A DNA stretch of 35,545 bases, from contig CAZFXZ010000002.1 in the NCBI GenBank assembly GCA_964523165.1, forward strand, positions 1-35,545, given 5' to 3'. This stretch comes from an uncultured Gammaproteobacteria bacterium (lineage in GTDB: Bacteria; Patescibacteriota; Patescibacteriia; JACRDY01). Below the pieces are notes generated by a model. It had not been told where the DNA came from. It ran no database searches and saw nothing but the letters and a program-made list of their open reading frames with translations. This document shows, in pieces, positions 1 to 35,545 of this stretch. The translations under genes were made by a program, and so were the position numbers. Positions within the stretch are counted from its first letter, which is position 1. Every line of letters begins with the position of its first letter.

Positions 1-197
1 GACCTCAAGCAATTTGGGCAGTACAATCTCTCTGAGCTGTACCACCGTGGCCGATCGGCCTGCGGTAAACGCCGCCAAGCGCTAACGGCCTCATCATGTC
101 GCCGTTCAGCCTGACGAGCTTTACCGGCTCGAAGATGTCGCCGCATACCACGTGAGGGGACTGACAGTCCGGCCTTTTTGCGTTGTGACCAACTCAA
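1..197. other. High-GC block (~59% GC by hand count over 1..180) at the window edge. It may be the 5' part of a minus-strand ORF (TTG at 197) that runs off the window.
   Basis: Hand counts give 57%, 62% and 58% GC for the three 60-nt lines, against ~43% in neighbouring genes. A perfect AAGGAGG (reverse complement of 204..210) lies 6 nt before a TTG at 197..195. That frame stays open to position 1 and reads MSWSQRKKAGLSVPSRGMRRHLRAGKARQAERRHDEAVSAWRRLPQADRPRWYSSERLYCPNCLR. However, the frame with the highest GC3 is a different, stop-interrupted frame. Confidence 0.25.
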
Positions 198-237
198 AAC
201 GCACCTCCTTAAAAATTCTTCTACTCTTTTAACATTA

Positions 238-1257
238 TTAGTTAGAAAAATCAACCGGCCAATCGGTTGGGACAATTTCCACCCAGGTCGAACCTCGGAC
301 TAATTTAATTTCTTGATTATTTTGGTCGTAAAAAATCGTCCGCCTGTCAGCCATATTTTTTTTCCAACTGCCCTCTATTTTGTCACCATTGTTGACGATA
401 ATAGCTCGACCTTGGCCAGAGGTAGTAATTTTTTGTCGACCGATAGCGTCGATTGTTTTAATATCGGCAAATTGCCAAATAACATTACTAGCCGACCAAA
501 CCGGATTATCACCCTGAGAACGTTGATAGGTATTACTTTGGACGTCATAACGCCAAATTATCTGATAAGTCGAAGACGGCGAATAATTAAAAGAGATTTG
601 GGTTGTGACGGGCGTGATCAGCGGACTAGCCTCGACAAATTGCCAAGGTCTAAACGTCGGCACTAAAGACAAGTCATGATCTTGATAATAGTTATTTAAA
701 TGGTCACTAGTGGTAAAAAGATTGTGTGGGGCATAAAGACGTTTGTCGCGATAAAAATAGCTGCCGTTATAAAATTCATTAACATCCGTAATGCCTGAGG
801 ATTGTAATTTTTGCAAAGCTTCCGGGCTGCCACCGCTGTGCCAATAGCTAGCGCCATACTCATCCGCCCAATCGACAAAATATGGCCGAGCCGATCGGAC
901 CGGGCCGATTTTTGGACTATTATCATCTAGGCTAAAAATGGCCAGCAAGCGACTAATCGCACCTTCGACCGGCGCTTCATAAACCACAGCCGCCTGATCC
1001 AAGCCAACTTGCGGCCAAGCGTCAAAATGGTTATCGATCATCACCGCCGCCACAGCCGATGAAACTTTAGATTCATCTTCGACTAAAACTCCGTCAATCA
1101 AACGAGGATAGGCAACGACTGGTTTGACTGTCGGTGATGATAAATCAGTAATATTTGCGGACTGATCAAAATAATAAAAAACAAAAAGAGCGGCTAGGCC
1201 GACTAGCCCAACCGCTCCAATGATTAACCAAATTTTTTTATTCAGACTTTTTTTCAT
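238..1257 (-). CDS. DUF3048-domain secreted or membrane-anchored protein
   Basis: I chose the internal ATG at 1257 (MKKSLNKKIWLIIGAVGLVGLAALF, an N-terminal TM/signal anchor). The longer ORF to 1443 would overlap most of the L25 C-terminus. Motifs AVMIDNH...AAVVYEAPVEGAISRLLAIF...GPVRSARPYF are typical of DUF3048. Confidence 0.75.
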   Translation of the reverse strand: MKKSLNKKIWLIIGAVGLVGLAALFVFYYFDQSANITDLSSPTVKPVVAYPRLIDGVLVEDESKVSSAVAAVMIDNHFDAWPQVGLDQAAVVYEAPVEGAISRLLAIFSLDDNSPKIGPVRSARPYFVDWADEYGASYWHSGGSPEALQKLQSSGITDVNEFYNGSYFYRDKRLYAPHNLFTTSDHLNNYYQDHDLSLVPTFRPWQFVEASPLITPVTTQISFNYSPSSTYQIIWRYDVQSNTYQRSQGDNPVWSASNVIWQFADIKTIDAIGRQKITTSGQGRAIIVNNGDKIEGSWKKNMADRRTIFYDQNNQEIKLVRGSTWVEIVPTDWPVDFSN

Positions 1258-1903
1258 CAGTCGCCTTATTGTCGTCGGTTTTTTCACCTTCTTTTTTGTC
1301 ATCAGTAGCCACCGGAGCTTCGACTGGGACAACCACTTCTTCGGCTCGCGGCTCAGACACCAAGGCCACAGCAATATCGGGAGCGGTGACGATTTCAATA
1401 CCTTCGGGTACAACCAAATCGGCCACGTGAATAACTTGATCAAAGCCTTTTAGACCCGAAACGTCAACGGTAATTTCTTTGACCAAAGCTGTTGGCAAAC
1501 AACGCACTTCAACTTCATCTAAGTTGTGGACCAAGACTCCCCCCAACTCAGTGACGGCTGAGGACACCCCGACCAAAACCAACGGCACGGTGGCGGTGAT
1601 TTTTTTGGTCATATCAACTTTATACAAATCAGCGTGAATGACAACGTGTTTGACTGGATCATATTGGACATCTTGGATCAAAACTTGACCCAAATCTTTG
1701 TCATCAATAGATAAGTTTAACAAAGTTGTCGAGCCGGCGATTTTGAACAAACGATCAAAATCATTTTGACTAACCGACAAATTTTGAGCTTCTTTAACAT
1801 CATAACCGTACAAGACGGCCGGCATTAAACCTTGATCGCGCAAATCAGCTACGGCCTTACCGGTAGCTTGACGAGTTTTGGCTTGGAGTTTTAATTCTGA
1901 CAT
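1238..1903 (-). CDS. rplY: 50S ribosomal protein L25 / general stress protein Ctc
   Basis: The N-terminus MSELKLQAKTRQATGKAVADLRDQGLMPAVLYG is canonical L25/Ctc. It has a long acidic/Lys-rich C-terminal tail. Confidence 0.9.
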   Translation of the reverse strand: MSELKLQAKTRQATGKAVADLRDQGLMPAVLYGYDVKEAQNLSVSQNDFDRLFKIAGSTTLLNLSIDDKDLGQVLIQDVQYDPVKHVVIHADLYKVDMTKKITATVPLVLVGVSSAVTELGGVLVHNLDEVEVRCLPTALVKEITVDVSGLKGFDQVIHVADLVVPEGIEIVTAPDIAVALVSEPRAEEVVVPVEAPVATDDKKEGEKTDDNKATDEKKSE

Positions 1904-1944
1904 ATAAAAAAAGAAAACTTTACACTAAATTTCCTAGTAAAAAA

Positions 1945-2304
1945 CTAGCGGCAGAAGTGTATCACATTATCGAAATTTTGCAAGTCCTGATAAATATTGA
2001 GGACATCGTCCTCGCTAATTGGCTGGCCAGCGCGATATTTATAAACCTCATTGATTGACAGGTCAGTCAAGAGGCCAACAGTGCTGACGCCCAGTGGATG
2101 AGCCAAAATCAAGGCCAAAATTGAGCTGGCGCAAGTCCGACATTTGATATAGACCAACTGCGCATCTTCACGTTGCTCCAAAATCTTGGCTTCGAGCAAA
2201 TTGTAATTACTGTCACACAATGGACAATAAGAAACCACTCGTGAATTTCCTGGAGAAAATTGACGGCGGGCTCCGGCTGATTTGTGTTGATCGTTATGAT
2301 CCAT
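1945..2304 (-). CDS. Hypothetical small zinc-ribbon protein (CxxC...CxxC)
   Basis: 119-aa ORF with CPLC and CRTC pairs about 30 aa apart. It has clean intergenic spacing between the RodA-like gene and rplY. I recognise no family. Confidence 0.55.
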   Translation of the reverse strand: MDHNDQHKSAGARRQFSPGNSRVVSYCPLCDSNYNLLEAKILEQREDAQLVYIKCRTCASSILALILAHPLGVSTVGLLTDLSINEVYKYRAGQPISEDDVLNIYQDLQNFDNVIHFCR

Positions 2305-2347
2305 ACTTAAAAATCATCATAACAAAATTTAGCTCGGATCGTCAATT

Positions 2348-3466
2348 TTAACTACGACGATAAACGCTTTGCGCGATACCCAACATGGCAAAAGTCAAAA
2401 TCAGCGAACTGCCACCATAACTAATCAACGGCAAAGTGACTCCGGTGACCGGCGCGATGCCCAAAGTCACGGCGATATTTAAAACAATTTGACTAAATAG
2501 CAAGGCGATGATACCGACGACCAAAAACAAACCAAAATTGTCGTGAGTTTTTTTGGCAATATTGAGTAAGCGACTGAGTAATAAGAAAAATAGAGCCAGC
2601 GTCAAAAAGACGCCGAGCAAACCCAAACCTTCGGCGATGACGGCAAAAATGAAGTCCGTCTGGGCAGCCGGCAAGAAGTTCAATTGACTTTGACTGCCAA
2701 AGCCCAAGCCACGACCCCAGAGTTGACCAGAGCCAATGGCAATCATGGACTGATTGACGTTGTAGCCAGTCCCGAGCGGATCGGCGGCTGGATTAACAAA
2801 AGTGGCCAAACGATCTTTTTGATATGGTGCAAAAACCCCATACCAACCGATCAGTAAAGCCATGATCGCCAAACCAGCAAAAAGTAAAAGGTGTCTAGGC
2901 CGTGGTCCGATCGCCACGACAAAACCAGACCAAATCAAAATCAACAAAAAAGCCGAACCAAAATCTGGCTGTAACAAAACTAGTACGACCGGCACGGCCG
3001 TCAGCAACCCGGCTAATACGAAATGTCGCAATTGATTGAGTGGCCAAGATTGTTGGCTAAAAAATCTGGCCAACGTGATGACTAAAATTATTTTCAAAGC
3101 TTCAACCGGCTGAAAATTGAATGGGCCGATCACAAACCAACCTTGGGTGCCACGTAAGGTCGTACCAAAAATCAAAACTCCAATCAACAACAGCAAGCCA
3201 CCGCCGTAAATCCAATAAGCGTAACGTTCAAAGATTTTATAATCAAAAATTGCGAAAAACAAAAAAACCACCAAACCTAAAGCCAAAGCGATGCTTTGTC
3301 GGATCAAGTTGTCCCAGACCGGACTATCGGTAGCCACGGCCAAACTATATAAAGCCGCCAAACTAACCAACGACAACAACAGGCCGGCCAACACAATTCC
3401 CCAGTCAAACCTTCGCCACAACTGCACTTTGATAAAACCCACAATAATTTTATTTAAGCTCGCCAC
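2348..3466 (-). CDS. rodA: SEDS-family peptidoglycan polymerase, FtsW/RodA/SpoVE family (RodA-like paralog outside the dcw block)
   Basis: 372-aa multi-TM protein with SEDS signatures (NFQPVEALKI, QPDFGSA, AAQTDFIFAVIAEGLG, PLISYGGSS). A second paralog sits in the dcw cluster. Confidence 0.75.
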   Translation of the reverse strand: MASLNKIIVGFIKVQLWRRFDWGIVLAGLLLSLVSLAALYSLAVATDSPVWDNLIRQSIALALGLVVFLFFAIFDYKIFERYAYWIYGGGLLLLIGVLIFGTTLRGTQGWFVIGPFNFQPVEALKIILVITLARFFSQQSWPLNQLRHFVLAGLLTAVPVVLVLLQPDFGSAFLLILIWSGFVVAIGPRPRHLLLFAGLAIMALLIGWYGVFAPYQKDRLATFVNPAADPLGTGYNVNQSMIAIGSGQLWGRGLGFGSQSQLNFLPAAQTDFIFAVIAEGLGLLGVFLTLALFFLLLSRLLNIAKKTHDNFGLFLVVGIIALLFSQIVLNIAVTLGIAPVTGVTLPLISYGGSSLILTFAMLGIAQSVYRRS

Positions 3467-4334
3467 TATCCGCTATAGGCAGCCGAAAAACAGCCCGATC
3501 CAAAATATTAATGTCGGGTATTACTTTGACGCTGGTGACTGAACTAATATTACTAAACCAATTGATGGCAAAATTTTTGGTTTGGCCGGACAAAAATTCT
3601 TCATCGAGCAAATAATTTATACCAACCAGTTGACTGCCGCGATATAACAGCACATACCAACCAATCGTCCAATAGTCATAAGCACTGTTGTTTTTGACAC
3701 TAAAGCGAGTCTGGGAAACGCTGGGGTTGCCCAAGCCGGCCGTTTGGCTATCAACATGAGCCAGGTCAAAAATCTCCACTTGCAAAACTTGATTGCGATA
3801 ATTTTCATAATCCGGAGCTTTTTTCCAAGACAAATCATCAATGACCAAATCAACATTGCGCGGTGCGGTAATGCTGTTTACAGCCAAATCAACAATTGGC
3901 TTTTCATCTAACGGCAAAATAAAAGTTTGTAATTTTTTACCAACATAATCACCGGCCCCGACAAAATGATATTCAATTTTTGCCAACCAAGCGGCGTTGG
4001 GATTTTTAGCATTAGCCAAAAAATCATAACGTCCGGCCGTCCCGGCCAAAACTTGCGGGTTGGCCACCGCCAAATCTTGGGGCTGATGAGCATTTTTGTA
4101 AGTCGTCATGTCGTAACCGCTGATCGTCATTTGACTAATCATGTCGCGATAACGATTGGCGCTCAAAACATAATAATCCAGCCAGCCGTATAAACTATAA
4201 CCCCACAATACAACATTAAGAAAGATCAAAATGCCGACGGTCGTTCGCCAAATATTTTGTTGATTGACAAAAATCCAGCGACTGAAACCAAACTGTCGTG
4301 GTGACAAACCGCCAATTATTTGTGGATCGTTCAT
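3450..4334 (-). CDS. Hypothetical single-pass membrane protein with a beta-rich extracytoplasmic domain
   Basis: I chose the ATG at 4334 (MNDPQIIGG...). The longer track ORF would run over the TGTTACAAT promoter motif. There is one TM helix (TVGILIFLNVVLWGYSLYGWL). The gene overlaps the rodA-like start by 17 nt. Confidence 0.6.
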   Translation of the reverse strand: MNDPQIIGGLSPRQFGFSRWIFVNQQNIWRTTVGILIFLNVVLWGYSLYGWLDYYVLSANRYRDMISQMTISGYDMTTYKNAHQPQDLAVANPQVLAGTAGRYDFLANAKNPNAAWLAKIEYHFVGAGDYVGKKLQTFILPLDEKPIVDLAVNSITAPRNVDLVIDDLSWKKAPDYENYRNQVLQVEIFDLAHVDSQTAGLGNPSVSQTRFSVKNNSAYDYWTIGWYVLLYRGSQLVGINYLLDEEFLSGQTKNFAINWFSNISSVTSVKVIPDINILDRAVFRLPIADSGELK

Positions 4335-4343
4335 AGCGAATTT

Positions 4344-4352
4344 ATTGTAACA
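4344..4352 (-). promoter_or_regulatory. Extended -10 promoter element TGTTACAAT
   Basis: The reverse complement of 4344..4352 is TGTTACAAT. It ends 9 nt before the ATG at 4334, implying a near-leaderless mRNA. The same 9-mer recurs upstream of two other minus-strand genes. Confidence 0.45.
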
Positions 4353-4425
4353 CAAACCGGCCAAAAACCCAAGGAAACAACGGGGTCGGGCGGCCGATTT
4401 GGGACTGGAAAAAACCAATCAAGTG

Positions 4426-4434
4426 TGCTAAAAT
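4426..4434 (+). promoter_or_regulatory. Extended -10 promoter element TGCTAAAAT upstream of gyrB
   Basis: TGC+TAAAAT lies 25 nt before the gyrB ATG, in the divergent intergenic region. Confidence 0.45.
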
Positions 4435-4456
4435 GAACCTATCATTTGTAATATAA

Positions 4457-7923
<3,467 letters not shown>

Positions 7924-7930
7924 GATTAAA

Positions 7931-8188
7931 TTATTTTTTGCCCAACCAGCGGCGCCACAGACTTCTTTTTTTGGTGTGGATCAAGTGAATCAATTCAAAC
8001 AAAGCCACGGCCATAAAGATCAGTTGTAAAATAAAAAATATCAAATCCCCACGATAAAAACTGTAAATCAAAAGTAAAGCGCCGGCCAAAATAAACCACA
8101 TGTCTTGATGTTTTTCTTGGCTAGATAGCACTCCGCCAATCATAGCCAAAATACCCAAGGCCCCTAAAGTTAAAAATAAAATTTCCAT
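7931..8188 (-). CDS. Small 3-TM membrane protein, unknown function
   Basis: 85-aa hydrophobic ORF with a basic tail. A TGCTATTAT motif (reverse complement of 8219..8227) lies upstream. Confidence 0.5.
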   Translation of the reverse strand: MEILFLTLGALGILAMIGGVLSSQEKHQDMWFILAGALLLIYSFYRGDLIFFILQLIFMAVALFELIHLIHTKKRSLWRRWLGKK

Positions 8189-8243
8189 ATATTTTTGTTT
8201 TAATTAAAAGCTATTTATATAATAGCACATTTTGGCGGTTTTT

Positions 8244-9152
8244 TTATACAGCGTTATTTAACAAAATTATGCCGACAATCACAATGATTAGAGCTAATGA
8301 TTTGATAGCCAGATTTTTTTTATCCGTTTCTTCAGCCAAAGCTTGCGGTCGCCAAAAAGCGATCAGTAATGTCAAAGCAAAAACCATCAAACTCTGCGAA
8401 CCTTCGAGGGCAAAGACTAGTGCGGCCGGGCCCAAAGACAAAGCCCAATGGCTAAATAACGCCGCGTACAGACCAACGGCGATACTGATAACGATAGCCA
8501 AAATAATTTTTAACGGCAGTTGCTTAGCTGAGATCATAAAATCACGACGCAGGGGCCGGTACAGTAAAGCTAAACTAGAAAACATAATCCAAAACAATGC
8601 TGTCAAAACCAAAACGTCGGTAAATGGCGCTTGTTGGACGGCAAAACGCGTGATGACGATGCCGATAGCATAAAAGAAACAGCTAATCAGCATAAAACCT
8701 AAGCCTCGTGAAAAACGCAAAATTTGCCGACCGGCTTTAATATGAAAAGATGCCACCAAAGCTCCAAGCAGCAAGACGACAAAAGCCATGAATTGCTGAA
8801 TTGTTAGACTTTCACCCAACGTCAACCAGCTGATGATCAAAACATAAACTGGGATTAGCGCCCACCAAATATTTATCCGTGATATTTCTTCAACACTGAC
8901 AGCTTTGTAATAAAAAAGTGAACCAATGATATTTACCACCACCATCAAAAACATCCAGATGATCACTTCCGTTGTCGGCCAAGCAAAATCAATGAACGGT
9001 AAAAGCGTGATCACGGCCAAATCAGCCAAACCCGCCCAAACAAAATAAACCCAAATATTGGGCAGATGATTTTTGATAATATATTTATCAACGATATTAC
9101 CAAAAGCCCAACCGAGGTGCGATAACAAGCCCAACCAAATCCACAGAGCCAT
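8244..9152 (-). CDS. EamA/DMT-family transporter
   Basis: 302 aa with about 10 TM helices and a two-repeat architecture typical of the drug/metabolite transporter superfamily. Confidence 0.8.
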   Translation of the reverse strand: MALWIWLGLLSHLGWAFGNIVDKYIIKNHLPNIWVYFVWAGLADLAVITLLPFIDFAWPTTEVIIWMFLMVVVNIIGSLFYYKAVSVEEISRINIWWALIPVYVLIISWLTLGESLTIQQFMAFVVLLLGALVASFHIKAGRQILRFSRGLGFMLISCFFYAIGIVITRFAVQQAPFTDVLVLTALFWIMFSSLALLYRPLRRDFMISAKQLPLKIILAIVISIAVGLYAALFSHWALSLGPAALVFALEGSQSLMVFALTLLIAFWRPQALAEETDKKNLAIKSLALIIVIVGIILLNNAV

Positions 9153-9182
9153 AATTTTATAAAATAATATTCCCCCACTATC

Positions 9183-9253
9183 CTCGGGGACTAGGATTTG
9201 AACCTAGATTCACGGCTTCAAAGGCCGCTGTCCTACCATTAGACGATCCCCGA
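9183..9253 (-). tRNA. tRNA-Gln (anticodon UUG)
   Basis: I folded the cloverleaf by hand. Acceptor is TCGGGGA/TCCCCGA with the U1:A72 pair typical of bacterial tRNA-Gln. Anticodon arm is GCGGC-CTTTGAA-GCCGT and T arm is CTAGG-TTCAAAT-CCTAG. CCA is not encoded. Confidence 0.9.
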
Positions 9254-9275
9254 GGATAATGAGGGAACGGACGCT

Positions 9276-9304
9276 AGTTTATGGGATTATTAAAAAGCTG
9301 TCAA
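9276..9304 (-). promoter_or_regulatory. Sigma70-type promoter TTGACA-N17-TAAACT for tRNA-Gln
   Basis: The reverse complement gives TTGACA (9304..9299), a 17-nt spacer and TAAACT (9281..9276). The promoter lies 22 nt upstream of the tRNA 5' end. Confidence 0.6.
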
Positions 9305-9307
9305 ACC

Positions 9308-10222
9308 TCAAACTCGCAAATATCGACGCGTGGCGATCAAGGCGCTTAGCACATTAAGCAAACTAATAGCCAAGAGCTCACAACCAAAGATAAAGATGGC
9401 GTGTTGATTAAAATAACCAAGCAATTGCCAATCACTACCCGATAACAAACCGTTGATATAAGGTTGTAAAAATCCCAATAAAGGATAAAGTACAATGATC
9501 GTGATCAGCGTCGCCGACAAACCATACATCACACCCTCGATGACAAACGGCAAGCGCACAAACCAGTTCGTCGCTCCAACCAATTTCATCATACCGATTT
9601 CTTCACGGTGCGTATAAATCGCCACCCGGACCGTATTAAAGACGATCAAGCCAGCGATGATGGTAAAGACGATGATTATCCCACCGCCGATTTGTCTGAT
9701 GCGCTCGGTGATGGACGACAATACTTCGACGATCAGTTGTCGATCTTTATAATCTTTACTAGTGATAAGCTTATTGTATTCTGGGCGATCTAAAGCCGCC
9801 AAAATCGTCGGATAGTCATCAAGCTGTCGGGCCCTAATTTCCAAAACTGCCCCCAAAGGATTGCTAGACAAATGATCCAAAGCTTGCAAGATTGAAGGCT
9901 CATTAGCATGACGAGCCTTAAAATCGGCAATGGCTTGATCTCGAGAAATGTAATTCACGGCGGCGATTTCTGACAAATCTGATAGATCTTTTTTGATGGT
10001 CAAGATTTTTTCTTCCGGGACATCATTTTGAAAATGTAAACTAATATCAACCTTATCTTGGACCATAGCGCTAGCCGCCCCAGTCACGGCGTTGACAGCC
10101 ACAACAAAGTTAACCGACAACAACGTCAAGATCAAAATGGTGATCGTGGCGATCGACAACCAAATATTACGATAAAAATCTTGCCAGGCAAATTTGAGAG
10201 TGCGCAAAAAAGCATTAATCAT
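9308..10222 (-). CDS. ftsX: Cell division permease-like protein FtsX
   Basis: 304 aa with an N-terminal TM helix, an extracytoplasmic domain and 3 C-terminal TM helices. It lies immediately downstream of ftsE. Confidence 0.85.
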   Translation of the reverse strand: MINAFLRTLKFAWQDFYRNIWLSIATITILILTLLSVNFVVAVNAVTGAASAMVQDKVDISLHFQNDVPEEKILTIKKDLSDLSEIAAVNYISRDQAIADFKARHANEPSILQALDHLSSNPLGAVLEIRARQLDDYPTILAALDRPEYNKLITSKDYKDRQLIVEVLSSITERIRQIGGGIIIVFTIIAGLIVFNTVRVAIYTHREEIGMMKLVGATNWFVRLPFVIEGVMYGLSATLITIIVLYPLLGFLQPYINGLLSGSDWQLLGYFNQHAIFIFGCELLAISLLNVLSALIATRRYLRV

Positions 10223-10225
10223 AAA

Positions 10226-10906
10226 TTACAAAGTATATTTACCAGTTTTTTGATCTTTAATAATTTGTCCATTTTCAATAGTCACTACCCGTTTTTTTAA
10301 ATAGTTGACAACATCTTTATCGTGGGTAACCATCACCACCGTCGTACCAAATTCGTTAATCTTGAGCAAAATGTCGGCGATTTCCCGAGTGTTGATAGCG
10401 TCTAAATTACCAGTCGGCTCATCGGCTAATAAAATTTTGGGTCGATGGACCAAAGCTCGAGCGATCGCCACGCGTTGCGCTTCACCACCCGACAATTGCT
10501 TGGGGTAATTGTCCATTTTACTTTCCAGGCCGACTATTTTCAAAACCTGCGGCACGACTGAAGCAATACGCGCGTCCGAAGCTCCGCAAACTTCCAAGGC
10601 AAAGGCCACGTTTTCGTAAGCGGTTTTTTGCGGTAAAAGTTTAAAATCTTGAAACACTACGCCGATCTGCCGGCGTAGGTGCGGCACGTCGGTATGCTTG
10701 ATATCAGTAATATCCCAACCGCCAATAACAATCTTGCCTTCATCGGGGCGTTCTTCGGCAATCATCAATCGGACAAATGTCGTTTTGCCACTACCACTCT
10801 GGCCAACCAAAGAAACAAACTCCCCCGGCTTGATGTGCAAGCTGACCTTTTTCAAAGCCGCCACGTTGGGCGGATAAATTTTGGAAACGTTTTTGTATTC
10901 AATCAT
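10226..10906 (-). CDS. ftsE: Cell division ATP-binding protein FtsE
   Basis: ABC ATPase with Walker A GQSGSGKTT, signature LSGGEAQRVAIARAL and Walker B ILLADEPTGNLD. It is paired with ftsX. Confidence 0.9.
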   Translation of the reverse strand: MIEYKNVSKIYPPNVAALKKVSLHIKPGEFVSLVGQSGSGKTTFVRLMIAEERPDEGKIVIGGWDITDIKHTDVPHLRRQIGVVFQDFKLLPQKTAYENVAFALEVCGASDARIASVVPQVLKIVGLESKMDNYPKQLSGGEAQRVAIARALVHRPKILLADEPTGNLDAINTREIADILLKINEFGTTVVMVTHDKDVVNYLKKRVVTIENGQIIKDQKTGKYTL

Positions 10907-11688
10907 AACGTATCGGGTAGAGATAGGAGCTGGACTTTAACATTGATAATCCCTTGAGAAGTCTTGGCGATTTTTTTGAAAGCTAAAATATCCAAATCAA
11001 TAGCCCGCTTGGGATGTATGGCGCGCTCTGGACCAAAATCATTTACTTTGACTTCGACAGTTTTTTGATTGTCGAGATTAGTCACTAATAGTTTACTGCC
11101 TTTGGGGTAATCGGGCGAGGCCGCGCAGTCACAATTTTTATATCGATACCAACTGGCCTGACCGACGTTTAAAGCCTGAGAGTCGTCATAGCCTAAAACT
11201 AAAAATCTGGCGTAGGGCAGATGAAAAAAAGCTCGGACAAAATATTTATCATCTTCTTTGACAATGGTTGTGGGTAATTCTTGCCAATCCTGACCGGACC
11301 AAAAATACAAACCGACAAAATTAGCTAGTGAGGAAAATTCCATTTGGACGACGATTGGCTTTTTTTGGTCGTAAGCGGTTTTGTCGGCAATATCAAACTC
11401 CCAATAATCAGTCAGTGGTTTGCGACCAACGGGCAAAGGCTGGTCGACGACCGAACGTTTTTTTAAAATAAAGTCAGTCGGTTTGGATAAAACGTTGGGG
11501 AAAACGCCCAGACGAAAAGTATTGTCTGCAGAAGCCAAAGTATGGCCCTTAGCTACTAAAGATGAGTCAAAATTAACCGTGGATATTTCCACTTCAGGCA
11601 CAACTGTTTGGGCCTTGACCGGATAAGCGCCGAGGCCGCAAAGCAACAAGATCAGGCTAATAAATATTGATTTTTGTTGACTAGTCAT
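10903..11688 (-). CDS. Secreted protein with a C-terminal RlpA-like double-psi beta-barrel domain
   Basis: I chose the ATG at 11688 (MTSQQKSIFISLILLLCGLGAYPVKAQ, a signal peptide). The longer track ORF would read through tRNA-Gly. The C-terminus GQASWYRY...VTNLDNQKTVEVKVNDFGP...AIDLDILAFKKI resembles RlpA/DPBB. Confidence 0.7.
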   Translation of the reverse strand: MTSQQKSIFISLILLLCGLGAYPVKAQTVVPEVEISTVNFDSSLVAKGHTLASADNTFRLGVFPNVLSKPTDFILKKRSVVDQPLPVGRKPLTDYWEFDIADKTAYDQKKPIVVQMEFSSLANFVGLYFWSGQDWQELPTTIVKEDDKYFVRAFFHLPYARFLVLGYDDSQALNVGQASWYRYKNCDCAASPDYPKGSKLLVTNLDNQKTVEVKVNDFGPERAIHPKRAIDLDILAFKKIAKTSQGIINVKVQLLSLPDTL

Positions 11689-11695
11689 ATATACT
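11667..11695 (+). promoter_or_regulatory. Sigma70-type promoter TTGATT-N17-TATACT for the tRNA-Gly/tRNA-Thr pair
   Basis: Hexamers lie at 11667..11672 and 11690..11695 with an exact 17-nt spacer. The -10 ends 12 nt before the tRNA-Gly 5' end. The promoter overlaps the start codon of the divergent minus-strand CDS. Confidence 0.55.
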
Positions 11696-11707
11696 GCTTG
11701 CGAGTTC

Positions 11708-11781
11708 GCGGGATTAGTACAATGGTAGTATACGTCCTTCCCAAGGATGAGACGGGGGTTCGATTCCCCTATCCCGCTCCA
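11708..11781 (+). tRNA. tRNA-Gly (anticodon CCC), CCA encoded
   Basis: Acceptor GCGGGAT/ATCCCGC, anticodon arm CGTCC-TTCCCAA-GGATG, T arm GGGGG-TTCGATT-CCCCT and a terminal TCCA. Confidence 0.92.
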
Positions 11782-11806
11782 TAATGTACTTGTTTGCGAG
11801 ATGTCG

Positions 11807-11882
11807 GCCACCTTAGCTCAGCTGGTAGAGCAATCCCTTCGTAAGGGAGAGGTCGTCGGTTCGATTCCGACAGGTGGCTCCA
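11807..11882 (+). tRNA. tRNA-Thr (anticodon CGU), CCA encoded
   Basis: Acceptor GCCACCT/AGGTGGC, D arm AGCTCAGCTGGTAGAGC, anticodon loop TTCGTAA, T arm GTCGG-TTCGATT-CCGAC and a terminal TCCA. Confidence 0.92.
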
Positions 11883-11908
11883 CTTCTCAAACAAAACCTC
11901 AACGCGAA

Positions 11909-12889
11909 TTACAAGCTGGTGTTGTTAAATTTTAAACCGGCTAGTAAAGGAATGACTCGAGCTTGATTGCGCAATTGTTCAACATAACTATCAAAAGTGT
12001 TGAAGCTGATCAAAACATGGCTGGCTTTGACTTGAGCTGGCTGATCACCCTCGGCGGCTTTTTTGTCAGTGACTAAAATAACATGATAACCAAATTCTGT
12101 TTTGACGACTGCGCTGACCTGACCAACCTCCAAAGCAAAGGCGGCCTTTTCAAAAGCCGGCACCATCGTCCCAGCACTAAAAAATCCCAAATCGCCGCCG
12201 GTTAATTTGGTAGCGGTGTCATCCGAATATTGACTTACCAACTCGGCAAAATCAACTTCTTTGTTGGCAGCTTGTTGTTGAATTTTTTGGGCTAGGGCCA
12301 ATTTATCAGCCTGGACGTCGGGATCAACAGCCACAATGGCGTTAAGACGATCGACCAAAAGTTGTTGGCTCAACACTCGTTCTTTGTATTGATCAACCGT
12401 CCAACCAAAAAATGATTTCACTTGATCGGCGGCTTGTTGCTCGTCACCATAAGTCCGGACCGGACCGTTTTGCCACATAACTTCTAGCTCGATCGGCGTC
12501 AAACGCAAACCATAATGATCGGCCAAATTAAACAACAATTTTTCATTGATAAGTTGATCAAAGGCATTGCTGGTTAATTTTTCAGGGCTGGAAGTTTGCT
12601 GATTGGCTTCATCAATTTTTTGTAAAATTTCTTTTTCGACCGTCAAATCCTGATAAGTCACAAATGAACCATCAACCAAGGCCACCGGTAAAAAGGATTG
12701 TTCTAGCAAATGATCCAAAAAAGGCAGGCGCCCCGGCAAGCGATAAGCCACGACCAGACTAGCCAATATGATGATCACGGCTACTATTATCAACCATCGC
12801 CCTTTTAGGCGTGATTTTTTAACGGGTAGCATTTCACTGGCTGTTGTTTCTTCGATCTCCGGACTGGACGGCAAAATTGTTTCTGACAT
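11909..12889 (-). CDS. Membrane-anchored parvulin-type peptidyl-prolyl isomerase (PrsA/SurA-like)
   Basis: It has an N-terminal TM helix (WLIIVAVIIILASLVVAY). The C-terminal PpiC domain reads GGDLGFFSAGTMVPAFEKAAFALEVGQVSAVVKTEFGYHVILV. Confidence 0.8.
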   Translation of the reverse strand: MSETILPSSPEIEETTASEMLPVKKSRLKGRWLIIVAVIIILASLVVAYRLPGRLPFLDHLLEQSFLPVALVDGSFVTYQDLTVEKEILQKIDEANQQTSSPEKLTSNAFDQLINEKLLFNLADHYGLRLTPIELEVMWQNGPVRTYGDEQQAADQVKSFFGWTVDQYKERVLSQQLLVDRLNAIVAVDPDVQADKLALAQKIQQQAANKEVDFAELVSQYSDDTATKLTGGDLGFFSAGTMVPAFEKAAFALEVGQVSAVVKTEFGYHVILVTDKKAAEGDQPAQVKASHVLISFNTFDSYVEQLRNQARVIPLLAGLKFNNTSL

Positions 12890-12913
12890 GTTTAAAAAGA
12901 TTATGAATCTTAT

Positions 12914-13297
12914 CTATGATTGAGAGTTAAAAAAATAAAACCACCATTTGAGCGGATTGGATTGCCCGACGTTATTATCGACCTTTGAAGCCGGATCGTC
13001 TTGATCGGTAATCACCACCACCTCTTCACCCGGTTTTTTCAAACCTAGCTTGAGACGCGCTTCTTCTTCGGTGAAGCTTTCGGTTTGCAAATAACGCAGC
13101 AATTCAGAAAATTCGGCATTTTGTTTTTCGACCGCGCCAATTTCATTTTGCAGTCGACTGATTTCCGAGTTTAAGTAGTGCTGTTGGTACAAACGCTTGG
13201 ATAGCGAGATACCGACCAACAAAACCAGCGCCGTTAAAACAAAAAAAACTAGCGCCGAAGAAGTCAAAGATTGCCATGAACGTTGCCGAAAAGTCAT
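12914..13297 (-). CDS. Septum formation initiator family protein (FtsB/DivIC-like)
   Basis: I chose the ATG at 13297 because the TGCTATACT promoter motif lies between it and the upstream stop. The protein has one TM helix followed by a coiled coil (EISRLQNEIGAVEKQNAEFSELLRYLQ) and then ARLKLGLKKPGE. Confidence 0.7.
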   Translation of the reverse strand: MTFRQRSWQSLTSSALVFFVLTALVLLVGISLSKRLYQQHYLNSEISRLQNEIGAVEKQNAEFSELLRYLQTESFTEEEARLKLGLKKPGEEVVVITDQDDPASKVDNNVGQSNPLKWWFYFFNSQS

Positions 13298-13313
13298 AAA
13301 ACTTGTCTTGGAC

Positions 13314-13322
13314 AGTATAGCA
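13314..13322 (-). promoter_or_regulatory. Extended -10 promoter element TGCTATACT
   Basis: The reverse complement of 13314..13322 is TGCTATACT, 16 nt upstream of the ATG at 13297. The identical 9-mer occurs at 20331..20339. Confidence 0.4.
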
Positions 13323-13331
13323 AAAAATCCC

Positions 13332-13952
13332 CTACTCGACAATTGACTCATCTTCTAAAATTGGTTTGAGTAAATTGATGAATTTTTCACGGCCCAGCTC
13401 TTGTTTTATATTACGCAACATGTTTTGTAATTCTTCCACGCTGTTAATAACTGGCGAAGCTGGCTGATGTCCGGCTGAGGACAAAATCACTTGGACGACC
13501 GCCTCGGCGCGCCGCACACCGGCGAAATGCAAACGTTTTTGCGTCGGGATGGAAACATATGACAAGGTACTATATCCGCCAAGCGACGACCACAAACCTT
13601 TTTGACGCAAACTAATGTCGGAAATCTGATCAAAAGTCAGTGACGAAACCAAGCGGTCAAAGAGCTTTTTCTTTTTTGACAAAATCAAGCGCTGGCTGGT
13701 CACCAATAAAACCGTACCACGCCATTTGATAAAAATTTTTAACCCCCAAATTATTGACCAGGATAACAACAACCAAAAAATCAACAGACCGTAAAACGGC
13801 CAGCCAAACAAGGGGTAGAGAAAAAATATTGGTGCAAAAAACAAGACTGCCACCGCCGCAATCCGCCAAGCTTGTATTAATAAAGTCGGATGGACAACTA
13901 AAATTAAACGCTCCCCGTCTTGCAACTTCAAACCACAGACCTTCTGAGACAT
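13332..13952 (-). CDS. Membrane protein with a bacterial PH-like (YdbS/YdbT-type) domain
   Basis: Two TM helices are followed by WRGTVLLVTSQRLILSKKK...ISDISLRQKGLWSSLGGYSTL, the pattern of bPH_2 domains. Confidence 0.6.
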   Translation of the reverse strand: MSQKVCGLKLQDGERLILVVHPTLLIQAWRIAAVAVLFFAPIFFLYPLFGWPFYGLLIFWLLLSWSIIWGLKIFIKWRGTVLLVTSQRLILSKKKKLFDRLVSSLTFDQISDISLRQKGLWSSLGGYSTLSYVSIPTQKRLHFAGVRRAEAVVQVILSSAGHQPASPVINSVEELQNMLRNIKQELGREKFINLLKPILEDESIVE

Positions 13953-13992
13953 AAATATATGACTTTATGATATCAGATTAATTAGCGTCTTT

Positions 13993-14001
13993 ATTGTAAC
14001 A
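13993..14001 (-). promoter_or_regulatory. Extended -10 promoter element TGTTACAAT
   Basis: The reverse complement of 13993..14001 is TGTTACAAT, about 40 nt upstream of the ATG at 13952. Confidence 0.45.
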
Positions 14002-14029
14002 CAAAATCAAATATCAGTCTGGTGACGCG

Positions 14030-14058
14030 TTGACAAAGTTGTTATATTACTTTATCCT
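14030..14058 (+). promoter_or_regulatory. Candidate promoter for the tRNA-Lys transcript (TTGACA-N17-TATCCT; an alternative extended -10 TGTTATATT lies at 14040..14048)
   Basis: The hexamers and 17-nt spacing were read directly. Both candidate -10 elements place the transcription start upstream of the partial tRNA copy at 14073. Confidence 0.45.
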
Positions 14059-14072
14059 AGCCGATAGTTTTT

Positions 14073-14188
14073 GGGTCCGTAGCTTCCACCTACGCTTTCG
14101 CTCCCGCTCAAGCTTCGGCGGACAGGCAGTTGGTCAAAAACCATCGTCTTGCCCCTCGAAGCTTGGGTGCAAACCCAAGCGTAGATGG
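14073..14188 (+). other. Structured leader or insertion upstream of tRNA-Lys: a 12-nt duplicate of the tRNA 5' end followed by a 104-nt element bounded by imperfect 10-nt inverted repeats
   Basis: GGGTCCGTAGCT occurs at 14073..14084 and again as tRNA positions 1-12 (14189..14200). CCACCTACGC (14086..14095) pairs with GCGTAGATGG (14179..14188). Internal hairpins include GCTTGGGT-GCAA-ACCCAAGC, and CAAGCTTCG pairs with CGAAGCTTG. Confidence 0.5.
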
Positions 14189-14263
14189 GGGTCCGTAGCT
14201 CAGTGGTAGAGCGCCAGCCTTTTAAGCTGGGCGTCGAGAGTTCGATCCTCTCCGGACCCACCA
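14189..14263 (+). tRNA. tRNA-Lys (anticodon UUU), CCA encoded
   Basis: Acceptor GGGTCCG/CGGACCC, D arm GCTC-AGTGGTA-GAGC, anticodon arm CCAGC-CTTTTAA-GCTGG, T arm GAGAG-TTCGATC-CTCTC and a terminal ACCA. Confidence 0.92.
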
Positions 14264-14267
14264 AAAA

Positions 14268-14292
14268 ATACTTCCTTGCCGAGGTATTTTTT
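14268..14292 (+). terminator. Rho-independent terminator after tRNA-Lys
   Basis: The stem ATACTTC / GAGGTAT has 7 bp with one G-U pair and a 6-nt loop. It is followed by a T-run at 14287..14292. Confidence 0.6.
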
Positions 14293-14300
14293 GTTATAAT
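14292..14300 (+). promoter_or_regulatory. Extended -10 promoter TGTTATAAT for the Clp-like ATPase gene
   Basis: TGT+TATAAT lies 29 nt upstream of the ATG at 14330. Confidence 0.5.
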
Positions 14301-14329
14301 CAAAAAGCTTTATTCACGATAGATTATTT

Positions 14330-15268
14330 ATGACCGATCTGACAAATTATATTTTGCCTATCATCTCGGTAGCCATCATGTTGAGCGTGGCTTGGCATTT
14401 TCGTCGTAACATCAAAACTCCCAGCTTGGGCGGCACGCCAAATCTCATGCAACACGCCGTTGATCTGACCAAACAAGCTCAAGAAAAAAAACTTGACCCC
14501 GTCATTGGTCGTCAAGATGAGATCGAATTAGTCATTCAAATTTTGGCTCGGCGGACCAAAAACAACCCGGTCTTAGTCGGCAAGGCCGGCGTTGGCAAAA
14601 CCGCCATCGTCGAAGGTTTGGCCCAAGCTATCGTCAACAAAAAAGTGCCCAAAAGCCTAAATGGCAAAAGAGTTTTGGCCTTAGATCTGGCCGGCATTGT
14701 CGCCGGTACGAAATATCGTGGCGAGTTTGAAGAACGTTTGAAGCACATTGCCGATGAAATAGTGGCCGCCAAAAGAAACATCATTTTATTTGTTGATGAA
14801 GTCCACACCCTAGCTCAAGCCGGCGAAGCCGATGGCGGCATTGATGCTTCTGATATTTTAAAACCAGCCTTGGCGCGCGGTGAGCTACAGCTGGTCGGCG
14901 CCACAACTTTTTTGGAATATCAAAAATTCATCAAACCAGACCCGACTCTAGATCGACGTTTTGAGTCAGTCTTGGTCGACGAACCAAGCCCGGCTGAGGT
15001 TTTACAAATTTTGCAAGGTATAAAAAATAAATACGAAAGTCATCACGGCGTAAAAATTTCTTTGGAGGCCTTAAAAGAAGCCATCGCTCAAGCCAAGCAG
15101 TTTAAAGACCGCTCTTATCCCGACAAAGCTATCGACCTGATGGACGAAGCGGCGGCTAAAGTTAGTTTAGAAATCACCAGCGGTCGGACCCGGCCAGTAG
15201 TTAATAAAAGCGACGTCAAAATCGTCGCCCAAGAATGGGCCACGCGTATCAAAGCTGGGTTGTCTTAG
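14330..15268 (+). CDS. Membrane-anchored AAA+ ATPase homologous to the first nucleotide-binding domain (NBD1) of ClpA/ClpB/ClpC only
   Basis: It has an N-terminal TM helix ([17 protein letters not shown]). This is followed by [44 protein letters not shown] (Walker A), [10 protein letters not shown] (Walker B), [24 protein letters not shown] and [12 protein letters not shown]. The protein stops at 312 aa with no middle domain and no NBD2. Confidence 0.85.
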
Positions 15269-16335
15269 ATTACCGACAACACTTGCTGAGCTAATTTAAT
15301 ATCCGAATCTTTGGTCAATAGGGCCTGACTGATATTACGGCTCAAAGTTTGTAATTCAACATTATTAGACAAAAGTTCAGCGACGGCTTGAGCCAAGGAT
15401 TGGGCGGTCAAATTTTTTTGATCCAACAAAGCCACGGCATTGCGACGGGCAAAATAATCAGCGTTCCTTTGTTGATGACTGTCAGGTAGCGGGATGATAA
15501 TAGCTGGTTTGGCCAAGGCTGAGAGTTCCGTCAAGACACCAAAGCCGGCTCGGCTAACGACCACCGTAGCGGCGGCCAAAACGTCGGCCAAATCGGTAGT
15601 TAACAATTCAAATGGCCAATAGTTACGAGCTGGCGGCGCGAGTAAATTGCCGCCACCTGTCGAATTAACAATCAAGGCTTTGCCGGTTAAAACCGGCAAA
15701 GCCGCTACCGTGGCCTGATTGATAGCCACCGCGCCCGTACCGCCACCCAATATCAAAACGACCGGCAGTTTTTCATTAATTTTAAATTTATCATAAAAGC
15801 GTTGTGGCTGACCTGATAAAATACTAGCTCGGACGGGATTGCCGACAACCACAGTTTTAGTTTGATTAAAATATTGTGCTGATTCTGACAAGGCTAAGGT
15901 AATCTTTTTGGCCAACGGAGCAATAATTTTATTGGCCAGACTCGGGACAACATCTTGCTGATGGATGATGATAGGTATACGCAAAACAAAAGCCGCCAAA
16001 TTGACAGGCACGGCCACAAAACCACCCGCCGACACCACGACTTGGGGCTTGTACTTGAGCAGATAATACAAACTTTGTATCACTCCCCAACTGACTTTAA
16101 ATGGATCAATGAAATTTCTGAGCGAAAAATAGCGTCGCCATTTACCACTAGTGATCGGTACGAAGTAAATTTTTTGCTCTTGGATCAATGAATATTCTGG
16201 ACCTTGTTTGGTACCAAACCACAAATATTGTTTATTGGCATCAAGATTGCGTAGTTGCTCGACGACTGCCAAAAGCGGCGTGACGGATCCCAACGTCCCT
16301 CCGCCGACCAAAGCTATGAGATTATTTTTCTTCAT
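15265..16335 (-). CDS. murG: Undecaprenyldiphospho-muramoylpentapeptide beta-N-acetylglucosaminyltransferase MurG
   Basis: 356 aa with the [10 protein letters not shown] glycine loop and a C-terminal GT28 region ([26 protein letters not shown]...QQRNA). It lies in the dcw context downstream of ftsW. Confidence 0.9.
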
Positions 16336-17444
16336 GACGGTATTTTGGAGTATCGGCTAATATTTGTCAAAACCCCGACCGCCGCCAAACTCATGGTTAA
16401 AGCCGTGCCGCCAGCGCTAACAAACGGCAACGGCACACCGGTGATCGGCAACAAAGCCACCATGGCCGAAATATTGATAAAAGATTGAAAAATCAACCAA
16501 CTCACTATACCCACGACCAAAAGTTTAGCAAAACGATCAGGGGCCTGACGAGCTAATAAAATACAACGATGGGCAATGATCAGTAAAACCACGATCACCG
16601 CTGCCGAAAAAATAAAACCAATCTCTTCGGCGATGACGGCAAAAATTGAGTCGCCGGTCACTTCGGGCAAATAAGAAAATTTTTGTCGCGATTGGCCGAC
16701 ACCGACTCCCCACCAACCGCCGCTGCCAACGGCGATCAAAGCCTGATTGATATGATAGCTAATACCCAAAGGATCGCGTTCGGGATGCAAAAAGGCGGTA
16801 AAGCGCGCCAAACGATATGGCGCAATAAACACCAAAGCCACAAACAAACTAGCACCCAAACCACCCAACAAAGCTAAATGTTTTAGATGTCCACCGCTGA
16901 CGAAATAAACCACCACCGACATAACGGCAATAATCGAGAGCGTACCCAAATCCGGCTGCAATAACATCAAAAAAGAAATCAAACCCAAAGCGCTCAAAAA
17001 CGGCACAAAACCAGTCTGCCAATCTTTGATTTGATGTTCACCACGATCTGTCAACCAAGCGGCTAGATAAATTAAAAACGTCAGTTTGACAATCTCTGAG
17101 GGCTGGATAGAAAAGCCAAAAATGTTAATCCAACTGCGCGACGTACCGTAGTCGGCGGCCAAACCGGGGATAAAAACTAATGTCAACAAAACAATACTGC
17201 CAATCATCATCGGCCAGGCCAGTTTTTTTAGTTTTTGATAAGGATAATTAGCAAAGATAAAAAATAATGCCAAGCCGGGCAATAAACCTTTGATGATTTG
17301 CTGATTAAAAAAGTAATAACTGCTACCAAAACGTTGATACGAAATCGGCGCGGCCGCCGACGACAACATAGCCAAGCCAAATAACATTAAAAGTAAAATC
17401 AAAATCAGCAAAACATAATCTGGCTCGTGACGGAGGCGCGACAT
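16332..17444 (-). CDS. ftsW: SEDS-family cell division protein FtsW
   Basis: 370-aa multi-TM protein with SEDS motifs (QPSEIVKL, QPDLGT, PEVTGDSIFAVIAEEIG, PFVSAGGT). It sits between murD and murG. Confidence 0.85.
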   Translation of the reverse strand: MSRLRHEPDYVLLILILLLMLFGLAMLSSAAAPISYQRFGSSYYFFNQQIIKGLLPGLALFFIFANYPYQKLKKLAWPMMIGSIVLLTLVFIPGLAADYGTSRSWINIFGFSIQPSEIVKLTFLIYLAAWLTDRGEHQIKDWQTGFVPFLSALGLISFLMLLQPDLGTLSIIAVMSVVVYFVSGGHLKHLALLGGLGASLFVALVFIAPYRLARFTAFLHPERDPLGISYHINQALIAVGSGGWWGVGVGQSRQKFSYLPEVTGDSIFAVIAEEIGFIFSAAVIVVLLIIAHRCILLARQAPDRFAKLLVVGIVSWLIFQSFINISAMVALLPITGVPLPFVSAGGTALTMSLAAVGVLTNISRYSKIPS

Positions 17445-17446
17445 AA

Positions 17447-18847
17447 TTATGACAAATATTTCTTAACCGCCATTTTAAAGGCTGCCCCGCGCTGACGCGA
17501 GTTGACGAATTGAGCAAAGCTCGTAGCGGCTGGGGAAAACAAAACCACTTGACCGGGCTGAGCTATAATTCGAGTTTGACGCACGGCCGCTTGGACGTCA
17601 GCGACCTTAATCAACTGGCGATAGTTTTTTTGTTGCAACAATTTCTCCAATTTCAAACTGGCACTACCCGGCAATAACAAGACTTTGGCACAATATTTTA
17701 TGATTGGACCAAGCAATGTTTTGTAATCTAATTTTTTGTCAGCCCCACCGACGATCAAAATCACCGTCTCGTTACCCAAAGCTAGGGCCGCCAAACCGGC
17801 CGCAGTTGCTTCGGGCGTGGTCGCAGCCGTGTCGTTGTAATAAGCAATATTATTTTTTTGTTTGACCAACTCGAGACGGCCCGGCACACCAGCAAAATTT
17901 TTGACCGCTTGACGAATGGCCGTCACCGGCAAACCATAGGCCAAAGCCGTCGTGACAGCCGCCAAGACATTAGCCAAATTGTGTTGGCCGGGTAAAATAA
18001 TATCTGTGATTTTTAAAATCTTTTTTTCTTGGCCATTATAACGATAGATGATCTGGCCACCGGCCACAAAACAACCGTTTTCTTGAGGAAATTTTTTGGT
18101 CGAAAACCAAAAACGCTGGGCTGAAACTTTGGCCCCGATTTTTTTGGTCGTCGGATTGTCGCGGTTGACAACAGCTATGTCACCGGGCGATTGAAAATTA
18201 AAAATCACTTCTTTGGCCGCTTGATAGTTGGCTAAGGTTTTGTGGCGATCCAAATGATCAGCATAAATATTAGTCAACACTGCCACGTGAGGACTCAGTT
18301 TTTGCTTAGCCAAACCTTGGAGTTGCCAACTTGATAATTCCAAAATTATTTCCTCAAATTTATTAGCCGAGGGCAAAAAAGCCAAAGGTGATTTGCCGAC
18401 ATTACCCCCCACGGCCGAACGTCGGCCGGCTTGTTTAAAAATTTGTCCGAGCAAAGTTGTGGTCGTGGTTTTGCCTCGCGTACCTGTCACGCCAATAATC
18501 GGTTTGGGACATTGCCAAAAAAATAATGCTATGTCGGTTTGGATCGGCCGGCCGGCTTTTTGAGCGGCTTGTAAATAAGGCGAATTATCGGCCACGGCTG
18601 GATTTTTTATCACCAGATCTGTTTTTTGAAAATCCGTCACACGATGCCGACCCAAAATAAACTTAACCGGCAAACCTTGTAATTGGTGTAAAGCCGGGGC
18701 TAAAATTTTTTTAGAATTTAGGTCGGTGACAGTCACGATCGCTCGATTTTTTACCAACCATTTGACCACCTCGACTCCCCCGCCCTGCAAGCCCAGCCCC
18801 ATGACTAAAACTTTTTTACCGGCTATGTCGAACTGTAAATGCTTCAT
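17447..18847 (-). CDS. murD: UDP-N-acetylmuramoylalanine--D-glutamate ligase MurD
   Basis: It has an N-terminal Rossmann motif VMGLGLQGGG, a P-loop GVTGTRGKTTTT and the Mur ligase middle and C-terminal domains. It lies in the dcw context. Confidence 0.9.
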   Translation of the reverse strand: MKHLQFDIAGKKVLVMGLGLQGGGVEVVKWLVKNRAIVTVTDLNSKKILAPALHQLQGLPVKFILGRHRVTDFQKTDLVIKNPAVADNSPYLQAAQKAGRPIQTDIALFFWQCPKPIIGVTGTRGKTTTTTLLGQIFKQAGRRSAVGGNVGKSPLAFLPSANKFEEIILELSSWQLQGLAKQKLSPHVAVLTNIYADHLDRHKTLANYQAAKEVIFNFQSPGDIAVVNRDNPTTKKIGAKVSAQRFWFSTKKFPQENGCFVAGGQIIYRYNGQEKKILKITDIILPGQHNLANVLAAVTTALAYGLPVTAIRQAVKNFAGVPGRLELVKQKNNIAYYNDTAATTPEATAAGLAALALGNETVILIVGGADKKLDYKTLLGPIIKYCAKVLLLPGSASLKLEKLLQQKNYRQLIKVADVQAAVRQTRIIAQPGQVVLFSPAATSFAQFVNSRQRGAAFKMAVKKYLS

Positions 18848-19923
18848 GACAGCAAAGCAAAATATTTATCGATCAAAAACACGATCAAACCCAAACCGCT
18901 ACACACTCCCGAAATCAACCAAAAGCGCATCGTAACTTTGTAGGGCGGCCAACCCTTAGCTTCAAAATGATGATGGATCGGCGAGATCAAAAACACCTTG
19001 CGATGCCAAAATCTCTTGGCCAACAGTTGAATAACATTAGAAGCTATTTCGGCAATCAAGACAAAAGCGATAAGGGGAAAAATAAAAACTGTGTCAGTCA
19101 AAAAAACCATGACGGCTAAAGTCGTAGTCAAACCCAAAGCGCCAGTTTCGGACAAATAAAATCTGGCCGGTGGGATGTTGTACCACAAAAAAGCCGTCAG
19201 CGTCCCAACAATGGCTGCGGCAAAAATCGCCAAATCATATTGACCTTGGATAAAAGCAATAACAGCGTAACTGGCAAAAATAGTGCTAAAAACTCCGCCG
19301 GCTAAACCATCTAAACCATCAATGATACTGCCAGAAAAACTGACCAACATCACGCCGACAAACAACGGTACATACCACAAGCCCAAGATTAATTCCCCCC
19401 AAAACGGTAAATGAATGGTATCCCAACCTAATTTGCCAAAAAACCACCAAGCGCCGACCAAACCAATGATGGCCACAGCCACGGCCCGATGGCGAAAACG
19501 TATCCCACCACCTTTTTTGGTGTCACCATAGTTTTTTATCACTAGCAAATCATCAAACAAGCCCAAAAGTGAAGCGGCGATAAGCGTAAAAATCGGAATC
19601 CAGGTTTGAGACCGAGAAATAAAGTTTAATTCTTCAACAATTTCTACATCAAACAAAAAATCTAAAAACCAAAAGACCAGCGCCAAGCCGCCGACTGTGA
19701 CCCAGATCAACAATCCACCCAAACGTGGCGTACTGGTTTCACGATCTTTATGTAAAGCATTAAACAAGGGCGTGCCGGTGCCATCAGGGGCCACCGTCCG
19801 AGCTGATTTTTTCCAACACTTATGTCGATACAAAAAATGCGTCAGGAGCGGAGCCCAAAAAAACGCCACAAAAAAAGCGGCGGTCGGTACAATAGCCAAA
19901 GCGATGATAGTCGTCAGGGTCAT
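18844..19923 (-). CDS. mraY: Phospho-N-acetylmuramoyl-pentapeptide-transferase MraY
   Basis: 359 aa with 10 TM helices. Motifs include TPRLGGL, LGLFDDLL, DGLDGLAGG and a C-terminal PIHHHFE. Confidence 0.92.
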   Translation of the reverse strand: MTLTTIIALAIVPTAAFFVAFFWAPLLTHFLYRHKCWKKSARTVAPDGTGTPLFNALHKDRETSTPRLGGLLIWVTVGGLALVFWFLDFLFDVEIVEELNFISRSQTWIPIFTLIAASLLGLFDDLLVIKNYGDTKKGGGIRFRHRAVAVAIIGLVGAWWFFGKLGWDTIHLPFWGELILGLWYVPLFVGVMLVSFSGSIIDGLDGLAGGVFSTIFASYAVIAFIQGQYDLAIFAAAIVGTLTAFLWYNIPPARFYLSETGALGLTTTLAVMVFLTDTVFIFPLIAFVLIAEIASNVIQLLAKRFWHRKVFLISPIHHHFEAKGWPPYKVTMRFWLISGVCSGLGLIVFLIDKYFALLS

Positions 19924-20318
19924 AAAATTTGATTCATAATAATAACAGCCAAGCCGGACAACAACAGTAATATTTCCAAAACCGTCGTCACGCCAATCAG
20001 TAAAATGCTGACAAAGCGATAATTAATATAAAAGAAAAAGGCCAAGAATCCATTGATTAAAAAAAGGAACGATCCGACAATCGGCAAAACATACAAACGC
20101 GGCCAAGTATCAATCAAGTTGATGCCAAAATAAACATCATAATGCAAGATGACGGTTTGGTCGGGACGACCGATGATCAAAGCCAAGCCCACATAAACTG
20201 CGACGTTGGCGGCTAAACCCAGCAAACCCCAGAGGACAAGATTGCGATCTTGGACTAAAATCGTCCGCGTCCTTTGCCAAATATTGGCCAAACCAACATT
20301 GATTCTTTCGATCAACAT
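19920..20318 (-). CDS. Hypothetical 4-TM membrane protein, translationally coupled to mraY
   Basis: 132-aa hydrophobic ORF. Its stop overlaps the mraY start by 4 nt and a TGCTATACT promoter motif lies upstream. Confidence 0.6.
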   Translation of the reverse strand: MLIERINVGLANIWQRTRTILVQDRNLVLWGLLGLAANVAVYVGLALIIGRPDQTVILHYDVYFGINLIDTWPRLYVLPIVGSFLFLINGFLAFFFYINYRFVSILLIGVTTVLEILLLLSGLAVIIMNQIL

Positions 20319-20330
20319 AAATGTTTTAGT

Positions 20331-20339
20331 AGTATAGCA
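20331..20339 (-). promoter_or_regulatory. Extended -10 promoter element TGCTATACT (likely promoter of the mraY-murD-ftsW-murG operon)
   Basis: The reverse complement of 20331..20339 is TGCTATACT, 12 nt upstream of the ATG at 20318. Confidence 0.4.
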
Positions 20340-20365
20340 AAACCAATCCAGCCAAGCAAAAAAAT

Positions 20366-21544
20366 TTAACTGCGAGCTTTAGTCACAATTTTTTCAAAAA
20401 TCTTTATTGTCTGATCAATCTCTTGATTGGTGGTTGGTCGACCCAAAGTCAAACGCAAACTGCCCCTGATCCGATCTTGGTCATAACCGAGGGCCGTCAA
20501 AACGTGTGAAGGCTCGACGCTACCCGTGGCACAAGCTGAACCAACCGAGACGGCTAGACCAGCCAAATCAAGCATGACGGCCAAACTTTCCCCCGACAAA
20601 CCAGCCAGAGAAATATTTAAATTATTAGGTAAACGTTGCTCGGCTGAACCGTTTAAAACCAAGCCACTAATATTTTTTTGCAATCCTTGCCAGAGAGTCT
20701 GACGTTGAGCCAAAACTTTTTTTGTCCAATCATCTTTTTCAGTCAAAAGTATTTCGACCGCCCGACCCAAACCGACAATACCGGCGACATTTAAACTGCC
20801 CGATCGTAAACCATATTCTTGACCCCCGCCGGTCTGTGCTGGCAGCAAAGATAGCTGCCGATTGACATACAGCACGCCCACACCTTTTGGGCCATAAATT
20901 TTATGAGCGCTAAACGACAAAGCCTGAACATGCAAATGTTTGACGTCAACATTAAGATAATTAAAACCCTGCACGGCGTCAGTATGAAAAATAATGGCTG
21001 GTAATTTTTGGATTAAACGCTGTTGATTGATTTTTTCCAAAGCCTTGCCGATTTCTCTAATAGGTTGGATGGCTCCGATTTCATTATTAGCCAACATTAT
21101 ACTAATCACCACGGTTTGCGGTTTAATAGCCGCGATAACCTCTTCAACATTGATTAAGCCTTGGTCATTGACCGGCACATAAGTCACACTAGCTCGACCA
21201 AACTTTTCCAACTCGGCACAAGTGGCCAAAATCGATGGGTGCTCAATAGTCGAAGTAATAATATGAGCTTGATCATGTTTAGCGACTAGACCACGGAGTA
21301 ATAGATTATTACTCTCGGTTGCTCCTGAAGTGAAAATAACTTCTTGCGCTCGGCAATTTAAAATTTTAGCCACGGCGTCTCGGGCGCCATCAACGGCTTG
21401 AGCCGCTGCTTGACCAAAACCATGAAAAGATGAGGCATTGCCAAAAGCATTGGACCAATACGGTTGCATAGCCAAAACCACTCGCTCATCAACCGGCGTG
21501 GTAGCGGCATAATCAAGATAAATTTTTTGTTGTTTATCAGTCAT
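20366..21544 (-). CDS. Cysteine desulfurase (NifS/IscS-type class V aminotransferase)
   Basis: YLDYAATTP is at the N-terminus, SFSAHKIYGPKGVG carries the PLP lysine, and SVGSACATGSVEPSHVL is the active-site Cys loop. Confidence 0.88.
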   Translation of the reverse strand: MTDKQQKIYLDYAATTPVDERVVLAMQPYWSNAFGNASSFHGFGQAAAQAVDGARDAVAKILNCRAQEVIFTSGATESNNLLLRGLVAKHDQAHIITSTIEHPSILATCAELEKFGRASVTYVPVNDQGLINVEEVIAAIKPQTVVISIMLANNEIGAIQPIREIGKALEKINQQRLIQKLPAIIFHTDAVQGFNYLNVDVKHLHVQALSFSAHKIYGPKGVGVLYVNRQLSLLPAQTGGGQEYGLRSGSLNVAGIVGLGRAVEILLTEKDDWTKKVLAQRQTLWQGLQKNISGLVLNGSAEQRLPNNLNISLAGLSGESLAVMLDLAGLAVSVGSACATGSVEPSHVLTALGYDQDRIRGSLRLTLGRPTTNQEIDQTIKIFEKIVTKARS

Positions 21545-21614
21545 AATAATTAAAGCCCACCATAATTGGCAGGCTTAAACAATACGACTATAATAGGCTT
21601 TTTAAGAGGCCGAG

Positions 21615-21872
21615 TCAAGATTTACGACCTTTGACCACGCCGATGATTTTATTTTTCACTTCGGCCATAAAACGCTGGATGACGATCGTCCGATAAGCAA
21701 AGTAAAAACTTACTAGTGACAAAACCATAAGCAAGAAGGCGAGCAAGATGACCGCGGCAAAAGGATAAAAAATTATCAAAACGGCAAAGACAAAAAGTAT
21801 CAACCCCTGCAGGATAAAAAAGCCGGTCAGGTGCGCCAACGAAGCGTGAAGATGACGATAAAGTTCTTGCAT
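21615..21872 (-). CDS. Small 2-TM membrane protein, unknown function
   Basis: 85-aa hydrophobic ORF. A TGTTACAAT motif lies at 21905..21913 upstream. Confidence 0.5.
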   Translation of the reverse strand: MQELYRHLHASLAHLTGFFILQGLILFVFAVLIIFYPFAAVILLAFLLMVLSLVSFYFAYRTIVIQRFMAEVKNKIIGVVKGRKS

Positions 21873-21904
21873 AAAAATATTTTTATTTTTTATTTAACGT
21901 TAAT

Positions 21905-21913
21905 ATTGTAACA
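21905..21913 (-). promoter_or_regulatory. Extended -10 promoter element TGTTACAAT
   Basis: The reverse complement of 21905..21913 is TGTTACAAT. This is the third exact copy of the 9-mer in the window, and all three lie upstream of minus-strand starts. Confidence 0.4.
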
Positions 21914-21916
21914 TTA

Positions 21917-22690
21917 TTATTGCCGACCGACAATTAGCATCAAGCGCTGGCCATTGTAAATATCACCACCGTTCCAATCTCTGGTCGCATTAATCAATAC
22001 ATCATAGGGATATTTATAATTTTTACCCAAACGCGTACCCGGATCGTTGGTGATAAATTCGTTGCGATCATAGCCCTTAACAACCAGCATGTGATAAAGC
22101 GGCCCGGGGGCCGTAAAATTGGGATTGTTAATTTCTCGACCCAGTAACGGTAAAATTATCAAATTGCCTTTTAACAACTCGGCTTTTATTTTTTCAATCG
22201 TCACCTCGGCGCTAACTTGCGCTGACAGGCCATAATATTCCCGAGCCATGATAGCTACCGACTCTGTATCGACAGATAAATTTTGACCAAATCTGTCGAG
22301 CTCCCAAGGCTCAACTTTATCTAATTCTTCTTTCATAATTGTTTCATCGAGTGGTTGTCCGGCAAAAAATTTACTGGCCATAATCAATGAAGCTTCTTCA
22401 CAACCATCTTGGTAAAAATCATTTTCCCATTGACCAAACGGCGCCTGCCGGCCAAAATCCATATTTTGATCAAAAGTCTTGGGCTGCTCTTGAACGACGG
22501 CCGGGGGCGTAGCTACTGGTTGATCAACGACCGGCTGATCAACGACTGGCGTTTGGGCTTCTAATGGCTCAACAGCCGTGGGATTTTGCTGATCGGTCAA
22601 TAAAATAGGACTAACATCTTCTGGTAGTTGCACAGTGCAACCACTTAAGATCAATAAGCTAAAAAATAAGCCCAAAAATTGTTTTTTCAT
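21917..22690 (-). CDS. Lipoprotein with a C39-like (papain-fold, YvpB/BtrH-like) peptidase domain
   Basis: It has a lipobox LLILSGC, a Pro/Val/Gln-rich linker with a PVVDQPVVDQ repeat, a candidate catalytic Cys in QDGCEEASLIMA, and YHMLVVKGYD...ITNDPG. Confidence 0.65.
   Translation of the reverse strand: MKKQFLGLFFSLLILSGCTVQLPEDVSPILLTDQQNPTAVEPLEAQTPVVDQPVVDQPVATPPAVVQEQPKTFDQNMDFGRQAPFGQWENDFYQDGCEEASLIMASKFFAGQPLDETIMKEELDKVEPWELDRFGQNLSVDTESVAIMAREYYGLSAQVSAEVTIEKIKAELLKGNLIILPLLGREINNPNFTAPGPLYHMLVVKGYDRNEFITNDPGTRLGKNYKYPYDVLINATRDWNGGDIYNGQRLMLIVGRQ
22521..22550. repeat. Two tandem copies of a 15-nt unit (tgatcaacgacYggc) inside the lipoprotein linker
   Basis: Read directly at 22521..22535 and 22536..22550 with one mismatch. 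The repeat encodes the PVVDQ duplication. Confidence 0.7.
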
Positions 22691-22719
22691 ACCTCTAGTA
22701 TAGGCTAAAAGGCCTCATC

Positions 22720-22748
22720 TTGACAATCGTCAAAACATTAGTTAAAAT
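22720..22748 (+). promoter_or_regulatory. Sigma70-type promoter TTGACA-N17-TAAAAT for rpmA
   Basis: Consensus -35 at 22720..22725, an exact 17-nt spacer and the -10 at 22743..22748. It lies 34 nt before the ATG. Confidence 0.65.
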
Positions 22749-22782
22749 CAAGCCACTGTTTTGTAATTAGCTTAATAAACCT

Positions 22783-23064
22783 ATGTCACATAAGAAAGCC
22801 GGCGGATCTACCTCGCTGGGGCGAGATTCCGTCGCCAAACGTCTAGGTGTCAAACTCTTTTCCGGGCAAGTCGCCAAAACCGGCTCAATTTTGGTGCGTC
22901 AACGCGGTAGCGCCGTACGCCCCGGACAAAACGTCTTAAAAGGTGGCGACGACACTTTATTTGCCAGCACGGCCGGTATTGTTTCTTACGCCAAAAAGAA
23001 AGTCCGACTCTTCAATGGCAAACTGGCCGAAAGAAAATTTGTCTCCGTCAGTCCCAAAAAGTAA
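22783..23064 (+). CDS. rpmA: 50S ribosomal protein L27
   Basis: [29 protein letters not shown]...[14 protein letters not shown] is canonical L27. Confidence 0.95.
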
Positions 23065-23076
23065 ATTATCAAAAAA

Positions 23077-23106
23077 ATAACCGGTCACTAGACTGGTTAT
23101 TTTTTT
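23077..23106. terminator. Bidirectional Rho-independent terminator between the convergent rpmA gene and the pyrG-methyltransferase unit
   Basis: The 10-bp stem ATAACCGGTC / GACTGGTTAT has one G-U pair and a 4-nt loop. It is flanked by an A-run (23071..23076) and a T-run (23101..23106). Confidence 0.6.
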
Positions 23107-23768
23107 GTGGCCAACAGCAGACCCATGGTTTTATCAAATTGACTGGGGAAATTTTGTAAACCGTAGCCGTGCAGGGCAATAGCCTTGGCCAGCCGTTGAT
23201 ATGACACGCCGGCTGATTCATGATACTCGATAATCAGATTTTTTATTTTGGGCCAATCGTCATCAGTCAGACTGGCGATGATTTCACCTTCGGCGCCTTC
23301 AACATCTAGCTTCAACAAATCGACGGCGGTTAATTTGGTTTTGGCATACAAATCACTAAAAGAATACGTCTTGACGGTTATTCCCCTTTCATCTTCATTA
23401 ATCGCCAAACGATGATTGTGACTATCGGCGGAAATAATAAGTTGGCGTTGGCCGCTAACCGCCGCTAGGGCCCCAGCAATCACTTTAACCCCCACGACAC
23501 TATTTTGTTTAAGCTGTTGATGTAGCAATTCTAAATTGTCAGTCTGTGGTTCAACGGCGACAATCGGCACAATCGGATTTAAACAGCGAGCGTAAAGCGT
23601 AAAAAAACCGGCATGAGCGCCAATGTCCAAAATCGCTTGACGACTAGCTCTGATAATCGGCTCGACACAACGATATTCGCGGTAACGAAAAATTTCGCCG
23701 ACCACGCTGCGATCAGCCTCATCGCGACAAGTAACGTCCAAAGACAGACCGTTACAAATCACCCTCAC
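23097..23768 (-). CDS. FkbM-family SAM-dependent methyltransferase
   Basis: ILDIGAHAGFFTLYA is the SAM-binding motif, and the FkbM-like core includes LLKLDVEGAEGEI. The start lies 2 nt after the pyrG stop. Confidence 0.8.
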   Translation of the reverse strand: MRVICNGLSLDVTCRDEADRSVVGEIFRYREYRCVEPIIRASRQAILDIGAHAGFFTLYARCLNPIVPIVAVEPQTDNLELLHQQLKQNSVVGVKVIAGALAAVSGQRQLIISADSHNHRLAINEDERGITVKTYSFSDLYAKTKLTAVDLLKLDVEGAEGEIIASLTDDDWPKIKNLIIEYHESAGVSYQRLAKAIALHGYGLQNFPSQFDKTMGLLLATKK

Positions 23769-23769
23769 A

Positions 23770-25398
23770 CTACTTGCCTCCTTTTTTCAGACAAGCTTTG
23801 ACAAAAGCCACAAACAGCGGATGTGGGGCTAATGGTCGAGAAATATATTCGGGATGAAATTGCGTGCCGACAAAAAACGGGTGATCAGCGATTTCGACTG
23901 CTTCGACCAATTTACCATCCGGTGATGTACCACAAACTTTCAAGCCCTTGCTTTCTAGCAACTCTCTAAATTCATTGTTGTATTCATAACGATGGCGATG
24001 ACGTTCAGAAATATTTTTTGGTCCGCCATAAGCTTGGGCGATTTTGGTATTGGGTTTTAATTTACACGGCCAAGCCCCCAAACGAATCGTGCCACCATAT
24101 TGATTCTTTTTTAAATATTCTTCTTGCTCCGGCATAATGTGAATGACCGGATAAGGCGTTTTGGGATCAACCTCAGCTGAATTGGCGCCCTTTAGACCAG
24201 CGACATTGCGAGCAAATTCGATAACCGCCATTTGCATGCCATAACACAAACCAAAATATGGTAATTTCTTTTCTCGGCAATATTTTATAGCTTCGATCTT
24301 ACCTTCGGCGCCGCGCTTACCCCAACCTTGCGGGACAATCACGCCATCCAGTTTTTTGAAAGATTTGGCCGGACCTTCTTCTTCAATTTCCTTGGTCCCC
24401 AACCAAACCAAAACCGGCTTGCACTTATTGGCTACGCAAGCATGCTTGATCGCCTCGATGACGGAAATATAAGAATCAGTTAAAACAAAATCCCCGGTCG
24501 AAAAATATTTACCGACGATACCGATCCGCACTTCTTTAGTTGAAGTTTGCACGGTTTTTAACATTTTGCGCCATTCAACTAGATCTTTTTGTTTGGGCTT
24601 CAAACCAAAATAGCCCAACATCTGCTGACTAAAACCTTCTTTCTCAAAATTTATCGGCACCTCATAAATCGACTCAACGTCAGGAGCGGAAATCACATGA
24701 CTGGGCTTGACGCCGCAAAAAATTGATAACTTTTCCCGACGTGGGGCGTCAATATGGACAGGGGCACGGCAGAGCAAAAAATCGGCCTGCAAACCAACGG
24801 AGTTTAAAGCCCGCGAAGCGTGTTGCGTCGGCTTGGTTTTCATCTCGCCGATTTTGCCGGGGACGGGCAAATAACTGACCAAGACAATGGCGACTTTTTG
24901 CGGTTGAGATAATTTCAACATCCGGACGGCTTCCAAAAACAAAATGTTTTCATATTCGCCGACCGTGCCGCCAATTTCGATAACCGTAAAATCGGCTTTG
25001 GCTTTTTTGCTGGCTTCTTCGATACGCCGAATAATTTCTTGAGGAATGTGTGGTACGACTTGGACACACTTACCGCCGTATTCCAAATTTCTTTCTTTGG
25101 CAATGACCGTCTGATAAACACGACCGGTGGTCATGTAGTTTATTTTGGGGATATCAATATTTAAAAATCTTTCGTAGTTGCCAACATCTTGGTCCGTCTC
25201 ATCACCATCGTGGGTGACAAAAACTTCGCCGTGCTCAGTCGGATTCATCGTCCCGGCATCGACGTTGATATACGGATCGATTTTCATGGCCGTGACGCGA
25301 TAACCCTTGCTTTTTAAAATCAAACCGATAGAAGCCGAGGAAATGCCTTTGCCGACGCCCGACATTACCCCACCGACCACGAAGATATAACGGGACAT
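23770..25398 (-). CDS. pyrG: CTP synthase
   Basis: 542 aa. The N-terminus reads YIFVVGGVMSGVGKGISSASIG, followed by DPYINVDAGTMNP. The glutaminase domain carries GLCYGMQ and HRHRYE. Confidence 0.97.
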   Translation of the reverse strand: MSRYIFVVGGVMSGVGKGISSASIGLILKSKGYRVTAMKIDPYINVDAGTMNPTEHGEVFVTHDGDETDQDVGNYERFLNIDIPKINYMTTGRVYQTVIAKERNLEYGGKCVQVVPHIPQEIIRRIEEASKKAKADFTVIEIGGTVGEYENILFLEAVRMLKLSQPQKVAIVLVSYLPVPGKIGEMKTKPTQHASRALNSVGLQADFLLCRAPVHIDAPRREKLSIFCGVKPSHVISAPDVESIYEVPINFEKEGFSQQMLGYFGLKPKQKDLVEWRKMLKTVQTSTKEVRIGIVGKYFSTGDFVLTDSYISVIEAIKHACVANKCKPVLVWLGTKEIEEEGPAKSFKKLDGVIVPQGWGKRGAEGKIEAIKYCREKKLPYFGLCYGMQMAVIEFARNVAGLKGANSAEVDPKTPYPVIHIMPEQEEYLKKNQYGGTIRLGAWPCKLKPNTKIAQAYGGPKNISERHRHRYEYNNEFRELLESKGLKVCGTSPDGKLVEAVEIADHPFFVGTQFHPEYISRPLAPHPLFVAFVKACLKKGGK

Positions 25399-25412
25399 AT
25401 TTTATTTTTTAA

Positions 25413-25856
25413 TTATTTTTTGTTAATTATGACAGTAAAAAATCCTTGATGATCACCGACCAATTTATAGCCGACGCGATGGGAGCCAATTTCTTTTAAG
25501 GGCTGACTATATAATAAATCATCGGCCGACATTCTGATTTTTGATTTGGCTAAGGCGTTGATAATTTCCGTGATCGGCAAACCACCAAAAAGCTTACCGG
25601 TTTCACTAGCCGGTGCTTCAACTGTGATTGTTACCTTAGCCAAACGACTGGCGATTTTTTTGGCTTCCTTGATTTTGCGCTCGGTCAATTTTTGCTTGGC
25701 CGTGGCTTGAGAGCGCCATTCATCAATCACTCGCTGCGTGGCAGCAACCGCTAAGCCGTTGGGCAATAAAAAATTACGGGCGTAACCGTCCGCAACTTCT
25801 TTAATCTCCCCCGGTCTGGCTACTTTTTGAACGCCTTTTAAGAAGAGAACTTTCAT
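25413..25856 (-). CDS. rplI: 50S ribosomal protein L9
   Basis: [36 protein letters not shown] is canonical L9. Confidence 0.92.
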
Positions 25857-25867
25857 AATCCGTAGCT

Positions 25868-25876
25868 AGTATATCA
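25868..25876 (-). promoter_or_regulatory. Extended -10 promoter element TGATATACT for rplI
   Basis: The reverse complement of 25868..25876 is TGATATACT. It ends 11 nt before the rplI ATG, implying a very short leader. Confidence 0.4.
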
Positions 25877-25884
25877 TACTGTAT

Positions 25885-25920
25885 AAAAAAAGTCCCATTC
25901 CGGCAAAACCAGAGTGGGAC
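25885..25920 (-). terminator. Rho-independent terminator downstream of the high-GC gene
   Basis: On the minus strand the sequence reads GTCCCA-CT-CTGG-TTTTG-CCGG-AA-TGGGAC, followed by TTTTTTT (the plus-strand A-run at 25885..25891). Confidence 0.6.
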
Positions 25921-25977
25921 AAAGGGGCAAGGACCAAAGGGTAAAACCCTAAGACCCTAAGTTTCAAGCACTCACTT

Positions 25978-26017
25978 GCCTGCCCGCAACCGCTACGCGG
26001 TAGCGTTGCAGGCGGGC
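25978..26017. other. Long GC-rich imperfect hairpin of about 18 bp overlapping the last 8 codons and stop of the high-GC gene
   Basis: The arm GCCTGCCCGCAACCGCTAC pairs with GTAGCGTTGCAGGCGGGC around a 3-nt loop, with one bulge, one mismatch and one G-U pair. No U-run follows on either strand. Confidence 0.5.
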
Positions 26018-26619
26018 GCGACGACGAACGCGAAACCGTTCCCGCGACGCCACCGAAGGCCGGGCCTGACATAGCACGCGTCGAGCCACGGGCCGTCGCC
26101 GTCACGACTCGCGTCCAGCAAGCGCGGACCGCCGACGGAATCGTTGATCGGCTGGTGCATAGTGACCAGCCAGATCAGGCCCATGGCCGCGATGTCGCCG
26201 TCCGAGCAGTACTCGCGGATCAGGCAGGCGATCTCGGCCTGCGGGGTGGCAAAGCGACGGGAAGCGGCTTCGGCGCGGATCTTTGACGTGATCCGGTCAG
26301 CGTCTTCGAAGAGCGGGCCCTTCAGGACGGCGACTTCGACCGTCACGTCATTCGTCGGGCGAAAGTCGGGTGAGAGTAGGACGCTTTTGGCGTAGTCGCT
26401 GACTTTTATCCCTTTGTCTTCCAGTCGAGGAACCCACTGCTCGCCGGTCGTGCCGTCGGAGGTGACCGAGAAATAGATGATCCCGCCGTGCTCACACCAG
26501 CGGCGGTCCGGCCGACAAACGGTCGTCTCGCCGCTCAGGAACGCGTCGACCCCCGGGTCGCCACCGAGTTTGTTGAATACCGCCTCGGCGCGACCAAACG
26601 TTGCCTGTGAATACTTCAT
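25993..26619 (-). CDS. Hypothetical 208-aa protein encoded by a high-GC gene, apparently of foreign origin
   Basis: I chose the ATG at 26619 because AAAGGAG lies upstream, with GGAG 8 nt from the ATG. GC3 is very high, with codons such as GGC GAC CCG GGG GTC GAC GCG TTC CTG. It has no TM helix or signal peptide, and I can assign no catalytic motif. Confidence 0.8.
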   Translation of the reverse strand: MKYSQATFGRAEAVFNKLGGDPGVDAFLSGETTVCRPDRRWCEHGGIIYFSVTSDGTTGEQWVPRLEDKGIKVSDYAKSVLLSPDFRPTNDVTVEVAVLKGPLFEDADRITSKIRAEAASRRFATPQAEIACLIREYCSDGDIAAMGLIWLVTMHQPINDSVGGPRLLDASRDGDGPWLDACYVRPGLRWRRGNGFAFVVAPACNATA

Positions 26620-26771
26620 GACACTAACTCCTTTCAGCTGATAGCTGAAGTTCATCCACACCTGATAGGAGTGGACGCTTGACCACCATGGTCACAGCCA
26701 AGAATTACCTAGAAAATAAGTAGCTTTTGGCTATGGCCAATAGTGTTAAAATCAAAGAACTACAGTTTTTC

Positions 26772-26800
26772 ACTGTAGCACATACGCCTGATTTCGTCAA
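26772..26800 (-). promoter_or_regulatory. Sigma70-type promoter TTGACG-N17-(TGC)TACAGT upstream of the high-GC gene
   Basis: The reverse complement gives TTGACG (26800..26795), a 17-nt spacer and TACAGT (26777..26772) preceded by TGC. It starts 5 nt after the stop of the upstream gene and predicts a 5' UTR of about 145 nt. Confidence 0.5.
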
Positions 26801-26805
26801 GTTAT

Positions 26806-27750
26806 TTACAACGTGGTAATGGGCCGACTTTGAGTGATATAAAACTTACTTTTTTCAAAGGCCCATTCGATATCGCAAGGAAATTTGTAGTGTTTTTCGA
26901 TGCCTAGACAGATACTAGCTAGCTCTAATATCTGTTTTCCGCTCAATTTTTGGGCGTTAGCAGCCTTTTTGGGGACGGGTTGCCATTTTATACCGCTACC
27001 CGGTTTTTTGACCAATTGGCGGGCTTGTGGAGCGACGTTTATATCCAACAAAAATTTGCCCTTTTTGTCGATCACATAACTATCGGGTGTAATTTGACCG
27101 GAAACAATGGCTTCACCCAAACCCCAACCGGCTTCGATGATCATTTGATTTTTATCTTGAGTCACGGGGTGGACGGTAAAGGCGATACCAGAGATTTGCG
27201 ACTGGACCATTTTCTGCACGACCACGGCTACTGAAACATGGCTTTTGGTGAGTTTCTTTTCGTGACGGTAAAAAATTGCCCGCGGCGTAAACAGAGATGA
27301 CCAGCATTGCTGGACATTTTTTAGCAAAGTTTTACTATCGGTATTTAAATAGGTTTCTAGTTCGCCGGCCCAACTGGCGTCCGCCGAATCTTCAGCCGTG
27401 GCTGAACTTCGCACAGCGACTAACGGACTTTTTAACTTTTTAAATTCGGCTAAAATCATGGTCGCCAAATCTTTAGGAAATTTGGCCGTGCTAATTAAAG
27501 AACGGATCTCTTGTGAAGCTCGTTCGACTGAAGCAATGTCTTTATAGTTTACTTTTTTTAATATGGCTTGAACTTCCACTAGTAAATCCGTTTCAGCTAA
27601 AAATCGATCAAAGGCCGGAGCCAAAACAACAAAACCCGGCGGCACGGGAATACCGGCCTGAGTCATCTCCCCCAAACTGGCGCCCTTACCACCGGCTTGG
27701 GCGACGCTTTTTTTGGACAACTTTGCGAAAGGTAAAAGAAATGTGGTCAT
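26806..27750 (-). CDS. Stand-alone PEP/pyruvate-binding (PPDK_N) ATP-grasp domain protein
   Basis: 314 aa. The N-terminus has VAQAGGKGASLGEM, followed by VAVRSSATAEDS. The C-terminus CDIEWAFEKSKFYITQSRPITTL marks the end of the PPDK_N domain. Confidence 0.85.
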   Translation of the reverse strand: MTTFLLPFAKLSKKSVAQAGGKGASLGEMTQAGIPVPPGFVVLAPAFDRFLAETDLLVEVQAILKKVNYKDIASVERASQEIRSLISTAKFPKDLATMILAEFKKLKSPLVAVRSSATAEDSADASWAGELETYLNTDSKTLLKNVQQCWSSLFTPRAIFYRHEKKLTKSHVSVAVVVQKMVQSQISGIAFTVHPVTQDKNQMIIEAGWGLGEAIVSGQITPDSYVIDKKGKFLLDINVAPQARQLVKKPGSGIKWQPVPKKAANAQKLSGKQILELASICLGIEKHYKFPCDIEWAFEKSKFYITQSRPITTL

Positions 27751-27773
27751 ATAATGTCATTATACTCTTTTTA

Positions 27774-29312
27774 TCATACCGCCGTGGCGTCAACTTCGAC
27801 TCGATCGCCGTCAGATAAAATTTTAGTCGCTAATTTTACACCAACCAAACAAGGTGTTTTTAATTCACGACTGACGATAGCCGCATGGCAGGTGATGCCG
27901 CCATCTTCGGTGATAATCGCTTTGGCTTTTTTCATGGCCGGCACTAAGGCCGGGAAAGTCGTGTGAGCCACCATAATATCACCCTTGTTCATCTTACTCA
28001 TCTCTTCAGGGAAATTAACAATTTTGACCAAACCGGTCGCTTGACCGGGACAAGCACAAGTTCCATTTAACTCTGAAATGCCAGCGATCTTTATTTTTTC
28101 AAACTTTTGTTTGGCCAAAAACTTTTTAGCTGCCGCGCCGACCAAAATTTTTGTTTGACCATCTTTCATCCAGAGCAGACTATGCTTTTTACGCTGATCC
28201 AATATTTTTGGAGAAACAATTTTGTTTTTTTCTAAAGCTTGCTGCAATTCATCAGCCGTCATATAACGCACTTGCATCAAAGACAAATCCAGACGTTTAG
28301 CCGCCTCGGCTAGTAAGAGGTTTAAAACATACATGCCGTGATACAGACAGTCTTTGCGAAAGCCTTTGATAAAAACAATATCTTGAGCCGCGGTAAATAT
28401 TTGTTGATAATGTCGATCAATTTTTAGCTGACGATAAAGTTTTTGTTGAGCTCGACGAGTCCTGTCTATAGTGCCGGCAAAACCGCCCAGCATTTTATCG
28501 GGCCGAACTTTTTGCCGAACCAAACCTGACAGTACTTCAAGATAATAATCCAGATCATAAGTCGGGCCTTGATAGCCATAAGGCAACCACAGCCATTTTT
28601 TGTGCAAAGCCACAATAGCCCGCTGCAACGCCGGCGAAATGTTGGCCAATTTTTTGACGATTTTAGCCGTATCTTTTTGACGAAAAACTTTTTTAGCTTG
28701 TTTGTCAGCGAGAATTTTTTTTAACAATAATAATGCTTCTTTTTCCTCTTGGCGAGCCAGACTTTCACGAAGTGGCGTGGTCAGTAAGCTAAAAACTTCA
28801 GCAAAATTAAGATCGGATTTTTGGTCAGAGATTTTTTGTCGCAAATAACTTAACAAATAATTAGTCAGGTCTTCGCCGTCGCTATCGACAAACCAAGTCG
28901 TTAATAAACTATGACGATGGCCCATCATCTGATGATCAAGGATCTGACGATGCAATTTAGCTATATCTTTATTGCTTAAGGTTGACAGTTTGAGTCGGCG
29001 CAAATTTTTAGCAAAAGCAAAATAATTTTTATTGATCTTGATAGTTTCTCTATGAATTTTATCAGCCCAAGCTGGTTTGGTGATTATTTTATCCAAGGTT
29101 TGTTGGATCATGTCACGCAATTGCCTGCTAACTAGATAACTACCGGGGTTATCATTATTAGCAAAAACAAAAATCGCCTCGCGGACCGGAAAAGCGCCCA
29201 GATGCTCTTGTGACCAATAAAAGCCCGAGACAATGGGGTGCATCATCTGGTAATCGACGCGACTGATGGCAAAATTTTTACGCCAAATTTTTGATTTGGC
29301 TTTATTGTTCAT
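27774..29312 (-). CDS. Protein with a helical substrate-domain-like N-terminal region plus a C-terminal PEP-utilizing-enzyme mobile (phosphohistidine swivel) domain
   Basis: The C-terminus reads GTCACPGQATGLVKIV...GDIMVAHTTFPALVPAMKKAKAIITEDGGITCHAAIVSRELKTPCLVGV, which contains the conserved TxH phosphohistidine motif. No PEP-utilizers_C TIM barrel follows. Confidence 0.8.
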   Translation of the reverse strand: MNNKAKSKIWRKNFAISRVDYQMMHPIVSGFYWSQEHLGAFPVREAIFVFANNDNPGSYLVSRQLRDMIQQTLDKIITKPAWADKIHRETIKINKNYFAFAKNLRRLKLSTLSNKDIAKLHRQILDHQMMGHRHSLLTTWFVDSDGEDLTNYLLSYLRQKISDQKSDLNFAEVFSLLTTPLRESLARQEEKEALLLLKKILADKQAKKVFRQKDTAKIVKKLANISPALQRAIVALHKKWLWLPYGYQGPTYDLDYYLEVLSGLVRQKVRPDKMLGGFAGTIDRTRRAQQKLYRQLKIDRHYQQIFTAAQDIVFIKGFRKDCLYHGMYVLNLLLAEAAKRLDLSLMQVRYMTADELQQALEKNKIVSPKILDQRKKHSLLWMKDGQTKILVGAAAKKFLAKQKFEKIKIAGISELNGTCACPGQATGLVKIVNFPEEMSKMNKGDIMVAHTTFPALVPAMKKAKAIITEDGGITCHAAIVSRELKTPCLVGVKLATKILSDGDRVEVDATAV

Positions 29313-29314
29313 AC

Positions 29315-30541
29315 CTACCTAGCTAACAATATTTCCACGGCCTTGTCTAATTGCGGATCGCGATCGTTGTCAAAGTCGTCTTGAGTCAAATCAACTTCCA
29401 CGTCTGGGCTAATACCATTTTTATCAATACTAACGCCGTTGGGTGTAAACCAACGCGCCGTGGTTAGTTTTATGGCTGAGCCGTCAGTTAGCTCAAATAA
29501 TTCTTGGATCGAGCCTTTGCCGAAGGTTTTTTTGCCAACTAACGTGGCCTTACCATGATCGTGCAAAGCCCCGGCCACAATTTCCGAAGCCGAAGCCGAG
29601 CCTTCATTAATCAAGACTACAGTTGGAAAATCAGCTAAACGATTTTGACCTTGGGCTTTAAATTCATGTCGACTGTCTTGATCACCTTCACTGACAATCA
29701 CGCCTTGATCGATCCACTCACCAGCCACGTCAATAGAACTGTCAAAAAACCCTCCGGGATTGCCGCGCAAATCGATAATAATACCTTGAGGATTTTTGTT
29801 TAAAATTTCTTGAACGGCTTGTCTAAACAACGGCACGGTGTCTTTGTGAAAATTCATAATTTCCACATAAAATAAATTATCCGGGCGCATTTCCCAGCGC
29901 ACGCTCGAAAATTCAATTTTTTTTCTGGTGATCGTCATGTCCAGAGATTCGTCAGTGCTCGGTCTAAAAATAGCCAATCTGACCTGACTGCCGGCCGGAC
30001 CCTTGATCAAGCTCACAGCATAATCCAATGACAAGCCGGCTGTTTCCTGATCGTCAATCGCCAAAATATAATCTCCGGCTTTCAAGCCCGCAGCTTGAGC
30101 CGGACTGTCAGCCAAGGGCGTAACGACCAACAACTGAGACTTTTTGATCGTGATTTCCGCGCCGATACCCTCAAAAGTGCCTTCTAAAGAATCGGCAAAA
30201 TCTTTATTGACTTGGGGATCCAAAAAATTTGAATGATCATCGTCCAAACCGGCGACCAAACCTTTTAGAGCGCCATAAAAAAGCTGACTGTCGCTGACCT
30301 GACCGGTATCAATATAATTTTCCCGAATGGTTTGCCAAACATTCCAAAATAAAGCAAAGTCCACATCCTGAGACAAAAAATCTGGTCGGTGCTGGGCGCT
30401 GGCCGGATCCAATAATTGACCACTTAGTTCTGGATTTTTCGGTTGGTCGACGAGGCCGCCCACGACCACCCCGATGACAAAAATGATAACGCTAAAATAA
30501 ACAACGATAAAATTGCGAAAAGTGTGCGAAGGCTGATTCAT
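29315..30541 (-). CDS. S41-family C-terminal processing peptidase with a PDZ domain
   Basis: It has an N-terminal TM anchor and a PDZ domain (SPAQAAGLKAGDYILAIDDQ). The S41 core includes IIIDLRGNPGG, INEGSASASEI and KKTFGKGS. Confidence 0.88.
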   Translation of the reverse strand: MNQPSHTFRNFIVVYFSVIIFVIGVVVGGLVDQPKNPELSGQLLDPASAQHRPDFLSQDVDFALFWNVWQTIRENYIDTGQVSDSQLFYGALKGLVAGLDDDHSNFLDPQVNKDFADSLEGTFEGIGAEITIKKSQLLVVTPLADSPAQAAGLKAGDYILAIDDQETAGLSLDYAVSLIKGPAGSQVRLAIFRPSTDESLDMTITRKKIEFSSVRWEMRPDNLFYVEIMNFHKDTVPLFRQAVQEILNKNPQGIIIDLRGNPGGFFDSSIDVAGEWIDQGVIVSEGDQDSRHEFKAQGQNRLADFPTVVLINEGSASASEIVAGALHDHGKATLVGKKTFGKGSIQELFELTDGSAIKLTTARWFTPNGVSIDKNGISPDVEVDLTQDDFDNDRDPQLDKAVEILLAR

Positions 30542-30550
30542 AAATTATAA

Positions 30551-31822
30551 TTATTTATTTTGACGATTGACCCGCCGAATATCGGCTCCGAGCGAGTTGA
30601 GTTTTGATTCTAAATCATCATAACCACGATCAATGTAGTTGATGTCGCGAATCGTAGTTTTGCCTTTGGCGGCCAAACCGGCCAACAACACGGCGGCGCC
30701 GGCGCGAATATCACAACTTTCCACATCCCGACCACGCAAAATTGTCCGACCCGTCACCACCGCTTGATGATCGTTGAGAATTTCCGTTTTGGCTCCCATT
30801 TTTTTTAATTCTTTTAGATACTGAAAGCGGCCTTCGAAAAGTGTTTCAAAAATATGGGTTGTGCCTTGAGCTTGAGTCAACAAAACGGCAAATGGAGCTT
30901 GTAGGTCAGTCGGGAAACCAGGATGGACGCGGGTTTCTAACTTGCTAAAAGCTTTTAAACCAGCTTGATAAGTTACCGTAACTGAATTTTTGCCGTATTT
31001 ATAGCTACCGCCGGCTTCGGCTAGACGCAACCACAAAGCATCAAGCTGATGAGGATCCAAGCCCTTGATCGTGACTTTACTGCCCGGCACAATAGCCGCG
31101 GCAATGGCTAACGTACCCATCTCCAAATAGTCGCCAACGATTTGATGATGAACTGGTTTGAGCTTTTGCCGACCTCTGATAATCAAAGTTGATGATCCCA
31201 AGCCAGAAATTTTTGCCCCCATTTTATTGAGCATTTCCGCCAGATTGGCGACGTGCGGTTCGGCCGCGGCCAAACGTATTTCGGATAACCCAGTCGTGGC
31301 GGCCGCGGCCGTCAAAGCATTTTCCGTGGCCGTGACCGACGCTTCCCACATCAAAAAATTATTAGCTTGAAGTTTGTTGGCCTTGAGGTGCAACCAATCT
31401 TGAGTATTAATTAATTTAGCCCCCAAATCACGAAAGGCGTTGAGGTGAGCTCTGACAGAACGTTTACCGATGACACAACCACCCGGGAAAGCCATTTTGA
31501 CCTCACCAAATCGTGCCAACATCGGACCCAAAAGCAAAATTGAAGCCCGCAAACGCGAAACTTGATCATGGCCCAACGGTCGATTTTGCAAATTGGTCGT
31601 ATCCACCGTCAAACGATGATCGACAAAAGTTACACGGCAACCCAAATATTCCAATAGGCCAATCATTGTTCGAACATCGGAAATATTTGGCACGTTAGTT
31701 AAAACGGATTTGCCTTTCACTAACAGTGTCGCGGCCAAACACGGCAAAGCGGCGTTTTTGGAGCCAGAAACTTGGACCTGACCACGCAAGGGCAATAAAC
31801 CTTTGATCAAAAATGAATCCAT
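30551..31822 (-). CDS. murA: UDP-N-acetylglucosamine 1-carboxyvinyltransferase MurA
   Basis: I chose the ATG at 31822 (MDSFLIKGLLPLRGQVQVSGSKNAALP). The track ORF begins at a TTG that lies inside the TACAAT promoter element. A catalytic-loop region and GFPTDLQAP are present. Confidence 0.93.
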   Translation of the reverse strand: MDSFLIKGLLPLRGQVQVSGSKNAALPCLAATLLVKGKSVLTNVPNISDVRTMIGLLEYLGCRVTFVDHRLTVDTTNLQNRPLGHDQVSRLRASILLLGPMLARFGEVKMAFPGGCVIGKRSVRAHLNAFRDLGAKLINTQDWLHLKANKLQANNFLMWEASVTATENALTAAAATTGLSEIRLAAAEPHVANLAEMLNKMGAKISGLGSSTLIIRGRQKLKPVHHQIVGDYLEMGTLAIAAAIVPGSKVTIKGLDPHQLDALWLRLAEAGGSYKYGKNSVTVTYQAGLKAFSKLETRVHPGFPTDLQAPFAVLLTQAQGTTHIFETLFEGRFQYLKELKKMGAKTEILNDHQAVVTGRTILRGRDVESCDIRAGAAVLLAGLAAKGKTTIRDINYIDRGYDDLESKLNSLGADIRRVNRQNK

Positions 31823-31873
31823 AAATAAATGTTTAATGACTTTATTGTAGCCCAAAAGATCAGCAAACTCAAG

Positions 31874-31903
31874 TTGCCAAAATAGCCAAAAAGTAGGTAT
31901 ACT
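31874..31903 (+). promoter_or_regulatory. Candidate promoter TTGCCA-N18-TATACT for the PEGA-domain gene
   Basis: Hexamers lie at 31874..31879 and 31898..31903. The -10 ends 14 nt before the ATG at 31918. Confidence 0.45.
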
Positions 31904-31917
31904 TCCTGCCGTCAGTT

Positions 31918-33312
31918 ATGAACAATCAACCAGCAGATTATCAAATGTTGTCATTTACCACCCGACGGATCGTGGCCTGGACTTTTGTGATTTTATTTTT
32001 TTGTACCGCACCCTTGTTGGTCTTGTATACCGCCGGCTATGGCTATAATTTCAAAAAACAAGTCATCCAAAAAACTGGCTCTTTGTCGATCAAGCCAACA
32101 CCCAGCAGCGCTCAAATTTACCTCGACGGTAAACTACAAACCGCTTCTCGACCAGATAACACTTTGCGCATCAACAATTTATTACCCGGCGAATACACCG
32201 TCCGGATCAGTCAAGACGGCTATTATGATTGGCAAAAAAAATTAGTGGTTAGCGAAAGCACTAATACTTTCGTCAATCAAGTTGTGTTGTTTAAAAACGA
32301 CAACCAGCTCCGTCAGATCGCCGCTGACTTACAGACTTGGTTTAAGACAACAAAAAATATCGTTTACACCACAACCGATGGTAAAATTTTTGTCGCCACG
32401 CTCTCGACAGGTCAAACACAAAATGTCGGCCCACTCGAGGCCACAGAAAAAATCAACAGCTTTTCTTTGGATGGTGGGCGTTTTATCAGTGCCGACACTA
32501 AGGGCAATTATTTCCTTTACGATTTAGATAAACCTAATCAAAAATTGTCCATCAATCAACTCAGCGACAAAAATCTTAGTCGCTTAAGTTGGAGTCCAAC
32601 GGTTGATTACCATCTTGTGGGTTGGTCGGGACAGGCTTTATATCAAATAAATACCATCACCAAGGAAGTTCGCTTGTTGACTACCCTGCCCAGCAATTTA
32701 AGCGTCCAGAGCAACGTCCATGTAGCCGGCACGATGATTTATTTTGTCGCCAGCAACAAAAAGACTGCCTTGACTAGTTTATATAGCCTAGACAGCAAAG
32801 ACTCAACCGGACCCCGGGCGATTTTGAAGCTCAAAACTGCGACTGATTATACATTCAAAAAAACCCCGACCGGGGCCATGACTTTACTTTCACCCAGCCA
32901 AGAAATCGTTTGGTTTTTTAATAATGATTTAAGTGCTATAGACTTTGTGGTCACGGCCAAAGATTATCATTGGCTCAATATTTCTTCGCTGCCCCAACTT
33001 TTACTAACCAGTGATTTTGCCGTACAAATCGTCAATCTTGATCAATCTGGCTTGGAAACTATTTTGCGCATTAGTCAGCAAATAGACAATGTTCAACCGA
33101 TCGGTCAAACAAACTATTTTGCTTATCAAGCTCAAGGCCGACTAAATATTATAGAACACGATGGTCGCGACCAACGTAATCTTATAGAATTATCAAATAT
33201 CGGTCAGATAACAGATTTTGTCATTTCACCAGATGGTCAAAAACTTTACATTATAAAAAATACTGGCCAGGCCAGTAGTTTGGAGCAATCCATCATCCAA
33301 GATCCTAACTAG
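31918..33312 (+). CDS. Membrane-anchored PEGA-domain protein with a C-terminal beta-propeller-like repeat region
   Basis: It has a TM helix (IVAWTFVILFFCTAPLLVLY) and a PEGA domain (SLSIKPTPSSAQIYLDGK...LLPGEYTVRISQDGYYDWQKKLVV). The rest is a repetitive beta-rich region ending in DFVISPDGQKLYII, which is TolB/WD40-like. Confidence 0.7.
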   Translation: MNNQPADYQMLSFTTRRIVAWTFVILFFCTAPLLVLYTAGYGYNFKKQVIQKTGSLSIKPTPSSAQIYLDGKLQTASRPDNTLRINNLLPGEYTVRISQDGYYDWQKKLVVSESTNTFVNQVVLFKNDNQLRQIAADLQTWFKTTKNIVYTTTDGKIFVATLSTGQTQNVGPLEATEKINSFSLDGGRFISADTKGNYFLYDLDKPNQKLSINQLSDKNLSRLSWSPTVDYHLVGWSGQALYQINTITKEVRLLTTLPSNLSVQSNVHVAGTMIYFVASNKKTALTSLYSLDSKDSTGPRAILKLKTATDYTFKKTPTGAMTLLSPSQEIVWFFNNDLSAIDFVVTAKDYHWLNISSLPQLLLTSDFAVQIVNLDQSGLETILRISQQIDNVQPIGQTNYFAYQAQGRLNIIEHDGRDQRNLIELSNIGQITDFVISPDGQKLYIIKNTGQASSLEQSIIQDPN

Positions 33313-34021
33313 CCTTGCTGCGGCCGGCCATAAAATTGCCGGCGGCTAAAAGTGAATCAAACGTCCCGGCGTCATACCAGGCGCCGTTTATAAAACGCAC
33401 ATCGATTTCGCCTAATTCTAAATAACGATTATGAAGTGAGGTGATCTCGATTTCTCCACGCTCTGAAGGTTGGACTTCTTTGGCAAATTGCACGACGCGA
33501 TTGTCATAAACATACAGGCCGACGATAGCCTGATCGGAAATAAATTCTTGGGGTTTCTCAACAATCTGGGTAACTTTTTTATTGTCATCAAAAGCCGCCA
33601 CGCCAAAACGTTGCGGATCGGGTACGGTCTTACAAAATATCCTAGCGCCAGAAGTAAAACTGGCAATCGCTTCGGACAAATCATCTTCAAAAATATTATC
33701 CCCCAAAATCATCGTCACACTATCTTGACCAATAAAGTTTTCGCCCACGATAAAAGCATCGGCTAAACCTTTGGGTTGTTCTTGGATTTCATAAGAAAAT
33801 TTCGCGCCAAATTCTTGACCCGAACCCAAGAGATGCAAAAACTGACCGGCGTTTTCTGGGGCGATGATAATCAAGATATCTTTTATCCCAGCTTTGATCA
33901 AAGTTTCAATCGGATAAAAAATCATCGGCTTATCATAAACCGGTAAAAGTTGTTTGGACGTAACTTTGGTTAGCGGCCGTAAGCGCGTGGCCTTACCACC
34001 AGCCAAAACGATACCTTTCAT
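33305..34021 (-). CDS. rfbA: Glucose-1-phosphate thymidylyltransferase (short-form RmlA-type nucleotidyltransferase)
   Basis: MKGIVLAGGKATRLRPLTKVTSKQLLPVYDKPMIFYPIETL is followed by QPKGLADAF and LGDNIF. Confidence 0.82.
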   Translation of the reverse strand: MKGIVLAGGKATRLRPLTKVTSKQLLPVYDKPMIFYPIETLIKAGIKDILIIIAPENAGQFLHLLGSGQEFGAKFSYEIQEQPKGLADAFIVGENFIGQDSVTMILGDNIFEDDLSEAIASFTSGARIFCKTVPDPQRFGVAAFDDNKKVTQIVEKPQEFISDQAIVGLYVYDNRVVQFAKEVQPSERGEIEITSLHNRYLELGEIDVRFINGAWYDAGTFDSLLAAGNFMAGRSKAS

Positions 34022-34044
34022 AATGTTTTTAGCCTAGTCTAATT

Positions 34045-34887
34045 TTAGATAAAACGCAAATAATCGCGCAAAGCTTGTTGCCAAGTCCGCAGGGCCGGCA
34101 ATTTGGTGTTGAGTAAAATTGAACAAGCCGGTCGCCGAGCCGGTCGGACAAAATTTTCGCCGGTGGTTGGATTAATTTTGATCGACAAACCACGGATGGC
34201 AAAAATTTCTTTGGCTAAATCATACCAAGTACAGCCGCCCGAGTTAACTACATGGTAAATACCAAAGGGCATTTTTTCGCTAACAATTTTTTTGGTTTGT
34301 TCAGCCAAATCAGCGGCATATGTCGGACAAGAAATTTCTTCATCAACCACCGCCAGCTCATCACGATTTTGCGCCAGCTCCAACATCTTGTCAACAAAAC
34401 TGCTTTTAACATTTTGGCCACTACCCTTTTGGCCAAACAACCGCGACAAACGAATCAAATAATATCTTGAGCAATTTTCTTGCAACTCTTGCTCACCTAA
34501 ATATTTAGAGCGACCATATTGAGAAATCGGATTGGGCTGATCACCTTCGCCATAGCCAGTTTCTTTTTCACCGTCAAAAACATAATCGGTACTGTAATGA
34601 ATGAGCACCGCCCCCAGCTCTTTAGCCACCTTGGCCAAATAACCCACGGCATAACCATTGATCTTTTTGGCCAGCTCGTCATCACGCTCGGCTCCATCAA
34701 CATCGTTATAAGCCGCAGCGTTGATGATAACATCTGGGCGCAAAGCCAAAATTTTTTCTTGGACAAGATTTTGATTGGTAATATCTATTTCATCTCGATC
34801 CCAAACCGTTGGGCGATAATCAACAAAAGCTTGGCTCAAATATTGGCCCAGCATTCCCCGACCGCCGATGATCAAAATCTTGTTCAT
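34045..34887 (-). CDS. rfbD: dTDP-4-dehydrorhamnose reductase
   Basis: ILIIGGRGMLG is the Rossmann motif. It is followed by AAYNDVDGAE, STDYVFDG and YGRSKYLGE (YxxxK), typical of RmlD. Confidence 0.87.
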   Translation of the reverse strand: MNKILIIGGRGMLGQYLSQAFVDYRPTVWDRDEIDITNQNLVQEKILALRPDVIINAAAYNDVDGAERDDELAKKINGYAVGYLAKVAKELGAVLIHYSTDYVFDGEKETGYGEGDQPNPISQYGRSKYLGEQELQENCSRYYLIRLSRLFGQKGSGQNVKSSFVDKMLELAQNRDELAVVDEEISCPTYAADLAEQTKKIVSEKMPFGIYHVVNSGGCTWYDLAKEIFAIRGLSIKINPTTGENFVRPARRPACSILLNTKLPALRTWQQALRDYLRFI

Positions 34888-34891
34888 AAAT

Positions 34892-35545
34892 TTATAAAAC
34901 TAAAGACAAACGACTAGCCACAACTTCAACTTCTAATGGCTGCTGTAGATTGTAAATTTCACCATCAAGCTGCAATAAAACTTTTTTATCACAACTGATT
35001 TTTAACCGGCGAAAAGTATGATAATTTAAACGATCTTCGACTGACAATTTACTAAAAATGAGTTTAAAAAATAATCGCCAATAATCTTTAAAATTTACCG
35101 GTCGGACAATAGCTAAAGTAAAAACTCCGTCAGTCGGCGAAACGTCCGGGCCCAAAGGCCGGCCTAACAATTGACCGATGTTCATAAAAAACACCGTTTT
35201 GGCGTGATGTTGATGCTCCAAACCGTCAATATTTAAAGAAAAATTTGTTTCGGAAATATTAAATAAATTTTTTAAGACGGCCAAACTGTAAGCGCCAAAA
35301 CCAAATAATCTTTTAGCCACCCGGCTGGTTTGAGCAATGATTTGGGCGTCATAACCCAGCCCACCGGCCACCAAAAAATAAATTTCTTTATTGACCAAAC
35401 CAACGTCAATCTTTTTTATTTGACCAGTCAAAATTGCGGCCATCGACTTTTTGACATCTTTAGCCAAACCAAAACCAGCCGCCAATAAATTGGCACTGCC
35501 GGCCGGGACAACACCCAGTGGGATATCAATGTTGTTTTTTAATAA
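34892..35545 (-). CDS. Diacylglycerol/lipid kinase family protein (YegS/BmrU-like), 5'-truncated by the window end
   Basis: The reading frame stays open to the window edge. The upstream codons read LLKNNIDIPLGVVPAGSANLLAAGFGL, the DAGK catalytic-domain motif. The track start at 35485 is an internal TTG. Confidence 0.8.
   Translation of the reverse strand, partial: LLKNNIDIPLGVVPAGSANLLAAGFGLAKDVKKSMAAILTGQIKKIDVGLVNKEIYFLVAGGLGYDAQIIAQTSRVAKRLFGFGAYSLAVLKNLFNISETNFSLNIDGLEHQHHAKTVFFMNIGQLLGRPLGPDVSPTDGVFTLAIVRPVNFKDYWRLFFKLIFSKLSVEDRLNYHTFRRLKISCDKKVLLQLDGEIYNLQQPLEVEVVASRLSLVL

Follow-up and report, generated by a model that had tools for sequence, protein, structure and literature searches.

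The GC-rich block of the stretch of DNA analysed here (35,545 nt, referred to throughout as the window) is very probably a stand-alone ('solo') copy of a variable-protein gene of the kind that diversity-generating retroelements (DGRs) diversify in the ultra-small Patescibacteria (CPR bacteria), to which it is specific, and in which, to judge from sequence comparisons, the variable region (VR) would be frozen and the GC-richness would be a bias towards C-ending codons restricted to DGR targets. In DGRs, a reverse transcriptase (RT) copies template-repeat (TR) RNA into cDNA with misincorporation opposite adenines, and the cDNA then replaces the VR, rewriting about 15-20 codons of a binding surface. 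The window copy keeps the whole expression module together with a coding sequence that carries a diversified-looking VR. The features of the block are the following:

26772..26800 (-), sigma-70-type promoter: TTGACG (26795-26800), 17-nt spacer, TACAGT (26772-26777); promoter scan
26620..26765 (-), conserved structured 5' leader RNA of ~146 nt; covariance model, covariation and single-sequence fold
26729-26739 paired with 26689-26699 (-), leader helix P1
26705-26723 (-), leader hairpin P2
26656-26674 (-), leader element P4
26634-26648 (-), leader element P5
26628..26634 (-), Shine-Dalgarno sequence AAAGGAG, directly 3' of P5; read from the sequence
25993..26619 (-), GC-rich coding sequence (CDS) for 208 aa, homologous to the variable (target) proteins of CPR DGRs
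26524..26619 (-), N-terminal module of ~32 aa (MKY..G..EAV.NKLGG..G...FL.GE); metagenome ORFs downstream of the leader motif and alignment A2
26016..26139 (-), putative VR, the last ~44 codons before an altered C-terminal tail; alignment to TRs of other genomes and hypervariable columns of A2
26016..26037 (-), IMH-like 3' terminus of the VR, GC-rich and invariant (GGTTTCGCGTTCGTCGTCGCGC); the segment is common to VRs and TRs throughout the family
25978..26017 (-), inserted palindrome of ~37-40 nt, which as a GC hairpin covers the TAG stop codon (25993-25995); fold and 3'-end comparison
25947..25968 (-), possible remnant of a conserved post-VR segment (CTTGAAACTTAGGGTCTTAGGG; family consensus TTTGAACTTAGCCCTTAGCCC); weak resemblance in a by-eye 3'-end comparison
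25885..25920 (-), intrinsic terminator, hairpin 25892-25920 plus U7; fold

The initial annotation had described the block as a self-contained single-gene cassette that was recently acquired. The first part of this description holds, the gene having its own promoter, leader, Shine-Dalgarno sequence and terminator. The recent origin from a high-GC donor does not, for reasons given below.

Composition and integrity of the block

The composition of the block is foreign to the host genome. In 300-nt windows its GC content rises to 0.68 (at 26000-26299), compared with 0.36-0.49 in all other 600-nt bins of the window. The CDS has a GC content of 0.646 and a GC3 of 0.80, against GC3 values of 0.39-0.47 in the neighbouring pyrG, rplI, PPDK_N and PEP-utilizer genes and of 0.33-0.51 for all 28 remaining ORFs of 150 aa or more in the whole window. 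The GC-biased third codon positions and the GC-rich block that had been counted by hand are thus borne out by the full profile.

Anomalous composition in a single gene lodged between housekeeping genes could betray an artefact: the assembly might be chimeric, the block might be contamination, or a GC-rich non-coding RNA might have been taken for a gene. Such an origin is scarcely credible. The Logan assembly from run SRR8893624 spans window positions 25844-26934 at 99.8% identity, and the one from SRR8893623 includes the gene together with rplI and the beginning of pyrG. Both junctions are reproduced by these two independent assemblies (99.8-100% identity), and the block is therefore no assembly chimera. 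Furthermore, the ORF is kept in frame across more than 1,400 sequences, GC1, GC2 and GC3 of the CDS are coding-like, and the AF2 model of its product is confident (pLDDT 86).

In a search for an empty site, with PPDK_N next to rplI, the closest PPDK_N homologues were only 72-76% identical and had different genes downstream of them. The PEP-utilizer neighbourhood was found again at loci L014, L063, L073 and L013, with varying gene order and no clear synteny, and the genomic contexts of family members in general vary between genomes.

A protein family of Patescibacteria

The 208-aa protein has 1,416 homologues at ~60% identity, with 199 GTDB species representatives. The best of them, more than 100 proteins, are 58-65% identical over 94-100% of the length, and none is closer than 65%. 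The family is essentially confined to Patescibacteria, every informatively named match being CPR. The absence of any assignable motif, already remarked upon in the initial annotation, extends to Pfam, NCBIfam, PHROGs and PADLOC, none of which gave a match at E<=1, and a PDB sequence-profile search returned nothing meaningful. Foldseek comparison of the AF2 model with PDB and BFVD gave nothing below E 0.06. The top 50 PDB matches and many of the BFVD matches were C-type lectin domains, all of them with E of at least 0.06 and TM-scores of at most 0.34. The predicted model consequently does not confirm for the window protein the lectin fold of BPP-1 and other C-type lectin DGR targets (Mtd, TvpA, AvpA, TaqVP).

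The DGR signature of the family

At locus L003 the last 134 nt of the gene are repeated 473 nt downstream with 82% identity. Wherever gene and repeat differ, the downstream copy has an A, and further on lie bAvd and RVT_1 genes. Of 80 species-level loci, 41 have a TR of 125-134 nt downstream of the gene and, beyond it, avd and a reverse transcriptase gene; in these full cassettes the TR differs from the 3' end of the gene almost only at TR adenines. TR-like copies of the VR are present elsewhere in the locus in 47 of the 80, mostly 300-440 nt past the stop codon, and in most of them the mismatches fall wholly or almost wholly on TR adenines (e.g., 15/15, 16/16, 18/18 and 21/21). VR/TR pairs were verified in L003 and ~44 other loci. 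The succession of gene, TR with adenine differences, avd and RT marks the homologues as a family of DGR variable proteins. Hypervariable columns of protein alignment A2 (residues ~165-195) coincide with TR AAC codons, and the window protein differs from its relatives at those same columns.

A full cassette consists, in order, of promoter, ~150-nt leader, Shine-Dalgarno sequence, GC-rich CDS with C-terminal VR, ~330-nt spacer, TR, avd on the opposite strand, and RT. Intact RTs were found in 30 of 31 cases. A conserved in-frame stop in the family RT was considered and rejected, since only L003 and L018 carry one. The census of the 80 loci gave 41 full cassettes, 3 TR-only remnants (L010, L023 and L056), 26 solo loci, which were called where at least 2.5 kb of downstream sequence is present, and 10 undetermined loci; solo copies make up 26 of the 70 determinable loci. 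The TR-only remnants show that cassettes do decay. MAGs that carry the labels of different candidate phyla share near-identical TRs and cassettes, and together with the differing genomic contexts these make horizontal spread of cassettes among CPR lineages plausible. Of the known DGRs, clade 2 is restricted to CPR and has targets that lack recognisable domains (PMC8144416; PMC5758913).

Target-restricted codon bias and mRNA structure

The GC content of target genes exceeds that of their flanks by a mean of +0.141 (range +0.03 to +0.30, n=79). The excess is present in 79 of 79 loci, in hosts of 27-59% GC, and gene GC tracks host GC (r=0.61). In the same cassettes the RT deviates from the flanks by -0.049, avd by -0.030 and the VR-TR spacer by +0.007, and the leader is host-like; GC-richness within one cassette is confined to the target CDS and the TR copy of it. 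Four-fold degenerate sites of targets are composed of A.09, C.46, G.23 and T.22, compared with A.22, C.25, G.22 and T.31 in the host, which RT and avd match. Other target families associated with the leader show the same bias. Overall, the GC-richness is a family-wide bias to C-ending codons in target genes and no donor signature. No mention of such a target-only codon bias was found in the DGR literature searched.

These patterns bear directly on the donor proposed in the initial annotation, a high-GC lineage outside the CPR such as an actinobacterial host, from which the gene would have been gained recently and without time for its composition to adjust. The sharp contrast in GC and GC3, the only canonical Shine-Dalgarno sequence of the window, and genomic contexts that vary between genomes are what such a gain could leave behind. 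However, the imprint of a donor would be expected over the entire transferred segment, and the island instead begins at the start codon and ends at the VR end, not at the cassette ends, with host-like RT, avd, spacer and leader in these cassettes. In addition, the informatively named homologues are all from Patescibacteria, with none closer than 65% identity, and a GC excess is present in 79 of 79 loci despite the wide range of host GC. A high-GC donor is consequently very improbable.

Since the GC island consists of the CDS with its C-biased synonymous sites, selection or a gene-specific process is indicated rather than ancestry. When synonymous codons were shuffled, target CDSs had a mean structure z of -1.78 (n=20) and the RT control one of 0.00 (n=14); the window gene itself reached only -0.53. 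The family-wide bias to C-ending codons in the targets is accompanied by more mRNA structure than codon usage alone predicts, and transcript selection for stability or structure most likely maintains the GC-richness.

GC might also be raised with no selection on the mRNA, by GC-biased gene conversion or by recombination that is very frequent at a locus under diversifying selection. In favour of this, both A and T are depleted at synonymous sites, the near-identical TRs and cassettes in different candidate phyla suggest exchange, and identity between homologues at 4-fold sites is higher for the target (.45) than for RT (.29). Yet GC3 does not change with distance from the VR, the site of cDNA integration, as it would with conversion tracts, the shift is mainly to C with G unchanged at 4-fold sites, and RT and avd are unaffected although they lie only 1-2 kb away in the same cassette. 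Moreover, synonymous shuffling at unchanged composition yields less structure than the CDS has. We therefore regard conversion as an unlikely cause and selection on the transcript as the better one. Two other candidate causes were set aside. Adenine-specific depletion over the whole CDS, by a DGR RT acting on the whole mRNA, disagrees with the depletion of T, the unchanged G and the gain of C. A conserved antisense gene was likewise discarded; the long antisense ORFs of GC-rich members (e.g., 219 aa in L003) are taken as a by-product, because rarity of the sense codons TTA, CTA and TCA would yield them.

Promoter and leader RNA

The expression signals listed in the initial annotation were recovered. 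The promoter TTGACG-N17-TACAGT lies at 26800..26772 (-), starting 5 nt past the TAA of the upstream gene, and aligns with the family consensus TTGACA-N17-TATAAT at an equal distance from the leader. The GGAG of the Shine-Dalgarno sequence stands 8 nt ahead of the ATG and the family consensus is AAGGAGA. The statement that no other gene of the window has a canonical Shine-Dalgarno sequence agrees with a rough scan, based on uncurated start codons, in which the other ORFs of at least 150 aa had no such motif within 20 nt of their first ATG. The structured 5' UTR, put at about 145 nt, has a predicted length of ~146 nt, with a folding energy of -50.2 kcal/mol (z -4.4).

This leader, which has an internal loop (AAAAG/UUCCU), is conserved as a structure. 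The covariance model R1 matches the window at 26606-26772 with 96.7 bits, a score obtained with the window sequence as part of the seed, and recovers the leader in nearly all non-seed family loci. In alignment A3, 95.8% of leader cells pair compared with 35-52% in slid controls, compensatory changes occur in 15 of 24 leader pairs, and the helices are reproduced by the single-sequence fold. Against Rfam 15 there was no gathering-threshold match in the window and no relevant match at E<=10 in 25800-26900, and a search of viral_contigs with the leader motif gave no match. The ~150-nt leader precedes several different, unrelated CPR DGR target families. These share the N-terminal ~32-aa module with the window family and are otherwise unrelated to it, and Pfam scans of seven other leader-associated targets gave no match. 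A covarying leader of ~150 nt upstream of CPR DGR targets, with no counterpart in Rfam, looks new, and no mention of a conserved leader RNA was found in the DGR literature searched.

The VR and the 3' end of the window copy

The window VR aligns with TRs of other genomes over 124 nt with 33 mismatches, 19 of which fall on adenines of these heterologous TRs. The invariant segment GGNTTCGCNTTCG is present at 26016-26037 and is IMH-like, the IMH being the 'initiation of mutagenic homing' segment, whose role is described in PMC5758913. The hairpin that had been annotated over the stop codon (25978-26017; -28.7 kcal/mol, z -2.9) is a palindrome that splits the family site GTGTCGC^AAGTCAG precisely where the TR/VR homology stops on its 3' side. 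The same insertion was found in L211/L024, L113 and L173, and all carriers found are solo loci. The window thus has an IMH-like segment followed by a GC-rich inverted repeat, the repeat being an insertion relative to the family consensus. The 3' region of the block has no Rfam match (gathering threshold; E<=10), and the stop-codon hairpin, read as a palindromic insertion at the end of the TR/VR homology that only solo copies carry, looks new. The separate terminator hairpin with its U-run was also confirmed (25885-25920, U7; -18.4 kcal/mol, z -5.5), with 0 of 200 shuffles folding as well.

No repeat of 25993-26200 that could represent a TR was found in the 35,545-nt window, including by blastn with word size 7, and a tblastn search of it with RT and Avd queries from the family gave no match. 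A copy whose 35.5-kb contig lacks TR, avd and RT and which has a palindrome at the end of the homology suggests that the product would, more likely than not, now serve as an ordinary binding protein, probably in the cytoplasm, whose VR is frozen. Three assemblies from two runs, the NCBI contig and the two Logan assemblies, agree throughout the VR, although consensus assemblies can hide minority variants. Counted against the interpretation are only 19 of 33 mismatches at adenines of heterologous TRs, the window mRNA z of -0.53, and the low lectin-fold scores.

It is also conceivable, though fairly unlikely, that the window gene is a live remote target, its VR still being diversified by a DGR elsewhere in the genome that supplies TR cDNA in trans. 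The VR-end hairpin would then be a cruciform or target-recognition element, like the one downstream of the IMH in BPP-1. Some DGRs are known to have remote targets, and homing is promoted by GC-rich inverted repeats that follow the IMH (PMC5758913). The ORF, the leader, the IMH-like segment and the adjoining inverted repeat are all intact, solo copies are common (26/70 loci), and the genome was viewed through one 35.5-kb contig. Nevertheless, the palindrome breaks the conserved family site at the end of the homology and all its carriers are solo, the VR does not differ between the two runs, and the TR-only remnants attest to cassette decay. For the window copy, the evidence leans to a decayed cassette rather than a remote target.

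Comparison with known systems

The DGR of Bordetella phage BPP-1 (mtd-avd-TR-brt) is the mechanistic prototype. The family shares with it the adenine-specific differences between TR and VR and the IMH-like GC-rich VR end, and the window copy also the GC-rich inverted repeat just downstream. In contrast to BPP-1, the order in the family is target, spacer, TR, antisense avd and RT, and the target is cellular rather than a phage tail fibre, with no phage context found. Like the remote DGR targets of Treponema and Legionella, the window VR gene lies away from any RT on its contig, but for those targets the cognate TR is known elsewhere in the genome.

The closest parallel in taxon is given by the CPR DGR targets (clade 2, Roux et al. 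2021; the 'CPR set' with the unknown VR classes UVR1-6, Wu et al. 2018), the comparison here being with the set as a whole. As in these, the window ORF is small, has no recognisable Pfam domain, TM helix or signal peptide, and ends in a C-terminal VR between GC-rich invariant segments, and its homologues are accompanied by an adenine-only TR, avd and RT. Unlike CPR cassettes, the window copy has none of the three on its contig and bears the palindrome at the VR end. With horizontal-transfer islands it has in common a sharp local anomaly of GC and codon usage and its own expression signals. Unlike in such islands, however, the anomaly does not go beyond the CDS, is seen again in each host genome, and spares the co-inherited RT and avd.

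Possible functions of the target RNA

The 5' segment of the leader (..ACTTGCGA..) is complementary over 8-13 nt to the last bases of the TR/VR homology (TCGCAAGT..). In a duplex-energy test this pairing was weak (mean z -1.3), and only the anchored partner-permutation test was significant. Together, the conserved leader (P1-P5), the C-biased and over-structured CDS, and the complementarity between leader and VR end raise the idea, which we consider improbable, that CPR DGR target transcripts are functional structured RNAs in their own right. If so, an RNA-level module could take part in retrohoming, for instance by marking or presenting the 3' boundary of the VR. Alternatively, leader, CDS structure and pairing could gate translation of the variable protein. 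On this view, the palindrome of the window copy would replace the long-range pairing locally or lock it.

Significance

'Solo DGR variable protein' is a suitable annotation for the window gene, and a donor in the host lineage need no longer be considered. More than one third of family copies are solo, and one subgroup has a palindrome at the exact end of the TR/VR homology. The shared leader, the target-only C-ending and GC bias with its extra mRNA structure, and solo copies with a palindrome subgroup were not seen in the DGR literature searched. If functional, they would bear on how DGR targets are expressed or recognised in the lineages where DGRs are unusually abundant. The combination of composition and RNA motif provides a simple signature for finding DGR targets, orphans included, in CPR genomes.

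The GC-Rich Block and Its Expression Signals

The GC-rich block is confirmed and has no counterpart elsewhere in the window, reaching a GC of 0.68 (300-nt windows, 26000-26299) against 0.36-0.49 in every other 600-nt bin of the 35.5 kb. The initial annotation had also described third codon positions unlike those of other genes, and GC3 is indeed 0.80 in the block's ORF, compared with 0.39-0.47 in the neighbours pyrG, rplI, PPDK_N and the PEP-utilizer gene and 0.33-0.51 across all 28 remaining window ORFs of at least 150 aa. The proposed promoter, Shine-Dalgarno (SD) sequence, structured 5' UTR, stop hairpin and terminator were all recovered where they had been placed:

26800..26772, minus strand: promoter TTGACG-N17-TACAGT (promoter scan)
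5' of the target ORF, minus strand: leader of ~146 nt (fold -50.2 kcal/mol, z -4.4)
8 nt before the ATG, minus strand: SD AAAGGAG (read from sequence)
25993-26619, minus strand: target ORF, 208 aa (GC 0.646; GC1 0.63, GC2 0.51, GC3 0.80)
25978-26017, minus strand: hairpin covering the TAG stop (fold -28.7 kcal/mol)
25885-25920, minus strand: terminator hairpin plus U7 (fold -18.4 kcal/mol, z -5.5)

A rough survey with uncurated start codons found no SD-like motif within 20 nt upstream of the first ATG in the other long window ORFs (at least 150 aa), which agrees with the claim that this is the only complete gene with a canonical SD. Host translation initiation appears to be largely SD-independent, whereas the cassette has a consensus promoter and SD. 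The upstream regions of the other long ORFs are A/T-rich. An 8-bp inverted repeat (CTACAGT-gaaaa-ACTGTAG; 26759-26779, minus strand), unique to the window among family members, is formed by the -10 box TACAGT together with the start of the transcript; a T-rich stretch comes next, and the scan flagged the element as terminator-like.

Concern that the block might be an assembly chimera was removed, since the junctions recur in independent Logan assemblies. That of run SRR8893624 agrees with the window over 25844-26934 except at two positions that lie outside the CDS, 26739 and 25928, where alone it departs from the NCBI contig. That of SRR8893623 spans the target gene, rplI and the beginning of pyrG. 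The change at 26739 affects the first base of helix P1 in the leader and turns its opening pair, invariant in 44 of 44 family sequences, from U-A to C.A.

A Solo Target of Diversity-Generating Retroelements

As the initial annotation had stated, the 208-aa protein carries no assignable motif: searches against Pfam, NCBIfam, PHROGs and PADLOC gave no match. It is not an orphan, since 1,416 homologues fall within E<=1e-3, and the top ones are 200-215 aa long and 58-65% identical over nearly the full length. All informative source names are Patescibacteria (CPR) lineages, e.g., Pacebacteria, Vogelbacteria and Wolfebacteria, and relatives occur in 199 GTDB species (one genome per species scanned), from which 80 loci were taken for a family survey.

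The identity of the family was revealed by a Wolfebacteria locus (L003), in which the last 134 nt of the gene recur 473 nt downstream at 82% identity, each mismatch being an adenine in the downstream copy, with bAvd and then an RVT_1 reverse transcriptase (RT) as the next genes. These features together are the signature of a diversity-generating retroelement (DGR), with the variable region (VR) at the end of the gene and the template repeat (TR) as its downstream copy. A TR-like copy was found in 47 of the 80 loci (typically 125-134 nt, 79-94% identity), and in most of these the mismatches fall entirely or almost entirely at TR adenines (e.g., 15/15, 16/16, 18/18 and 21/21). The census yielded 41 full cassettes, 3 TR-only remnants, 26 solo copies (lacking TR, avd and RT over 2.5 kb or more of available downstream sequence) and 10 undetermined loci.

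The N-terminal ~160 residues are well conserved in the protein alignment and are followed by a C-terminal block, P.LL.A.R...G.WL.A....P...W.R..GFAF, whose variable columns correspond to AAC codons of the TR; it is at exactly these columns that the window protein departs from its relatives. Compared with heterologous TRs, the window VR (26016-26139) shows 33 mismatches over 124 nt; TR adenines account for 19, and the others are ordinary divergence from non-cognate templates. Since no TR, RT or avd exists anywhere within the 35.5-kb window, the gene is one of the solo copies. The idea of a self-contained cassette was right, and sequence comparison identifies the feature as a solo example of an already known gene type, the CPR DGR variable protein. 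This matches the published picture, in which DGR clade 2 is restricted to CPR, its targets typically being without recognisable transmembrane or conserved domain (PMC8144416), and the VRs of CPR belong to unknown classes (PMC5758913).

An AlphaFold model built with 110 aligned sequences (pLDDT 86, pTM 0.75) had no significant Foldseek match in PDB or BFVD. The weak top matches were almost all C-type lectin domains (E 0.06-1, TM-scores <=0.34), hinting at the fold expected of DGR targets.

Most full cassettes share a constant order of target, ~330-nt spacer, TR, avd and RT (L018/L003; L006, 8943-10442), with avd on the opposite strand and abutting the TR. Were TR and RT co-transcribed, the RNA 3' of the TR would run antisense to avd. 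Three loci hold TR-like remnants (L010, 9026-9098; L023, 5985-6128; L056, 8934-9060) with avd and RT undetected within 6-8 kb, and look like intermediate stages in the decay of a full DGR to a solo target. The RT of the Wolfebacteria cassette contains an in-frame TAA (L003 6208-6210, equivalent to L018 ~10172); the remaining 30 RTs examined were uninterrupted. This DGR may be inactive, despite VR/TR differences at about 22 adenine sites.

Split pyruvate-phosphate-dikinase-like genes occupy 26806-29312 of the window: one ORF of 314 aa has PPDK_N only, and the PEP-utilizer domain is encoded by separate ORFs. Several CPR genomes have such genes close to DGR targets (L014, L063, L073, L013, L207-L209), the PEP-utilizer-domain ORFs sometimes in 3-4 copies, and in the closest PPDK_N relatives they adjoin T4SS-like genes (PrgI, TraC-like, TraG).

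Origin of the GC-Richness

The initial annotation explained the composition by acquisition from a high-GC donor, a reading that proved wrong. Across 79 loci, target GC exceeds flank GC by a mean of 0.141 (range +0.03 to +0.30), which makes the excess a property of the family; it persists outside the VR (mean +0.126), and target GC correlates with host GC (r=0.61). The TR, itself a VR copy, differs from the flanks by +0.124 in these cassettes, whereas the VR-TR spacer (+0.007), avd (-0.030) and RT (-0.049) are host-like, and the ~250 nt 5' of the gene, leader included, are near host GC. The bias extends to synonymous sites, as shown below, where RT and avd have values equal to those of the host.

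Synonymous-site composition of targets outside the VR and of 277 host ORFs
4-fold sites, target: A.09, C.46, G.23, T.22
4-fold sites, host ORFs: A.22, C.25, G.22, T.31
C fraction of NNY codons: target.73, host ORFs.33
G fraction of NNR codons: target.56, host ORFs.37

A bias confined to one gene that spares the co-inherited RT and avd is not a donor signature; what sustains it must be selection or some process peculiar to the target gene. A by-product of adenine mutagenesis was ruled out, the bias not being adenine-specific. No gradient away from the VR was seen in the GC3 profile (0.57-0.60 in the first 45 codons, about 0.65-0.76 beyond and 0.59 in the last 13).

Target coding sequences fold more stably than their within-gene synonymous-codon shuffles (mean z -1.78, 20 members; the window gene alone, -0.53), compared with a mean z of 0.00 in the RT control (14 genes). 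Identity at 4-fold sites between homologues is.45 in targets and.29 in RTs at similar amino-acid identity. There is consequently moderate evidence of selection on the target transcript for structure or stability.

A Conserved Leader RNA

The 150 nt upstream of the gene are conserved family-wide, in full cassettes and solo copies alike. The promoter is followed by a conserved single-stranded 5' segment (AGTTCTTTGATAAGACTTGCGAT), the 12-bp helix P1 (TGGTCATAGCN...N'GCTATGACCA), a near-invariant internal loop (AAAAG / TTCCT), a variable P2 hairpin, P4 (CCTCG-GATTA-GAGG) and P5 (GGGC-AAATTA-GCCC), and then AAGGAGA and the ATG. RNAalifold predicted 24 pairs, 15 with compensatory changes; 95.8% of cells are paired in the alignment against 35-52% with slid partners, and none of 500 shuffles equalled any observed measure. 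A G.U pair in 38 of 44 sequences argues for a sense-strand RNA.

A covariance model seeded with 44 sequences detects the leader 5' of the gene in nearly all non-seed family loci and once in the window (26606-26772, 96.7 bits). Rfam 15 gave no match to the leader even at E<=10. Both the conserved UUCCU loop and a CCUCC-like arm in P4 show complementarity to the SD, and from this we infer, as a reasonable guess, that the leader may control translation by SD sequestration.

The leader pattern occurs in at least 120 metagenome loci among the matches listed (L087-L206) and, searched in the same form, is absent from viral contigs. The window's family follows it in 57 of the 106 listed loci with downstream room (tblastn), and the remainder carry other ORFs of ~150-240 aa with VR-like C-termini (..WWFAGVRK, ..QVFSRN, ..RFLAVR), which show the same codon bias and no Pfam match. 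L104, L188, L135, L132 and L149 exemplify these other small GC-rich families. A-biased TR-like repeats lie 3' of leader-associated ORFs, and mismatches fall at TR adenines in 310/364, 64/64 and 15/15 cases in three blastp clusters, the largest merging the window's family with the ..WWFAGVRK family. The first ~32 residues (MKY..LG..EA..NKLGG..G..FL.GE) are common to the window protein and many other leader-associated ORFs, suggesting modular recombination among DGR targets. On these patterns the leader, often with the N-terminal module, is a shared 5' module of CPR DGR targets.

The 3' End and the Status of the Variable Region

In most members VR/TR homology runs up to GTGTCGCAA; next come a small hairpin that is conserved and covaries (..GGGAC-TTCA-GTCCC..) and CCCTTAGCCC. 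The leader's conserved unpaired 5' segment shows 8-13 nt of complementarity to the extreme end of this homology, ~650 nt downstream (in L011, leader ACCAACTTGCGA and VR end TCGCAAGTTGGT; likewise in L056 and L006), and the two appear to co-vary. In a partner-permutation test the observed extension was 1.82, compared with 1.26+-0.08 for permuted partners, and 0 of 500 permutations reached it; the duplex-energy test was weak (z -1.3). Both complementary halves are missing in the window (26740-26765 and 26016-26025) and in L022.

The window carries a palindrome of ~37-40 nt, CCCGCCTGCAACGC...GCGGGCAGG, inserted in GTGTCGC^AAGTCAG, which gives the protein the C-terminal tail ..APACNATA in place of ..SQVSSQN and supplies the stop codon. 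The palindrome may be likened to the inverted repeat that follows the initiation of mutagenic homing (IMH) segment in the Bordetella phage BPP-1 DGR and may act as such a repeat; that the gene is still a live remote target seems to us rather unlikely. The same insertion is found in L211/L024, L113 and L173, all of them solo copies. Three observations make it likelier that the VR is frozen: the insertion is confined to solo copies, TR-only remnants exist, and the window VR is identical across three assemblies. We lean towards a palindrome that disrupts the homing site and locks the VR.

The palindrome is a peculiarity of one subgroup of solo copies, the window copy included. The family-wide leader motif, the target-only codon bias and the extra mRNA structure appear to be undescribed. 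As general regularities they are provisional.
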